Shown: positions 1-64,000 of the stretch, one piece after another
How positions within the stretch are numbered: the first letter of the stretch is position 1
Layout: every line of letters starts with the position of its first letter
NCBI GenBank assembly: GCA_964016885.1
Contig: OZ024743.1
Coordinates: 353,710,001-353,774,000 of the forward strand
Source of the DNA: Eledone cirrhosa
Lineage: Eukaryota
DNA length: 64,000 nucleotides
Direction of reading: 5' to 3'
Made by a program: the position numbers and the translations under genes
The notes under the pieces: generated by a model
Told to the model about the DNA's origin: nothing
What the model saw: only the letters and a program-made list of their open reading frames with translations
Databases searched by the model: none

Positions 1-310
1 CTCAATGCCTTTGCTTCATTCTATGAGGGCCACTAGTTCTTCGTTGGCCCTTCTTACTAGCACGAAGTTTGGAGTCTCTGTGGTTGGTTGTTGCGGTCGT
101 ATGTGTTTACGTTTGCTTGTGCAGCTGGTGGTAGTGGTGGTGTATGTGGTGTTGGTGGTCTTTGAATTGTGTATGTTTAATATAGTCGATTATATCGACC
201 CTCATACTTGTTTCTTCAAGTATGGGACATATTTTATTGATCTCTTTTGCCGAATCCCTAAGTTACGAGGCATAAACACGGACACACACATATACAACAC
301 CCATATATAT

Positions 311-348
<38 letters not shown>

Positions 349-361
349 ACATATACATATA

Positions 362-515
362 TCGAGTGGCTTCTGCAATTTCTGACTAACAAATTCCACG
401 CACAAGCCATTAATTAACCCGTGGCTATAGTAGAATATACCCAAGGTGCCTTGCAGTGGGACTGAACCCAGACCCACTTGGTTGTGAAGCGAACTTCCTA
501 ACTATTCAGCCACAT
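362..515 (-). mobile_element. tRNA-derived SINE (second family), diverged
   Basis: The minus strand reads tgtggctgaatagttaggaag...gggttcagtcccactgcaaggcaccttggg: A-box- and B-box-like motifs followed by a SINE-type core. Confidence 0.6.
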
Positions 516-1467
516 CTTTCCTCCTAGATGCTGAAAGAATACAGTGATGCTATATATGAAAAATTTCCACTAAGTTATTACTTAATCGTATTGACATATC
601 AGTGCAATGTTAGCCGAGTACGTTAATTAAATGAGACGCCAACACAGTGAATTTGAGATTAAATTTGTTAGCATAATTATAATCATATGTTTATGTGCGA
701 TCAGATATAACCTTATCTTCTTTAAATTTCCTATATATAACCTCTCTATATTCTCTTAGCAGCCAAGAGAAAGAAAGCGTATTTCAACGAGGCTTTAATA
801 AACAGAGAAACTTGTTGATCAAATCTTGTTACCGATGCTAGTAAAAGGGTTTATTTTCACCGCGTGGCTGAATATATGCTTATAAAATATGATTGTAATT
901 ACACACCAATAAGATGAGTAGATATTTGAGGTTAACTTATGAGCATATCTTTTCAGTAAACAAATATTTTGCCTTGTTATAAAAAAGAAAACACAATAGT
1001 TAAGATATCGGTTTACATTTTCACAGCAAGGCTAATTTCTTTAAAATACAAAATCCCGAGCTTGTAAATTTACCTTGTATTCTTACTTATTCCGTTGATG
1101 TTACTATTAATTAATTGATTTTTTCGTTGGCATCTTTGCCACTCTATCAAAATTGGACATTAAGTTCTGTGCAAGTGTGTGTATGTATAGTATAGAGAGC
1201 GAGAAACTACTATTCTCGCTATGATCAAAAATCAGTAAACGATCGGTGATTAAGCTTAAGCAAAAGACGAAACAACTCAGATCGATCTGTTTTTCTCTTA
1301 CATGGAAAGTCTTGTGTTTTAACCACGAGGTTTATTTACAGCAAGGCTAAATGTGTGTCTACTAGAACACACGCTCGTAAGTTTACCGTATATTTCTACA
1401 CTAACACACATTCTCATATACACACACATATACGTTCAAGTATATATAATTATATGTATATATTCAA

Positions 1468-1513
<46 letters not shown>

Positions 1514-1594
1514 GAATATAAAATATCACCTCTCATACCAGATTGAGCACTGTTTTCTTGTTTCCTTTTTCCCATCCACTGATTACACACACAT

Positions 1595-1677
<83 letters not shown>

Positions 1678-1856
1678 ATATATGTAGTATATGTGATTCA
1701 GTGAATTATTGGTGCTGGTACCAAAATAAGCATTCGATGCACAGGCAGAGTGTATATATTAAGGAAAATAATGAAGTTTCGTTTACATGTATTTTTTTAA
1801 ATTTTTTTATTGTGCATGGATCTGTTGCACGCGTTTCTCAGGGGATTGACTCAAGG

Positions 1857-2015
1857 TAGGGCCGTCTTAACACCATTATAGGCCCCCGGGCAAAGCAGAG
1901 AACTGGGGCCCGTACCTACACAACCATTCACAGTAATAAAAATACAAATGGGCAACTTATCCTCGTGGGGCCCCCGGGCAACTGCCCAGCGTGCCCATGC
2001 GTTAAGATGGCCCTG
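1857..2015. mobile_element. hAT-type MITE
   Basis: TIRs tagggccgtcttaac / gttaagatggccctg; 8-bp flanks actcaagg / gctcaagg (7/8 TSD match); GC-rich non-coding interior. Confidence 0.75.
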
Positions 2016-2143
2016 GCTCAAGGTCATCCATAAAAGTTGTGAACGCGATCTGCTCTTCAGACAGTTTCATACACAATAAAAAACTAACTATATGTAAAAC
2101 GAAACTTCATCGTTTTCCTAATATATATATATATATATATATA

Positions 2144-2334
2144 GTAATTGTTTCTACTTTAGGCACAAGGCCAGCAATTATCCGGTGCATTACTGGTACT
2201 TTATTTTATCGACCCCGTAAGGATGAAAGGCAAAGTCAACCTCGGCGGGATTTGAACTCAGATCGTAAAGGGACGTAACTATGCTGGAAAGCATGGCGTC
2301 CGACCCTCTACCGATACTGCCAATCCACCGCCCT
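2144..2334 (-). mobile_element. Major tRNA-derived SINE, full length
   Basis: Sense strand ggcggtggattggcagtatcggtag (A box) ... gagttcaaatccc (B box) ... gcctttcatccttacggggtcgataaaataaagtaccag ... agtagaaacaatta; about 20 copies in the window. Confidence 0.9.
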
Positions 2335-2439
2335 TATATATATATATAGTAATAATAATAAATTTGAAGACTAAAATTCAAAGAGGGCTCGATAAGGATA
2401 AATATATATCAAATATATAAGAACCATAGAGCAAATATT

Positions 2440-2558
2440 TATTAAAATAACAGATTAAAGTTTAAGCAAAGAATCGGTGCTTTCACCCTTAACGGGATCT
2501 TCAGAAGATCCCGTTAAGGGTGAAAGCACCGATTCTTTGCTTAAACTTTAATCTGTTA

Positions 2559-2566
<8 letters not shown>
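2440..2566. repeat. Perfect 63-bp-arm palindrome (fold-back element) next to (TA)n
   Basis: 2440-2502 is the reverse complement of 2504-2566 with a 1-nt loop; one arm recurs, diverged, at about 48266-48330. Confidence 0.9.
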
Positions 2567-2601
<35 letters not shown>

Positions 2602-2603
<2 letters not shown>

Positions 2604-2762
2604 TTAACCAGAAAGTTTAAAGGTCAATGCAGTAGGGTTCATACAAAGCTGATACATAATGAATAAACGTGTTCGTTTGACAACTCTTTGGTGTTTATTA
2701 TTCTTTATATATCAGCTCTGCATGAGCCGCACTGTATTGAGCTTTAAACCTTCTGGTTAAGT
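2602..2762. repeat. Imperfect inverted repeat (about 65-bp arms) between (TA)n tracts
   Basis: acttaaccagaaagtttaaaggtcaatgcagt... versus the reverse complement of ...actgtattgagctttaaaccttctggttaagt. Confidence 0.8.
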
Positions 2763-2801
2763 CTACACGCAATAGTAGCAACACTGTTATTATTATTAAA
2801 G

Positions 2802-2863
<62 letters not shown>

Positions 2864-2917
2864 AGGGTTGACAGACCCAGCATATTTATCAATGTATATA
2901 TATATATATATATATAT

Positions 2918-4292
<1,375 letters not shown>

Positions 4293-4339
4293 TATATATA
4301 TATATATATATATGTATACACATATATATATATATATAC

Positions 4340-4436
<97 letters not shown>

Positions 4437-4604
4437 TTAAAATTTAGCTCCGACATAGATGTATACATACAAGTATTTGAATTTAGTACATCTCAATATA
4501 TTCGGTATATTTAATAAATAAACATTTGGAAAGCCTAGCTATGAATATTGAAAGGCTAACCGCTATCACCGCCTAGCGGATTCTAGCATAAGCAGCAAGG
4601 GACA

Positions 4605-4647
4605 ACTGTCTACGCGCATTTCAAGCTCTGGCTATCACCAGGACAGT
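4605..4647 (-). ncRNA. Type I hammerhead, core A6G variant
   Basis: actgtc CUGGUGA uagc-caga-gcuu GAA AUGCGCGU A gacagt. Confidence 0.65.
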
Positions 4648-4940
4648 GCTTCCCCTGTTTTCTGAGGGAACTTGAAATAGACGAAAATATATAGTTTTTG
4701 CACCTGTGTAGATGGGCTGATTAGCCTCAATTGCATATGGAGCTGTGTAAGTTGGCTCAATTTGAAAGTAGAATTAAAATTTATCCCGACATAGCTGAAT
4801 ACATACAAGTATGTGAATTTAGTATATCTAAATATATTCGGTATGTTTAATAAATAAACATTTGGAAAGCGTAGCTATGAATATTGAAAGCCTGACGGCT
4901 ATCGCGTCCTAGCGGATTTCAGTAGAAGCAGCGGGGGATA

Positions 4941-4983
4941 ACTGTCTATGCACATTTCAAGCTCTGGCTATCATCAGGACAGT
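4941..4983 (-). ncRNA. Type I hammerhead, intact core
   Basis: actgtc CUGAUGA uagc-caga-gcuu GAA AUGUGCAU A gacagt: 6-bp stem I and self-complementary stem III. Confidence 0.85.
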
Positions 4984-5345
4984 GCTTGCCCTGTTCTCCG
5001 CTGAAACTTGATACAAGCGAAAATATATAGTTTTTTTCCTGATGATTTATTTAAGAGACAATGTGAACGAGGAGACAAAATGTATATGAACATTTTGTAT
5101 CGTTGTTCGTATTGTCTGGTTGCTGTCATCTCGTCTTGTCTCATATTTTTCGGATAGCCATTGGTTTATTTCTCACTGGTCACTGCGGCGGATCTCTGGA
5201 TTCTATGTTCGCTACAACTGAAAGACAACTCGGAATGGATGGTTGAAAATGGAAACTATGTGTTTAACTCCTTGGATTTGTGTATTTATTACTTAACATT
5301 TTCATTTGACTTATTGCATTAGTTAATGCTATACAGTTACTACTA

Positions 5346-5411
<66 letters not shown>

Positions 5412-5416
5412 TAGAG

Positions 5417-5502
<86 letters not shown>

Positions 5503-5569
5503 GGAGAGAGAAAGAGAGAGAGAGAGAGAGAAATTTCGTATTTCTAAAGAAACACGGTATCTTTACAGG

Positions 5570-5665
5570 AAACATTTGGGAAGCCGTAGCTATGCAAACA
5601 CCTGGGCTAACGCCCTCTGATGGTGGCCAGCAGTAGCAAGGAGGATAACCGTCTATGCATTTCAG
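5570..5665 (-). mobile_element. Diverged fragment of the 336-nt HHR family
   Basis: aacatttgggaagccgtagctatg...gataaccgtctatgcatttca matches the unit; retains the 3' HHR half GAA AUGCAU A gac. Confidence 0.5.
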
Positions 5666-5773
5666 ACTAAATAAGAATTTAGAACGATATACAATCATTT
5701 CAACCTCGTTGACTATAAATGCTCAAAGAAAATAGGTTGCGAAAAAACATTCATCAGAGCGAACTCTTAAACG

Positions 5774-5963
5774 ATAATTGTTTCTACTTTAGGCACAAGG
5801 CCAGCAATTACCCAGTGCATTACTGGTACTTTATTTTATCGACCCCGTAAGGATGAAAGGCAAAGTCAACCTCGGCGGGATTTTAACTCAGATCGTAAAG
5901 GGACGTAACTATGCTGGAAAGCATGGCGTCCGGCCCTCTACCGATACTGCCAATCCACCGCCC
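5774..5963 (-). mobile_element. Major SINE with 12-bp TSD
   Basis: Near-identical to 2144-2334; flanked by ttaaacgataat at 5767-5778 and 5964-5975. Confidence 0.9.
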
Positions 5964-7743
5964 TTAAACGATAATGTTATGGAGACAACGATACCCGAAT
6001 ATCATATAACATAAATCCAGGCGGAAAAATAGAGATAACAATAAACAGTTTAACAGATAAACCGTTATATACTTACATTACTAAATGGCTTAAGTAAATC
6101 GTCTTCCCCCCCTCTCTGTATATATAGTGTACCGGTTAAGACCGGTAAGACCTTTATCAGCTTATTACTTTCAATACTTACGAAAAGTAGTGTATCTTTT
6201 ATAAGGGTCTTCAAACGGTAAGCGCTTATATGACTAGCACTAATACATCGTAATTTAGATTACAGGCGTATATGAAAGCATATACAATATGTTTATGCAT
6301 AATAAACATTAATTTTAAGTGATACACGAACCAGGTTAACACATAATTGGGCTAAAAATGTGGGGGTTTTGGGGTATTATTAAATTCAAGAGGAGTAATT
6401 GAATCTACAAACTACAGATTAGAAATTAAATGCTAGATTTCATCAGTTGCAGCACCAGATGTTTATAGCATAATCTCCAGAACACCTGCAAATATTAATG
6501 ATAAGTTTATTGAAAATTATGAGATACTTAAACGGAGTCAAGAAATCCAATTCAACGTAAGGATGTAATGCCTTGATCGCATACGGCACTGCTGGCTCAA
6601 AAGTTTGAGTATCAAATTTGTAAACATTTGAATGCAAATGTCTTTGAATATAAAACCCACACATAACTGTAGATGAATAATCAGTCTTTGATTTTAAATG
6701 CGATGGCACTCATACATTTTTGGTTGCACTTACATTATCAAATCCCGTTTGGAAATGGATGTTTCTCTTCAACATCTGCATGTAGTTGATCGGTTCATTG
6801 AAATGTTGGACACGAAAATCTTGCTTCATAAAAGGAGTCCTTTATGTGCATGGCAGACATTGCGAATATTTTGAAGATTGACCGTATAAACACTTGGATA
6901 TGCAGCCCGTGAAACTTCAATGAGATTGTTGCTATCAACCTTTGATTTATCACCCATGAAAATCACCCATAAAAATGATGTATTTGTTTAACATCTGCAA
7001 GTACTTGATTCATTCGGTGAAATAATAGAGCATCCAAAACTGGATTAAGGTGTTTCACATATAACAAATCTGTTATTTATTCAAGAATAGGGTGTATGTT
7101 ATATACGTTACCCAATGTATCTTTTTAAGAAGGTATGATATGACTTTAAAACGACTTAACTATTATTTCTAGCAGGGAGTATGGGCACGTAGACTGTTCC
7201 TTGCTTCGTGCAGAATCAATCATGTTCGAGCAGACCTATGATCAAAGATATTCCAAATCCAGCAATACCATCTATTATCAAAACATTTCAAACACAGTGT
7301 TTCTTAAAATGTATTATCCAGTATATCTTTTTGTCTTTAAAACACCAAGATTTGATTTAAAAGATAATTTGCTGCCATTTTAACAGATCAAGTGACTACG
7401 TAAAGGCTCGTCTTTTCTTGTTTGAGGTTCTCTTCCTCTCTTGAAATTTCCCCGTTATTTCTGTTCCAATCTTTTAGGGATTTTGCTGCTTAGCGTTCTT
7501 CCTAGCTGACACATTATTTTGATGTATCTATATGTTGGTATATTCGTGACTGGTCTGTTTAATATGGTGGAAAAAAAATTACCGGTTTGCTTATTTAAGT
7601 TTTAGCAGAATAATTGTGCTAATATATAACAAATGTCAAGTTGTGTCAAGGAAACGTAACTTTTTTTTTTACTGAAGAGTTAATGTTCCTTGGTTTTGGA
7701 CACATTTAAAAGCATCATTATAGTATGATATAATGATTATATG

Positions 7744-7838
<95 letters not shown>

Positions 7839-7844
7839 AGTATA

Positions 7845-7922
<78 letters not shown>

Positions 7923-8370
7923 ATAGAAAACAACGCACACATATATAAATACACATATATATGTACGCACATATATAAATGCCCACATATACACACACAA
8001 ACATATACATCATAAATACACACATGCATACAAGTAAATACACTCGCGCATAAAACTAGTCAATTACGGAAAGAGAGAAAAGAGAACGAAACAATGAAGA
8101 TCGAGGAGCATTTAGGAGAGAAGGAGGGTGTAAGAAAAAGAGAAGAAGAGAGAGTAAGAATAAAAATATTAGAGAATAAAATATATATGTTAGAAAGACA
8201 GATTAAGAAATAGAGAACTGAAAGAGGCGGAGGGAAAGAGAGATAAAACTAGAGATAAGGAGAACATCAGAGAAAGAGAAATTATATATATAGAGTGACT
8301 AAAAAAATGTGTACATACTTCAACAGCATTTTAATAAATATATGCATACATTTTTTTTGGACACCCCGTA

Positions 8371-8614
8371 TATACAAAAGGCAAATAGGAATAACAAAGC
8401 AAACGACACAGTACAATGAAGAAATATATAATTAGTTTTACGCTTGATATAGTAGGAAAAGTGTATTAACGTTTCGGACGCTAGTCCTTCACCAGAAAAT
8501 AGAATGAGAAATTAAGGGATAGAAAGATAGAGGAGTTTGGGCAATGGCAGAAACGAAAAAAAGATTTCTTAGAGAAAAAAAAAGAGGTCTATTCAAGCCG
8601 CCATCTCTTGGAAT
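8371..8614 (-). mobile_element. 3' end of a PLE with a minimal hammerhead (8464-8499, CUGGUGA core)
   Basis: Homologous to 46930-47065 (ggactagcgtccgaaacgttaa...tatcaagcgt); a GGLN-like EN C-terminal remnant lies upstream on the minus strand. Confidence 0.65.
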
Positions 8615-8617
8615 ATG

Positions 8618-8774
<157 letters not shown>

Positions 8775-8808
8775 GTGTGTGTATGTGTGTATGTGTATAT
8801 ATATATAA

Positions 8809-8890
<82 letters not shown>

Positions 8891-9544
8891 AGAGAGAGAG
8901 AGTGAGAGTGAGTGAAAGAAAGAGAAATAGAGCGTGGGAGAGTGAATCAGGATAAACTGATAAGAGTAGGTGGAATTTATGGCTTCCACGACAAGGATTG
9001 GTGTTAATGTTGGCAACAGCAGATGGTGAACAAGGAACAAGGTAGAAGCTGCATTTCTGACGTGATCAGATTTTTTATTACATAATTGGTTCTGATTAAC
9101 GTCATTAAAGAGAGCATAGGTGGTTACACACTGTCAATGTAGATAAAGGTTGCTTGTAGTGAAGTTTGTTGTTTAGTACTTAGTGGTTGCTGCTTTCTGG
9201 TTGATGGCCAGTGATGTTTTATGCAGTGCAGTTCAGTGAACACGTCTTCTAGATAGTCGCCATTTTTGTTCGTCACATTTGTCCGTTATTGATAAAGGTT
9301 GGTCAGAGAGTTATCTTGGCAATATAACTTCTTTTCGTTCATGATTTGACTAAATGATAAATGATAAATATATCAATTTAGTAATTGTAATACAACACAT
9401 TATTATAAACGAAATGTCCATCAGTATTAAAGAAATAAATATACATGAGATGAGGATTCTGTCTCATATTTAATATATCAAAATATAATAATATATGACG
9501 TGACAATAATCTTAATACATGCTATTTTAATATTAAATATTAAA

Positions 9545-10445
9545 TCGAACCAAGTACTTGATTATTATATATTAAATCGAACCCAGTACTTGATTCCCCC
9601 AAAAGGGATAGGTGACAAGGGTGGGATTTGAACTCTGCAACTGAAAAAAACACACTGAATTTAATTTGTTCAAGGCTCTAACGATTCAACCATTCCCATC
9701 TCCTTAATAACAGCGACATCTTAATTAATATAATGTGCTAGTATTTAATATGTAGCGCTTTCATAAACAAGTCACGCGATAATTTTTCGGTTTGACGTTA
9801 TCATGAACGTAGGTGAGAATCTGAATATGTGACAATACAATGAATAAAGAAAACTGTGGAATGAAAGCACGCAATATAAATAATAATAAATTGTTTTTAA
9901 TATAGCCACAGGGTCAGACATTTGTGGAGGATGGTGTAGTGGAAACAATCGATTATTTCAATTACTTGACTGGTACTTTACTTTATCGATTCCGGAGGGA
10001 TAAAAGACAAGATTGACCTCGACATGATTTGAACTAAGAACTTACAGATCCAGAACAAATATCGCATTATAAGGGTTTCTGATTTAGACACAAGGCCAAC
10101 AATTTTAGAGGAGTAGAAAGTCGATTACTGGTGCTTTATTTTATTGACCGTGTAAGGATAAAAGGCAAAACTAACCTCGGCGGGACTTGGACTCAGAACA
10201 TAAAGGACCAGAACTCTATGCTGCAAAACATGGTGTTCGACGATCTACCGATTCTACCAATCCACCGCCCCTTACCGCAATATAATAATAATTCTTTCTA
10301 AAATTGGCACAAGGCCAGCAATTCAAGGGAATAAGAAAGTTAATTATATTGACACCAGGACTTAGCTGGTACTTTATTTTATCGACACTAGAAAGGTGAA
10401 AGGAAAAGTTGACCTTCGCAGGATTCTTAGTCTTACAGGACCAGG
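9545..10445 (-). mobile_element. Cluster of about 4 diverged major-SINE copies
   Basis: Repeated cacaaggcc / ctggtactttattttatcga / gatttgaactc motifs. Confidence 0.75.
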
Positions 10446-12094
10446 CAATTAGGATAAGATTTGTCAATATATTCAAGTTGTCAATAGGAAATGGGGAAAT
10501 AACTCCCATGTAACTGCCATTGAATTATCAACTGGTGAACGGCAGATTATTGATGTTACCAACCTGGGTCTTTGCTTGATCCAGGGTTGTAGTTTCGCCA
10601 ATCAGATGCAGAAATATTTACTTCACAAACGGTGACAACGCTTGTTTATTATCTGAGAATGTGCAGATGCCGCATTTTTAGGGCATAATTACGCACCATT
10701 AGCCAAAGCATATTGAGGCTGCCGTGCAGAGGGTGTTTGCAACTGATAGTACTGTAGACGGAACGCATCAATGCTAAAAGACACGAAATAGTAGATACTC
10801 TAATCTGATCAGATACAATCTTGGGAAAACACGAATATAAGGTGAAAATAGCTTACAAAGGCAATGTACGCATTTAACCCTTCGGGCCGACCTTTCAGGG
10901 ATAACTTTCTTCTAGCCCATTTCTAGGTGAAATTGGTTTCATATTTGTAGCTTTATCACATTTTTCATCTACCAGAAGATTTGACCCCAATAAAACACTA
11001 AAGCACTTTAATCTGACCATGAATCCATCGAAAAATGAGGACGTTGTTGTTACTGGTTGGCATAGAAGCTTCTCCGGGAACCTGGCAGTAAGTCGATCGA
11101 CTTGGTTTGGTCAATGATTGCTTCCATAGGTATTTCATATTCCTTAAGAACAGTGAGAATTCTCCCGAGTTCCAATGTGACCGACACCATGACGGTGACA
11201 TTATCCTCGTAAGCAGACATGTCTATCCTGCTTGCCAGATCAAGCGGGAGTTCTCCAACAACTCCAGTTTCTGTAGAAGAAGCCAGAGAGCTAAAACATA
11301 CAGAAAAGATATGAAGGGATACTATTAGTGATATCTAGTGGTTCTGATTGGAGAGTATTTACCGCCACCACTGAGCAAATGTCGCCGTACAAAAATAGGA
11401 ATTCAGAGTCTGATACTGGATCAAAACCGTTGATGCGCAGCAGAGCCGCTAGTCGACCCTATAGAGGTCTTCATGGTAATAAACCCTCCTAAATAAAAAA
11501 TAAATCTAGTCACAAGTTTTATGATTTAACACATACAGTGAAAATTGTCCTGTTCTGAAAGGAAACTCACAAGTTTGTGCGTGCCGAACAACAATCTCCG
11601 TAAGAAGAGGCAACTTCATTGCGAGAACTCGGTAAAAATCCTTAGCATAGTTATGTGTCTAAGATTTTTGATGATGTTCCGACTCGTGTCGTTCTTTAGC
11701 ACCATTACCGTTCTACATCACACAAAATTGATGATGATGATGATGATGACGATAAGGAGGATTTACAATAGCAATGATGATATTGAGCATGATAATGATA
11801 ATATTAGTGGTGATAGTTGGGGACCGGCAATTGTTGCTGTTGTGGAGCTAATTTTGGTAGTTGAGGTGACAACGATTAGCGGATGGTAGTGGGAGAGTGG
11901 GTGTGGTAGTGAGACTTGTAGGGTTTGTGCCAGTAGTGATGTAAATAACAATGATAGTAGTGATGTCAGTTATGGCGGTGGTAGTGAAGGTGGAAATAAT
12001 AATGGTGATGTGTGTCATGGTGGCTTATGTAGTGATAGCAATGGGATCTTAAACAACAATGATAACAGCAATAACAACGGCAACAACAACAATA

Positions 12095-12435
12095 ATTGTT
12101 TTTATTTTTGGCACAAGGCCAGCAATTACCCTAGTGCATTACTAGTACCTTATTTTATCGACCCCGTAAGGATGAAAGGCAAAGCTAACCTCGGCGGGAT
12201 TTAAACTCAGAACATAAAGGGCCAGAACATTATGCTGCAAAGTATGGTGTCTGACACTCTACCGATATTGAAAATCCACCGCCCTAATATAATTGTTTCT
12301 ACTGTTGGCACAAGGCCAGCAATAACCCAGTGTATTACTGGTACTTTATTTTATCGACCCCGTAAGGATGAAAGGCAAAGCTAACCTCGGCGGGATTTGA
12401 ACCCAGAACGAAAAGGGCCAGAACACTATGATACA
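12095..12435 (-). mobile_element. Two tandem major-SINE copies
   Basis: Copies at about 12095-12285 and 12288-12435. Confidence 0.85.
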
Positions 12436-12778
12436 AAATGGTAAGTAGTAGAATGAGGAAAGGAAAAAGAACAACAGCGCCACTAAAACAACCGCCACAC
12501 CACTACACTACTAGCAGTACCAAGAACAATAAAATTAACTAACGATAGGGATGATGTTGAAGAGAATGGCGATGATACTAAAGACAAAAGAAACAATGTA
12601 GTTGAAAGAAAATTTAACAAAATCAATATGGCTGAAGATTTTAATGATTATATACACACACATACGTACACGCATATATAAATATGTATATATAATCCAA
12701 AATTATCTCTCTCTCTCTACATAGATACATGTATATAATACAACACACACATACACACATATATATATAATACTAATA

Positions 12779-12894
12779 CAATATAAGATTTATGTGTATT
12801 TACGTATCCATCTTTGTATCTACTTCTATCTCACTCTCTCTATATAAATATATGTATGTATGTATGTGCGTATGTATATATATATATGTATATA

Positions 12895-12953
<59 letters not shown>

Positions 12954-13099
12954 ATATATATACATACGCACATACATACATGCATACATACATACATACA
13001 TACATACATACATGCATACATACATATATTTATATAGAGAGAGTGAGATAGAAGTAGAGACATAGATGGATACGTAAATACACATATATCATATATTGT
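12779..13099. repeat. Inverted repeat (about 84-bp arms) around a (TA)n/(TACA)n core
   Basis: tatgtgtatttacgtatccatct...ctctctatataaatatatgtatg versus catacatatatttatatagagag...agatggatacgtaaatacacata. Confidence 0.85.
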
Positions 13100-13334
13100 A
13101 TTTTTTCAATTTCCAATTGAGTTCTAGCACGTGGCCTGAATTCTTTTTAGAGTTCATTGTCATGCGCATGTATTGTTTTTTTTTGGCGGTAATTTACTTC
13201 CTCATTTTTGAATCAGTTTGAGCATTTCTTTAGAACTGCTGGACTAGCAACCTGACAGAAACCTCAGGCACTGATGATGATTATCGCTAAATACTGATGT
13301 TGGTTAGATTATCAATATTAGTATTATTGGGGCA

Positions 13335-13461
13335 CCCACTGATGAATTATAGGAGCCCACTTGAATATATATCTATTGATGGTATACAAGCTCCTACATA
13401 AATTGGTATAATTTCACCCAAATTGTAGGAATCCTATAATGAAACGAGACGTCCGTCTGGG
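13335..13461 (+). ncRNA. Type I hammerhead with a large branched stem II
   Basis: ccca CUGAUGA attatagga [77 nt] tcctataat GAA ACG agacgtc CGU C tggg; all core positions canonical; GUC cleavage triplet. Confidence 0.8.
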
Positions 13462-13933
13462 AAGAGATATATTAGATATGTCTCATATGAAATAATACAG
13501 CCAATTTTCCACGCAATACTTTTAGTTAGCACCCCAAACGCTTAATTAGGATATAATCACTTATTTCCTAATGTTTGTTGAGTGAGTTGGAATTTGGCCG
13601 GAGTATCGCTAAAAAGCTTTCTCCGATATTGTATTTATTTATATATATATATATAGTTAAAAGAATAGAGGTGTAACACACAAGTTATTATATATTGGTA
13701 AACGGAATAGAAAATGCTGACAAATTGTTCACAGTTGAAAAATGGTTTAATTAGGAATAAAAGAGTATTAGTGATTGTATGGGTTAGTATTCAGTTGTGG
13801 TTTTAAGTTTTTAAGTTTTTACCGGTTGCGCATTTCTAAATGCTTTTCAAAAATAATTTTGAGATAGAGTGTCCGTGCTGTTTGCTCTGATCTGATTAGT
13901 TTTGGGAATTCTACCTGTTTTTATGTTAAAAAA

Positions 13934-14959
13934 GTGGCTCCAGCGTTATTTTTGTGTTGCAAAAATGCTTGTGGTCAAAACAATTTTGACTTCACGATGG
14001 AATACAGCCATCAACAACTCCCCTTCCTCGACATCCTCATTAAGATCCATAACAAAAAAATAGAAACAGACATATACTACAAGCCCACAGACTCCAAGCA
14101 ATATCTCCCCTTCAACTCTTGCCACCCTAGACACGTTAAAATTAATATTCCCTACAACTTAGCCAAGAGAATCTGTACTATAGTCTCCAATAAAAACATC
14201 TGCTACTTAAGGCTACAAGAACTAAACGACACACTCATAGGCAGGGACTACCCTGCATCACTAATTGACAATGGAATCCAACGTGCCCTAAAACTCAGTA
14301 CCCAGGACCTTAGACACCCTAAAGTAAATCAACCAAAACTAAAAGCTCTTCCATACATCTCCACACACAACCCCCTCAACAATGAGACCTTTGACACCAT
14401 CCTCCAGAACATCCCTGTATTGAAAAAGGACCATAAAATGAACCAAATTCTACGAACACACGATATCATAAAGAGCAAAAGACAATCCAAGTCAATGAAA
14501 AACATCTTAACACATGCCAAAGTACTGCCAACCACAACAACGAAACCCACAGTAAAAAAATGCGATAGACCCAACTGTGGCATTTGCATCAACCTAATAG
14601 AGGGTTCGGAATTCTATTTCAAAGATGGACAACGTTTTATAGTAAAACACAATTTCACATGTGCATCGGAAAATCTAATATATGTATTAACTTGTTCAGG
14701 TTGTCGAGAACAATACATAGGCCAGACCAAAAACAGCCTCCGCCAACGCATCACTGTCCATAGATCCCAAATTAAAATACGGGAATACAGGAAAATACCA
14801 CTGAGTGAACACATTGATACCTGTGCCGCTCAAAATCATCCCAACTTCAGAATCTTTCCCCTCTACAAATTTAAAGATTATGCCACCCACACCCAGCGCA
14901 TCAGCAAGGAATCTTACTTCATTAACAAATACGGACCCCGTCTAAACACTTCTCCCTAA
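13934..14959 (+). CDS. PLE RT C-terminus/thumb plus GIY-YIG endonuclease (partial; the first about 19 codons are read from the inverted arm)
   Basis: FTME..LPFLD..TDIYYKPTD..YL..NSCHP; linker C-x4-C-x2-C (CDRPNCGIC) as in the Neptune clade; LIY.LTC.GC..QYIGQT..LRQR..H...SEH...E...LN. Confidence 0.9.
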   Translation: MAPALFLCCKNACGQNNFDFTMEYSHQQLPFLDILIKIHNKKIETDIYYKPTDSKQYLPFNSCHPRHVKINIPYNLAKRICTIVSNKNICYLRLQELNDTLIGRDYPASLIDNGIQRALKLSTQDLRHPKVNQPKLKALPYISTHNPLNNETFDTILQNIPVLKKDHKMNQILRTHDIIKSKRQSKSMKNILTHAKVLPTTTTKPTVKKCDRPNCGICINLIEGSEFYFKDGQRFIVKHNFTCASENLIYVLTCSGCREQYIGQTKNSLRQRITVHRSQIKIREYRKIPLSEHIDTCAAQNHPNFRIFPLYKFKDYATHTQRISKESYFINKYGPRLNTSP

Positions 14960-15074
14960 GACGAACCCACAACATACACACGTCAACATACATACCTACA
15001 TCAGCACACATCTCTACCCACATATAAACACAATGACACACGTAAACACACATGCTCTATGGTGCAATACAAAA

Positions 15075-15108
<34 letters not shown>

Positions 15109-15565
15109 TATGTGCATATATATGTATGTATATATGTATATATGTATATATATATATATATATGTAGTGAATATATGTATGTGTATATATATATAGTGAA
15201 TATCATTTCACACCTTTTATTGTTAAGATTTTTGATGTTCTATTAAGAGAACCGATTTTACTGAAAAAATCGAATAATGTACACCATTTTACCAGGGGGA
15301 AAAAAATACTGGTCCACCCACACACACTCACATATATACACAAACACATACACACGCGTACATAAACATACAAAGAGACTTATACACACACACACACACA
15401 CGCATTTCTCCGTATAAGACAAAAGCTGAAAAATATCTTTTGACCTTCGAATGACTCTGCTACACACACACACACACACACACACACACTTATCTTAATA
15501 GCCATTTGACACACATCGCTGCTGGCCATTGTCGCAGCATCGAACACCTTATTACTACTACTACT

Positions 15566-15675
<110 letters not shown>

Positions 15676-15988
15676 TTGTTGTGAAAGAGTCATTTCTCAA
15701 TCTTGGCGCAAAACCAATTTTTATCCACATGACCTCTACCGACCAATCAAAATTGTTTTGACCAAGAATTTTTGCTGGAGCCACTTTTTTAACATAAAAA
15801 CAGTCTTGGCGCAAAATCAACTTTTTACATTCACATGACCTCTACCGACCAATCAAAATTGTTTTGACCACAAGCATTTTTGCAACACAAAAATAACGCT
15901 GGAGCCACTTTTTTAACATAAAAACAGGTAGAATTCCCAAAACTAATCAGATCAGAGCAAACAGCACGGACACTCTATCTCAAAATTA

Positions 15989-16025
15989 TTTTTGAAAAGC
16001 ATTTAGAAATGCGCAACCGGTAAAA
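15989..16025 (+). ncRNA. Variant hammerhead-like motif (U3-A8, GCAA)
   Basis: Identical to 4095-4131; antisense copy at 13817-13853. Confidence 0.5.
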
Positions 16026-16143
16026 ACTTAAAAACTTAAAACCACAACTGAATACTAACCCATACAATCACTAATACTCTTTTATTCCTAATTAAACCAT
16101 TTTTCAACTGTGAACAATTTGTCAGCATTTTCTATTCCGTTTA

Positions 16144-16242
<99 letters not shown>

Positions 16243-16647
16243 TACATACATATATACATACATATATATATATAAATACCCCTAAAACATGTATAATCTA
16301 TGTATAAACTAGAGTGCCTTAAGCTATGACGACAAATCCAATATGTATATTTTGATAGGAATGACGCAGAAACTATTGGTTTTGGCAGGGGAAATTAAAA
16401 ATGGCAGCCTTCATGAAATTTATTCATGTCACAGTCCATAGATCTCATCTTTAAGATGTTTGGATTACAATGTTTCTTCTGTATCTTACACATACCCCGC
16501 TCAAATCAGTAGCATGGAATTCTACCGTTGTTCTGTGAGATGAAATAAAAATTCCTTTGTGTTGCTTTCACCGCCGATTTGAATAGTGAGTGGATTTCAA
16601 ATGCTACACAGATATATATATATGTATATATATATATATACACACAC

Positions 16648-16815
<168 letters not shown>

Positions 16816-16887
16816 CTGTATATTACAGTTAAAAAAAGACTCAATGCGTTGATAGAGTATATGCACATATAATAAATAAATAAATAA

Positions 16888-16948
<61 letters not shown>

Positions 16949-17076
16949 TATATATAAGTGCACACACACACACACACATACACACACGCTCATATATATA
17001 TATATATTTATATATATTAAGAAAAGGAAGAAAGACTATCGTATAAACAACTTCAGTTTATTTCATTACATCATAC

Positions 17077-17146
17077 CCGTTATGTATATTTCAAACGTAT
17101 CAAGCATCGTTATTCAACAGTTATTTAATGTGTTGTCGTCAGAAAG
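17077..17146 (-). ncRNA. Decayed type I hammerhead
   Basis: cttt CUGACGA caac...gttt GAA AUAUACAU A acgg; related to 55212-55269; stems eroded. Confidence 0.45.
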
Positions 17147-17299
17147 TTGCTTGAATGTAAATAAAAATACTGTTTCGTTTTCGATTTTGACATCTCTTCT
17201 ATATACTGGACGAACTCTTGGTGTACGGAAATTTTGGAGGAATACGAAAGGTTGACGATAGCAAAGATCAGCCAGAAAAGTCGGTGGGTTTGCAGCACG

Positions 17300-18392
17300 G
17301 TACCTGGAGAGACAGATCCATGCCGTTCAACAGCGTCCTTAGATGTTTGACGGATGGTCAAACAAAGTTGTTTGGGGTCTGGTTCGGTTCAGACCTCCAA
17401 GTGGATAAGCACTAGGATGAGGTAACCAACAGGTGTGGTAACCATTTGTGAGATAGGTCTCTCCGAAGCTCGTCTCTTTGATTGAGCTGCAGTCGTGGGT
17501 CAATCGACGACTGAGACTGGGAGCCTGGCATCTGGAATGTTGTCGGACGCTCGTAGCCCTCTACCAGACGGGTAATGTGGTCTTTGGAATTTCCACTCTA
17601 GTGTTAGTTCTATAGAGGGCTAGTGGTGAAAAACGATCGCGGAGAACCGTTGGGCGAAATCGAACCTATCAGCGGTTGCGGAGAATTTTGGAACCGGGGA
17701 CTATGGAAAATTTCCAAAAAACCTTGGCTTGGCAGTGCTACAGGAGTCACTGCCAATTCGAGAAAATCTCTACAATCACTGAAGTGCTGTTTGACGGACC
17801 TGTCCGAGATGCGCGTAGAGCGATGAAACCGTTCTGCATGCACTCATCCAGTGTCCGAGCATAGCTGTCTTGTGGAGCTTTGTCAAACAGCTGTTATCGT
17901 ATGCAGGACGGGTCCGGCTATCGAAGACGCCCCGCCGCTTTCTTTGGAACAGGAAAGGCAGGAAGTTTTCCTCTGTCTCATGGCTGCAGCGAAAGAGAAA
18001 GCCGCTGAATGGTCTGAAAACAGAGACTTTCCTCTTCAGCCAAGCTCTAATCAACCTTTTCAAGTTTCACTTGGAAAAGAAGGGAAAGGTGGAGAGGGAA
18101 GTGCTGTCCTCAGTACATTTGTTAAAATGTAGTGAGAATGGCCCTTTTAGCTGGTTATTTTAGAGATGATGGGCTCCTTCTGATGGTTCTCGTGTTGATT
18201 AGGGTGGTTTATGATCTGTGGGGTTCCTAAGTTACCCCTAGATGGTACTCTCCCTATTGGGGATTGTGTTCTTATTTATTTTATTGTCTATTGTCATCTA
18301 TTTTCTTTCTGTTAAAACGATTCTATGTAAATCTCCATTGTCCCTGTTTTTGTATTGTCCTTTATGGCCCCACTGGCCAATAAAGAAATAAG
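17300..18392 (+). mobile_element. Tx1/L1-clade LINE 3' fragment, internally deleted
   Basis: KLFGVWFGSDLQVDK; C-terminal TETFLFSQALINLFKFHLEKK; ends ggccaataaagaaataagaata; homologous to 27715-28900 and 33340-34615. Confidence 0.8.
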
Positions 18393-18393
18393 A

Positions 18394-18905
18394 ATAATTG
18401 TTTCTACTTTTGTCACAAGGCTAGCAATTATCCCATCGCATTACTGGTACTTTATTTTATCGACCCCGTAAGGATGAAAAGCAAAGTTAACCTCGGCGGG
18501 ATTTGAACTCATACCGTAGAGGGCAGTAACTCTATGCTGCAAAGCATGGTGTAGCACTCTCTATCGATACTGCCAATCCAAATAATGATAATTACTATTA
18601 TTTTTTATCGTTATATAGAATAAGGAAACTTTTCGGAGGTGGTCAAGCAGTTTTTCATTTTATTAATATCACCCACTTAGGGCGGTGGATTGCCAGTATC
18701 GGTGGAGGGTCGGACGCCATGCTTTTTAGCATAGAGTTACAGCCCTTTATGATCTGAGTTCAAATCCCACCGAGGCTAAATTTGCCTTTCATCCTTACGA
18801 GGTCGATAAAATTAAGTACCAGCCACGCACTGGGGTCGATTTAATCGACCCCCCCCCCCCAAAAAAAAAAAATTGCTGGCCTTGTGCCTATATAAGAAAC
18901 CATTA
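18394..18905. mobile_element. Two major SINE copies in opposite orientation (18394-18580 minus; 18680-18905 plus)
   Basis: SINE core motifs on both strands. Confidence 0.85.
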
Positions 18906-19111
18906 TAATCATCCACTGCTTTTTTTTTTAATATATTTGTCTTTGTATTATCAATAGATCTTTAGTCAACTTTCTATGTATTTTTAGCAGTTTTTAGTTA
19001 TTTCTCTTTTGATCTTGTATTTATCCACAAACCATGAAAATAACTTGAACTCCTGACACAATGGAACCCTACGTAAACACACACACACGCACACACACAC
19101 GCACGCACACA

Positions 19112-19176
<65 letters not shown>

Positions 19177-19405
19177 ACACACACACACATACACACACCA
19201 CAGAGCATCAAAATACCAGTTGGACCTTTATTCTGAATAGAAAAGGAGCTGTCTATTTAAATCAATAGAATGTTCTAGCAAATCACTTGAATCCTGAGCT
19301 GTTAAACCCCTCTTCCACCCTCACCACCCCACCATCCTAAGGAAAATATATATAAGAAGAGGTTTTGAGAGCAAATTCACATATATTTTAAATGCCCACC
19401 TTTTT

Positions 19406-19448
19406 AATATTTGATAAGATTATCACACCAATCGAAACCGGTAAAATT
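19406..19448 (+). ncRNA. Hammerhead with U3-A8 covariant core in a diverged PLE pLTR remnant
   Basis: aatat UUGAUAA gatt-atcacacc-aatc GAA ACCGGU A aaatt; the following aaaacttaaaccc resembles the Neptune pLTR. Confidence 0.55.
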
Positions 19449-20238
19449 TGATAAAACTTAAACCCATTTAATGTAACAATTATAAAGAGATTTATCCTGT
19501 CTGATTAAAGATAAAGTAATCTTTAAATATACCCCTGTACTTTTTATCCCCACCTCTCTCTGTATATGTATATATATATACATATATGTTGTTATATATA
19601 TATATTGACCACCACAGAATCCACTAAACATCATAGGAATTTACCAACATTTCAACCATCCTCTTACGGAATCACCTATATAACTCACCCACACACACAC
19701 CCAAACATTTTTTTTCTCCCACACGCCACCTACACCCACAACACGCTTAAACCCCCCACACACACGTACTTTCCACCACATATTTACACCCTCAGCCTCC
19801 TGATTCCTCTCCCCCCACCCCTCTATCCACACACGCACAGACACTCCGATCTACAACCCCCCACAAACACCTCTTCCTGAACATGCAACCCCGTTCTTCC
19901 CCCAACCCTTATTTTCACATACACACACACACACACACACGTACACCTACATACACACACCACCTTCAGCCCTCCCCGCTCGGACACCCCGTCTCCCTCT
20001 CCCCACTCCACCCGCCACCACCCCTACACACCCCACACTCTTCCACCACCTGTTTTACCCTTTTTAATTTCAGTTTATTTTGATCATGCTTTTATATTTA
20101 ATTTTATTTCATTCCTTGTATTTTGATCATGCTTTATTTTTACTTTTATTTTTAATTTCATTCGCACCGTTTCCTTTCGCTATATGTCTCTCCACCACTC
20201 CCCTACACACCCTTTGAACTCTGTTCCCACACACTTCT

Positions 20239-20272
20239 CACCCGAGGAAGGGCTTATGCCCGAAACGTCGTT
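20239..20272 (+). ncRNA. Minimal hammerhead-like motif (CCGAGGA core) near the 3' end of a PLE-like remnant (about 19600-20362)
   Basis: CCGAGGA a gggc-ttat-gccc GAA ACGU C; stem I is only 2 bp; the element ends in (TA)n. Confidence 0.5.
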
Positions 20273-20359
20273 CCCCACCACCACCCCACTCTCCAGAGCG
20301 TGAAATTAATAAACATTCGTTGTACTGCTTCTCTGTTTTGTTCCTGTTCAAATTTTTCC

Positions 20360-20792
<433 letters not shown>

Positions 20793-21069
20793 ATATATAT
20801 ATATGCCAGGTCACTCTTAAGCGCTACTGGTAACATGTAACTCAGTACAACCTGTTGCATGGTCAGGTCGTCGATAACTAGACCAGTAATTCCATGAAGG
20901 GTGACATTGGAATCTAGCTGGATGAAAAACAAAACCCGTCAATGGGCGGATGAACTCATAAGAGTCAACGGCTATCAATGTGTGTGCATGTATGTATATA
21001 ATTATGTGTGATTGTGTATGTTTATTTATTTTATATTTTTTATATGTAATCTTCTCCATTTTAACTCTT

Positions 21070-21770
21070 TTAACTTTTAACTCTGGAAGAGTGACAATAA
21101 TTCTTGCTGGCGATTTCAGACAAACTCTGCCTGTAATTTCTAGAGGGAACCAAGCTGATTAGGTCAATGCCTGCACGTGACTGGTCATGAAGCTGTCGAT
21201 GAGTTTGCCATCCAGCTTTGCGAAATGAACTTCTCGAAAAGGATTCCAAAGACCAGATTCAGTTGTCATTTGGCCATATCATTAAAACAGAACAAGAACT
21301 GATTGCCAGAATATTTCCAAACATTCAAATCAGACAATGTGATCCCAAATGTCTCTGGGAATGAGAAATCGTAGCACTGACAAACGCTACTGTGAACGAA
21401 ATCAACAGAAGGCTACTGGACATATTACTGGGAGAGATACTGAAACTTGAGGTATCGGTTATGCTCCTTCGTAGTCACAACCATATCAGGAATATTTGAT
21501 GATGACAATTATTTCATTACCGGAATACCTCTGAAGCCAATCGATTTGTTATTTGAATTTCAAAGGCCACAATTTTCTATCAGCCTCAGTTTTTCCATGA
21601 CTATCAATAAATCTCAAGGGCAATAATTGAAAATCGTTGGGTTGAACCTGGCAGATCTTGTCTTTCAACATGGTCAACTCTATGTTGGTACCACAAGGGT
21701 TGGAAACTGTATTTTCATTAGCGCCACAGGGCAAAAACAAAAATGTTGTTTATCCAGAGGCTTTGGAATG
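21070..21770 (+). pseudogene. Helitron PIF1-like helicase relic
   Basis: ILAGDFRQTLPVISRG and QFSISLSFSMTINKSQGQ*LKIVGLNL...FQHGQLYV motifs with stops and frameshifts. Confidence 0.8.
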
Positions 21771-22264
21771 AACAAGTATATGAACAAGACAATACCGTAA
21801 TTCCTACTTCAATGACAATACACATAGATCTTAATTCCTTAGTCTTATAGTTTGTAAGGAATTCTGAAGTACCAACTTTACTGCATAGTATTACTTTGAG
21901 AGAAAACGCAAGAATCCCGGGTATCTCAGTTATATAAAGTAGTATAATTGAGACCTTTGTGTCATAGATAGACCTGTTAGAAATAACGACCAAATTCCCT
22001 TCAATCCCTACTGTCTCATGTATGTATATATGTATGAAGTAAAAAGGAAAGGCTGTACGTGATAGTTCGATCTACTAGAAATATTAGCAAAATTCCCTTC
22101 AAATCACAGCCAACTGTCTTACACACACACACACACACACATAGACGCACACAAACATACACACACACCACACACACACACACGCACGTATACACATACA
22201 GATGTATGTATATATGTATGTGGGAGCCACTGTAATTGTTGGTATACCAACAATTATAGTGGCT

Positions 22265-22468
22265 CAATTGGGCAGTGGATTGGCAGTATCGGTCGGACAC
22301 CAGAACGTCGGACACCATGCTTTACAGAATAAAGTTATGGCAATTTACGTTCTGAGTTCAAATCCCACCGAGGTTAACTTTGCCTTTCATCCTTACGGGG
22401 GTCGAGAAAATAAAGTACCAGTAATGCACTGGGATAATTGCTGGCCTTGTACCAAAAGTAGAAACAGG
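22265..22468 (+). mobile_element. Major SINE
   Basis: ggcagtggattggcagtatcgg...gagttcaaatccc...agtagaaaca. Confidence 0.85.
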
Positions 22469-23028
22469 TGTACCTGATAGAAATAGAAAACAAATCTCCT
22501 TCAAACACAATCCTACTACCTTAAAGACAAAGGTGGGTGTAAAGCTACAGTGTAAAAATTTAAATACACTTTCCTGAATTACAGAAATGAATAAATAAAT
22601 ACTTCATAATAGTTAATTCATGAGCCAATACTAACTTCGTTTTGTATTTTATTTTATTTATGGTTTTCAAAATAGCCTTCAGGTGCTTCGTTTTGAATTC
22701 CAGAGATTCTGATTGTGCAAAAAGAGAAGATAAATAAAAAATACCAAATTTATTTTTTAGTCTTGTCTTTTTCAGTGACAACATATCTGTGATTTATCTA
22801 TGGGCGAAGTTTGCTGACTGTAAAAGGGAGTAGTATTCAAAAGAACACTGGCCAAAAGTAATAATATTTTTATATAGATGCTTTGCATTGAATAAGCAAC
22901 AATGAAAAGCCTGCTATAATTCCTACGTCAGTGAAAATTGAGTAATCCTATTTTATTGGTAAAATATTTTGTAAAATGTGCCAAAATATATTGTAACTTT
23001 CACAAAATACCTGGACCGGATACTTCTG

Positions 23029-24532
<1,504 letters not shown>

Positions 24533-24543
24533 TACATATATAC

Positions 24544-24615
<72 letters not shown>

Positions 24616-25552
24616 TACATATATACATATACATATATATATTATATTTACATCTATACATATATATGTTATATATGTTATATTTACATATTAACATATA
24701 TATGTTATATATGTTATATTTACATATATACATATATATGTTATATTTACATATATACATACATACACACACACACACTCACACACACACGCATACACCC
24801 CACCCACATATATATATAGTTAAATGAAATAATCAAAACACTGGAGGCAATTTGTACACAGCGATATTAGGTATCCATGCGTACATACATGCATACAAAC
24901 ACATGGATACACATATATATTTGCTATATAATGTTCGCCATTATTCCTCTATGTCATGATTTCCAGATATAGTACTGTGATTTTCTTCAAATACCAAACG
25001 GAATGAGTTAATGGACTGAGGAGTGTGTTTTCTGAAAGAGAGATCTCTAACTCCTTTATAGGTTGTCGATGTATGATTGATAAAAATATTAGCATGTTAA
25101 TCAATACTTACTTTACAGTCATTTTTTCCCTTAAGAGTCAGTTCTAGAATTCGGCAATTGCATGTCGACGTTTTTATGTCGTTTGTGTGCAAAATGTTTT
25201 CATTCGGTTATGATCTAGGGAGCATGCTAGACATTTCTGGACTTTTTTCGTTTGAATTTCAGAACATAAACAAATATATATATATTATTATTAGGGTAAA
25301 CATTGATGCAATTCAATTCAAGCACTCAACGTACTTTTTCCACATAGGGGTGACGGAGTAAATATCGAATAAGGAAAAGCGAAGTAGTTTCAGATGTTCA
25401 AGGGAACGGATGAAAAACCCAAAAGCACGAACTTCATCCGTTCCCATGTCGATTCAATTTGGATTGCCTCGGAAACAACCTTATTATGTAACAAGCTGTC
25501 TGATGATGACACGACACTCGCACACAGAACAGTGTGGCCAGTGTCGTCATTG

Positions 25553-25594
<42 letters not shown>

Positions 25595-25895
25595 GAGGGA
25601 GGGGAGATTCGGTTATGATCGAGGGAGCATGCTAGACATTTCTGGACTCTTTTCGTTTGAATTTCAGAACGTAAACAAATATATATATATATATATATAT
25701 ATACAGAGAGAGAGAGGGGGGGGGGGGGAGAGAGAGAGAGAGAGAGAGAGTTATTCACTCACTGTTGAAACACCGTGAGCTTAGTCGTCTCACACTAACC
25801 TTTAACAATATATACTCGTTACTTTCCCAAGTATCGATACTTACCTGAATATAGTTTTATTCGTCTAACTGGTAACTCCCATTATACATACATAC

Positions 25896-26374
<479 letters not shown>

Positions 26375-26375
26375 C

Positions 26376-26424
<49 letters not shown>

Positions 26425-26426
<2 letters not shown>

Positions 26427-26620
26427 CAAAGGAATTGTGGTAAGGAACCAGATGGACCATAACGCACCAGAGTACTCAATAGTTAGGGTAGTAGAGTGGG
26501 AAATAGGAAAAAGTATGACCCCGACGGTAGAGCTCGAGCCGTTTCGACGGCTATTTCTGGAGTCCAGAAATAGCCGTCGAAACGGCTCGAGTTCTGCCGT
26601 CGGGGTCATACTTTTTCCTA

Positions 26621-26621
<1 letters not shown>
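26425..26621 (+). mobile_element. Fold-back mini-element: near-perfect palindrome (about 26503-26621) holding the 3' half of a hammerhead
   Basis: gacggctatttctgga-g-tccagaaatagccgtc GAA ACGGC..GCCGU C gggg; (TA)n flanks. Confidence 0.7.
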
Positions 26622-26651
<30 letters not shown>

Positions 26652-26690
26652 GTTATATGTATATATTTATATATTACATCTCTCTCTCTA

Positions 26691-26792
<102 letters not shown>

Positions 26793-26875
26793 TATATAAA
26801 ATATATATGTTATATATATAAAATATATATATTATATATATAATAAGTATATAATATACATATATAATATATATG

Positions 26876-26994
<119 letters not shown>

Positions 26995-27532
26995 TATATT
27001 TCTGTTTGTGGCACATAATTATATTATTTCATATTGACATATGCCTTTCATTCAATTTTATTTCTTAAAACTCAACATGAAAATAAAAAACAACAACCAA
27101 ACATAGAAAAGGATAAAAAAAACAACCTTATTAGCAATAGTCTTAACTCATTTTCGAAACTGGCGGTTATAATCGAATGTGTTGCTTGGTTGTATATCCA
27201 GTGAGCCATTTGATTGGAATTTAATCTCTTTCAATTGCTAATATCGAATATCTAAATAACGGTCTTTTTTTTTCTATCTGTTTCCCCAGATTTTAAAATT
27301 GTACTTTGTATTAATTTTGTATTAACCTGTTCTTTTTTCTCTGTTTGTTTTCCATGTTAACTCCAACCAACGAATTCAAAATATACGGCTTTGTCTCACT
27401 ACACAACACCATAATAACGACAACAACTAGCATAACAACAACAGCAACAACAACAACAACAATAATAATAAGTTTGACAATGATAATAATGATGTTAATG
27501 ATGTTGATGATGATGATGATTTAAACACAAGG

Positions 27533-27690
27533 TTTCTGATTTAAACACAAGGCCAGCAATTTTTGGAGAGGGGGAAATCGATTAAATCGACACCAGTACG
27601 TTACTGGTACTTTATTTTATAGACCCCGTAAGGATGAAAAAAGGCAAAACTAGCCTCGGCGGGATTTGAACTCAGAACGTAAAGGGCCAT
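27533..27690 (-). mobile_element. Major SINE (truncated)
   Basis: SINE core motifs. Confidence 0.8.
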
Positions 27691-27699
27691 AATAATAAA

Positions 27700-30600
27700 A
27701 ATAATAATAATTTCTTTATTAGCCTCAAGGGCCTACATATAGGGGACAATACAGAGACAGGGACAATAGGGGTTTACATATAAAACGTGTAAAAATTATA
27801 AATAATAATAACAAAATAACAAGAAAAATACAACAATGAACATTTCCAAATAGGAGGGTATAACCACCCAGGGGCGACTCAGGTGCCTCACCAATCCTGA
27901 ACCACCTGACGCTTCGAGGGCACCCGGGAAGGGTACCCCTCTTCTCCTCAATTAACCAGCCTACAGACGCATGCTCAGAGTAGGCCCATTTACACGGGTC
28001 ATTCTCGCCACATTCACCCATTTTTTAGCAATTGTACTAGGTGGGGGCAGCACTTCTCCCTCCACCCTCACCTTCCTTTCCAAGTGGAACTTGAAAAAGT
28101 TGATGAGGAATTAACCGAAGAGAAAAGTATCTGTCTTTCGTCTTTCAGTCTCGTCCAACACAACCCCTTTCGCTACAGCCACCAGATAGAGGAAAACTGC
28201 TTGCCCTTCCCGACCAAAAGAAAGCAGTTGATAGCTGGATTCGTCCCACACGCGATACCAGCTTTTCGACATAACTCCACAAGTCAGTAATACACGGACA
28301 CTGAACGAGTGCGTGCAGAGCGGTTTCGTCGTATTGCGCGCATCTCGGACAGGTCCGTCTGACCGCACTTCCGTGCTTGTTGACTTTATCTCGAACTGGC
28401 AGTACTCCCCATAATACTGCCAGTTCGAGATAAAGCCAAAATATAGGGACTTCTAGAAGTTATCCTTAGTCCTCGAAAGTCATCCGGAACATATTTGTCA
28501 GTTCGATTTCATCACCACCCAGAGCCTCTCCGAGAGCGCCGACGTACTTGCTCACCACTAATCCACAAGAGAATTCTAGAGAGGAATTTCCACTGAACAC
28601 ACTGCCCGCCTGGAAGAGGGCTGTGAGCGCCTGGCAACATTCCAGATGCCAAGCGCCTGGTAACATTCCAGATGCCAAGCGCCTATTCTCGGTCTCTTTT
28701 TGACCCAGGACTGCAGCTCATTCAGAGACGAGCTGTGGAAACGGCGACCACACCTTTTCACCCCATAAGAATATCTGAAGAGATCGTAGCCTCAGCAGAT
28801 GTTGTATATCATCAACCACGGCATGCCAGCCCTCCGATTGAGGGTGCTGGAAACAGATGGATTGCTTCACCAATGGCACATTCTAGAAGAAGTTGAAAAG
28901 CAGATGTTCCAATATGGTGAGGTGCAAAAGGCATGACGGCCAGGTGGTAGTAGATGTCGAACGTCACCTCCACCGGACCTGTCAGGAATACTTTTCTCTC
29001 GGCCCATTTCTGCGTGAAATTGGCCACCATGCTCGTTATCTCCACCTGGAGATCTGGTCCGAACCAGATCCCCGGGCAACTTCATTAGTCCGTCCAGGGA
29101 TACCCTCCAACAGCTCCAGCTTCTGCAGGAAATGATCGAGAATCAATACATACAGAAGGGAGGAGAGAGTGAACCCTTGACGAACCGATCGTGTGATCTG
29201 AAACGGTTCCGAAAAGTGGCCATTTACTTTGAACACCGAGCGTATGAGGCTGTGCACTGAAGCAATCCAGCCCCTGAAGACGGGTCCGAAGCCGGCTACC
29301 TTGAAATCAGTCTCTACCAGATCCTTGACGATAGGCGACAACCTCTTCGCTAACACCTTGCCCCAAATTTTAAACTATTTGCATAAGTTATGGGCCAGAA
29401 ATTCTCTAAAGTATCCCTCTTGTTCTCGTCTTTCTTCGTCAGCATTACTACACTCCAGCTCACAGAACTGCGAATACTCCCGTTCTGCTGCCTGTTGTAG
29501 TAGACCGCTTTGAGGAGATCGGAGAACAAGTCTGGCATATTTACGTAATACCCGTAGGGCAGACCATCCAAACCAGATGACTTGCGTCTCGTGCAGCCAA
29601 CTAAGGCATCCCGAATCTTGGCCTTTCGCAGCGTTCAGCATCGGATGGAAAGAGACGGGGTAGGCCGTCGAGATAGGGACTGAAATCCGGTACCAACTCC
29701 GACATCTCGCTCCCCCCCAAAAAACTGTTGAGAAAAGTGCTGGCGGAGTCGTTCAGCACGCGTTCGTCTCGATTCGTCAAAGAGCGAATCGCGGTTTTGT
29801 TATCACACTGTGCCTTTGTCTCTCGGGCCATTCGAACAGATTTCGTTCCCTCGTTTCGTAGAGAACGTGCCTTATTTCCGATAATGCAATTTTCGTGTTT
29901 CGCATTGATAATGCCAACTCGCCGCTAACACGTCAGTTGCAATGCCACTACAAACAGTCTAATTCAGCTACAAGCTCTTCCTCCTTTCTATTTTTTCAAC
30001 TCTACTTCTTTACTAAAATCTATTGAAACTACTCTAATATCTGTTTTGAGAGCAGCCCATCAATGTTGTTGATGACCCTCCTCTTGGAAAATCACAGTTA
30101 ATTAAAGTTGTGACCCGGTCCCTGTAGGCTTTACGCGGCGAGAATGATGTGTTTAGCTTCCAGTAACCAGTTCCTAGCTTACATGTTCTATCTAGGTCGA
30201 CCATGCAGATCTCAAATTTGCGATCTGAATAGGCGACCGTTCGGAAATGTGGACAACCTATAGTATCTGCTAACCTAACGAAAATCCTATCTATATACTA
30301 TCTAGATGATCCTATATGGTTTGTCCAGGTCCAGATTGGCGCATTGGGAAATATCTAGTCGGTATCTGTCAAACAGTTGGAACTGTACCCCGCTAACAGT
30401 AAAAGGAGAGACGTTCCAAGAAAGGCCTCCAGGTGCCTAAACTAATATAGCCGTTCGGCCCCGGTCAGGAGGTAGATGGCCACGCGTTTAAAGGCACCAC
30501 CTTCGCTATTGCTCACGTCCAGGACCACGAACTTACCATCCGAGTACACGAAGATCGTCCTTACATCGAGATCCAGGCCTTTCCTAAGAGACACGAAGAT

Positions 30601-32520
30601 CTGATACTCATCGAAAATGGGTGCTCATGCGCGTGTGTTGCAAATCCTGGTTTTGCTGACAGCTGTCACATCCATATCCAGTGACTTGAAACCATTCAAC
30701 AAGTGATCCTGCTTCTAGGACGACCCCAGGCCACGAACATTTAGACAAATTACTCTTATGATCGCCATGCTGGCTGGTTGATCAAAAGAGAAACAGGGGG
30801 TGAGACTACTTACCTTCCTGGCTCTGTTAGAGATCGGTGGTTCGATCTTCATGTCTGGTGGGTGTTCCTTTAGGAACCCATTTAAAAGCCTGCTGTCACT
30901 TTTACATTTGAGGTTCCCACGTCATGCGGGAAGCTCTGCCTAATGTTTTTGAGGTGCTGATGGTAAAACTCTTGCCCTCCCTCTGAATTTCGTCACTTTG
31001 TGCTATGAGGTCCATCGGTTCCTAGTTGACCCATCTTATTAGCAAAATGCTTGGTGTCTGTGTGATTATTATTTATTGGAGTTGTGCGCGATTTCGTTTG
31101 AGTGCTGGTGGTGGTGGTAGTGTTGTGGATGTGTCGGTGTTTGTTGTGCATGAGCTGTCTGCGTTTTCTGTAGCGCGCGCGATGTTTGTGTTATTCTTTA
31201 TTTTTCTTGTGCTCGTGTTTTTGTTTTTTTTTGCTCTTCGTGTTTGTCTCCCGTCTTCGCGTAGCGAAGAAGAGGTTTCTGTGTTACTTTCAGATGTATG
31301 TGTGTTTGTATTTGCGTGGGTGTGTATGTGTGTATTTGTTTGGAGATAGGAAGAGGGAGTTGGAGAGCTTTCCTCGTCTTCCCTTTAAGTTGATTCTATC
31401 TTGGTTGTTGTCGGTAGTGATTTAGCTGCTGCTGTGGCCTCTACTGTTGCTGCTAGTACTGGCGTTGTTGGTTGTACGATTGGTTGTCCCGGCATCGGTG
31501 TTGGCTGCAACGGAGGTTTGCAGCACCCTGCCTTTTCCAGATGAGGGCAAAAAGCTCACAGATGTGTGGCTTCATCACAAACAAAACAGAAGGGTTCAGA
31601 GCCATCTGCCGCCATGCATTTAACGTCCAGTCATGGCGTGATCCTGGAAACGCGTACCCTTACACTTCCTCCTCCACAAGTAGGACGAGTACATTACAAT
31701 TTGGTCCGACTTGCAGGGGATCACCGAATGTTTAATAGCAAGGGCCTCAATTTTGAAGAGTATCGACATGCTCCTGAATTGTTTGGCCCTTGCTAATGCT
31801 CAATGTCATATATGATGCACTTTAGTGCAGGCTCCACTTGTGCTTGGGTAGCCATCTCAACCTTGTAAGATTACACCGAAATGCACTTATATTTCAGAAT
31901 TCTACTCTGTCGCTGCTATCATCTCTGCTGGGAGGTTTAAGTTGGTTCAGATCTTTTCTCTGGTGATGAGCTTCTTCGCCTGGGCCAAACATTCTTTCTT
32001 TTATATTAAATTCATTGAGTACAAAGTTTCGCCGTTTGTAGCTGTGGCTGAAAAAGTGCTCTAGTTATTGTTCATGTTGTTGTTGCTGCTGTTAGTGTTG
32101 TCGTTGTTCACGTTTTTGTTGTTGGTGTTGTCGTTGTTGCTATTGTTGTTGGAGTTGCTGTCATTGTTGCTGGCGTTGTTGTTGTTGTTGTTATTATTAT
32201 TCTCACTTTTTTTGTCGCTGTTCTCACTGTTGGATTTTTGTTGTCGTTGTCATTGCAGTTGTTGCTCTCGTTTGTTATGTTTTTGTTGTAGGTGATGCTG
32301 CTGTTGTTGTTGACTAGACTATCTTAAGTGGGGGTACTTTTCATAAAGGGTGGTGGTGGAGAGGGGGCCCAAATATTCTGAGGTTGCCTTTTCGCGGGGC
32401 AAAGATGGGTGACTTATGACCCCTTGGCAATAAAAAGTTACAACAAAATCCAAATTTAAACGACTTAATTCAACAATCCCATCGGCGATCAGAATCGCAC
32501 GACTTCACACTTTAGCCGCC
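27700..32520 (-). mobile_element. Near full-length degenerate Tx1/L1-clade LINE (ORF1 with zinc-knuckle relic; APE-RT ORF2)
   Basis: ORF2 start MAIIRVICLNVRGLG at about 30768; RT motif FQITRSVRQGFTLSSLLYVL; WAERK; (ATT)n-like 3' tail; many stops and deletions. Confidence 0.85.
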
Positions 32521-32534
32521 AATAATAATAATAA

Positions 32535-33126
32535 TAATTGTTTCTACTTTTCGCACAAGGCCAGCAATTAGCCCAATGCATTACTGGTGCTTTATTTTGT
32601 AAACCCCGTAATGTTGAAAGGCAAAGTTAACCTCGGCGGGATTTGAACTCAGAACGCAAAGGGCCATAACTCAATGCTGCAAAGCTTGGTGTCTGATGCT
32701 CTACCGATACTGCCAATCCACCGCCCTAATGATTTCTACTATCGACACAAGGCCAGCAATTTAAGGGAGGGGAAAATCAATTAAATTGACCCCAGGGAAT
32801 TACTGGTGCTTCATTTTATCGACCTCGTAAGAATGAAAGGCAAAGCTAACCTCGGTGAGATTTGAACTCAGAATGGACGAGTAGCATAAGGGTAAAGCAT
32901 AATATTTTTTTGTAATATAAATAATAACGATTCTTAATCTTTTAATATATTTTTTGTCATGCTATCATTATGATAGCAATTTCTTTTGATATAAATATTT
33001 TTTTTTTTTTAATAATTGTTTCTACTTTAGGCACAAGGCCAGCAATTACCCAGTGCATTACTGGTACTTTATTTTATCGACCCCGTAAGGATGAAAGGCA
33101 AAGTCAACCTCGGCGGGATTTGAACT
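32535..33126 (-). mobile_element. Three major-SINE copies
   Basis: Copies at about 32535-32727, 32730-32875 and 33010-33126. Confidence 0.85.
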
Positions 33127-33339
33127 TTTTTTTTAAAATAATAATACCAATACGGATATAAAATAACAACAAAAATAACACCACCTCTACCATCACAAAC
33201 ACCATCATTAATTACCACAAATAACAATTATAATAGTTGATTCTAACAAAGGTACATGGCCAAACATTTTAGGGTAGAATTTAGTCGATTAAATCGATGT
33301 CAATACTTGACTAGTACTTATGTGATTGACCCATGGAGA

Positions 33340-34612
33340 GACAGGTCCATACTGTCCAACAGAGTCGTCGGGTGCTGGACGGACGGAGTGATTAAATTGT
33401 AGGGGTCTGGTTTGGTCAAGATCTTCATATGGACAAAAACTGTGATGAGGTGATGAGCTGGGTGGCCTCTCTCACCCAGAAATGGGCTGAAAGGAAGCTA
33501 TGTCTGAAAGGTCAGGCAAAGGTGGCGAACGCGTACATCGCTTCAGTCATCTACTACCGCCTGACCGTCGTGTCTTGTCCCGGTCTACGCCTGACCGCAC
33601 TGGAGCGCCTACTCTTTTGATTCTTGTGGAAGGAACAGGTTCCATTTGTCAGGCGGTCCATTTGCTGTCAGCAACCACTGCGTGGAGGGCTGAACTTACT
33701 GTGGCTAATGATGCGCAAACATGCACTGAGGCTAGGATACCTCCAGCTCTTCATTGACGGTAAACAAGTGTGGTCGCTGTTCAATAGACATGTTTTCCCC
33801 AGCTCGTCTCCTTGAAAGAGTTGCAGTTCGGGGTCAAGCGAAAACAGAGAGAGAGGCTGTGAGCGCTTGGAGACTGGAATGCCTGCAAGTGCTCACAGCC
33901 ATCAACCAATCGGGCAATACTGTCGGTGGAAACTCAACCTTGGCGTTCTATAGAGGGTTAGTGGAGGGTAAGAGCGACGATGTCCTTGGGGAGAATCAGG
34001 GTGTCGATGAAAATCAACTAGCTAATCTTTTCCGGAGAATTTTCGGACCGCACACGTCTAGTGTCCGTGCATTACTGACTTGTGGAGTTATGTTGAACAT
34101 CAGTCCGCTGCATTCTTTTGGCCGGGAAGGGCAGGCAGTTTTCCTCGGTCTGGTGGTGGTAGCGAAAGAGTTTGTGTGGTGGACCTGGTTGAACAGACTG
34201 GAGACAGAGACTTTTCTCTTCGGCTAATCCCTCATCAACTTTTTCAAGTTTCACTTGGAAAGGAAGGTGAAGGTGGATAGAAAAGTGTCGCTCCCCAGTA
34301 CATTTGCTACAAGGTGGGTGAATGTTGCAAGAATGGGCCGTGTGAATGGGCTTACTCTGAGCATGCACCTGTAGGCTGATTGATTTAAGGAGGAGTGGGG
34401 TGCCCTTCCCCGGTGCTCTCGAAGCGTCGGGTGTTTCAGGATTGGTGGGATACCTGAGTCGCCCTGGCTGGTTATCCCTCCTGTTGGGGGAATTCTGTTG
34501 TTTATATTTGTTGTTAATTGTTTTTGTTATCATTGTTTACACGATTTTATGTAAACTCAATGTCCCTGTCTTTGTATTGTCCTATATGTTCGGCCCTTTT
34601 GGCCAATAATAA
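33340..34612 (+). mobile_element. Tx1/L1-clade LINE 3' fragment
   Basis: WAERKLCLKGQAKVANAYIASVIYYRLTVV; VRRSICCQQPLRGGL; ends ggccaataataaa. Confidence 0.85.
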
Positions 34613-34617
34613 ATTGT

Positions 34618-34648
<31 letters not shown>

Positions 34649-34653
34649 ACTAC

Positions 34654-34708
<55 letters not shown>

Positions 34709-34845
34709 GCTGCTGCTGCTGTTGCTGCTCTACTACTACTACTGCTGCTGCTACTACGGCTGCTGCTACTTTTATTGTTATTGTTTCCACTGATAAACTA
34801 ATAATTCAAATAAATCAATGTATGGAAAATGAATTAATTACTGAT

Positions 34846-34888
<43 letters not shown>

Positions 34889-37880
34889 TAATAATAATAA
34901 TTATAACAACACCAATAATAATAATTTTGATAAAAATAACAAGAAAATGAAATATGAAATTTGATTTAAAGAAAACGTTGCAACAGTAATGAATATATGA
35001 AAGAAGAAAAGAAAAAGGAAAAACAAACAAAATCTTTAAAAGTAAATAAAATTAAAAAATATAATACAAAAAGAAAATGACAAAAAATGATTAATAACAA
35101 AAAAGTGGGGATTTTCTGATTAAAAATTCAGTGAAGCGTTTAAATAATAATATCAATAGTGATATTAATGCAGTGTTGCTGATGATGTTAGTGATGAGAA
35201 TGGTATGCTATTGATGATGCTGATGATGATGGTGATAGTGATGTTAGTGATGTTAATGATGTTGAGAATGATGACGTTAATGATGATGATAATGATAATG
35301 ATAATAATATTTATAATAAAGCAGAAAAGTATTCATAAAACAAAGAAATAACTTCACAGCGGAGACAATAATAGAAACTACAAAAACAACAACAATCACA
35401 AATACAATAACAACGGCATCAACCCAAATTACAATAGAATAACAAAAAAAAGAAGAACAACAAAAAAAAACCCCCAAAACCCCACCTCCACCTCCCTTCC
35501 TACACTGTCCCCTATCACCTATTATATTCTCTCTCTTACAACAACTATTCTAGCTTCTTGTTCATTTATTAGGTCTGCAACAGAATCAAACAAACACAAT
35601 AAAACAAACAGACCGAAGACGAAAAACAAACTAATCAAACAAAATAAACTCCACTAAAACAAAATAAACTCTACTAAAACAAACAAAAAACTAAAAACAA
35701 AATGGCCGCCACTACAACGACGACACGATATCTTAATTTATTCTTCACACGCTTATGTGAATTTTACTTCGGTTTCAAACCCATCTCTTCTGCTAAGATT
35801 TCATTTATTCTAACTAGGGAGATCTACCTTCCCACTCCATTCTTCATTATCCATTCTAATGCCATTCTTTTACACAGTTCTTTAGCTAACCACCACTACC
35901 ACCACCACCATTACCTCCACTACCATCCCCGTGTTTTTGTAACACGTACTCAAAGCTGTTTCTATTCCTTTTTTAAATATATTGTCGTTATTGTTGTCGT
36001 TGATGATGCTGTTGGTGTCATTGTTGGTGTCGCTTTTTAGTTGTTGTTGGTAATAATGTTATAGTAGGGGGTGATGGCGATTTTTTTAAAATTTGTAAAT
36101 ATTTTAATTTACTAACCAACGCCACCATGCCACCCACGTTGCTACCAATTTTTAGAAAAAAATTTTTTCCTATATATTGTTTTGGGTGGGCATGCTGATA
36201 TTGTAGTTTATTTATGTATGAATACCAGAATGAATGTATATATGTCTCTGTATGGATATGTGCATCTGTGTGGGTCTATGTATTTCTATATGCGTATATA
36301 TGCATGTGTCAGTTTCGGTCTGTGCAGCCCTCTCTATCCCCTATACCACGTTCAGCAACACTTACATAGACACATGTTCATATACATAACAACACTACCT
36401 CACTCTAAACCACAACACACCACACCACACCACACCACACCAAACCACACCATACAACACCACACGAATCACCAAATCGTTCTATTCTATTCTATACCAC
36501 ACCACAACCGAGTATTCACCTCTTCTCCTCTCACCACTTCTCTCCACTCTTTTCTTCTCCATAAACTATCAATTCAAACAAATAGGCGATTATTGTTTAA
36601 TTAAAGTAATATTAATTGAAAATTAAATTTGAATTTTAAACACTGCATTCTAACAGGAATTTTTGTAATCTATGTTAAAGATTCTGTCAAAACATCCTGC
36701 AAACGAAGGGAGGGTTATAAAAATTGAGAAGTATTATAGAATAAACAAATATATAAAAACGGCAATGAAGACAAAAAGGAAACAAAATATAAAACACAAC
36801 TAAATACAGAACGATCAGATGTAACATACAACACCATAAATCTGTTGTTTATTGAGGAGCTGAAATAGCAAACTGGTTAAAGCGTCAGGTCTTTTGGTTT
36901 CCGTTTGAAAAGTTCGTTGTAAACTCGTATACTGATATTGGCTTGGTCTGTCGGGCATCAGACTACAAGCCTGACACTATATTGGCCGTCGACATTAATT
37001 ACCTTATTGTCTCTGCTTTTTCTCATTGAAGTTTCCTTTGCATCTTTCTCAATGCTGTACATACAGATGTTCAAATCCCTATTTAAAAAAGTTGTTTAAC
37101 TCCGGGAAGCACTGGTTGAGTAGCCTTTTCATCAAAAGTGTTCAAGCTATATAATTCCAGTACTTCTCCTGAGCATTGTGTCTAGGACTTTATTATCTAA
37201 TTTGTTTCACCTTTCTTTACAAGAGGATAGGTTGTAATTTGAAGCGAATATGATTGCTATTTCTAACAGGATGTTCGACCACAAATGAGGACTCGTAACC
37301 AGCTCAAAGCAGAAGCATTGTATAATTAAGAACTGCGTTTGTCACATTGAAGTCTCGCTCTCTGTCCTATTTCTATTTAATTCCATTGCAGTAAATAGGT
37401 ACGCATTAGAAGCAGAAGGATTGCATAATGTTCCCTTATATAGGCACAGCGCCGAAAATGTCCACTTCGTTGCTGAGCACTAAACAACTAATTAGATGCT
37501 GAGCACTCAACAACTAATTAGTTTAGTTGGAGATAGGACGTGTCTCGAGGGAAAAGAATTTTGCAGCAAATATGTTAGTGTCAGTTTTAATTAACTTTCC
37601 GAGTGAAAGATATTTAAATATATTTGAATAAAAGCGATCTTAACAACGCAAGAATATCTTGAATAAAATGAATGATTGTTATTTTTATATATCGATATTT
37701 CGAACTAAAGCTCCCAGACACGATGAAACAGTATCAAGATACAGTTGAAATAACTTTTGAACACCTTTTGATCGGAGTTGTAAAGGTAGCAGTAAGATCA
37801 TTTATATTCGTTGATCGAAGAATTTTATGAACAACTTTGCTGGTCAAAACCTATTACCGCGCATTATGTTTTTAGGATGT

Positions 37881-38123
37881 TACCGAATTATCCTAAAAAC
37901 ATAATTGTTTCTACTTTTGGCACAAGGCCAGCAATTACCCAGTGCATTACTGGTACTTTATTTTATCGACCCTGTAAGGATGAAAGGCAAAGTTAATCCC
38001 GCCGAGGTTAACTTTGCCTTTCATCCTTTCAGGGTCGATAAAATAAAGTACCAGTAATGCACTGGGTAATTGCTGGCCTTGTGCCAAAAGTAGAAACAAT
38101 TATGTTTTTAGGATAATTCGGTA
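37881..38123. repeat. Near-perfect palindrome made of two SINE 3' halves plus flank
   Basis: 37881-37996 is the reverse complement of 38008-38123; loop tcccgccgagg. Confidence 0.9.
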
Positions 38124-38380
38124 GCAGCAGCCGATTATAAAAATGCAAGTAGCTTTGTCTCAGAATATCCACAAATTAAAATAAGTATCAATTTAAATTT
38201 ACCTTTCTCTCTACCAACTATATTAATTCTTACCAAATATTTTTTTCTGAAATCACTTACAAATCATATTAATTTGTATCATATTTTTTTGAATATTTGT
38301 TATCTATTTCTGTCAATGTTACTTTTTTCATTTTCAATATTTACTAAATATAAGGTAAGTAATGTTCCCTTAAATATTTT

Positions 38381-38417
38381 GTATTGATGAGACACAATAA
38401 TGTCGAAACAGTTCTGC
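38381..38417 (+). ncRNA. Decayed minimal hammerhead
   Basis: gta UUGAUGA gaca-caataa-tgtc GAA ACAGUU C tgc. Confidence 0.4.
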
Positions 38418-39962
38418 CTATTAATATAGTAAATATAGTTGAAACTAAATGGAATATTACGAAGTGTTACGGAATATACTATTCAATTAATACGGGAGAA
38501 TAAATTTACAGCAAGGCTTCTTTCCCCTGTAAAGAAACCGCACAACTAATAAGAAACGAGCTTACAATGCCACAAAAATTTCAATCGAGTATATCTGAAG
38601 TTCTTTCCTCGGTGTATAGCGATGGTTGTAAGAGAACTTTACTTTAAGAATCTGGTAAAAAGCGAGCGAGTGAGTCTGAGAGAGAGAGAGAGGAAGGAAC
38701 AGTTGGCATGGAAATCTCTATAAAATGCAACTCTACTGCTACCAACGTCAGCAAAAGTCTGTAGTTAAATATGTATATGTACTCAAGATAATATTTCAAA
38801 TTCCTTTCGAAATCTGCATGAATAATTCCCTTTGTAGACGCCTTTTCAAACCTAGGCAGCACAGTCTGCCGTTGAAGCTGGAACATAGCAATAACAAAAC
38901 AAGGTTAACCATTTCATTAAACAAGCAAGTCTTTTAATGTTATCATTTATTTAATTACATATTCAGATGGAACTGTAAAAACGAATTTGTTGGTAAATAC
39001 TAAAATCGGCTTGTTGAGTAAACAGGTTTGTCAAATGTCTGGTGACTGTGAGAAAAATCATTTAAATATAAGGAGCCCTTGGTAATGAAAAGGTTCAGAA
39101 TCACTAGCTTATTTAGGTGTAAAACCCTACTTCTATAATTAGTGAAAGCATTTAAATACGTTTCTGGGATAAAAATTACCCATTAAATATATTCTGTAAA
39201 TTGACTTTAAAAGCAAAAGTGGATGATTTGAAAAATATTTTATTAACCCAAATACAAATTTCTACACACATATAAATTTCAACTCAGATATAAAATGACA
39301 GCCCAGAAACAATTTACAATGTACGCAGAAAATTTTAACAAAATTTTAATCCAGTCACAAATTTTAACGGAGACGAAAATTTAAATCCCAGATTCAAGTT
39401 TCGAAAATGTTTTATCAACGCATACATAATTCCTAACAAGTCAATTTAAAATCAAGTGGAGCTGAAAAAGAGCCTCAAATCAATGGATGAACAATTGAAG
39501 TAGCATCCAAAATTCAATATGAACGACTTAAAGGAAAATAAGGATAATAACTTTGAAGCAAAAGACCTAAATGCAGAATATTCCATAAGATATCAAATGT
39601 TATATATAATATTACATACTGCAATATCCTCTCATCTGCCACTCCTGTGAAAATAAAGCAATTGTTATAATCATCTATTGCCGTATATTTTCTTCCTTAA
39701 TGCTATTATAAATATTTAAGCTTTATCACCTTTAATAAAATATTGTATTCATTCACAACAGATGACTCTCCCAGACTGCCGACCAGTACAAACCAGAATT
39801 TCTCTACTGCAATTATCAGTTTGATAATTTTTGCTCTCCATTTGCAGCTATTATTTAAATATAAGTTGTTTTCAATTTTTGATCTAAGATAAATTGGCAC
39901 TCCCCATCTTAATAATATTTCAGCAGATTTTCTTATTCGATGCGCTCCTTATTTTTATAAAT

Positions 39963-40030
39963 AACTAGACCACCCATGACCCGTTGGGTCACGTTCACTT
40001 CAAAATATAAAAAAAAAATCATGTTCACTT
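39963..40030 (-). mobile_element. Helitron-like 3' terminus
   Basis: The minus strand has the hairpin tgaccc-aac-gggtca followed by ...ggtCTAG|T. Confidence 0.55.
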
Positions 40031-40141
40031 AAAAATAATTTTTAAATAATTAAAATATACACAGACATGTATATAATGTGAAATGAAACTGGAAGGCCCA
40101 TATATATATATATACGTGTGTGTATGTGTATATATAAATGT

Positions 40142-40187
<46 letters not shown>

Positions 40188-40387
40188 GTGTGTGTGTGTA
40201 TATACATATGTGGGTGTCTGTGATCTACATACACTGGTCATAGACACACACACACATACACACACATACACACACTCACATATACATATATACACAACAA
40301 GATCAGCTCTCTCTCTTTTCCATTTTCCTTCTCCGTCTCCTCTCCCTCTCTCTGTCTCTCTTTCAACCTACTCTCTTACAACCACTA

Positions 40388-40428
<41 letters not shown>

Positions 40429-43278
40429 ATGAAGGTACCCAGAAAAAACCCATATCTCGGGAACATGTGCACCGATTTACTCAAAACTTGTTTTATTCCA
40501 TTTGTATTCCCATTTCAGGGGCAACTTCCTTTCAAAGTATTTCCCCATTATGCGCCCTTTTGGCTTTAATACATTACATACAAGCAAGCAATCACATACT
40601 TTTAGTATTATATAGATATAAGACACGAAATAATGTTCATTTAGAGGAATAAAATAAATGTAACTATAAAATATGGAAAACTTCAATATCAGTTAAATAA
40701 AGGTCTTCACCTTACAAAGAAAGAAAGATTTACATTGTTCACGCTTTCTTGAAGCATATTTGGGGAGTCAGCTTCAAATTTTAGTTGAAGTTATATCGAG
40801 CTTTCATCAAGAATGTATCTCTTGATCTACATTATTCATCACAAAATCGAACCCATTTAGGTCACTTCGTGTCCTAAATGGGTTCGATTTTGATTTTATA
40901 GATTCTGGAGGAAATAGTAAAGAATTTCAAGTAAAATTTCCCCTATCTTCAAGAAGATTGTCTCAGAAATATATGCAGTTTTCTTCTAACTTTCAAGTAT
41001 AATTCTATTCACCTTATACAAATTTTAAATCTACACCAGTACTTGACTGATCCACAATTTATCGAAACGGCAAGGGCTAACACCAAAGATGACCTCAGAA
41101 CATTAAGAGACATAACTAAAAAAAAAACAAAAAAAAAAACACGGAAACCTTTGCCTACCGTAACGATCCTGCCAATCCATTGAACGAATGAACATTTCCG
41201 TACGAGATTAATGTTCTGTTAAAATTCACTTTTAACCTATTTACTGCTATCGCCAAAATGCATATAAATTGTATAGTTTAGGGAAGAAATGCATTGAATT
41301 TGATGTTGTGGTAGTTGTTGATGTTGTTAACCCTGATCTAACATACTTATCTTGACCGATCATCTTTAATTTTGCAAACATAGTGTATATGAGATTATAG
41401 GACCCAATGCGCCCTTCGAATTTCAAGACGGTAGGTTGATTAGTCTGCTATTTCTAACAGTTCTAGCACTAACTAGATGTCCCATCTACGAATCCTTGTG
41501 ATAGTATTTGCTGTTGAAGTTAGTTTGTTGCTGTCATTTATCGCCAAATTTGCCCTGATCGAGCATACCTATGTTCAAAGCACTTCAATTTTGCTCAATC
41601 ACGCCTTTCATTAAGACACTGTGTATTTGGACTACATTAGGCGTAATTTGAAAAAATAAATTGGCTGCTATTTATAGCAATTCGAATGATTGAGTTGAAA
41701 CTTGTTGCTGTTGTACTTTAAAACTGGATCGACTCTGAGTGAGCAGAATTGAAATTAGAAGTATTCCAGCCACAGAGGTATCTAGAACTACATAATCAAA
41801 GTATTCTTTACTTTTTAAGTCTGCAGATTGTGAGTTTAGGAACATTTGGCTGCTATTTTTAATAGGTTGTACGGCTGAATAGAGGCTACCTGTTTAGTTT
41901 ATTGGTGGTATTGTTATTGGTTTGTTGATGTCAGTGATAGTAGTGGTGTTTCGTCAGTATTTGTTGATATGAGAGATACAGTGAAAACGTCGTAAAGAGT
42001 CGGAGTGTAACATTTAAGTGATGACCAAAGCCAAGTTTACTACAAAATTTTCTACTTCAGTGTAATAACATTCAACGTATATTTGCTCACGCTACATCAA
42101 TAGCCAAGTATGTTTGCATTTATGAATTTGATTGATCCATCCATTTCATTTTACCGTGGGTATTGGCTTTTTAAAAAACATTTCTGTTGTAGTAATGAGG
42201 ATAAAATTAAAAATATCATTTCCCATTCACATATGTGACGCAATTTGCCCATTACTGGTGTGGACACGGATAGATTAATTAAATGAATAAAAAATATAGA
42301 AAAATGTAATTAAGGTAATCACATTCACCAGTTTGTTTATGTTCATTTTCACACTATAGACTTGATGGCAGGCTTTCACAAATTCAAATGGATATGGACA
42401 TTTTCCTTTTCTCTTCAAGCCCTTTTCATTTGATATTAGATTGCAGCCATAATCTCGCATGTGTTATATTTTCAGCAGGATAAACATTTACACTGGTTCA
42501 TCACATTTTATTGCCTTCCAGAAAATCAGCCAGTGAACTGGCCTTTCTGTAAGGAACACATTAACTGACATAAAACAGCCAGGGAGACTCGCCTTCAAGT
42601 AAATTTATGTATTCGTTACATAGTTAACGAGGTCACTAGTGGATTTTCTTGAAGGCCAAAAACCAATAGAATATGAAGAACCAGTATATATTTTTGCCTG
42701 CCTTAAGTAATATACACACACGAGAATATATCTACTTTATTTCTGAAAAAAAAAAAAAAGCATGCGATGCAACACTTATGATGAATACTTGTTCTTCTCC
42801 CGTATAGTGAAGTGATAAAGAAAATGGCGAAAGTAATAGCCATAATCTTAAATTAACAATTACGAACTGTACAGATTCTAGAGTGAATGACAATCAAATA
42901 TATCAGATGGGATTCAAATGACAAAAACTTACTGGAAGTAAGATAATGAATATATCCATAAGATGGTGAGAGTGAATCATTTACGGATAATAGATAACCT
43001 ACTCTAAATTAAATCGGTAAAGCAATATTAAAAAAATGACCGACATTCTGATACGAATTGTATGAGATATTGGAGCATTTGATATCTACTCTGGGTGTGC
43101 GCGCGTGTGAGTGTACTTGTGTGTGTGTGCGTGCGTGTGTGTGCACGTATGTATGTGTGATAGAGCAACAAGTGAGTTCATAGTAAATCAATTCAGTAAA
43201 CGGAATTCTATTTGTTGCTGATACCAATTCACTTTAAACTGCATATAAAAGCAATATATGAGCGAAGCAGTCTAATTA

Positions 43279-44986
43279 CACCGTGTAACAAAAACATTTT
43301 TTTTCTCTGTTCCTGGCTTGTAATCACTTTTTTGTGTTGCTTAGGTCCCAAATAAAAAAAAAAAATGCTATTAAACAGTTAAAAGTTTGGGTCTGTAAAA
43401 ATTCTAAGCTATTCACTAGAATTATTTGTATGCTGGATTTTACGTTGTATGTAAGTTTAATTTGCTTATGTTAAATGATTTTTATATATATGTTTCAGGT
43501 TAAATTAAAATTATAAAATAAAGAGTAATACCTAAAGAAAATTATAAAAGTGCAATAAAATATAAAATTGTTAAAAAGTCGATTAAAGAGATTTATTGAT
43601 ACTGGATTTTCGCATTTTAAGCATTCGTCTCCAGGATGAAGCAGTGGAACTTGGTCAAGGAGGAAGTGCAGGTGACAAGTCAGAGAAGTCGACACGAACC
43701 TTTCTCAGGCTTTTACACTCTTAGGGATGGCCTCTGCTTCTGCCATGACGTGCCTGAACTGTTTGATGTTATTGAGGTGCCGTTTGTGCCCAAGGAGTGG
43801 CAGCTATTTATAGACAGCTCCACCACAAGTTTGAAGGCTGTCCTCCTCCACAATGGAAACAAGTTCCCGACACTGCCCCTAGCTCATTCAGTTTTCCCGA
43901 AGGAAGATTACTACAGTGTGAAAGTCGTCTTAGAAGCTCTGTAATACAACCAGTACAATTGGGAAATCATTGGAGACTTCAAGATGGTGGCTTTCCTGCT
44001 TGGACTCCAAGGAGGCTTTATCAAATTCTAATGCTACCTCTGCAGAACCACCTCTGACCACTACAAAAGAAAGAACTGGGAGCAGCGAACAGAATTTGTA
44101 GTTGGGACCCGGAACGTCATGTTGGAGCCACTGGTTGATCCCAGGATTGTGCTCATGCCGCCACTGCACATTAAGTTGGGGTTGATGAAGCAGTTTGTGA
44201 AGGCTCTCAACCAAGAATCATCCGCTTTTAAGTACCTTCTTGAGTTCTTCCTCAAGTTATCTGAGGCCAAAATCAAAGGTGGAATTTTTGTTGGACCTCA
44301 GATAAAGAAGGTGTTTGAGTCTACCGAGTTCTCCAATAAGCTCTATAGGATTGAGAGAACAGCATGGAACTGTTTCAAGGCAGTTGTTAAGGGCTTCCTG
44401 GGCAACTACAGAGATGAAAACTACCAGAAACTGGTGCAGGATCTGGTAAAGGCTTTTGGCGCCATGGGATGCAGGATGTCACTTAAACTCCATATGTTGG
44501 ACGCTCACCTGGAAAAATTCAAGGACAATATGGGCGCCTACTCAGAAGAACAAGGCGAACGATTCCACCAAGATGTGAAAGAGATAGAGCGGAGGTACCA
44601 AGGCCACTACAATGAAAAAATGGTGGGGGACTATATCTGGGGGCTAGTGCGGGAATGCGACCTGGACTACAACCGCAAATCCAGGAAATCCAGTAATTTC
44701 TGACGTGTATAAGTTGCTTTATAAGTGTTATTTGTTTTTACTTGTTTGCTTTTGATAAGCTTGTGTAATAAAATAAATATATACTCTGTTGATTTAATTA
44801 TATGAACTGATAAATTTAAAAAAAATGTATTTTTTCTTGAAAAATATGAACATTTCGAAATATCAAACTCCTGACCACAAACCCAAACTTCTGATTAAAT
44901 AATAGTGTTTTTTTAATAATAATGGGATATAACAAACCATGAAATGACACTTAGAACCGGGGAACAAAAAAATATGTTACACGGTG
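43279..44986 (+). mobile_element. Chapaev3-like (CMC superfamily) DNA transposon
   Basis: TIRs caccgtgtaaca / tgttacacggtg extending imperfectly; 3-bp TTA TSD. Confidence 0.85.
43636..44703 (+). pseudogene. Chapaev3-type transposase, disrupted
   Basis: W.LFIDSS..SLKAVLLHNGN; PPLHIKLGLMKQFVKAL; MSLKLH.L..H; SEEQGERFHQD..E.RYQG; in-frame stops at about 43942 and 44029 plus a frameshift. Confidence 0.85.
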
Positions 44987-45852
44987 TTATCTTCTACCAT
45001 GAATCTGTGTCTTTGTGCTTATGTATATTTGTGTTTTTTCGTGCCTTGTTCCCGATGTTTCCCTTTCAGATATGTGTGTATTTCCCATCCTCTGTTATTT
45101 CTTTTGCATCCTATTTAGTTTAACGAATATATTTGGACTAAATCATTAATTTATCATATAGTCGCAAGATATCTTGGATGTCTTTTCGCCTCGTTTTCTG
45201 TATTGTTTCAAATTCCTGACAGCGCCTAACACATTTTATTTTTTCCGCTGTTGTGGAGTTCCGGAATTCTGGTTACTACTCTTACCACAAAGATCCGACT
45301 GAATGTTCCAGTTTGAGCAGTCAGTGACAGGAATTGTTTGTTTTGTTTCCGTATTTTCCATATTTAATTGGATTAACAACAGTTAATTAATCTCTCATAG
45401 ATCTGTTCTGATCTGTTTCTGTAATTTTGTTATTATTATCTAGTCTCACAAAATACCGTATCCAGATATTTTGTCCGGGGCCAATTCTCTTTCATTCTTT
45501 CGAGTGCCTCTACCTACAACTATGTCTTGTAATGTCGCTTGATCGACCTGCAAGCGTCTCTGACTCTGCGCTGAGAGGCTTTACTTTTGTTTTGATAGTG
45601 CTATTTCTCTTTGTCGATTTTGTGTTATTCTTGTCCAATGGACTGCGTGATTGTCTTATCATACAGCTTTACGTTGTATTTACGCCAGTAAATTGTTTCA
45701 TTACGTGTCACTGATATTTTCCATTTAAGCATATGTGTGTGTGTTCAGCCTCTGTCGTTTGTTTGTTTCACCAACGACTATATTTTGAGTGTATGATACT
45801 GTTTATTTTCATTTTATCCCGTTTGATTTTGATTGTATATATATATATATAT

Positions 45853-47069
45853 GGATTTTCTTTTTCGGGTGAATTTTACCAGCAGGTCTCTGGGGTAGCG
45901 ATGGGAACCAGAATGGGTCTAAACTATGCTAACTTGTTTGTTGGCTACGTCGAAGCCCAGATATTCTCCCAGTACGCTGGACCGACTCCTGAGCTATACG
46001 GTCGTTATATCGACGACTGTATCGGCGTCACCTCTCTATCACGAGAACAGCTCGACTGTTTTCTTTCTTTTGTCCTATCTTTCCATCCTGCTCTCAATTT
46101 CACCGCCTCCGTCTCCGATTCTTCTGTCGCTTTTCTAGATATCTCTCTATCTATTAATCACTCTCACCACACTCTCTACTTCCATCTACATTAAACCAAC
46201 AGACTCCCAATCTTATCTCGACTTCACCTCTTCCCATCCAACCCACACCAAACACTCCATAGCCTATTCCCAATTCCTCCGTCTTCGTCGACTCTGTAGC
46301 CAGGACAACGATTTCGAAACCTATTCCCTTCGCATGGCTTCTTGCTTCATCCAGCGTGGATATCCCCCCACCTTGATCCAAGCTGCTCTCACCCGCGCAC
46401 GTGAAACAGACCACACCACACCTATCTCACCTCACCCCGCCCTCCCAACACCAGTGTTCCTTTCCCTCTCACCTACCATCCCATCACCCTACCACTCCGG
46501 CGACATATCCTCCGTTCCTTCCGTATCCTCTCTTCTGACCCCGCCACTTCTAGCTGTTTTCCAAACCCACCCATTACTGCTTTTAAGCGCGCCCGAAACC
46601 TCCGCGACCTCCTGGTTCGGAGTTCTTTTCCGTTCTCTCCCAGGACTCCACCCGGCTCTCATCCTTGTTCCCGTTCCCGCTGCAACACTTGTCCCTTTAT
46701 TTCCACCCTCACCACTCTTACAGGCCCTAACGGGTCTTTCCGTATCCGACATTCCTTCACCTGCACATCCACCCACGTTGTCTATGCCCTCCGGTGTTCC
46801 CTTTTACGGGTCTTTATATGTCGGACAAACGGGACGCCGTATGGCGGACCGTTTTGCCGAACATTTGAGGGACATACGACTCGGTTTGGATACTCCTGAC
46901 GACCCCGCCCGTCCCCTCAATTTATTTTATTTCGCATTATTTCTTCTGATGAAGGACTAGCGTCCGAAACGTTAAGACCTTCTTCCTGCTGTATCAAGCG
47001 TTAACCTAATATATACCTTCCATATACTGTACCGATTGTGTTGTTATTTCTGTTTACCTTTTACATGCA
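45853..47069 (+). mobile_element. Second Neptune-type PLE, 5'-truncated and frameshifted, with 3' hammerhead, in (TA)n
   Basis: FYQQVSGVAMG, RYIDD, FLDI, KPTDSQSYL, C-x4-C-x2-C linker, LYVGQTGRRMADRFAEH. Confidence 0.9.
46942..46977 (+). ncRNA. Minimal type I hammerhead of PLE
   Basis: tctt CUGAUGA a ggac-tagc-gtcc GAA ACGU U aaga (palindromic stem III). Confidence 0.85.
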
Positions 47070-47089
47070 TATATATATATATATTATAT

Positions 47090-47358
47090 ATCCAGGGAGT
47101 GTAACGTGAAGTTACTGTAGGTTCACCCAGGTGAGCACTCGATGTTTAGGTTCAGGTCAGTGGCGAGGTGTAGAGCTAGACAGAGTGTAATATAATAATA
47201 CAACGACGATTTGTTAGGACTTCATTACTGCTGGGTCCGACGAGCTTTTGATTCCAAAGTTGGGCCAGATCGATACAGATCGAACCTTGAGCTGATCAAT
47301 AACGAACGCGCGTCACCAATCAATAAACGTAATGAAGGCTTAACAAATCGTCCTTGTA
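47090..47358 (+). mobile_element. Fold-back HHR mini-element (same family as 56060-56448)
   Basis: Antisense tail 47090-47228; HHR 47233-47318 ggt CCGACGA ... GA ACGCGCGU C acc (one core A lost). Confidence 0.7.
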
Positions 47359-47380
47359 TTATTATTATTATTATTATTAT

Positions 47381-47800
47381 ACTAGTAGAGGTACCCGGCG
47401 TTGCTCGGGTATAAATAGCAGTTGTGTATACCATTTATGTCAATACGTCAGTGCTGCTCACACAATCATCGGCTTCTTCCAAAAGGGGGTTCCTGCCCCC
47501 AGGGCTCCCCTACTCAATATGTGCCAATTCTGAGAGTTCACATTCATCTGTAGGACAAACGTAGCCCATGTGTCAAGTTTTGTGAAAATCAGTTGCGAAC
47601 TCCAGAAGTTATGACGTTTTGTTGCATTGCACTGCAGTGCTTCAGTTGACTCCAAGGAAGCAGTTGAAGAGGGTTATCTGCCGGGAGGCCCTATAATCAA
47701 TATCTGGAAAAATGAAAGTACTCATGACCATCCGGAGTACATAAGTAACCTATGTCTTAAGTTTGGTGAAAATACTGAATAAATGCATAAGGTTTATACA
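47381..47800 (-). mobile_element. Non-autonomous Helitron-like element
   Basis: Minus-strand 3' end acccg-agcaacgc-cgggt ...CTAG|T; the 5' boundary is uncertain. Confidence 0.55.
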
Positions 47801-48328
47801 TACGCGCGTGCGTGCGTGCGTGTGTGTGTGTGTTTATGTGTGTGTGTGTGTGTGTGTGTGTTTGTGGGTGTGTATGTATTTGTGTGTGCGTATGTATGTG
47901 TATGTCCGTCGGGGCATACGTATGTACTGGCCTAAATCTTCACTATTTACATTTACTATTTTAATTACCTCTGTCATTTTCGTTTTCAATTTTATTTACA
48001 TAATTCTTAAACTCCGGGGCTGGAAATCATTCTGTTATTTTAAATAGAATATTAGTCTAACGACTCCATTTATACCATAAACTTGGTCTTGTCTTTGCAT
48101 GAAATTGTTCTTCTCGACCCACATAACGACGTATTATCCTCTCCTTTTTTCCGTTCATTACCAGGGAACGTCTTCACGAACCAAAATATCGTCTTCCTGT
48201 TTTCCTTCGGTTGCAACGTTTCTCGAAATATTTACTTCTGCGTTCACAGATTAACTTTTTTAGTTTCAGAAGATCCCGTTAATGTTGAAAGCAGCGACTC
48301 TTTGCTTAAACTTTAATCTGTTCTTATA

Positions 48329-48437
<109 letters not shown>

Positions 48438-48746
48438 CAAAGAGAGAGATGTTTTGTACGGCTTTTGGAGGAAGGAGAGACCAACAGTACGTTGTTCGGT
48501 ATTATTACGAAAAGGTGTAGCAGAGAATCCCGCGTGAACTAACAGCTCGGGAGGAAACTGCTTACCTCGAAGATTCATTTGCTCTCGTTCTTGTCAACGC
48601 TCCGTTTACTTGGTATTTGTTGGTCTACAGTTAGATGAATGGCGCACAAAGGGTTAATGTTTATTGGCAAGAAACTTTTTGAATAATAAAAGACGGGTGA
48701 AAGCGACCTACAATGTATCTGGTATATATATATATATATATATATC

Positions 48747-49413
48747 AATGATGGTTGGAAGATCACTGATGAAGGACTAACTTTATTCATATGTAACCCA
48801 TTAGCAACCACGCAGCACGTTTATTCTCATACTTACACATATTTTTTCCCCCGCTGTGACCCGTCTATTTCGTTCTTACTGCTTCCTCTTTCTCTGTATC
48901 TTTACCCTCTCTAACAGTCACTCTCTCTGTTAGCCTCTTCCTCACCCTTCACTCACTCACTCTCTGTTACTACCTCTCCTCCTCCTCCTTCTTCCCGTTT
49001 GACCTGTGCATAATTCTTTTCTTTCGCACCCTTGGTCAGGCAGGTCGCTTTTTTTCTCTCTCTCGTCTACGATTTCACAGAACTTATGTTCACCGAATTC
49101 ACAGACTAGATCCCTTCTTCCTCCCGTTAGACCTGTACGGAATTCCCTCCTTGCTCACATTCCAACCAGGTTTGATGGTCTTTATTCTCTCTCGTTCACG
49201 ATTTCACCGAATTCATATTCATGGAAATTTGTGACTTCCTCACTTTTCGTTGCTTCACCATCTTTGTTTCTTTACACTCTCGTGTCCCCTTTATTTACGT
49301 GTCCCAACGACTTTTTTTAGCCGTTGTTCGCACCAACCGGAGGTATATGGTCTTTAAAGCGATGAAATACCAATGATGGTTGGAAGATCACTGATGAAGG
49401 ACTAACTTTATTC

Positions 49414-49415
<2 letters not shown>
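48747..49415 (+). mobile_element. Non-coding element with direct terminal repeats of about 45 bp, in (TA)n (PLE-like partial tandem)
   Basis: caatgatggttggaagatcactgatgaaggactaactttattcatat at 48746-48792 and 49371-49417. Confidence 0.6.
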
Positions 49416-49446
<31 letters not shown>

Positions 49447-49449
49447 GAT

Positions 49450-49534
<85 letters not shown>

Positions 49535-49551
49535 TACATACATATATATAT

Positions 49552-50290
49552 AATATTGTCATACTTTAGGAGGGCCATGTCGCCAATAAGAAACACACAC
49601 ACCAGTTGCTTTCACTCCAATTTATTATAAATTAAATTTATAAATTTAAGAATTTATAAATTTCCGGTTGATTGGTTCCACAACCTGACGGTTGTTCATA
49701 TATTGTCAAAGTTCTTTCGTCACACATTCTGTGACCTCTTCAGTGGCTGGGAATTCTTCTCTTTGTTTTGTGCCTCTCCTTTGTTCTGTCCTACGCCATC
49801 ATTATTTTTAACTTTATCATTATTTTCCCTCTATGTTTCTTTCTCTCTACCTTTATTTCTCCTTTAACCCCTTTTCTCTCCTCTTCCTATCCTCCTTTCT
49901 CTATGTCTTTTTCTCTATGTCTTTTTCTCTGTCTTTTTCTCTATGTCTTTTTCTCTCTCTATATTTCTCTCTGTTTTCCTTTCTCCTTTTTCTTTTTCTT
50001 TTTCTTTTTCCATTTTTCCTTCTTTCGTTTATCTATCTCTATTTCTCTCTCTATCTTTATTAGTAATATTATTAATGATGCTGCAATTTGACTTGAATTT
50101 ATAAATCCAACGGATATCCTAATTGTCTCTGATGATCTGATTAAGCTAACCTCGTATTTAAAATTGAGTGGCATTGCTTCTAGTGTTCAGCAATTTTTAG
50201 ACAACTTAATCAGTGAAATAATTGTTAGACTGTAAATGAATCGCTTTTTTGTACTGTTGACCATGTTATTCTTCACTTTTTCAATTTTAT
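49552..50290 (-). mobile_element. PLE 3' remnant with hammerhead at 49705-49747
   Basis: gcca CUGAAGA g gtcac-agaatgt-gtgac GAA AGAACU U tgac; upstream degenerate ITWS...LLNTRS EN-like remnant. Confidence 0.6.
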
Positions 50291-50342
50291 ATATATATAA
50301 ATATATATAAAGAGAGAGAGGGAGAAAGAGAGAGAGAGAGAG

Positions 50343-50393
<51 letters not shown>

Positions 50394-50396
<3 letters not shown>

Positions 50397-50497
50397 CATC
50401 AGCCTGATCTTTGAGCTGAGAGCTATATTTTTGTCATTCCGGATGGCCTTAAGTTTTGCAAGTGCTGCTGTGGTCTGGGCAGATCTGGCGAGTACTT
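50394..50497 (-). mobile_element. RTE-like LINE fragment
   Basis: Translates [33 protein letters not shown], the post-RT region typical of RTE-group LINEs. Confidence 0.6.
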
Positions 50498-50507
50498 ATA
50501 TATATAG

Positions 50508-50585
<78 letters not shown>

Positions 50586-50589
<4 letters not shown>

Positions 50590-51817
50590 GGAAAAAATGA
50601 AACGAAATTTCATTTCCCACTCTTAGTACGGCTGTTACTTAAATATAGGTATGTACACGTACATACATATATGTATACAGACGTACAGTAGTATGTACAT
50701 ATATATACATACATGCACACATATATATATGTACGTATGGATTCACCGAACATTTATTATAATGCTCGGTGTGCTTGTAAACATACATCCCGTATTAAGC
50801 CGCAGTGTCCAGCAACCATCATTGCTCGTTTGTTCAAGCACACCGAGCATTATAATAAATGTTCGGTGAATCCATACGCACATATATATATATATATGTG
50901 TGCATGTATGTATATATATGTATATACTACTGTACGTCTGTATACATATATGTATGTACGTGTACATACTTATATTTAAGTAATAGCCGTACTAAGAATG
51001 GGAAAGAATGAAATTTCGTTTCATTTTTTCCGTTCATCGGTTTCGGTGCACCCGGCCGATTAACCCACTCGATATGCAAATTGGGATACTCAGCCGTTAA
51101 TATGCATAAGGTAAGTATATACGTTCAACAATCTGGCAGGAAGGTATACGTTGCTGACGATAGCTAATAAGCTTGAAACTAGTACAGCGTTCCTTTGTCA
51201 GTGTTGAACAAACGAGCAACGATGGTTGCTGGACACTACGGCTTAATACGGGATGTTTGTTTACAAGCACACCGAGCATTATAATAAATGTTCGGTGAAT
51301 CCATACGTACATATATATATATATGTGCATGTATGTATATATATGTACATACTACTGTACGTCTGTATACATATATGTATGTACGTGTACATACTTATAT
51401 TTAAGTAACAGCCGTACTAAGAGTGGGAAATTAAATTTCATTTCATTTTTTGCGTTTATCGTTTTCGGTGCACCCGGCCGATTAACCCACTCGATATGCA
51501 AATTGGGCTACTCAGCCGTTATTATGCATAAGGTAAGTATATACGTTCAACAATCTGGCAGGAAGGTATACATTGCTGACGATAGCTAATAAGCTTGAAA
51601 CTAGTACAGCGTTCCTTTGTCAGTGTTGAACAAACGAGCAACGATGGTTGCTGGACACTACGGCTTAATACGGGATGTTTGTTTACAAGCACACCGAGCA
51701 TTATAATAAATGTTCGGTGAATCCATACGTACATATATATATATATGTGTGCATGTATGTATATATATGTACATACTACTGTACGTCTGTATACATATAT
51801 GTATGTACGTGTACATA

Positions 51818-51820
<3 letters not shown>
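50586..51820 (+). mobile_element. 422-nt HHR repeat family, locus B: inverted 5' arm plus about 2.3 head-to-tail units
   Basis: Antisense arm 50586-50837; HHRs 51148-51190 and 51570-51612 (CUGACGA uagc..gcuu GAA ACUAGU A cagcg); cleavage sites 51184 and 51606. Confidence 0.9.
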
Positions 51821-51893
<73 letters not shown>

Positions 51894-51895
<2 letters not shown>

Positions 51896-52683
51896 AAACG
51901 AAAGGAGGTGTGTGGTTACTGTAAACAAAGTTTAAGATGGTAGTATGGACAAAACAAAAGAAGAAAAGAAATCCTTCATCAGCTGTAAAATCGAGATCAA
52001 GATGTTTCGGCGCTTAATACAGGACATCTAAAAGTGATCAGCGGCGCGCCCAAGGCCTTTTATCGATCAAAGGGCCAGGTGGAAAGTAAAGCAAAAAGAA
52101 GAAAAAAAAGGGGAAAAATAGTGGGGAGAGAGGAAGAAAGAGAAAAAACGGGTAAACAGACAAATTGGTGGGGGGACAGAGGACAATGGAACATGCAAGT
52201 GAGTAATTGAGGAAAAAATAGACTAGCATAAGTTATAGCGTACCGATTAGACTTAAGTCTGGTGTGTGATAACATGAGTCCAGTGTTACCTTGGCATCTC
52301 AATCAAAGTGAAGAGAAAGAGAGAGAGAGAGAGATGGTGCAACCGGAAGTGAGAGTTTTACGACAGTTGTAAAACGTGTCGTAAACGATCGAAACCAGAG
52401 GAGTTTTACATCTGTGAAGCATGTCGTAAACGATCGAAAACGAGCAGATGGATAGAGAGAGAGGGAGAAAGAGAGAACGAGAGAGAGAGAGGAAAAACGG
52501 AAGGGGAGAGTCGATATGAAAGTGTGGTGCGTCCACAGATCGAGCAAAGCAGGTAGATGGGGGGGGGGGGGGTCACAGCGGTAAATACAAAATTATAAGA
52601 AACGAAAGGAGCTGTGTGGTTACTGTAAGCAAAGTTTAAGATGGTAGTATGGATGATACAAGAAAAGAAAAGAAATCCTTCAT

Positions 52684-52684
<1 letters not shown>
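51894..52684 (-). mobile_element. Non-coding element with direct terminal repeats of about 88 bp, next to (TA)n
   Basis: agaaacgaaaggag.tgtgtggttactgtaa.caaagtttaagatggtagtatgga...agaaatccttcat at 51894-51978 and 52598-52683. Confidence 0.6.
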
Positions 52685-53002
<318 letters not shown>

Positions 53003-53006
53003 GTAT

Positions 53007-53397
53007 AACCAAAGATTAGTATGGTTCGTTGATTACTCAATGAATACAATTTTACAATAGATAGAAGCACTCAACAGCAAGTTTTCCTGGAGTTTTTATT
53101 ATTATTCAAAATATTAACAAATGAAAAATATTCTCAGGTACTGTGTTGTTTTTTCAGTACGTCCTCATCAGACAAAATAAATGATTTGATATATGACATG
53201 CCGCTACGGTCTTGATTATTCAATTCTGCCAATACTGGAATTGAATAATCAAGACCGTAGCGGTATGTCATATATCAAATCATATATTTTGTCTGATGAG
53301 GACGTACTGAAAAAAAAAACAACACAGTACTTTTGAAATATATATAATAAAGTATATATTTTGATCATGAGAATATTTTTCATTTGTTAATATTTTG

Positions 53398-53403
<6 letters not shown>
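53007..53403 (+). mobile_element. Fold-back mini-element with hammerhead (53284-53355)
   Basis: Long inverted arms around about 53232; atattttgt CUGAUGA gga-cgtactg..cagtac-tttt GAA AUAUAUAU A ataaagtat; same family as 20464-20792. Confidence 0.8.
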
Positions 53404-53452
<49 letters not shown>

Positions 53453-54001
53453 AGGAAGTAATGAATAAACTTTTAAAGCACATGGTAAGACATGGATACA
53501 AAGATTAATTTTTAATATGGAGCCTTCGTAGGCGCTAATAGTGAGATTTGGGGATAATTCGGGGTTATGTCTAGTTTGCAAATGAGAGACGACTTGGAAA
53601 TTGTATCTTATTTACTTTAAGGTAGTAGAAGCTTTAACGTGTTTAAGATAGATCCACATTTTCTTCTAAAATAAGTGGGTTGGTTTCGGTTTGCTTTGAA
53701 AGACGTATGAATTTATTTTAGTTTATTCGTAATTTTATTTATTTGCTTACGATCTCAGTAAAGTTTGGGATGTTTGCCGTGCGGTAGTAATTTTTGTATT
53801 CAATTTTACATCGAAACTATAGAGCCTTAAAATGTATGATATGAAAACGTACTTCAGAATTTAGCTTTGTTTAGATGTAATAAAATTCTATAAACTTTTG
53901 TTTATAGAATTTTATGCTTATATATATTTTATGCTTGAATATTTAAATAATCTTGATTGCGGTTTGTATTCGAGTGTATATATTTTGTTTATTTTATATT
54001 A

Positions 54002-54187
54002 ATAATTGTTTCTACTTTTAGCACAAGGCCAGAAATAAACCAGTACATTACTGGTACGTTATTTTATCGACTCCGTAAGGATGAAAGGCAAAGTTAACCT
54101 CTGCGGGATTTGAACTCAGATACTAAAGGGACGTAACTCTATGCTGGAAAGCATGGCGTCCGACCCTCTACCGACACTGCCATTCCA
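54002..54187 (-). mobile_element. Major SINE
   Basis: SINE core motifs. Confidence 0.85.
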
Positions 54188-55211
54188 TTATAAATAACGA
54201 CACTGAGATTTATACCTCATGCGTCGCCTTTTGGTTATAACATTTTTTTATATCATATTTATATATTTCATATATATATATTTTTCATCATGGATTCATT
54301 GCGCTCATGTTGCTTATTTCTTAATGAATTTGAGTATTTTCATTCTTATTGCGGTTTATTGGATATGGAATATTCTTCGTATTCTTCGTCTGGTCGGTTG
54401 GCTCTTTTTTCTTTAATAGCTTAGTAGGTTATTTAATCTTAATTATGTTTTACATTCGAGTATGTATATTACGATTATTTGAACCCCCCCCTCACTCCCC
54501 TCCGATGCGCGACATCATGTCATCTTGGGGGAATTACTTGAGGGTTTAAGGTCAAAGGTAAACGAGAGAAGCTGGAGCAAGTCCTGTTAAGTAATCGGGT
54601 TGTAGTCGCTGCAGGCAATAATGAATATTTAATGTCTATTCTTATACAGAATCCGCGTAATTTGACGACAGCAGCTTGAAAGAGTCTACCTCTCCATACT
54701 CATTTAGAGCGGGTTAGAGGTTGGGATATAGGATGATGTCTGAGGTAGGGATTTTGGAAGATCTCTTAGCTCTAATATAGACATTTAAGTTATAATTGGC
54801 TCGGTTTTTACGAATGTAATTTTTACGAGTTTGGAATCCGACAGTCTTGTCCACTAGATGGTTTGTTTATTGTTGACTCTATTTTCCGAGTGCATTGTTT
54901 ACATATAGGGCATTTGATGATTGCTTGTGTTTGTTCTATATATGTATATAGTATATATATGTGTAGTGTAAATGTATGTATATTTAAGTTGGTCATCGAA
55001 GGTGACTATGCTGACTGGAGCAATAACGGCCTTGCTTAGTTATATATTTATATATATATATATATATACAGGGGCCGGCCGTCAAAGAAACAACACCATG
55101 CGTTCGGTCGGCCGCCTGTATCACGAAAAGAAAATCGTTTTTGGGGTAATTATTGGATTTTTCCGAATTTAGAGGTTTATTACGAACTTTCAATGTTTAT
55201 TTTAGGTCTTG

Positions 55212-55269
55212 CCGTCTGAAGAGCTCAGGCTATCTTAACCAATAGTTCTCAGCGAAATATGTATAACGG
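55212..55269 (+). ncRNA. Type I hammerhead, intact core
   Basis: ccgt CUGAAGA gct...agc GAA AUAUGUAU A acgg. Confidence 0.75.
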
Positions 55270-55321
55270 AGTTTTAAATAAACCTGAATCAATTGAATAT
55301 GGCCTCCGATCTTTTATTAAT

Positions 55322-56035
55322 ATATACTTTCAAAAGTTCAATCGACTGACAGGAAGGTATACGGTGCTGATGACAGCTAATAAGCTAGAAACTAGTTCAT
55401 CGTTCCTTTGTCAATGTTGAACAAAAGGGCAACGATGGTTGCCGAACACTGTACGGCTTAATTCGGGCTGTTTGTTTATAAACAAACCGAACATTATAAT
55501 AAATGTTCGGTAAACCCATACGTACATATATATATGTGTGCATGTATGTATATACATACTACTGTACGTCTGTATACATATATGTATGTACGTATTCATA
55601 CTTATATTTAAGTAACAGCCGTACTAAGAGTGAGAAATGAAATTTCGTTTCATTTTTTCCATTTATCGTTTTCGGTGCGCCCGGCCGACTAACTCTCTCG
55701 ATATGCAAATTAGGCTGCTCAGCCGTTAATATGCATAAGGAAAGCATGTACTTTCAAACGTTCAATCGACTGACAGGAAGGTATACGGTGCTGATGATAG
55801 CTAATAAGCTAGAAACTAGTTCATCATTCCTTTGTCAGTGTTGAACAAAAGGGCAACGATGGTTGCCGAACACTGTACGGTTTAATTCAGGGTATTTGTT
55901 TACAAACAAACCGAACATTATAATAAATGTTCGGTAATCCCATACGTACATATATATATATATATGTGCATGTATGTATGTATATACATACTACTCTACG
56001 TCTGTATACATATATGTATGTACGTATACATACTT
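55322..56035 (+). mobile_element. 422-nt HHR repeat family, locus C: about 1.7 head-to-tail units (424-nt spacing)
   Basis: HHRs 55361-55403 and 55786-55825 (ggtg CUGAUGA uagc-uaauaa-gcua GAA ACUAGU U catc); cleavage sites 55397 and 55821. Confidence 0.9.
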
Positions 56036-56059
56036 ATATATATATATATATATATATAT

Positions 56060-56572
<513 letters not shown>

Positions 56573-56699
56573 CATCTCAGGGTTGTCAGCTTGCCTTTAC
56601 TAATAAGAATTCGTAATAATGAAACTGATGATCAGAATTACTGGCTCAAATATGTTAGCACCAACTTTACTATAATGTTTAAAGCTGTACAAACCCTGT

Positions 56700-57852
56700 G
56701 ATTCGTAGGTTTCATTGAAAATTAATTAGACTGTGGTGAAAATATTTCGTATTCACTGAATATACATTGGTTAACAATCAAAATATATTAGTAATCTATC
56801 AAAATACCCAGGCCTTCACTCATATATTGGTTAACAATTAAAATTCATAGTTATTATTCTAAATATATTGGTATACAGTTACAATACATTGGTATTTAGT
56901 TAAAACACGCTGATTTTCAGGCGAAATATGATCTTCATTTATAATACACTAGTATTCAATCAAAACTCATTGGTCTTCTGCTAAATAAATTAGTTTTCAG
57001 TCTGCCAAAATATATATCAACCAAAATACATAGGTCGTCTGTCAAATTCAATGTATTTTAGTCAGTATATATTAGCCATCAGTCAAAATACATTCGTATT
57101 CTCTCACATTCACTGGATTTTAGTTGAAATACATTGGTCTTCTGTTAAACACATTAGTTCAGTTAAAATACATCAGATTTCAGTCAAAACTTTAAATCAA
57201 ATTATTTTGGCCGTAATATATATGGTATTCCGTCAAAATATATTGGGTTTTTAGTGAAAATACATTGGTCTTCAGTCACAATACATCAGTATTTCTGTCA
57301 AAATACATAGTTTTATATTGAAATGCATTGGCTTTAGTCAAAATACTTCGGTTTTTCTGTTTAAAAACATCGGTTTCCCATTGAAATACTTTGGAGTTTC
57401 AGTGAAAATATATTGGTCTTCTGTCATAATACACTGGCTTTTCAGTCAAAATACTTAATTTTTCTGTCAAAATGCATTGGTTTTCTCTCAAAATACATCG
57501 ATTTTCTGTCAAAATACATTGCTTTTCTGTAAAAAATGCATCGGTTTTATCTCATATTACATCGCTTTTCTATAAAATTGCATCGGTTTTCTGTCAAAAT
57601 GAATTGTTTTTTCAGTCAAAATACATAACTCTTCAGTCAAAATACATTGATCTACTGTAAAAATACATTAATTTTCAGTTAAATACACTATCGCCAGTCA
57701 AAACACATTGTTTTTTTTTGTAAATACGCCAGTCTTAGTAAGAAATACATCGGTCTTATGTTAAATTCATTATTTCCAGTCAAAATACATTGTTTTTTTT
57801 TCTGTCAAAACATATTTGTAATCAGTAAAAATACATTGGTCTTCCGTCAAAT
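56700..57852. repeat. Degenerate minisatellite with a unit of about 22 bp
   Basis: Recurring cagtcaaaatacattggttttt-like units. Confidence 0.8.
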
Positions 57853-58004
57853 TCTACTACATCCCTGCTTTCAGAATGTATAATATTGAGTCCAGATTAG
57901 GAAAAAAATAAATTGTTATTGTTATTAATGATACTAATAACGGTTTTAACTTAATAACTTAATGACGATAATAACCATGATAATCGTAAGTAGAAGCAGC
58001 AGCA

Positions 58005-58196
58005 GCAGAAGCAGTAGTAGAAGAAGAAGAAGAAGAAGAAGAAGAAGAAGAAGAAGAAGAAGAAGAAGAAGAAGAAGAAGAAGAAGAAGAAGAAGAAGAA
58101 GAAGAAGAAGAAAATGAGGTTGTTATAATTTATTAAAATTTTTATCATTCTAATTATGAATTTCTGTTGTCATCGTTAATTATACAGTCTGAGAAA

Positions 58197-58264
<68 letters not shown>

Positions 58265-58285
58265 TTATTTATTTATTATTATTTT
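58005..58285. repeat. (GAA)n and (ATT)n microsatellites
   Basis: Read directly from the sequence. Confidence 0.95.
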
Positions 58286-58503
58286 TTACCTTTCTCTATA
58301 ATCTGTGATTCTTCACTGAATACAATGAAGATTTTGGGTCTCAGATATTATAATTTATTCATGACTTTTAGTGTTGTTCTTGTTATTTTTTTTATCACTC
58401 TGAATAATAACTAGTCGCGTTTTCGCAATTCCCAAAGTCTGCCAGCGTGGTATTAATAATGATGTGTGCGCGCGCACATGTGTGTTTGTGTGTGCACACG
58501 CAC

Positions 58504-58504
<1 letters not shown>

Positions 58505-58534
<30 letters not shown>

Positions 58535-59430
58535 TGTATGTATGTATGTATGTATGTATGTATGTATGTATGTATGTATGTATGTATGTATGTATGTATG
58601 TATGTGTTTGTGTGTATGTATGTATTCCTGTATTTGTATAAGTATGTATGTGTATGTATGTATGTATGTATGTATGTATGTATGTATGTATGTATGTATG
58701 TATGTATGTATGTATGTATGTACGCGTGTATGTATGTATGTATGTATGTATGTATGTACGCGTGTATGTATGTATGTATGTATGTATGTATGTGTGTATG
58801 TATGTATGTATGTATGTATGTATGTACGCGTGTATGTATGTATGTATGTATGTATGTATGTATGTATGTACGCGTGTATGTATGTATGTATGTATGTATG
58901 TATGTGTGTATGTATGTATGTATGTATGTACGTGTGTAAGTGTGTATGTAAGTATGTATGTATGTATGTGTGTAAGTGTTAGGTAAGTATGTATGTATGT
59001 ATGTATGTGTGTATGTGTGTATGTATGTAGGTATGTATGTCTGTACGTGTGTATGTACGTGTGTATGTATGTATCTATGTATGTACGTGTATGTATGTTT
59101 GTATGTATGTGTGTGAGTGTGTGTGTGTATGTGTATGTATAAGTATGTATATATGTATTTGTGCGCATATAGGTATGTGTCTGTGTGTATGCTGTGTATG
59201 TATATTTGTATGTGTTTGTGTGTATGTATGTATTCCTGTATTTGTATAAGTATGTATGTGTATGTATGTATGTATGTATGTATGTATGTATGTATGTATG
59301 TATGTATGTATGTATGTATGTATGTATGTATGTATGTATGTATGTACGCGTGTATGTATGTATGTATGTATGTATGTATGTATGTATGTATGTATGTATG
59401 TATGTATGTATGTATGTATGTATATATGTA
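58505..59430. repeat. (TATG)n compound microsatellite
   Basis: Read directly from the sequence. Confidence 0.95.
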
Positions 59431-59909
59431 AGTGTGTGTGTGAGAGAGAGGGTTTATGCGTGTAATGGAGTCGACTTAAGAAATGATTGCGTGGTGGCGC
59501 TGGTGGTGGTGGTGATAGTGATGATGGTAGTGGGAAGGAAGAGCACTGGTGCCAGTGTTGAAAGGATAGAACAAAATGAAGTGTGTAAGTCTACTGACCA
59601 GAAGTGCTGGTAAAAATGCCATGTCTTGGTAGATATTTGAGTTCGTATACCAAAGTTTCTTAGCTTTCTGAAATCTCTATATAAATTTGAGCGGCTTCCG
59701 TCCGTCACACAATGTGTGTGTGTATGTGTCTGTGTATCTGTGTTTGCTCGTTTATATTTATATACTCATACATATAAATGTATGCATATGCACATACACA
59801 CACGCAAACTCATCTACACATACGCGCCAGCGTGTTGAAAAAAATTCTAGTATATAAAAAACAACAATAACAACAACAACAACAATAACAGCAAGTATAG
59901 GATAACAAA

Positions 59910-60510
59910 AATGAATGTCTTTATTGGCCCCCGGGCCAAAACACAAATGCCAGGGACAGTGGGGCTATACACAGATCAAGTAATCAGAAAAGAAACATGT
60001 AACAAAGTAGCAAGAAATTTATAACAACAAAGTTCTTTAATGGGTGGAAGCACCACGCAGGGATAATTTAGAAACCATATAGATCCGAAACCACCTTAAC
60101 CCTTTAGCATTTACATTACTCTATATTTACTATTGTATTTTCATGGTAAAGGCTTTATTTCATATAGTTATCTTAAATAATATCGAATCTACGAGATTTT
60201 GATGTTATTTATTTTGAGAACAATCCCTTAACATCAGTATGAGCGGGCAGTTGCGACTGGTTTATACAAGAAAGAGGTGTGAGAATTCTGTCCGGATATA
60301 GCCGGTTTAAATGCTAAAGGGTTAATCATTAAGAGAACAATAGGAAAATGCTCTTCTTCGTTCTGAACTCTCCAGCCCATAGCCTCACTACAGTCACCCA
60401 CCTTTTAACAAATATACTGGAGAGCAGCACTTCTCCCTCAACTTCATTTCCATGTGGAGTTTGAAAAAGTCGATGAGGGCTTGGCCGGAAAGGAATGGTC
60501 TATGTTCAAG
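59910..60510 (-). mobile_element. Tx1-like LINE 3' end interrupted by a MITE
   Basis: ctttattggcc tail and ttgaaaaagtcgatgagggcttggc segment homologous to 27715-28110. Confidence 0.65.
60100..60321. mobile_element. piggyBac-type MITE
   Basis: TTAA TSDs; TIRs ccctttagcattta / taaatgctaaaggg. Confidence 0.85.
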
Positions 60511-60688
60511 GAAAACAAAAAATAACAATAATAAAAGAAAATAACATATAAAACAATAGAAAACCTATTACATACTCCAAAGTCAATAAGAACTGTATTT
60601 AACGATATAACATTCACATCAGCAGCAACGGCAAAAAATAGAAAAACAAAACATTTTCACTTTATCCTTCTTCTATACGATATTAGTT

Positions 60689-60735
<47 letters not shown>

Positions 60736-60796
60736 CTCTTGGTTTCGTCTTTTTCTTTATTTTATTTTCTCCATTCTTCACACCCTATAAATACTC

Positions 60797-61724
60797 CTAC
60801 CTACCTACTTACATACCTACCTACCTACCAACCTACCTACCTACCTACCTACCTACCTACCTACCTACTTACATACCTACCTACCTACCTACCTACCTAC
60901 CTACCTACCAACCTACCAACCTACCTACCTACCTACCTACCTACTTACATACCTACCTACCTACCTACCTACCTACCTACCAACCTACCTACCTACCTAC
61001 CTACCTACCTACCTACTTACATACCTACCTACCTACCTACCTACCTACCTACCAACCTACCTACCTACCTACTTACATACCTACCTACCTACCTACCTAC
61101 CTACCTACCTACCTACTTACATACCTACCTACCTACCTACCTACCTACCTACCTACCAACCTACCAACCTACCTACCTACCTACCTACCTACTTACATAC
61201 CTACCTACCTACCTACCTACCTACCTACCAACCTACCTACCTACCTACCTACCTACCTACCTACCTACCTACTTACATACCTACCTACCTACCTACCTAC
61301 CTACCTACCAACCTACCAACCTACCTACCTACCTACCTACCTACCTACCTACTTACATACCTACCTACCTACCTACCTACCTACCTACCTACCTACCTAC
61401 CTACCTACATACCTACCTACCAACCTACCTACCTACCTACCAACCTACCTACCTACCTACCTACCTACCTACCTACCTACCTACCTACCTACCTACCTAC
61501 TTACATACCTACCTACCTACCTACCTACCTACCTACCTACCTACCTACCTACCTACTAACGTACCCATTTACCTACCTACCTACCTACCTACCTACCTAC
61601 CTACCTACCTACCTACCTACCTACCTACTTACCTACTAACCTACCTACTTACCAGCCTCCTTACCCACCCATCCACCTACCTACCTACCTACCTACCTAC
61701 CTACCTACCTACCTACCTACCTAC
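60797..61724. repeat. (CCTA)n microsatellite
   Basis: Read directly from the sequence; explains the 332-aa LPTY ORF. Confidence 0.95.
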
Positions 61725-61734
61725 ACTAAAAAAA

Positions 61735-63215
61735 TAGTGACAACAAAACAAACGACAAACACAGTCCCACCCAACCCCTCCCCACCTAAAACAACTCCAG
61801 AAACACCCACACACATAACAGCTCCCCAAAATGTACCCCTCCCCAACAACACGGATGAGGCCTCATCATCGTCACCCAGTGACGATGAGGGAGAGCCTTT
61901 CCGACCAGTAAAAACAAAACAAAACACCTACTACAAAACGTAAACACACACAAGAACCACAGACAAAAAGCAACACAACACAACAAAAATGTTACACCTA
62001 CATAAATACTAACAATAAAACTTTAACAGACACCATATATAAAAACCCTTCGGTGGAGACCGAAGGGGAAACTTTTACACACTCTTCGAAGAATCCTAAT
62101 CTTAAAATGATTAGGATCTCCATGGACACACATAAACAGTTAAAAGAAAAGTTTCCTAACGACGTAGGTAACCCCTGCGTCAAACTCTATAACCGCGTCC
62201 TTTTGAAATGACCAATATAAGAGTTGGATGTGTGAATGTACGCGGCCTGGGGATGCCCTGGAAACAGGGCAAACTCTTAAACGACCTCAGGTCGCACAGT
62301 ATGGATGTAGTAGCCATTTGCGAGTCCAGGATCCACAGCGAGCGACAACTGGCCCCCCCATCTTCGACGACTTTGAGATCTACGCATCTCTCTGTCAGCC
62401 GGGAGGTGGGGGTGGGTTGCGGTTTTGCTCGATAGGTTTTAGTAAAGAATTAGTGTTAGATAGAAATAAGACCGAAAAGGAACTGGTAGAAGAGGCATTT
62501 AGGAGTGGCAACGTAGCCAGCGTGCTAGCGACGAGAACAGCCTTGGACCAGTTCTTCGACGCAAAGCATGAAGGCTGCGTTGTCAGGAGCAAAATAAGTG
62601 CTCTGGGAAACGAAGGAGCCAAAGCTGTTAGTTGGACCCGAGTGACGGAGGCGAAAAGTGGCAACAAATCCACGATTCGGTCTTTGAAGGACCAAGACAG
62701 ACGCGTGATACGTGAGCCGAAGCAGATGTGCGCGGCCTTTCAGCGGCACTTTGCTCAACTGTTCGGGCATGGCCGCGCGCCAGGAGGGGCTATGAATTTC
62801 GGTCCATACCTCGACAGCCTGCCGCGACTCTCGGACAGCGAGGCGAAGTTCTGCGAAAGGCCGATTTCGGCCGCTGAGATAGGAGACGCGCTGAGCCAAT
62901 GCGGCAAACGCAAGTCTCAACGGTCGGTCTACCCTACGAATTTTACGTAGCAATGCCGGACTTGTTCTCCGGTCTCCTGGAAGCGGTCTACTACAACTGG
63001 CAGAAGAACGGGAGAGTACTCACTCTTGGTGCTCCTGGAGATGAGGGTTGTACATTTTTTCGGGGTGTGTACAACCCCTGTGTAACGCCTCCACCCTATT
63101 GGGGATTTCAATTGTTATTTGTTATTTTATTAATAGTTTTATTTTCATATACCTGTATGTAAACTCCCCATTTGTATTTGTCCCCTTCTTTTGTGCCATT
63201 GTGGCTAATAAAGAC
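61735..63215 (+). mobile_element. Internally deleted Tx1/L1-clade LINE
   Basis: APE start MTNIRVGCVNVRGLG...DVVAICESRI at 62208; linker and GLPYEFY motif; 3' end gtggctaataaag. Confidence 0.85.
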
Positions 63216-63627
63216 ATATCTATTTACACAGCTACCTACACCCGTACCTACCTATTTGTTGTCACTTTCATTATTGTTGTTATTGTTGTTGTTGATGTTG
63301 CTATTACAATTATTGTGGTTGTTGTGGCTAACATTGTTTGTGTTAATGTTAATATTATTGTTTTAGTTGTTGTTGTGGTTATTATTGTTGTTGCTGTTGT
63401 ATTAGTAGTAGTTGTTATTGCTTATGTTGGTGTTACTACTGTGGATTATGTTGGAGCTGCAGTTATTATTGTTGTAGTTGTCGTTGTTGTTGTTGTTGCT
63501 ATTGTTGATGCAGTTGTTATTGTTGTTATTGTCGTTGTCGTCAAATGAAATCATTCTCCTATTTAAAAAAGAAGAGTCTAAGGAAGGACCTCATGATAGG
63601 AAATACTTCTATTATTAATGTTTCAAT

Positions 63628-64000
63628 ATGGCGGTGGATTGACAGTATCGATAGAGAGTCGGACGCCATGCTTTGCAGCATAGAGTTACGGCCCTGTAAG
63701 GTCTCAGTTCAAATCCCGTCGAGGTTTACTTTGCCTTTCATCCTTACGGGGTTGATAAAATAAAGCACCAGTAACGACCCCCTCCCTCCAAATGATTGGG
63801 CCTTGTGCCTATACTAGAAATCATTATTAATGTTTCAGGTAGGTGGTTTGGCAGTATCGGCAGAGGGTCGGACGCCATGCTTTGACGTATAGAGTTACGG
63901 CCCTTGCCATTCTGAGTTCAAATCCTGCCGAGGTTACCTTTGCCTTTCATCCTTATGGGGTCGATAAAATAAAGTACCACTAATACACTAGGTAATTGCT
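63628..64000 (+). mobile_element. Two major-SINE copies (the second runs off the window)
   Basis: Copies at 63628-63822 and 63838-64000. Confidence 0.85.

Follow-up and report, generated by a model that had tools for sequence, protein, structure and literature searches.

Animal non-LTR retrozymes, as described in the cited portions of PMC7229834, are dispersed, non-coding, low-GC repeats with a tandem unit of 150–450 bp that carries a type I hammerhead ribozyme. Retrozymes have been proposed to derive from, or to depend on, Penelope-like elements (PLEs) by Li, Clavereau and Pollet 2026 (bioRxiv 10.64898/2026.07.22.740005), who regard two consecutive units with a complete hammerhead as putatively active, and in whose hands only one of nine predicted dimers cleaved. 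The canonical metazoan type I ribozyme has 6 bp in helix I, four positions in helix II and 2 bp in helix III, the last with a palindromic loop, and works as a dimer (PMC4209133). Insertions of PLEs show inverted 5′ arms, a tail of 30–40 bp, usually at one end, and a bias towards microsatellites (Craig et al. 2021; PMC8557442). A further described hammerhead repeat, newt satellite 2, is about 330 bp long and has a reported internal Pol II promoter of the snRNA type, according to a sentence citing that work in PMC2220036.

We analysed a stretch of 64,000 nucleotides from Eledone cirrhosa, at G000:C4:353710001-353774000 (hereafter, the window; positions are those of the window), in which a first-pass annotation, made from the letters alone, had pointed to a retrozyme-like repeat with a unit of 336 nt. 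We consider it probable that the copy at 4436–5035 is a 5′-truncated insertion of 1.8 units from a non-coding hammerhead repeat that is old and dispersed; this repeat is likely a non-LTR retrozyme that was copied by PLE enzymes, and it is probably inactive now. The observations on which this reading is based are the tandem unit, the canonical type I layout, the dispersal, the PLE-type ends, the neutral decay and the homology to a second family in the window, with a unit of 422 nt.

Tandem units and ribozymes at 4436–5035

The 1.8 or so tandem units that had been noted on the minus strand were found as one full period, from 5035 to 4700, and one partial unit, from 4699 to 4436 (Table 1), which are 86.7% identical over 264 nt. 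The 5′ end of unit 1 is the truncation point of the insertion and was placed at the TATA-like box, while unit 2 terminates at the longer of the 3′ ends of the family, next to a (TA)n tract that is likely the insertion target. No target-site duplication was seen at this copy, an inverted arm is not present at the locus, and no LTR-bounded layout was seen at the locus or in the family copies examined. The longest stop-free frame within 4436–5035 is 79 aa and the longest Met-started one 37 aa, so that the copy is non-coding. The X1 contigs, which may come from the same sample as the assembly itself, cover 4529–4863 and 4958–5340 with zero differences, spanning both the unit junction and the 5′ junction.

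Table 1. Positions of the 336-nt family and neighbouring features in the window
Feature	Position	Strand	Remark
Unit 1, full 336-nt period	4700..5035	-	7% from the majority of the 336-nt family
Unit 2, partial, 264 nt (unit positions 1-264)	4436..4699	-	10% from the family majority
Hammerhead 1, core intact	4941..4983	-	type I layout from a descriptor scan of the window
Hammerhead 2, A6G in core	4605..4647	-	predicted cut after 4611 (GUA)
Extended helix I	4913..5003	-	in the family, about 16 further pairs past an internal loop
Octamer box, one base off	4729..4736	-	perfect ATGCAAAT in 25/37 family copies
GGCT-N4-AGCC box	4715..4726	-	common to the 422-nt family
TATA-like box	4684..4694	-	43 nt after octamer start (42 in the 422-type family)
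TATA-like box of unit 1	5020..5030	-	its upstream octamer cut off
3′ tail, approximate, 30-35 bp	4436..4467	-	between the short and long 3′ ends of the family
(TA)n microsatellite	4293..4432	.	adjoins the 3′ end of unit 2
Relative of the 336-nt family, separate and older	5531..5668	-	runs from the 3′ half of its ribozyme to the short 3′ end

In hammerhead 1, a helix I of 6 bp (ACTGTC/GACAGT at 4983–4978/4946–4941) is followed by CUGAUGA at 4977–4971, a helix II of 3 bp plus a U·U at its base, GAAA, and a helix III of 2 bp plus a tetraloop, with the predicted cut after 4947 (AUA). Hammerhead 2 has the same helix I at 4647–4642/4610–4605. The earlier description of a 6-bp stem I and a self-complementary stem III thus holds at both sites, whose helix III regions read AUGUGCAU and AUGCGCGU, and the two predicted cuts are indeed 336 nt apart. 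The further claim that each unit bears a hammerhead stood for the type I layout, which is present in both, and did not stand for the second core, which reads CUGGUGA owing to an A6G change at 4638, where other family copies have A. A6 is a conserved base of the hammerhead core, and changing it strongly lowers cleavage; just one of the two sites is therefore intact. In the established model of a dimeric hammerhead each core cleaves the site of the other one, so that either way one site here has an intact core. With core 2 reading CUGGUGA, the copy falls outside what Li et al. 2026 regard as putatively active. The ribozyme layout of the family equals the canonical metazoan type I as given in PMC4209133, and both the 2-bp helix III with tetraloop and the U·U at the base of helix II also occur in axolotl HHR_Amex2, as depicted in PMC7229834.

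In the family, helix I continues beyond its 6 bp; this extension is partly eroded in the window copy. We aligned 54 of 64 extracted copies (ten with large indels or poor fit were excluded), in which a 28-pair type I model including the extended helix I was 83% paired, compared with 28–51% when the model was slid along the alignment. Double-change cells numbered 34 in the same 54 copies, versus 20.5 in shuffles; they came mostly from helix II, where one pair is AU in 27 and GC in 14 of the 54, which may be a single inherited change. RNAalifold predicted no consensus pairs on the family alignment, and single copies folded no better than shuffles (z −0.45 to −1.07). Such weak folding is expected because the copies have decayed, and it supplies no support for the ribozyme. 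A scan of the window against Rfam at the gathering threshold gave zero matches. The lack of an Rfam match and the weak folding z-scores would suit a resemblance to a hammerhead that arose by chance in a minisatellite or a local duplication at the DNA level. That explanation is, however, scarcely credible, as the dispersed copies end at a constant 3′ position, show inverted arms and contain a full core whose three helices are in register, and a homologous ribozyme occurs in the 422-nt family; dispersal, pair counts and insertion ends largely refute it.

The diverged relative that had been placed at 5570–5665 is real, and extends over 5531–5668, with 104 of 136 positions identical to the 336-nt unit (z 14.7 against shuffles). 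It is 5′-cut, lacking the CUGAUGA half of the ribozyme, and adjoins a (CT)n/(TA)n tract. A short, common and SINE-like repeat, about 190 nt long, lies at 5761–5960, and the window holds another 20 matches to it that are 75–99% identical.

Dispersal, age and insertion ends

We searched the genome (3.0 Gb, 1,796 contigs) for the 336-nt unit. The DNA search returned 1,667 candidates, 40 of which were scored and gave 96 matches on many contigs; among these 40 of 1,667, the top non-self matches were 79–87% identical. Exact patterns counted over the whole genome returned 17 and 29 intact-looking ribozymes, as well as 120 octamer modules and 95 internal 25-mers, with none in reversed controls. The unit could have been confined to this local duplication, or have been a fixed part of a longer coding element, as the first-pass annotation had cautioned. 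Both possibilities are refuted, since copies are dispersed genome-wide (1,667 candidates; 120 and 95 motif matches), non-coding and joined to no coding element. The search counts suggest a copy number of about a thousand to a few thousand. Organism B also carries the family, with 624 contig pieces placed at 80% or more.

Copies diverge from the family majority by a median of 12% in the sets picked by score or ribozyme and 17% in the octamer-picked set, and the identity between nearest neighbours has a median of 85.5% and a maximum of 91.3% (n=85 pieces). Among copies not selected for the ribozyme, the core was intact in 17 of 55. Mismatch in the core was 12.9%, against a background of 11.5% (p 0.29), indicating that cores decay at the background rate; selection on the ribozyme after insertion was thus not seen. 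The loci hold a median of about one unit and a maximum of 3.1; two units were reached in 2 of 56 and 0 of 29 loci, and no long arrays of the unit were found among the loci examined. Given identities of at most 91%, decay of the cores at the background rate and about one unit per locus, the 336-nt family is old and looks extinct, as it probably is.

Adjacent intact cores on the same strand were present at only two (L021 and L062) of 14 loci with two ribozyme spans. At L062 (G000:C4:228843495-228843750) the two intact-core ribozymes are 214 nt apart, a spacing that reflects a unit shortened by an internal deletion of about 125 nt. These two loci, the 29 intact-core motifs genome-wide, and unit 1 itself, which has an intact core and ranks with the copies nearest to the majority (7%), would be expected if the family remained active and young source arrays produced circular RNA, to which 4436–5035 may contribute; the DNA search, moreover, scored 40 of its 1,667 candidates. 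We nevertheless regard continuing activity as very improbable. The whole-genome exact patterns (17, 29, 120 and 95) show no clusters of identical copies, compared with 22,192 matches for the module shared with the 422-nt family (see below), the best non-self identity is 91%, and core 2 of the window copy has A6G.

The ends of the insertions were analysed in 87 copies that an internal motif had selected without regard to where their 5′ ends lay (90 of the 95 motif matches were taken, from which two same-locus duplicates and one presumed segmental duplicate were dropped; there is some overlap with the earlier sets). An inverted arm was found at the 5′ end in 34 of the 87. The 3′ ends fall into two clusters, at unit positions of about 225–250 and 264–272, some 35 nt apart. 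Both outer ends lay at canonical 3′ positions in 17 inversions; 11 of them combined a long and a short end, six were short/short and none was long/long, a pattern that places a tail of 30–40 bp on one end. Among the first 28 loci of this set, a microsatellite lay within 60 nt of 24 of 39 3′ ends, versus 3 of 17 5′ ends; the corresponding counts in the other sets were 48 of 110 3′ ends and 11 of 60 5′ ends, and the value for background windows was 13%.

The cut site was passed by 53 of the 87 copies, and 29 extended over more than one period, so the template must have been a ligated circle or an uncut tandem RNA, and the read-through is equally compatible with either. A pile-up of 5′ ends at the cut site, hinted at initially, was not confirmed on the 87, in which three ends lay within 3 nt versus 2.1 expected (p 0.34); three apparent ends near the cut site are alignment breaks of a subfamily with a shorter helix III region. 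Nine 5′ ends cluster at the TATA-like box, versus 3.1 expected (uncorrected p 0.005, post hoc), which may reflect microhomology with TA-rich targets. Scars of A-to-I editing were also sought, in 188 pieces with CpG and polymorphic columns left out, and showed no excess (A>G 0.036 versus T>C 0.044 per site on the element strand; ratio 0.80). Without a peak of 5′ ends at the cut site or an excess of A-to-G changes, the insertions give no direct sign that their RNA template had been cut or edited.

Relation to Penelope-like elements

The marks of insertion in the family are those of endonuclease-bearing (EN+) PLEs as described in the cited parts of PMC8557442 and PMC4209133: partial tandems, an inverted 5′-truncated arm, a tail of 30–40 bp, a bias towards microsatellites and a hammerhead within the repeat. 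In contrast to these PLEs, the 336-nt family has no ORF and its hammerhead is canonical rather than minimal. No ORF with reverse transcriptase (RT) and GIY-YIG lies within the unit or is joined to it; the element is non-autonomous.

The genome contains 10,597 GIY-YIG candidates, including long RT plus GIY-YIG ORFs. No autonomous PLE with the 336-nt unit as its terminal repeat was found in 50 GIY-YIG loci (of 150 listed among the 10,597 candidates). Matches near the ends of PLEs at L078 and L082 proved to be nested insertions of a related repeat rather than the PLE's own end. The one at L078:2440-2890, a further related hammerhead repeat in head-to-head arrangement that shares the 3′ region of the 336-nt family, sits in a TA tract directly behind the 3′ end of a PLE. 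Protein matches to PLEs were seen near family copies in 3 of the loci L001–L076 and, in a second count, in 6 of 117 loci, and none of these matches represented an endonuclease terminus attached to a unit. As queries for PLE proteins, 19 ORFs were used, mostly from young families, and a decayed partner could therefore be missed.

Most loci hold about one unit with PLE-type ends, and retrozymes of frogs match PLE terminal repeats (pLTRs) in the cited part of Li et al. 2026 (bioRxiv 10.64898/2026.07.22.740005). The copies could accordingly be truncated pLTRs of an extinct autonomous PLE rather than a separate retrozyme. We think this unlikely, because upstream of a unit lies another unit and not coding sequence, because the few protein matches include no joined endonuclease end, and because the ribozyme is canonical and not of the minimal PLE type.

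A non-LTR retrozyme remains our preferred reading. At the level of sequence, the family falls within the definition of animal non-LTR retrozymes as given in PMC7229834, with which it shares the type I hammerhead, a non-coding unit (336 nt; GC 37.8%), dispersal and the presence of PLEs in the same genome. Unlike the retrozymes described in that source, it is old and decaying, with mostly about one unit per locus and without long arrays. The extended helix I and the octamer/TATA module are additional to the features of retrozymes described in the cited parts of PMC7229834 and bioRxiv 10.64898/2026.07.22.740005. Among the papers listed on octopus retrozymes, hammerheads and Penelope, and on retrozyme promoters, we found no published description of the family, although supplements or repeat databases may list one. 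We regard it as a new member of a described class, one that is probably extinct.

Several different hammerhead-like motifs occur near the ends of young PLE families (L109–L121), none like that of the 336-nt family. Separately, a 240-nt imperfect palindrome at 20561–20800 of the window holds a third type of hammerhead, with a long AU-rich helix I, a core reading CCGAUGA and a long helix II; it is weakly related to the intact-core one in L117 at 6851. The window also contains a young, 5′-truncated Penelope-like element at 13868–14959 (plus strand), a 363-aa open frame with a C-terminal GIY-YIG domain that is 97.5% identical to the PLE ORF of L121.

The octamer/TATA module and its possible role

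In both the 336-nt and the 422-nt family an octamer, a GGCT-N4-AGCC box and a TATA-like box precede the ribozyme core, from about 100 nt upstream, and are followed by the same helix II. The upstream module alone aligns between the families at z 5.6, and the body downstream of the ribozyme is borderline (z 1.8). The body of the unit had been described as showing no obvious similarity to the 422-nt family; this fails for a stretch of 130 nt that comprises the ribozyme and the sequence upstream of it, and downstream the similarity is only borderline. Likewise, the proposal of two retrozyme-like lineages in the window survives in so far as the 336-nt family is distinct, and not in the sense that the two are unrelated. 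Judged from these alignments, the 336-nt family is a distant relative of the younger 422-nt family.

The two share the octamer, the GGCT-N4-AGCC box, the spacing of the TATA-like box, helix II (UAGC...GCUU) and the palindromic loop of helix III, and differ in helix I, helix III and the body. A subfamily of the 336-nt repeat (L008, L021, L202, L210, L275 and the window copy at 5531–5668) has a helix III region 2 nt shorter, with a 4-nt loop region that resembles the 422-type ribozyme, and is possibly intermediate between the families. The 422-nt family is young and far outnumbers the 336-nt family; in a set of 30 loci, of which some belong to one array, its nearest neighbours are 99.4% identical over 160 nt. 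The module common to both families has 22,192 exact matches in the genome, and the matches listed are 422-type. In the window, 422-type insertions lie at 23063–24454, 50584–51827 (50828–51824 serving as the family example) and 55321–56042, two of them with inverted arms.

The octamer-to-TATA spacing is 42 nt in 28 of 30 422-type loci. It is 43 nt in 8 of 29 loci of the 336-nt family, 17 of which have no recognisable box and four other spacings. The spacers between the two boxes match poorly across families. The constant spacing suggests a DNA-level promoter; alternatively, the module may have a role as an RNA hairpin rather than as a promoter. A start 25–30 nt past the TATA-like box would coincide with the beginning of the extended helix I. 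Coats, Zhang and Epstein (1994) reportedly found that the promoter of newt satellite 2 includes an octamer. Like that repeat of about 330 bp, as portrayed in PMC2220036, the 336-nt family combines a hammerhead with a candidate internal promoter module; in contrast, its predicted promoter has the octamer 42–43 nt from a TATA-like box.

We propose that in ancestral source copies the internal octamer-plus-TATA promoter would have started transcription at the beginning of the extended helix I, some 25–30 nt past the TATA box, and that the RNA would have read into the next unit. Each of the two ribozymes would then have cut it, probably in dimeric form, given that helix III has 2 bp with a palindromic loop, and the 336-nt monomer would have been ligated into a circle. 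The endonuclease and reverse transcriptase of a PLE may have nicked a microsatellite and primed at a fixed point about 140–180 nt downstream of the cut site, and the copying would have run back across the cut site, so that the insertions came to have inverted arms and 5′ ends that vary. The sole octamer of the copy at 4436–5035 lies between its two ribozymes and carries one mutation; with this and the A6G change in one core, release of a monomer from it is predicted to be poor.

Tentatively, and with somewhat less than even confidence, the 336-nt family may be viewed as an extinct older sister of the young 422–480-nt retrozymes; in both, the start would be set at the first base of the long helix I by an octamer and a TATA-like box with four helical turns between them. 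Such elements would be RNA circles that supply their own promoter and live as parasites on the enzymes of Penelope elements; one family would succeed another in waves, and the geometry of the promoter would be what they conserve at their core.

Taken alone, 4436–5035 is a decayed repeat. The ends of its family record insertion of the Penelope type, which the retrozyme literature, in the parts cited here (PMC7229834; bioRxiv 10.64898/2026.07.22.740005), proposes without mechanistic evidence. As an old outgroup, the family marks the parts that have persisted for long, namely the octamer, its spacing to the TATA-like box and helix II, and these parts give a testable answer to how protein-free elements are transcribed.

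Follow-up and report, generated by a model that had tools for sequence, protein, structure and literature searches.

Two insertions of a Neptune-type PLE

The window, by which we mean the whole 64-kb stretch of Eledone cirrhosa contig OZ024743.1 that was analysed (64,000 nt), contains two insertions of one PLE, delimited by self-comparison at about 2920-4292 and 13656-16153, each with (TA)n on both sides. Each insertion consists of a 5'-truncated direct copy and an inverted copy of its own 3' end, with a tail of 33 bp at one end only. Their parts are as follows.

3274-4292, plus strand: direct arm of insertion 1, with the motif at 4098-4128 and the 33-bp tail at 4260-4292, which matches 13656-13688
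2920-3277, minus strand: insertion 1, inverted arm, carrying the motif at 3044-3074
13656-13989, minus strand: insertion 2, inverted arm, carrying the tail and the motif at 13820-13850
13990-14959, plus strand: 5'-truncated PLE ORF of insertion 2, with RT thumb region, C-x4-C-x2-C linker and GIY-YIG endonuclease with CCHH; no stops

A reading of the arms as tandem pLTRs was not borne out, as there are two insertions with inverted arms and no tandem pLTR here. The four arms represent two insertions and therefore provide at most two independent observations. The arrangement of inverted arm, tail and (TA)n fits the description given of endonuclease-bearing PLEs (PMC8557442). In the ORF protein (P0001), the GIY-YIG domain PF01541 was found above cut-off at residues 270-359, with the C, C, H and H columns conserved. 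The CX2-5CxxC linker between RT and endonuclease, which is described as common to Neptune and Nematis (PMC8557442), is present as C-x4-C-x2-C, and the inverted 5'-truncated arm, one-end tail and (TA)n targets of Neptune are all present. Assignment as a Neptune-type PLE is well supported, with both copies being devoid of the RT core that would separate Neptune from Nematis. The two insertions share 99.6% identity over 482 bp, and the family has recently amplified. The earlier note had called the element a young Neptune PLE, and a young PLE of Neptune type is supported.

Argonauta and Octopus supply the closest named proteins to the ORF. In a quick tree of 64 rows (SH-aLRT support only, no PLE clade references), the ORF grouped with two Argonauta proteins in a set of seven rows (support 99). 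No relative of the ORF protein was found in viral contigs. An imperfect tandem repeat lies upstream of the motif in the 3' UTR (15698-15927), its two units measuring about 105-127 bp and being 80% alike. Elsewhere in the window, a 223-aa ORF is present at 44032-44703, which we take to resemble a DNA transposon protein.

A hammerhead-like motif near the 3' end

The motif lies in the 3' terminal, pLTR-forming region of the PLE, downstream of the GIY-YIG ORF and 125 nt before (TA)n. It comprises 31 nt (UUGAAAA, a hairpin, GCA, ACCGGU and A) and occurs at 15992-16022 and 4098-4128 on the plus strand and at 13820-13850 and 3044-3074 on the minus strand. All four copies are identical, as had been claimed, and the arm coordinates given at that time (3041, 4095, 13817 and 15989) correspond to the motif plus three stem I bases. 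Also confirmed was the absence of a CUGANGA hammerhead from the arms, since none was found inside either insertion. The parts of the motif in insertion 2, and two features to which we refer below, are listed here.

15989-15991, plus strand: stem I 5' strand UUU, pairing with 16023-16025; three contiguous U-A pairs, no G-C pair
15992-15998, plus strand: core 1, U3 U4 G5 A6 A7 A8 A9, with U3-A8 in place of C3-G8 and A9 without an extra base
15999-16012, plus strand: stem II of 5 bp, closed by G10.1-C11.1, with a 4-nt loop; MFE hairpin, closing-pair probability 0.97
16013-16015, plus strand: core 2, G12 C13 A14, in which C16014 is the A13C change
16016-16021, plus strand: palindrome ACCGGU, A15.1 to U16.1, which forms stem III only between two copies
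16022, plus strand: A17; predicted cleavage between 16022 and 16023, placed by hammerhead numbering
16023-16025, plus strand: stem I 3' strand AAA, partner of UUU
15980-15995, plus strand: competing 6-bp hairpin, covering the stem I 5' strand and U3-A6; MFE
19406-19448, plus strand: diverged U3-A8 hammerhead with GAA and ACCGGU, at the end of another, ORF-less element

Stem II had been described as a 6-bp hairpin but has only 5 bp and a loop of 4 nt; adding a sixth pair would shrink that loop to 2 nt. Comparison with the hammerhead core showed that U4, G5, A6 and A9 and a Watson-Crick pair at 3-8 are present (UUGAAAA, U3-A8), as is a palindrome at 15.1-16.1 followed by H17 (ACCGGU, then A). 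The palindrome pairs in the co-fold MFE. In the second core strand, where G12 A13 A14 A15.1 is expected, position 13 is C in all four arms while G12, A14 and A15.1 are intact.

The motif pattern matched 5 times in the window and 0 times in each of 100 dinucleotide shuffles, and a structural descriptor gave 5 matches as against 0 in 60 block shuffles. Both pattern and descriptor were composed after the motif had been seen, and independent tests of homology therefore weigh more. Among viral contigs, used as a control, none of the 40 matches to the GCA pattern had both stems paired over at least 3 bp.

An alternative register with GAAA at 16006-16009 gives, by eye, A at 16.1 and no stem I, and was rejected. 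ACCGGT at 7581-7586 was likewise dropped as a further motif, as neither the descriptor nor the covariance model described below matches there. UGCGCA at 16010-16015 is a second self-complementary hexamer, created by A13C and situated directly 5' of ACCGGU; it could provide an alternative RNA dimer, or could be due to chance.

Homology to PLE hammerheads

In metagenome contigs, 118 stretches encode relatives, of which the best 80 were retained. Their UTRs contain hammerheads of the same build, in which A9 is without an extra base and GAA is followed by a palindrome. ACCGGT is the commonest palindrome (14 of 48 distinct descriptor matches), and on shuffled sequence the descriptor gave about 6.7 matches per replicate, 0.65 of them with GAA. 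We built a covariance model (R1) from 30 hand-picked metagenome motifs, all with GAA and none taken from the window. Both stem I and stem II covary in the alignment, as do the palindrome and the 3-8 pair, which is C-G in 27 rows and U-A in 3. Pairing was seen in 91% of alignment cells as against 29-43% with slid partners, in rows that had been chosen for pairing.

Each of the four arms received an R1 score of 21.3 bits (E 0.026 on a rough calibration), which is inside the range of 16.7-24.4 bits obtained for the seven copies of a second, canonical PLE-end family in the window. The top match in the window was 19401-19456 (29.5 bits, E 3e-4). This confirmed the diverged relative proposed at 19406-19448, with the motif itself at 19411-19443, GAUU/AAUC as stem II, and GAA. 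The predicted cleavage site is 125 nt from (TA)n both at 16022 and at 19443, and the distance is 127-129 nt in three canonical copies that were checked. No Rfam hammerhead model matched 15900-16140 at E up to 10, and among the matches listed for the whole window most were to microsatellite sequence.

The R1 score, the covariation and the equal distance to (TA)n therefore identify the motif as a hammerhead by descent, in agreement with the earlier note, which had treated it as a hammerhead homologue, and with its position and palindrome. As judged by sequence comparison, it descends from the 3'-UTR hammerhead of a subgroup of Neptune-type PLEs, of type I and with a 6-nt palindrome.

Like the PLE hammerheads of Cervera and De la Pena (2014), it is of type I, lies near the PLE 3' end, has a palindromic stem III and a predicted dimer, and includes U3-A8; like their Marsupenaeus japonicus example, it has A9 without an extra base, a 6-nt palindrome and A17 (PMC4209133). 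Unlike them, it carries C13 where their Fig. S3 has GAAA, and its stem I consists of only three A-U pairs (PMC4209133). Very short palindromic stems III and PLE association are also features of the dimer-cleaving short-stem-III hammerheads cited in PMC6765202, compared here by description only. The motif is thus built like short-stem-III PLE hammerheads and descended from them, and departs from them at one defining core feature, A13, so it is not to be filed as a functional member before an assay. Short-stem-III hammerheads associated with PLEs and requiring a dimer are reportedly the subject of Lunse, Weinberg and Breaker (RNA Biol 14:1499).

The U3-A8 pair

The swap of C3-G8 to U3-A8 had been put forward as part of a non-canonical core that CUGANGA searches would miss. 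The swap itself is present, but it was published in 2011 and 2014. Perreault et al. (2011) describe U3-A8 as a natural covariation that is active in vitro (PMC3088659), and Cervera and De la Pena (2014) reported it in PLE hammerheads, with a dedicated descriptor that gave about 1,300 matches in Schistosoma mansoni (PMC4209133). Fig. S3 of the same paper shows S. mansoni families with UUGAUAAA and UUGAAAAA cores (PMC4209133). Among the 80 related loci, U3-A8 was found in four (L018, L021, L023 and L042), which fall in three separate parts of the tree. Pairwise mutagenesis in one construct reported in eLife showed rescue by the G3-C8 swap only (PMC9901934), which argues against presuming U3-A8 neutral everywhere. 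Since it is already known and already covered by searches, the U3-A8 pair changes nothing.

Stem I and predicted folding

Stem I is made of three A-U pairs with no G-C pair, and its duplex energy of +2.4 kcal/mol makes it weaker than that of all 30 relatives (median 5 bp and -5.4 kcal/mol, 1 of 30 without G-C), which had been chosen for a stem I of at least 2 bp. Its predicted pairing probability was 0, and that of two canonical motifs 0-0.14. The 19411 motif has a mismatch at the second pair of stem I; with stem I weak there too, the weakness predates A13C.

U4 and G5 were paired in the competing hairpin at 15980-15995 with a probability of 0.99. The folding gap to the double-hammerhead form was about 15 kcal/mol, compared with 15-17.5 kcal/mol for canonical motifs. 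We rejected the competing hairpin as a sign of inactivity because canonical motifs misfold equally in prediction, and it therefore does not discriminate between them.

A13C within and outside the family

To look at the family as a whole, public contigs of run X1 were aligned to 15680-16150 at 80% likeness or more, which leaves out copies less alike than this, and variants were recorded at a share of at least 3%. A total of 2,410 contigs aligned, 994 of them at least 99% alike, in a run that may be the window's own source sample, whose contigs lose rare variants and whose summed depth is not copy number. Substitutions were seen at 16 sites, with none between 15973 and 16060, so that C is the sole base at 16014 with a share of 3% or more. 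At 16002, 15% of X1 depth lacks one nucleotide, a deletion that would keep the five stem II pairs and shorten the loop. Zero variation within the 37-nt motif was not significant (P about 0.15-0.27). C13 appears to be fixed family-wide, which strengthens the earlier proposal, drawn from the four arms, that A13C predates both insertions. Runs X4 and X6, which carry other organism codes, each contributed a single contig over the motif region, differing at 0 and 2 positions and with depths of 8 and 13, respectively; we did not take these as cross-species conservation, since near identity at low depth could reflect shared or stray DNA.

Outside the family, the change is rare. R1 matches with E up to 0.14 had GAA in 39 of 41 cases (33 of 35 distinct cores), with CAA and GCA once each, in a count of which 30 are the GAA training rows, and hence biased, and from which three weaker matches are left out. 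This lends no support so far to GCAA as a functional alternative core, as the earlier note had it, and corresponds to one half of what that note had named as speaking against itself, namely a lack of conservation in related families. A descriptor blind to position 13 gave 39 GAA and 2 GCA among 48 distinct matches. The GCA match at L011:159-207 lies in a 5' repeat whose sister repeat has GAA; A13C is one of the 4 differences between the repeats over 342 bp, and therefore arises as an ordinary point change. GCA on the minus strand of L063 has no R1 match and is probably due to chance. Among the relatives seen, C13 would seem to be kept in no other family, the closest relatives (54-61% protein identity) lying outside the DNA set. 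A13C is the sole unusual part of the motif.

Changes at A13 are expected to be strongly harmful, at a cost of orders of magnitude in hammerhead activity. Perreault et al. (2011) place A13 in the core consensus and state that most core mutations drastically cut activity; the variants named in the text consulted are A6C, U4C, the insertions A6a, U13a and 2a/2b, and U15.1-A16.1, and do not include A13C (PMC3088659). The core column extracted from Fig. S3 of Cervera and De la Pena (2014) lists GAAA only, plus one AGAAA, and no GCAA (PMC4209133). Our literature search, which covered few subscription papers, found no rate for A13C, nor did it find a family-wide A13C, which figures, several supplements and the Lunse paper, all outside its coverage, may list.

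A probable attenuated or dead ribozyme in a mobile family

We consider it most likely, with a probability of about 0.6, that the motif is an attenuated or dead ribozyme in a family that is still mobile. In the lineage, C3-G8 would first have given way to the tolerated U3-A8, and stem I would have come to consist of A/U pairs only, as also seen at 19411. A master copy of the young family would then have gained A13C, and amplification would have spread it to nearly all copies; fixation was seen in one run, and the order of events is our reconstruction. The ribozyme would now be very slow or dead while the family keeps moving. Reverse transcription would start 3' of the motif and read through it on uncleaved RNA, so that copying would need no cleavage, as suggested by the anatomy of the insertions and by work on Anolis Poseidon.

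Judging from the tail, the putative RT starts would lie some 131 and 164 nt 3' of the cleavage site. All four arms extend well over 60 nt 5' of that site; every arm passes it upstream, and the insertion templates would therefore have been intact there. At the reverse-transcription step, a dead 3' hammerhead would cost nothing. In the Anolis Poseidon work of Frangieh et al. (2024), catalytic mutants of the PLE hammerhead left in vitro insertion unaffected, unprocessed RNA was the main substrate for insertion, the hammerhead cleaved only with protein, and RT began at two internal positions of the RNA, by which the tail is defined (PMC11167929). The present element resembles that element, PAc, in having a hammerhead upstream of two RT starts that leave a one-end tail (33 bp here), and differs from it in that PAc has a canonical C3-G8, demonstrated protein-assisted cleavage and a different PLE clade (PMC11167929). 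Naiads are also reported to proliferate without canonical hammerheads (Craig 2021). Motifs with short palindromes need two copies for stem III and cleave slowly, according to literature including a review (PMC6765202).

Some observations speak against decay. The core is otherwise intact, as are the palindrome and stem II with its G10.1-C11.1 pair, and the sole common indel spares the stem. In X1, the motif is without substitutions as against 16 variable sites around it, which is opposite in direction to decay and not significant. By analogy with other PLE hammerheads, assistance by protein could rescue a weak core.

The best of the alternatives, which we regard as rather doubtful, is a working, slow hammerhead that tolerates C13, with dimers formed through ACCGGU and a PLE protein chaperoning folding past the competing hairpin. 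It is equally doubtful that transcripts from tandem copies owe their 5' end to cleavage after A16022, as this reading would have it. In its favour, the family has been amplifying recently with C13 fixed and the remainder of the core preserved, and the U3-A8 swap is an active one. Natural core variants have low but real activity (PMC3088659), cleavage by the Anolis PLE hammerhead depends on protein (PMC11167929), and unusual stems II are tolerated in relatives, some with U-U at 10.1/11.1 and others with nearly no stem. Against this, no other family seen keeps C13, stem I is the weakest of the set with no compensating change visible, and two sense copies are never in one transcript at these loci because the arms are inverted. 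A stronger version, in which the hammerhead is active with C13, enabled by U3-A8 or protein and switched by the 15980-15995 hairpin, is unlikely; if it were true, a functional A13 substitution would be fixed in a mobile family, and a class of hammerheads would have been overlooked by GAAA-based searches.

It is no more probable than that version that catalysis was lost and the region kept for a non-catalytic purpose, such as RNA dimerisation through the palindrome, binding of the PLE protein, or a part in the 5' leader or pLTR promoter. Consistent with such a role, the co-fold MFE is dominated by palindrome pairing, stem II has a probability of 0.97, and no X1 substitution between 15973 and 16060 reaches a share of 3%, though this absence of variation is not significant. 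A short motif 3' of the cleavage site is common to the 19411 element (31 of 2000 shuffles reached an equal score), but the 40-nt window for it was picked after seeing it, longer flanks were no better than shuffles (1036/2000 and 863/2000), and relatives differ freely in their palindromes. A chance likeness arising in A/T-rich UTR sequence, to which the modest score (E 0.026, rough), the missing Rfam hammerhead match and the post hoc descriptors might point, is very improbable and already largely refuted by a position, architecture and palindrome as in related elements, by the other, diverged motif, whose stem II differs and is still paired, and by the empty shuffles and the viral control, where no match had both stems.

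With a core base changed in nearly every copy, this young, high-copy family amounts to a natural experiment on what PLE hammerheads do. Absence of cleavage would be in vivo support for cleavage being dispensable for PLE mobility, matching what was seen in vitro with Poseidon, whereas cleavage would require a wider hammerhead core consensus at position 13.

Other hammerheads in the window and in relatives

At least five PLE-end families with hammerheads are present in the 64-kb window. The second PLE-end family has seven copies, at 23289-23342 and 23883-23936 on the minus strand and at 24144-24197, 51144-51197, 51566-51619, 55357-55410 and 55781-55834. It has a canonical CUGAYGA core, an ACUAGU palindrome and several inverted arrangements, with GGA at 12-14 in one copy, and is a natural positive control. 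A frameshifted Neptune-type PLE at 45860-47070 (about 34% and 24% identity in two segments) has a canonical minimal hammerhead at 46946, and a copy related to it at 8440-8510 on the minus strand has a hammerhead with A6G at 8495 (minus). A minimal hammerhead with U4C at 20242-20269, 92 nt before (TA)n, forms the end of a further PLE-like element that adjoins the 19411 element. Weaker hammerhead-like relics, with R1 scores of 13.6-20.1 bits, were found at 38374-38427 (U3 with G8), 4934-4987 (minus), 48257-48320, 2451-2514 (minus), 49696-49753 (minus), 55206-55278 and 53283-53346.

In the relatives, a U-U mismatch replaces G10.1-C11.1, with a paired stem behind it, at L001:1593, L003:2086, L009:3207, L015:3132 and L036:3050, which belong to more than one tree group. 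Stem II is nearly absent at L014:1868, L002:1412 and L056:145, with 3, 5 and 5 nt, respectively, between A9 and G12. These three have good stems I (4-6 bp) and palindromes, and the L014 motif may be among the smallest natural hammerhead-like motifs.

Follow-up and report, generated by a model that had tools for sequence, protein, structure and literature searches.

A high-copy hammerhead repeat family of Eledone cirrhosa that is very probably mobilised by PLEs

Here we analysed the hammerhead tandem repeat at positions 50497-51893 of a 64,000-nucleotide stretch of the Eledone cirrhosa genome ("the window" denotes this whole stretch). The locus is one ordinary insertion of a large dispersed family, and that family is very probably a non-autonomous hammerhead repeat mobilised by Penelope-like elements (PLEs). 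We lean towards the reading that the locus is a non-LTR retrozyme insertion, copied in trans by a PLE RT/endonuclease from a small RNA circle.

TRF resolved a tandem array with a period of 422, 2.3 copies and 96% matches at 50828-51824, which bears out the head-to-tail units of 422 nt proposed in the preliminary description of this DNA. The insertion lies between (TA)n target microsatellites, at 50497-50586 on the left flank and 51820-51893 on the right, and comprises two arms; the (TA)n on both sides and the inverted 5' arm had each been noticed before. This inverted arm occupies 50584-50837 on the minus strand, is 5'-truncated and 96% identical to the 422-nt unit, and covers unit positions ~20-275 (numbered from the predicted cut, with u1 at 51185), ending at the long 3' end of the family. 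Its outermost 59 nt (50584-50642, minus strand, unit 217-275) form a "tail" that is found at the left insertion end only and that, on the basis of the available text of PMC11167929, probably represents the interval between two RT start sites. The two arms meet head to head at 50835-50837, where they have a 3-nt microhomology, CAA. The direct arm (50835-51824, plus strand) contains 2.3 units, is also 5'-truncated and terminates at the short 3' end (unit ~212-216). Within it, CTGACGA cores start at 51154 and 51576 and GAAACTAGTA ends at 51184 and 51606, placing the predicted cut sites behind both hammerhead cores and 422 nt apart, as had been claimed. The locus contains only one complete cut-to-cut monomer (51185-51606, plus strand), which is 422 nt long, has 37% GC and is predicted to be highly self-paired.

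The window holds further copies of the family: a single arm that is ~87% identical (23063-23436, minus strand), a head-to-head pair at 23677-24454 (23677-24054 minus, 24058-24454 plus) with the short end on the left and the tail on the right, and a copy of 1.7 units at 55321-56042 (plus strand) with two hammerheads and an altered stem II / cut triplet. To the right of the element, a 102-nt direct repeat occurs at 51878-51979 and 52582-52683 (88% identical, 704 nt apart), which is probably the terminal duplication of another repeat.

Hammerhead 1 spans 51148-51190 on the plus strand, with a predicted cut after 51184. Its stem I is formed by 51148-51153/51185-51190, its core by 51154-51160, stem II by 51162-51165/51170-51173 and the GAAA by 51175-51178; stem III is palindromic. 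Hammerhead 2 spans 51570-51612 (plus strand), with a predicted cut after 51606, and carries a private A51572; the residue is G in 127 of the 134 copies sampled. The resulting A.C mismatch disrupts a stem I pair, which makes other copies preferable for testing the ribozyme. Helix I comprises 6 bp and a predicted extension, helix II has 4 bp (AGCU/AGCU) with the loop AAUA and a U.U at its base, and helix III has 2 bp and is palindromic. As defined in the available text of PMC4209133, the min-HHR of PLEs has no helix III, a helix II of 7-8 bp and a helix I of 4-5 bp, whereas the canonical geometry has a helix I of 6 bp, a helix II of 4 bp and a short palindromic helix III. By these definitions the geometry is canonical metazoan; of the "minimal type I hammerhead" first proposed, type I stands and "minimal" does not. 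In a search with 161 nt, Rfam HH9 was aligned over its full model (1-77/77) with an E value of 0.009; at 19.7 bits the match stays under the gathering score, which is 52. The stem I bulge and the A-rich loop II, candidates for a loop 1/loop 2 tertiary contact, align with that model. A search with 7 kb gave no hammerhead family among the matches listed; its miRNA matches were rejected as products of TA-rich hairpins, all far below gathering.

An earlier count of ribozyme conservation was biased, since most of its loci had been picked by the motif, and it was repeated on loci picked by the tail. In this sample, which leans to some subfamilies, lineage-level variation was seen in none of the 31 ribozyme columns vs 28 of 247 other columns (Fisher p 0.03). 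The single stem I pair that varies keeps its pairing in 30 of 31 copies (U-G, A-U, G-U), and the common variants besides it, among the genome-wide matches listed, are confined to N7 and loop II, positions that are free in hammerheads. The hammerhead differs between subfamilies at free or compensated positions only. Covariation is weak and was seen at one pair, with 30 of 500 shuffles scoring as high and the outer-helix register off in that test. In a sample that was not picked by ribozyme, 25 of 33 cores are intact. Predicted folding of the monomer is more stable than that of shuffles (z -6.25; -4.3 without the TA-rich part), and the predicted circular fold of the locus's own monomer leaves stem I unformed (pair probability <=0.05). 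Lunse et al. reportedly described dimeric PLE hammerheads in 2017. For Xenopus retrozymes, the available text of bioRxiv 10.64898/2026.07.22.740005 gives cleavage of one dimer out of nine.

Across the 3.0-Gb genome, a 30-nt core occurs in 11,136 exact copies and, within two mismatches, in 35,832; the exact catalytic core plus stem III occurs 28,861 times. Each reversed control gave 0, from which it follows that the hammerhead core is not a product of chance. The genome-wide count that the preliminary description had called for thus speaks for a high copy number, with an estimated load of ~15 Mb (36,000 x ~420 bp). Units measure 422-445 bp, copies usually contain 1-5 of them, and the median arm is 417 nt in 64 position-ordered loci. 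The 422-nt unit (37% GC) has a low-complexity longest ATG frame of 88 aa, and neither PLE protein matches nor an RT/GIY-YIG ORF occur inside family arms in the loci searched. With 28,861 intact cores and no meaningful ORF, the proposed tandem family of non-coding units, each bearing a type I hammerhead, is upheld and has a high copy number. The copies that best match the window's are 96-99% identical, and median pairwise divergence is 3.4% in a young subfamily and 7.0% in an older one; "recently mobile" was apt in that the family is fairly young.

Two long arrays consist of 50 and 48 copies of the ribozyme; their higher-order periods of 4 and 6 units indicate that they grew later at the DNA level. 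They lie at G000:C1 ~51.77-51.79 Mb (L257, L258, L277, L278) and ~70.06-70.08 Mb (L259, L279-L281). The 50-copy array at ~51.77-51.79 Mb, with 41 of 50 cores intact, immediately follows a same-strand Hydra-type element and is a candidate source locus. The 48-unit array has 2 of 48 cores intact by the search pattern used.

The case for mobilisation by PLEs comes from the anatomy of the insertions, whose footprints are unusually clear. Arms end at one of two unit positions in 42 of 50 cases in 28 best-hit loci and in 91 of 108 cases in the 64 position-ordered loci, counts that leave out six duplicate loci and the window's own two. These two fixed 3' ends, at u~212-219 (short) and u~275 (tail), are 59 nt apart, and the 5' ends are scattered. 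Head-to-head pairs with both ends classifiable combine a short with a tail end in 51 of 52 cases (13, 23 and 15; 36/37 in the best-hit and position-ordered loci and 15/15 in 40 tail-picked loci), the remaining pair being tail+tail and none short+short; 22 pairs with one unclassifiable end are outside this count, and one pair occurs twice in L283. A (TA)n tract adjoins the short end in 47 of 64 cases and the tail end in 55 of 76, vs a background of 8%. Target-site duplications, which in retrozymes exceed 4 bp when present, would not stand out within (TA)n; one family copy that sits in a PLE ORF is bordered on either side by a short AT-rich repeat. PLE insertions as described in the available text of Craig et al. 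(PMC8557442) have 5' truncation, partial tandems, an inverted truncated copy and a one-ended tail, and (TA)n is given there as the target of Neptune, Naiad and Hydra PLEs. Frangieh et al. (PMC11167929) describe a PLE that nicks and extends both strands in vitro, with the tail lying between two internal RT starts. From the anatomy, the same double-strand nick and extend chemistry would act on the present family, with a 59-nt tail. Random 5' truncation, two 3' ends, the 51/52 pairs and the (TA)n targets together agree with the PLE-type mobilisation that had been proposed from the letters of the locus.

We also asked what form the template may have had. Arms cross the predicted cut in 32 of 42 cases (best-hit loci), 75 of 91 (position-ordered loci, which were picked for an intact ribozyme) and 31 of 61 (tail-picked loci). 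Truncation-type matches genome-wide number 237 at u1-6, 382 at u6-11 and 125 at u418-1, compared with 26,677 copies of u1-25. This is a rough test in that the patterns differ in length, and among 100 matches listed per pattern small indels make up, by eye, ~1/5, ~1/3 and ~1/10, respectively. These counts contain no excess of 5' ends at the predicted cut, and a local cluster of 5' ends at unit ~2-5 (6 of 184 cases) was not borne out by them. Since cDNAs cross the cut with no peak of ends there, the usual template is not a linear monomer left by cleavage. With the ribozyme kept and the template continuous across the cut, a cut-and-religated circle is the simplest reading, and on balance we favour a small RNA circle as the putative template. 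The junction of an RNA circle has the same sequence as the genomic tandem junction. Units and arms of one insertion have a common lineage haplotype, with 5-9% discordance vs 36% between loci and a background of 3%, in a comparison that leaves out three arrays whose units are nearly identical; this is in keeping with a circle. Two cut sites are present in only 13 of 91 and 11 of 42 arms, and within- vs between-locus identity does not separate circle from multimer templates.

A doubtful but serious alternative keeps the PLE machinery and takes as template an uncleaved linear multimer from the long arrays, with circles absent or a dead end; the hammerhead might then, with equal reserve, be slow, protein-assisted or merely trimming the 5' end. 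Arrays of 50 and 48 ribozymes do exist, one of them downstream of a same-strand Hydra-type element, and reading through the cut is expected from a multimer as well. In the in vitro work of PMC11167929, as given in its available text, uncleaved RNA is the main PLE substrate and anole Poseidon with a dead hammerhead inserts equally well. One further locus, L024, is more readily accommodated by a multimer: one of its arms joins older-subfamily units to a young-subfamily 3' unit, a mosaic that is not derivable from a single monomer circle and that may reflect a template switch, a mixed multimer or recombination. However, a working ribozyme would produce templates that start at the cut, and the excess of 5' ends expected from these is absent genome-wide and amounts to the 6/184 cases locally. 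Conservation of the ribozyme at the lineage level also requires a function, and in 275 columns no allele is tied to unit order, the 3' end itself excepted.

It is improbable that the unit is instead the pseudo-LTR of a coding PLE, with most copies being 5'-truncated ends, a condition under which the preliminary description would have been abandoned and of which the PLE families sampled give no sign. The anatomy of the ends is that of PLEs, and the hammerheads of Neptune-type elements in this genome match in lengths; sampling of PLEs is partial, covering few Hydra families, with Naiad outside the search. Against this reading, no common ORF end was found upstream of units in 92 + 40 + 20 loci, where another unit, an inverted arm or flank is present instead. 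A blastn comparison with 150 PLE-anchored loci returned separate insertions only and no unit as a terminal repeat. Thirteen PLE 3' regions compared with shuffles gave z from -0.8 to 3.2, the best (L203) being gappy and just above the null maximum, and when a sister ribozyme with a different stem II was sought by pattern, 5 matches came up, with no new family among those listed. Less probable still, to the point of being remote, is a DNA satellite spread by recombination in which the hammerhead is chance or a relic. The higher-order periods of the long arrays are satellite-like, as are the near-identical units in L097, L113 and L028, but dispersed short copies, fixed 3' and random 5' ends, head-to-head arms and (TA)n targets are marks of retrotransposition, and units within most loci are as divergent as independent copies of the same age. 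For the dispersed copies, the end statistics refute a satellite origin.

If PLE enzymes move the family, the genome offers candidates. Several Neptune-type and Hydra-type families (RWR, DKT and CxCx5C motifs) have intact ORFs, pairwise divergences of 0.2 to 8% and ends in (TA)n, and two-ended tails occur in at least three autonomous PLE families. "Neptune-type" here denotes a Cys linker motif plus a C-terminal GIY-YIG and not a position in a tree. All named relatives of a PLE protein encoded in the window come from octopods, with identities of 52-63%. The hammerhead of one Neptune group is of the same lengths (14 nt between cores, 4-nt palindromic stem III), which may be a hint at ancestry only, and the autonomous partner may be rare or extinct. 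Several apparent partners were rejected. The L056 match behind a Neptune copy proved to be a separate insertion, and L194, L257, L263 and L274 are only neighbours in (TA)n. In L111 (548-3330), a family copy was inserted in a Hydra-type ORF and later duplicated in inverted orientation with the PLE 3' part. A stretch common with a Hydra-type 3' region, containing two splice-donor-like sites, reached z of only 1.7-2.0.

Other elements were observed alongside. A very young Neptune-type family is found at window 13868-14959 (plus strand) and in L061, as a 4734-bp tandem; its best copies are 0.2% apart, a first look gave 37,080 candidates, and its frames of 455 and 784 aa overlap. In its hammerhead-like motif, which may be inactive, the core is U3-A8 and GCAA replaces GAAA. 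A Hydra-type PLE (L221-L228, L251-L253) encodes a 713-aa protein for which no Pfam match was obtained; the 3' region of this PLE exists in longer and shorter versions, which diverge at splice-donor-like sites and are likely intron-retaining and spliced copies. At window 45715-46960 (plus strand) lies a broken PLE fragment, presumably Poseidon-like from its motifs, followed by a minimal-type hammerhead at 46946, while frames at 44032-44703 (223 aa) and 43621-44057, with their neighbours, resemble a coding mobile element in decay. Another hammerhead tandem family, unrelated to the first and with units of 310 bp, is present at L078:6560-7480, also as a head-to-head pair, and more hammerhead families occur in L064, L072 and L065 and at window positions 2504, 4977, 26157 and 49743. 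The genome likely holds several retrozyme-like families.

Metazoan non-LTR retrozymes have been described from coral, mussel and axolotl, with circles demonstrated (Cervera and de la Pena 2020, PMC7229834). As far as the available text of that paper goes, the present family resembles them in its non-coding, low-GC tandems that range from dimers to large multimers, in a canonical type I hammerhead per unit, in high predicted self-pairing and in coexistence with autonomous PLEs. The U.U at the base of helix II is also found in axolotl HHR_Amex2, and the copy number falls between those of mussel (~5,000) and axolotl (~126,000). The unit of 422-445 nt is at the long end of the retrozyme range of 150-450 bp. 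Two fixed 3' ends, a tail and head-to-head arms are features of the family that are absent from the available text of PMC7229834, and whereas expression and circles are demonstrated for metazoan retrozymes, in the present family both are putative. On every sequence-level feature examined, it appears to fit the retrozyme class.

Retrozymes have been treated as non-autonomous PLE sequences by Li, Clavereau and Pollet (bioRxiv 10.64898/2026.07.22.740005), whose model in the available text is, as here, one of tandem hammerhead repeats mobilised by PLEs. Our locus contains two consecutive units with a complete hammerhead, which is what Li et al. term "active". Their evidence consists of co-occurrence and pLTR homology, while ours is insertion anatomy; of their 57 Xenopus families, 24 are reported to have a homologue in Repbase, whereas no pLTR homologue was found here among the sampled PLEs. 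Their species, according to the same text, are 31 vertebrates, 3 insects and a coral, with no mollusc. Likenesses to EN+ PLEs (Neptune, Hydra; anole Poseidon), within the available text of PMC8557442 and PMC11167929, include 5' truncation, partial tandems, an inverted 5'-truncated arm, a one-ended tail, a (TA)n target and a hammerhead upstream of the RT starts. The family differs from these in having no RT/GIY-YIG ORF, a tail of 59 nt rather than 30-40 and a canonical rather than minimal hammerhead. Chlamys non-autonomous elements (MRC1, PMC8557442) are similarly described as non-coding and dependent on PLEs, with pLTRs and with insertions of multiple copies head to tail, but belong to green algae, generally have 3' ends in common with an autonomous family and come from a clade without canonical hammerheads.

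The retrozyme class and its link to PLEs are thus already published, in the available texts of PMC7229834 and bioRxiv 10.64898/2026.07.22.740005, and the family itself is new. It may already be named in Dfam or Repbase. The literature searched contained no description of a cephalopod retrozyme, and the supplement of PMC7229834 might list cephalopod repeats. The words octopus and cephalopod are absent from the main texts of PMC7229834, PMC6155905 and PMC7761336, and the available portions of PMC8967140 and PMC10886601 add nothing on cephalopod retrozymes. The giant squid paper counts 235 Rfam hammerhead loci and, in its available text, says nothing further on them. At least three Octopus PLE families are included in the supplement of Craig et al., and four sequence words of the 422-nt unit are absent from its available part.

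In the cycle that we propose, read-through transcription of copies with at least two ribozymes would give RNA that is predicted to cleave after GUA into monomers of ~420-445 nt, probably helped by pairing of palindromic stem IIIs. The monomer would be ligated to a circle. A Neptune- or Hydra-type PLE enzyme would then, judging from the footprints, nick both strands of a (TA)n tract and begin cDNA synthesis at two internal positions of the RNA that are separated by 59 nt. Both cDNAs would pass the ribozyme site, stop randomly and join head to head, as is visible in the DNA structure of the insertions. Some arrays expanded later at the DNA level, to about 50 units. Whether the ~30,000 copies record a PLE RT copying in trans around a ribozyme-made RNA circle is, to judge from their sequences, an evenly balanced matter.

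The movement of animal retrozymes has so far been a hypothesis, in which co-occurrence and homology are the grounds for invoking PLE enzymes and circular templates. Here, the insertion signature of PLEs itself is borne by tens of thousands of family copies, and about 15 Mb of repeat (estimate) is assigned to a class. Intact and very young PLE ORFs are present in the same genome, so that RNA and candidate enzymes are both available for an in vitro test. The family also bears on the purpose of PLE-associated hammerheads, since its ribozyme is conserved and yet cDNAs disregard the cut. If true, copying of a circle would mean that these insertions document directly, in genomic DNA, the rolling-circle retrotransposition of an animal RNA of viroid size, with two internal starts, a religated cut that is read through and cDNA of more than unit length, by an enzyme whose own terminal repeat would be unlike the family unit.

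Follow-up and report, generated by a model that had tools for sequence, protein, structure and literature searches.

Two predicted hammerhead ribozymes lie in tandem in the 64-kb window analysed here (the whole stretch of DNA, within which all positions are counted unless a contig is named), and they differ from those of another locus of the same family, locus B, at positions where the ribozyme fold appears to survive. The initial annotation placed these changes at tolerant or pairing-preserving positions and read them as a suggestion of selection on structure in a distinct subfamily. The question raised by this locus is therefore whether such selection exists and, if so, whether it acts on the inserted copy or elsewhere. 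We think it probable that the locus is a decaying copy of a non-LTR retrozyme subfamily, likely written into (TA)n by a Penelope-like retrotransposon, whose RNA is predicted to cut itself.

Architecture of the locus and class of its ribozymes

Unit BLAST in the window delimits an insertion at 55321-56035 (plus strand), made of about 1.7 tandem units of a non-coding 424-nt repeat. The insertion is 5'-truncated and single-armed; the same search found no inverted partner arm upstream in the window, and the locus has no open frame of at least 130 aa. Its 3' end is the commonest end point of the family, a short end that runs into a (TA)n microsatellite at 56030-56061, the likely target site. The 424-nt spacing of the two hammerheads was reproduced, with cores starting at 55367 and 55791 and H17 falling at 55397 and 55821.

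The first hammerhead (55362-55402, plus strand) has every element of core, stems and palindrome. Its stem I pairs 55362-66 with 55398-402, CUGAUGA occupies 55367-73, and stem II (55374-87) consists of 4 bp with a C·A closing position and an AAUA loop; GAAA lies at 55388-91, the palindrome ACUAGU at 55391-96, and H17 is the U at 55397. Its 31-nt core is the commonest form in the subfamily, called C below. From the sequence and from pair counts over 13 copies, stem I is predicted to extend further (55346-55357 with 55405-55414, around an internal loop UAUA/UU), giving a motif of 55346-55414 on the plus strand. Folded alone as a single strand this motif is weak (z -1.4), and its unconstrained minimum free energy (MFE) structure did not recover the hammerhead fold. 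The second hammerhead (55786-55826, plus strand) has an intact core, a stem II that closes U-A at 55798/55811, as was initially annotated, and a U at 55821 as H17; in its stem I, cggtg/catca, the outer pair is broken by a C·A at 55786/55826.

Both units follow the order stem I 5' arm, CUGAUGA, stem II, GAAA, CUAGU, U, stem I 3' arm, and both hold the core CUGANGA and GAA, the A15.1-U16.1 pair and an NUH triplet in this type I order. Stem I has 5 bp (4 in unit 2) and stem II 4 bp, while helix III has 2 bp with a 2-nt loop in the monomer or 6 bp in a dimer; ACUAGU is palindromic, and the dimeric self-duplex amounts to -4.8 kcal/mol. The 10.1-11.1 pair that closes stem II is usually G-C in hammerheads. 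Here the paired closing is lacking: the position is C·A in 54 of the 61 C copies and U·U in all 20 copies of subfamily D (both among the matches listed), and G-C closing is found only in the 466/467-nt families. Rfam hammerhead models gave no match at the gathering threshold in the whole window. Nevertheless, by core and stems both units are type I hammerheads, for which cleavage is predicted from the sequence. The palindromic helix III arrangement is described in part of PMC4209133 for metazoan hammerheads that cut as dimers, and GUU is an NUH site, although one that the relevant part of PMC3138052 does not place among the fastest cleavage triplets. In the part of Li et al. 2026 (10.64898/2026.07.22.740005) that bears on this point, one of nine predicted Xenopus dimers was cut in vitro.

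The 424-nt monomer between the two predicted cut sites (55398-55821, plus strand) has 37% GC and is strongly self-paired, with an MFE of -140 kcal/mol (z -7.6) that was equalled by none of 100 shuffles; a 335-nt stretch of it without the TA block has z -4.8. A TA-rich inverted repeat at 55518-55596 (plus strand), predicted to form a long hairpin, is also recognisable in the 467-nt sister family. At 55636-55666 (plus strand) lie a hairpin, GAAATGAAA/TTTCGTTTC, and a second, long 3' end point at about 55666, which is read through at this locus; loose ends at 55666 appear in run X1. The octamer ATGCAAAT at 55703-55710 (plus strand), which we take to be the octamer motif, stands 88 nt upstream of the unit 2 core and is retained by the 467-nt family (62% identical), where it lies 100 nt ahead of the core. 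It is a candidate internal promoter element; an snRNA-type promoter is described for newt satellite 2 in part of PMC2220036.

Units 1 and 2 are 94.7% identical (268/283), as against 99.3% for the units of locus B, and hence the present insertion is older than B. It should also be noted that 56060-56345, directly after the locus, is a near-perfect 285-bp palindrome flanked by TA, MITE-like and unrelated to the unit, with a diverged relative at 47233-47357.

The fold between subfamilies and within inserted copies

Compared with locus B (51154, 422-nt spacing), unit 1 indeed carries U at N7 where B has C, a GUU triplet where B has GUA, and a stem I of cggtg/catcg where B has cgttg/cagcg, so that G·U replaces U·G. 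U7, GUU and the stem I swap turn out to be genome-wide marks of the subfamily and not peculiarities of 55321-56035. The swap need not go with U7/GUU: a copy at 24154 in the window has cggtg/catcg together with C7 and GUA. That the subfamily is distinct was confirmed in the 3.0 Gb of genome scanned, where the 31-nt core of unit 1 has 831 exact matches and 1,655 within one mismatch. In a FastTree of 80 sampled copies, the C type forms a star-like clade of 44 rows (support 0.81), which exclude the two units of 55321-56035 and include a few truncated or chimeric rows. C copies are on average 96-97% identical to their majority sequence.

The wider pattern CTGANGA-N14-GAAACTAGTH has 40,100 matches in the genome versus 2 for the reversed control; hammerhead motifs of this clan are far above chance. 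Related types in the loci read are A, B, D, a ~484-nt type and the 466/467-nt types at 57-68% identity. A query for other kinds of stem II, with position two set to G or C, gave one match. Contigs of runs X1, X4 and X5 also contain the unit (scored for presence only), including a ~85%-identical relative in a second organism. In the window, a third family locus with three arms lies at 23063-24454 and an inverted arm of the family at 50584-50837; the outer ends of 23063-24454 and 50584-51827 are one short and one long each, following the family rule described below. At G000:C1:5738326-5752444, over 30 units of 466 nt stand in an array; their stem II shows full compensation and closes G-C. On the minus strand of the window, 4436-5030 is an unrelated-looking tandem pair of ~340-nt units with a type I hammerhead (core at 4977, U·U stem II closing, 3-bp helix III), the core of the other unit bearing an A-to-G change at A6. 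A hammerhead-like motif with CTGAAGA and a GTCAC/GTGAC stem II, at 49743 (minus strand) and also in L181 and L183, belongs to a repeat found in several loci.

Six of the 41 ribozyme positions differ between B and C, and core, stems and palindrome are all kept. When six substitutions were placed at random, the fold was kept in 694 of 200,000 trials, and in 1,031 when the rule was relaxed (0.35-0.5%); this test was devised post hoc, with no constraint on the closing pair. The claim that the changes keep the fold thus stands for all six B-to-C changes and fails in unit 2, where C·A breaks the outer stem I pair. Pair counts and a permutation test were also applied to 13 natural copies, hand-chosen to represent the types: 94.5% of cells pair, versus 33-49% in slid controls, and both partners have changed in 9 of 21 pairs, with as many in 4 of 500 shuffles. 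Most of these double changes come from the one split between the 466/467-nt families and the rest. The middle stem I pair is G·U, A-U, U·G or U-A across the 13 copies. In the lineages that went on spreading, selection has likely maintained the ribozyme fold.

Chance and ascertainment without any selection on the fold would be an extremely unlikely source of this pattern. Such an explanation can draw on the fact that only six changes separate B and C, that the test was designed after these had been seen and treated the closing pair as free, and that the distant 466/467-nt families were found by a pattern requiring the core. B, C and D, however, were found by whole-unit or flank similarity and not by core, and their majority cores are all intact; moreover, the stem II of the 466/467-nt families has been rewritten with full compensation, which the search pattern did not demand.

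A different picture emerges for copies after insertion. Copies were anchored on a 30-mer downstream of the ribozyme, with 606 genome matches; among the first 100 matches listed, 92 copies were read, all on contig C1, of which 61 are C, 20 are D and 11 were dropped as truncated inside the ribozyme. Only non-CpG changes were counted, and sites varying in more than 15% of copies were set aside. For the C copies among the matches listed, 15 of 671 core positions (2.2%) and 252 of 9,065 flank positions (2.8%) have changed (P=0.46), while core plus stems give 59 of 1,763 (P=0.21); the 20 D copies among the matches listed show the same neutral result. At the level of copies, the core is no slower than its flanks, an outcome named beforehand as speaking against selection on structure. 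The substitution spectrum of 135 C arms is strand-symmetric (A>G 103 versus T>C 87). Variants common to two arms or units avoid the core (0/35, of low power with ~1.7 expected), and some of them break stems. Once inserted, copies mutate without regard to the ribozyme.

The U-A closure of unit 2 has to be judged against the same background. As a sign of selection it does not hold, since its 20 genome-wide occurrences compare with 37 of C3U and 15 of G12A, both core-breaking changes; unit 1 (C·A) and B (U·U) each have a mismatch at the closing position of stem II, with U-A as the exception. That U-A closure is always a private mutation was also rejected, given linked markers in 13 of 20 copies: a linked A>G at +124 is present in 13/20 U-A copies versus 39/127 copies sampled generally, and 8/20 U-A copies have a linked change at -23. 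Hence, a minor lineage with U-A lies between ancestral U·U and C·A. Neither of its markers is present in unit 2, and the neighbouring unit 1 has C, so the U-A seen here probably arose by a subsequent mutation. In the lineage that did spread, the stem II closing position is unpaired.

We conclude that 55321-56035 is a neutrally ageing copy, and that selection on the fold operates at the stage of replication rather than on this insertion. The proposal of selection on structure is accordingly retained between subfamilies, on the six-change and pairing tests, and abandoned for this and other inserted copies. It would be very unlikely for the locus itself to be under selection as a functioning pair of ribozymes, be it in a source locus or in a circular RNA gene that is useful to the host. 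Two intact 11-nt cores in tandem are found in only 8 of 103 sampled C loci (short loci can miss the second unit), and unit 1 departs from the majority sequence of the subfamily at just 3 sites, as a selected locus might; yet 46 of the 61 C copies among the matches listed (75%) keep an intact core by chance, so that two intact cores are expected about half the time. Furthermore, the units are 5.3% different with no common derived change, unit 2 has 13 differences including its broken stem I pair, and the octamer upstream of unit 1 has been lost by truncation.

Copy ends, RNA stage and a proposed life cycle

Among the matches listed, 41 of the 92 copies end 204-214 nt past the cut site, as 55321-56035 does, and 28 end at 261-270 nt. 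These two-point ends run into (AT)n in 63 of 69 cases (short end 38/41, likewise among the matches listed), and target-site duplications are masked because the copies end in (TA)n. Forty two-armed loci were seen, some of them fetched as inverted pairs; 18 have an end elsewhere or cut by the locus edge, and where both ends lie at the two points, 21 of 22 loci pair a short with a long end (P ~3e-6). At the other side, 85 of the 92 copies among the matches listed continue 5' past the cut site by 16 nt or more, and hence their templates were mostly circles or uncut multimers. The 5' ends that fall within 10 nt of the cut site (6/60 versus 2.4 expected, P 0.04-0.09) form a weak excess that is not used as support.

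Truncation at the 5' end, an inverted partner, a tail at one end and a (TA)n bias are described for Penelope-like elements in part of 10.1101/2021.04.23.441226. At the family level, the unit has the truncation, inverted partner, one-ended tail and microsatellite target of a non-autonomous Penelope-like element; 55321-56035 alone has the truncation and the short end, without a partner arm. The window itself contains a two-armed Penelope-like insertion with a GIY-YIG match at 13636-16150, and another at 2882-4312. The former holds an RT C-terminus, a CxxxxCxxC linker and GIY-YIG, and is Neptune-like by eye; its family has many 784-aa open frames and copies 97-98% identical, and is very young. 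In this family, short-plus-long ends 39 nt apart are found in 12 of 12 simple two-armed loci, with three complex loci set aside. Penelope-like candidates in the genome number 34,098, of which 128 were scored.

The same family was tried as the parent of the unit and rejected, as no sequence is shared in 39 loci; it therefore serves as a model of the mechanism and not as an identified partner. Matches to the unit in the loci of this family are neighbouring repeat copies or fragments of up to 36 nt, and no ordinary hammerhead was found at the ends of the 13636-16150 family. Separately, 45715-46990 contains a broken Penelope-like frame (by eye, with no Pfam match); behind it, at 46946, stands a minimal hammerhead whose palindrome is ACGU.

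Two copies bear on the RNA stage. L072 (G000:C1:53.73 Mb) has 13 A>G changes versus 1 T>C on the ribozyme strand, and L063 (G000:C1:21.38 Mb) has seven A>G changes common to both arms; such clusters are, we assume, typical of ADAR editing. Read as editing scars, they show a past RNA stage, and the changes common to both L063 arms point to both having been copied from one edited molecule or source. In L072, A15.1 itself was changed to G and the copy was still inserted. The sense strand showed no genome-wide excess of A-to-G changes (P=0.51), and editing is confined to a few copies.

In the life cycle that we propose, tandem source loci would give rise to multimeric transcripts, perhaps through an internal promoter. 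Two ribozymes would pair through the ACUAGU palindrome, cut as a double hammerhead and release 424-nt monomers, which a host ligase may close into circles. Copying would be primed at two fixed AU-rich sites 56 nt apart, whose footprint is seen in the copy ends and whose enzyme is presumed. It would start from one side of a (TA)n break or from both, and in most copies has run across the cut site on a circular template or an uncut multimer. Inserted copies, as shown above, mutate regardless of the ribozyme, and only source lineages that kept the fold would have founded new subfamilies, which would account for subfamily differences at tolerant positions. The tandem loci could equally be explained by the copying of a linear multimer, the circle being only proposed.

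The last point is taken further if the unit is seen as a Penelope pseudo-LTR that has become an orphan and is copied from uncut, linear multimers of RNA alone, with rare cutting, no circle and tandem units derived from tandem source loci or local duplication. We regard this as quite unlikely. Paired ends with a tail, 5' inversion and (TA)n are all ordinary Penelope features in the relevant part of Craig et al., most C copies hold one ribozyme per arm, and a pLTR origin with local tandem amplification is proposed in part of Li et al. 2026; in addition, the available accounts describe PLE hammerheads as very slow in vitro. A fold conserved across families that are 57-68% identical nevertheless argues that the fold does something, and sister families stand in long arrays (more than 30 units at C1:5.74 Mb), and the weak excess of 5' ends near the cut site is a hint that some templates had been cut.

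It is also conceivable, though unlikely, that ribozyme speed was selected at the RNA stage, and that the C burst followed the slower GUU and the lost stem II closing pair, with intact circles copied by the Penelope enzyme. The closing pair would then have gone from U·U through the small U-A lineage to C·A, and long-lived circles would have let the enzyme copy one edited RNA from both sides of a break. If this were true, the series of subfamilies in the genome would document how the ribozyme was tuned in nature.

Comparison with known systems

The decaying-copy reading, which we prefer, separates selection on the replicating lineage, which is real, from function of the inserted copy, which is unsupported. 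The locus itself adds little beyond being one of few two-ribozyme C copies, whereas the family provides a ready set of natural variants for cleavage assays.

Among canonical metazoan type I hammerheads, as set out in parts of PMC4209133 and PMC6765202, helix II has 4 bp and helix III 1-2 bp with a small palindromic loop, as here, and the dimeric cleavage model is likewise proposed here. With its extended stem I and internal loop, the unit belongs to this canonical type and not to the minimal type of PLEs described in the same parts; unlike PLE hammerheads, it has no attached RT-endonuclease frame in any locus read. With EN+ Penelope-like elements of the Neptune and Naiad clades, the unit shares the 5' truncation, inverted partner, one-ended tail and (TA)n bias given in part of 10.1101/2021.04.23.441226. 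Unlike them, it is without protein, has a tail of 56 nt versus 30-40, and shows no sequence link to the one autonomous family compared.

The closest likeness is to metazoan non-LTR retrozymes (coral, mussel, axolotl, newt satellite 2). A literature search found no octopus retrozyme paper, although supplements may list cephalopod motifs. Metazoan retrozymes are known by expression, circles and cleavage, the Eledone unit by its genomic sequence. In the parts of PMC7229834 and 10.64898/2026.07.22.740005 that describe them, fixed paired 3' ends in (TA)n are not among the features given, and the mismatched closing of stem II (C·A or U·U) and the single ribozyme per arm in most C copies also set the present unit apart. 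The same sources describe features that are also found here: one type I hammerhead per 150-450-nt tandem unit, GC below 50%, non-coding sequence, strong self-pairing, thousands of copies, a short helix III expected to need dimers, and a PLE as the proposed mobiliser. The sequence-level features that define a non-LTR retrozyme are present, with 424-nt spacing and both cores complete. Taken together, 55321-56035 is an ordinary member of the known retrozyme class, and the paired ends and shared editing scars of its family lend indirect genomic support to the proposed Penelope-driven retrozyme cycle.
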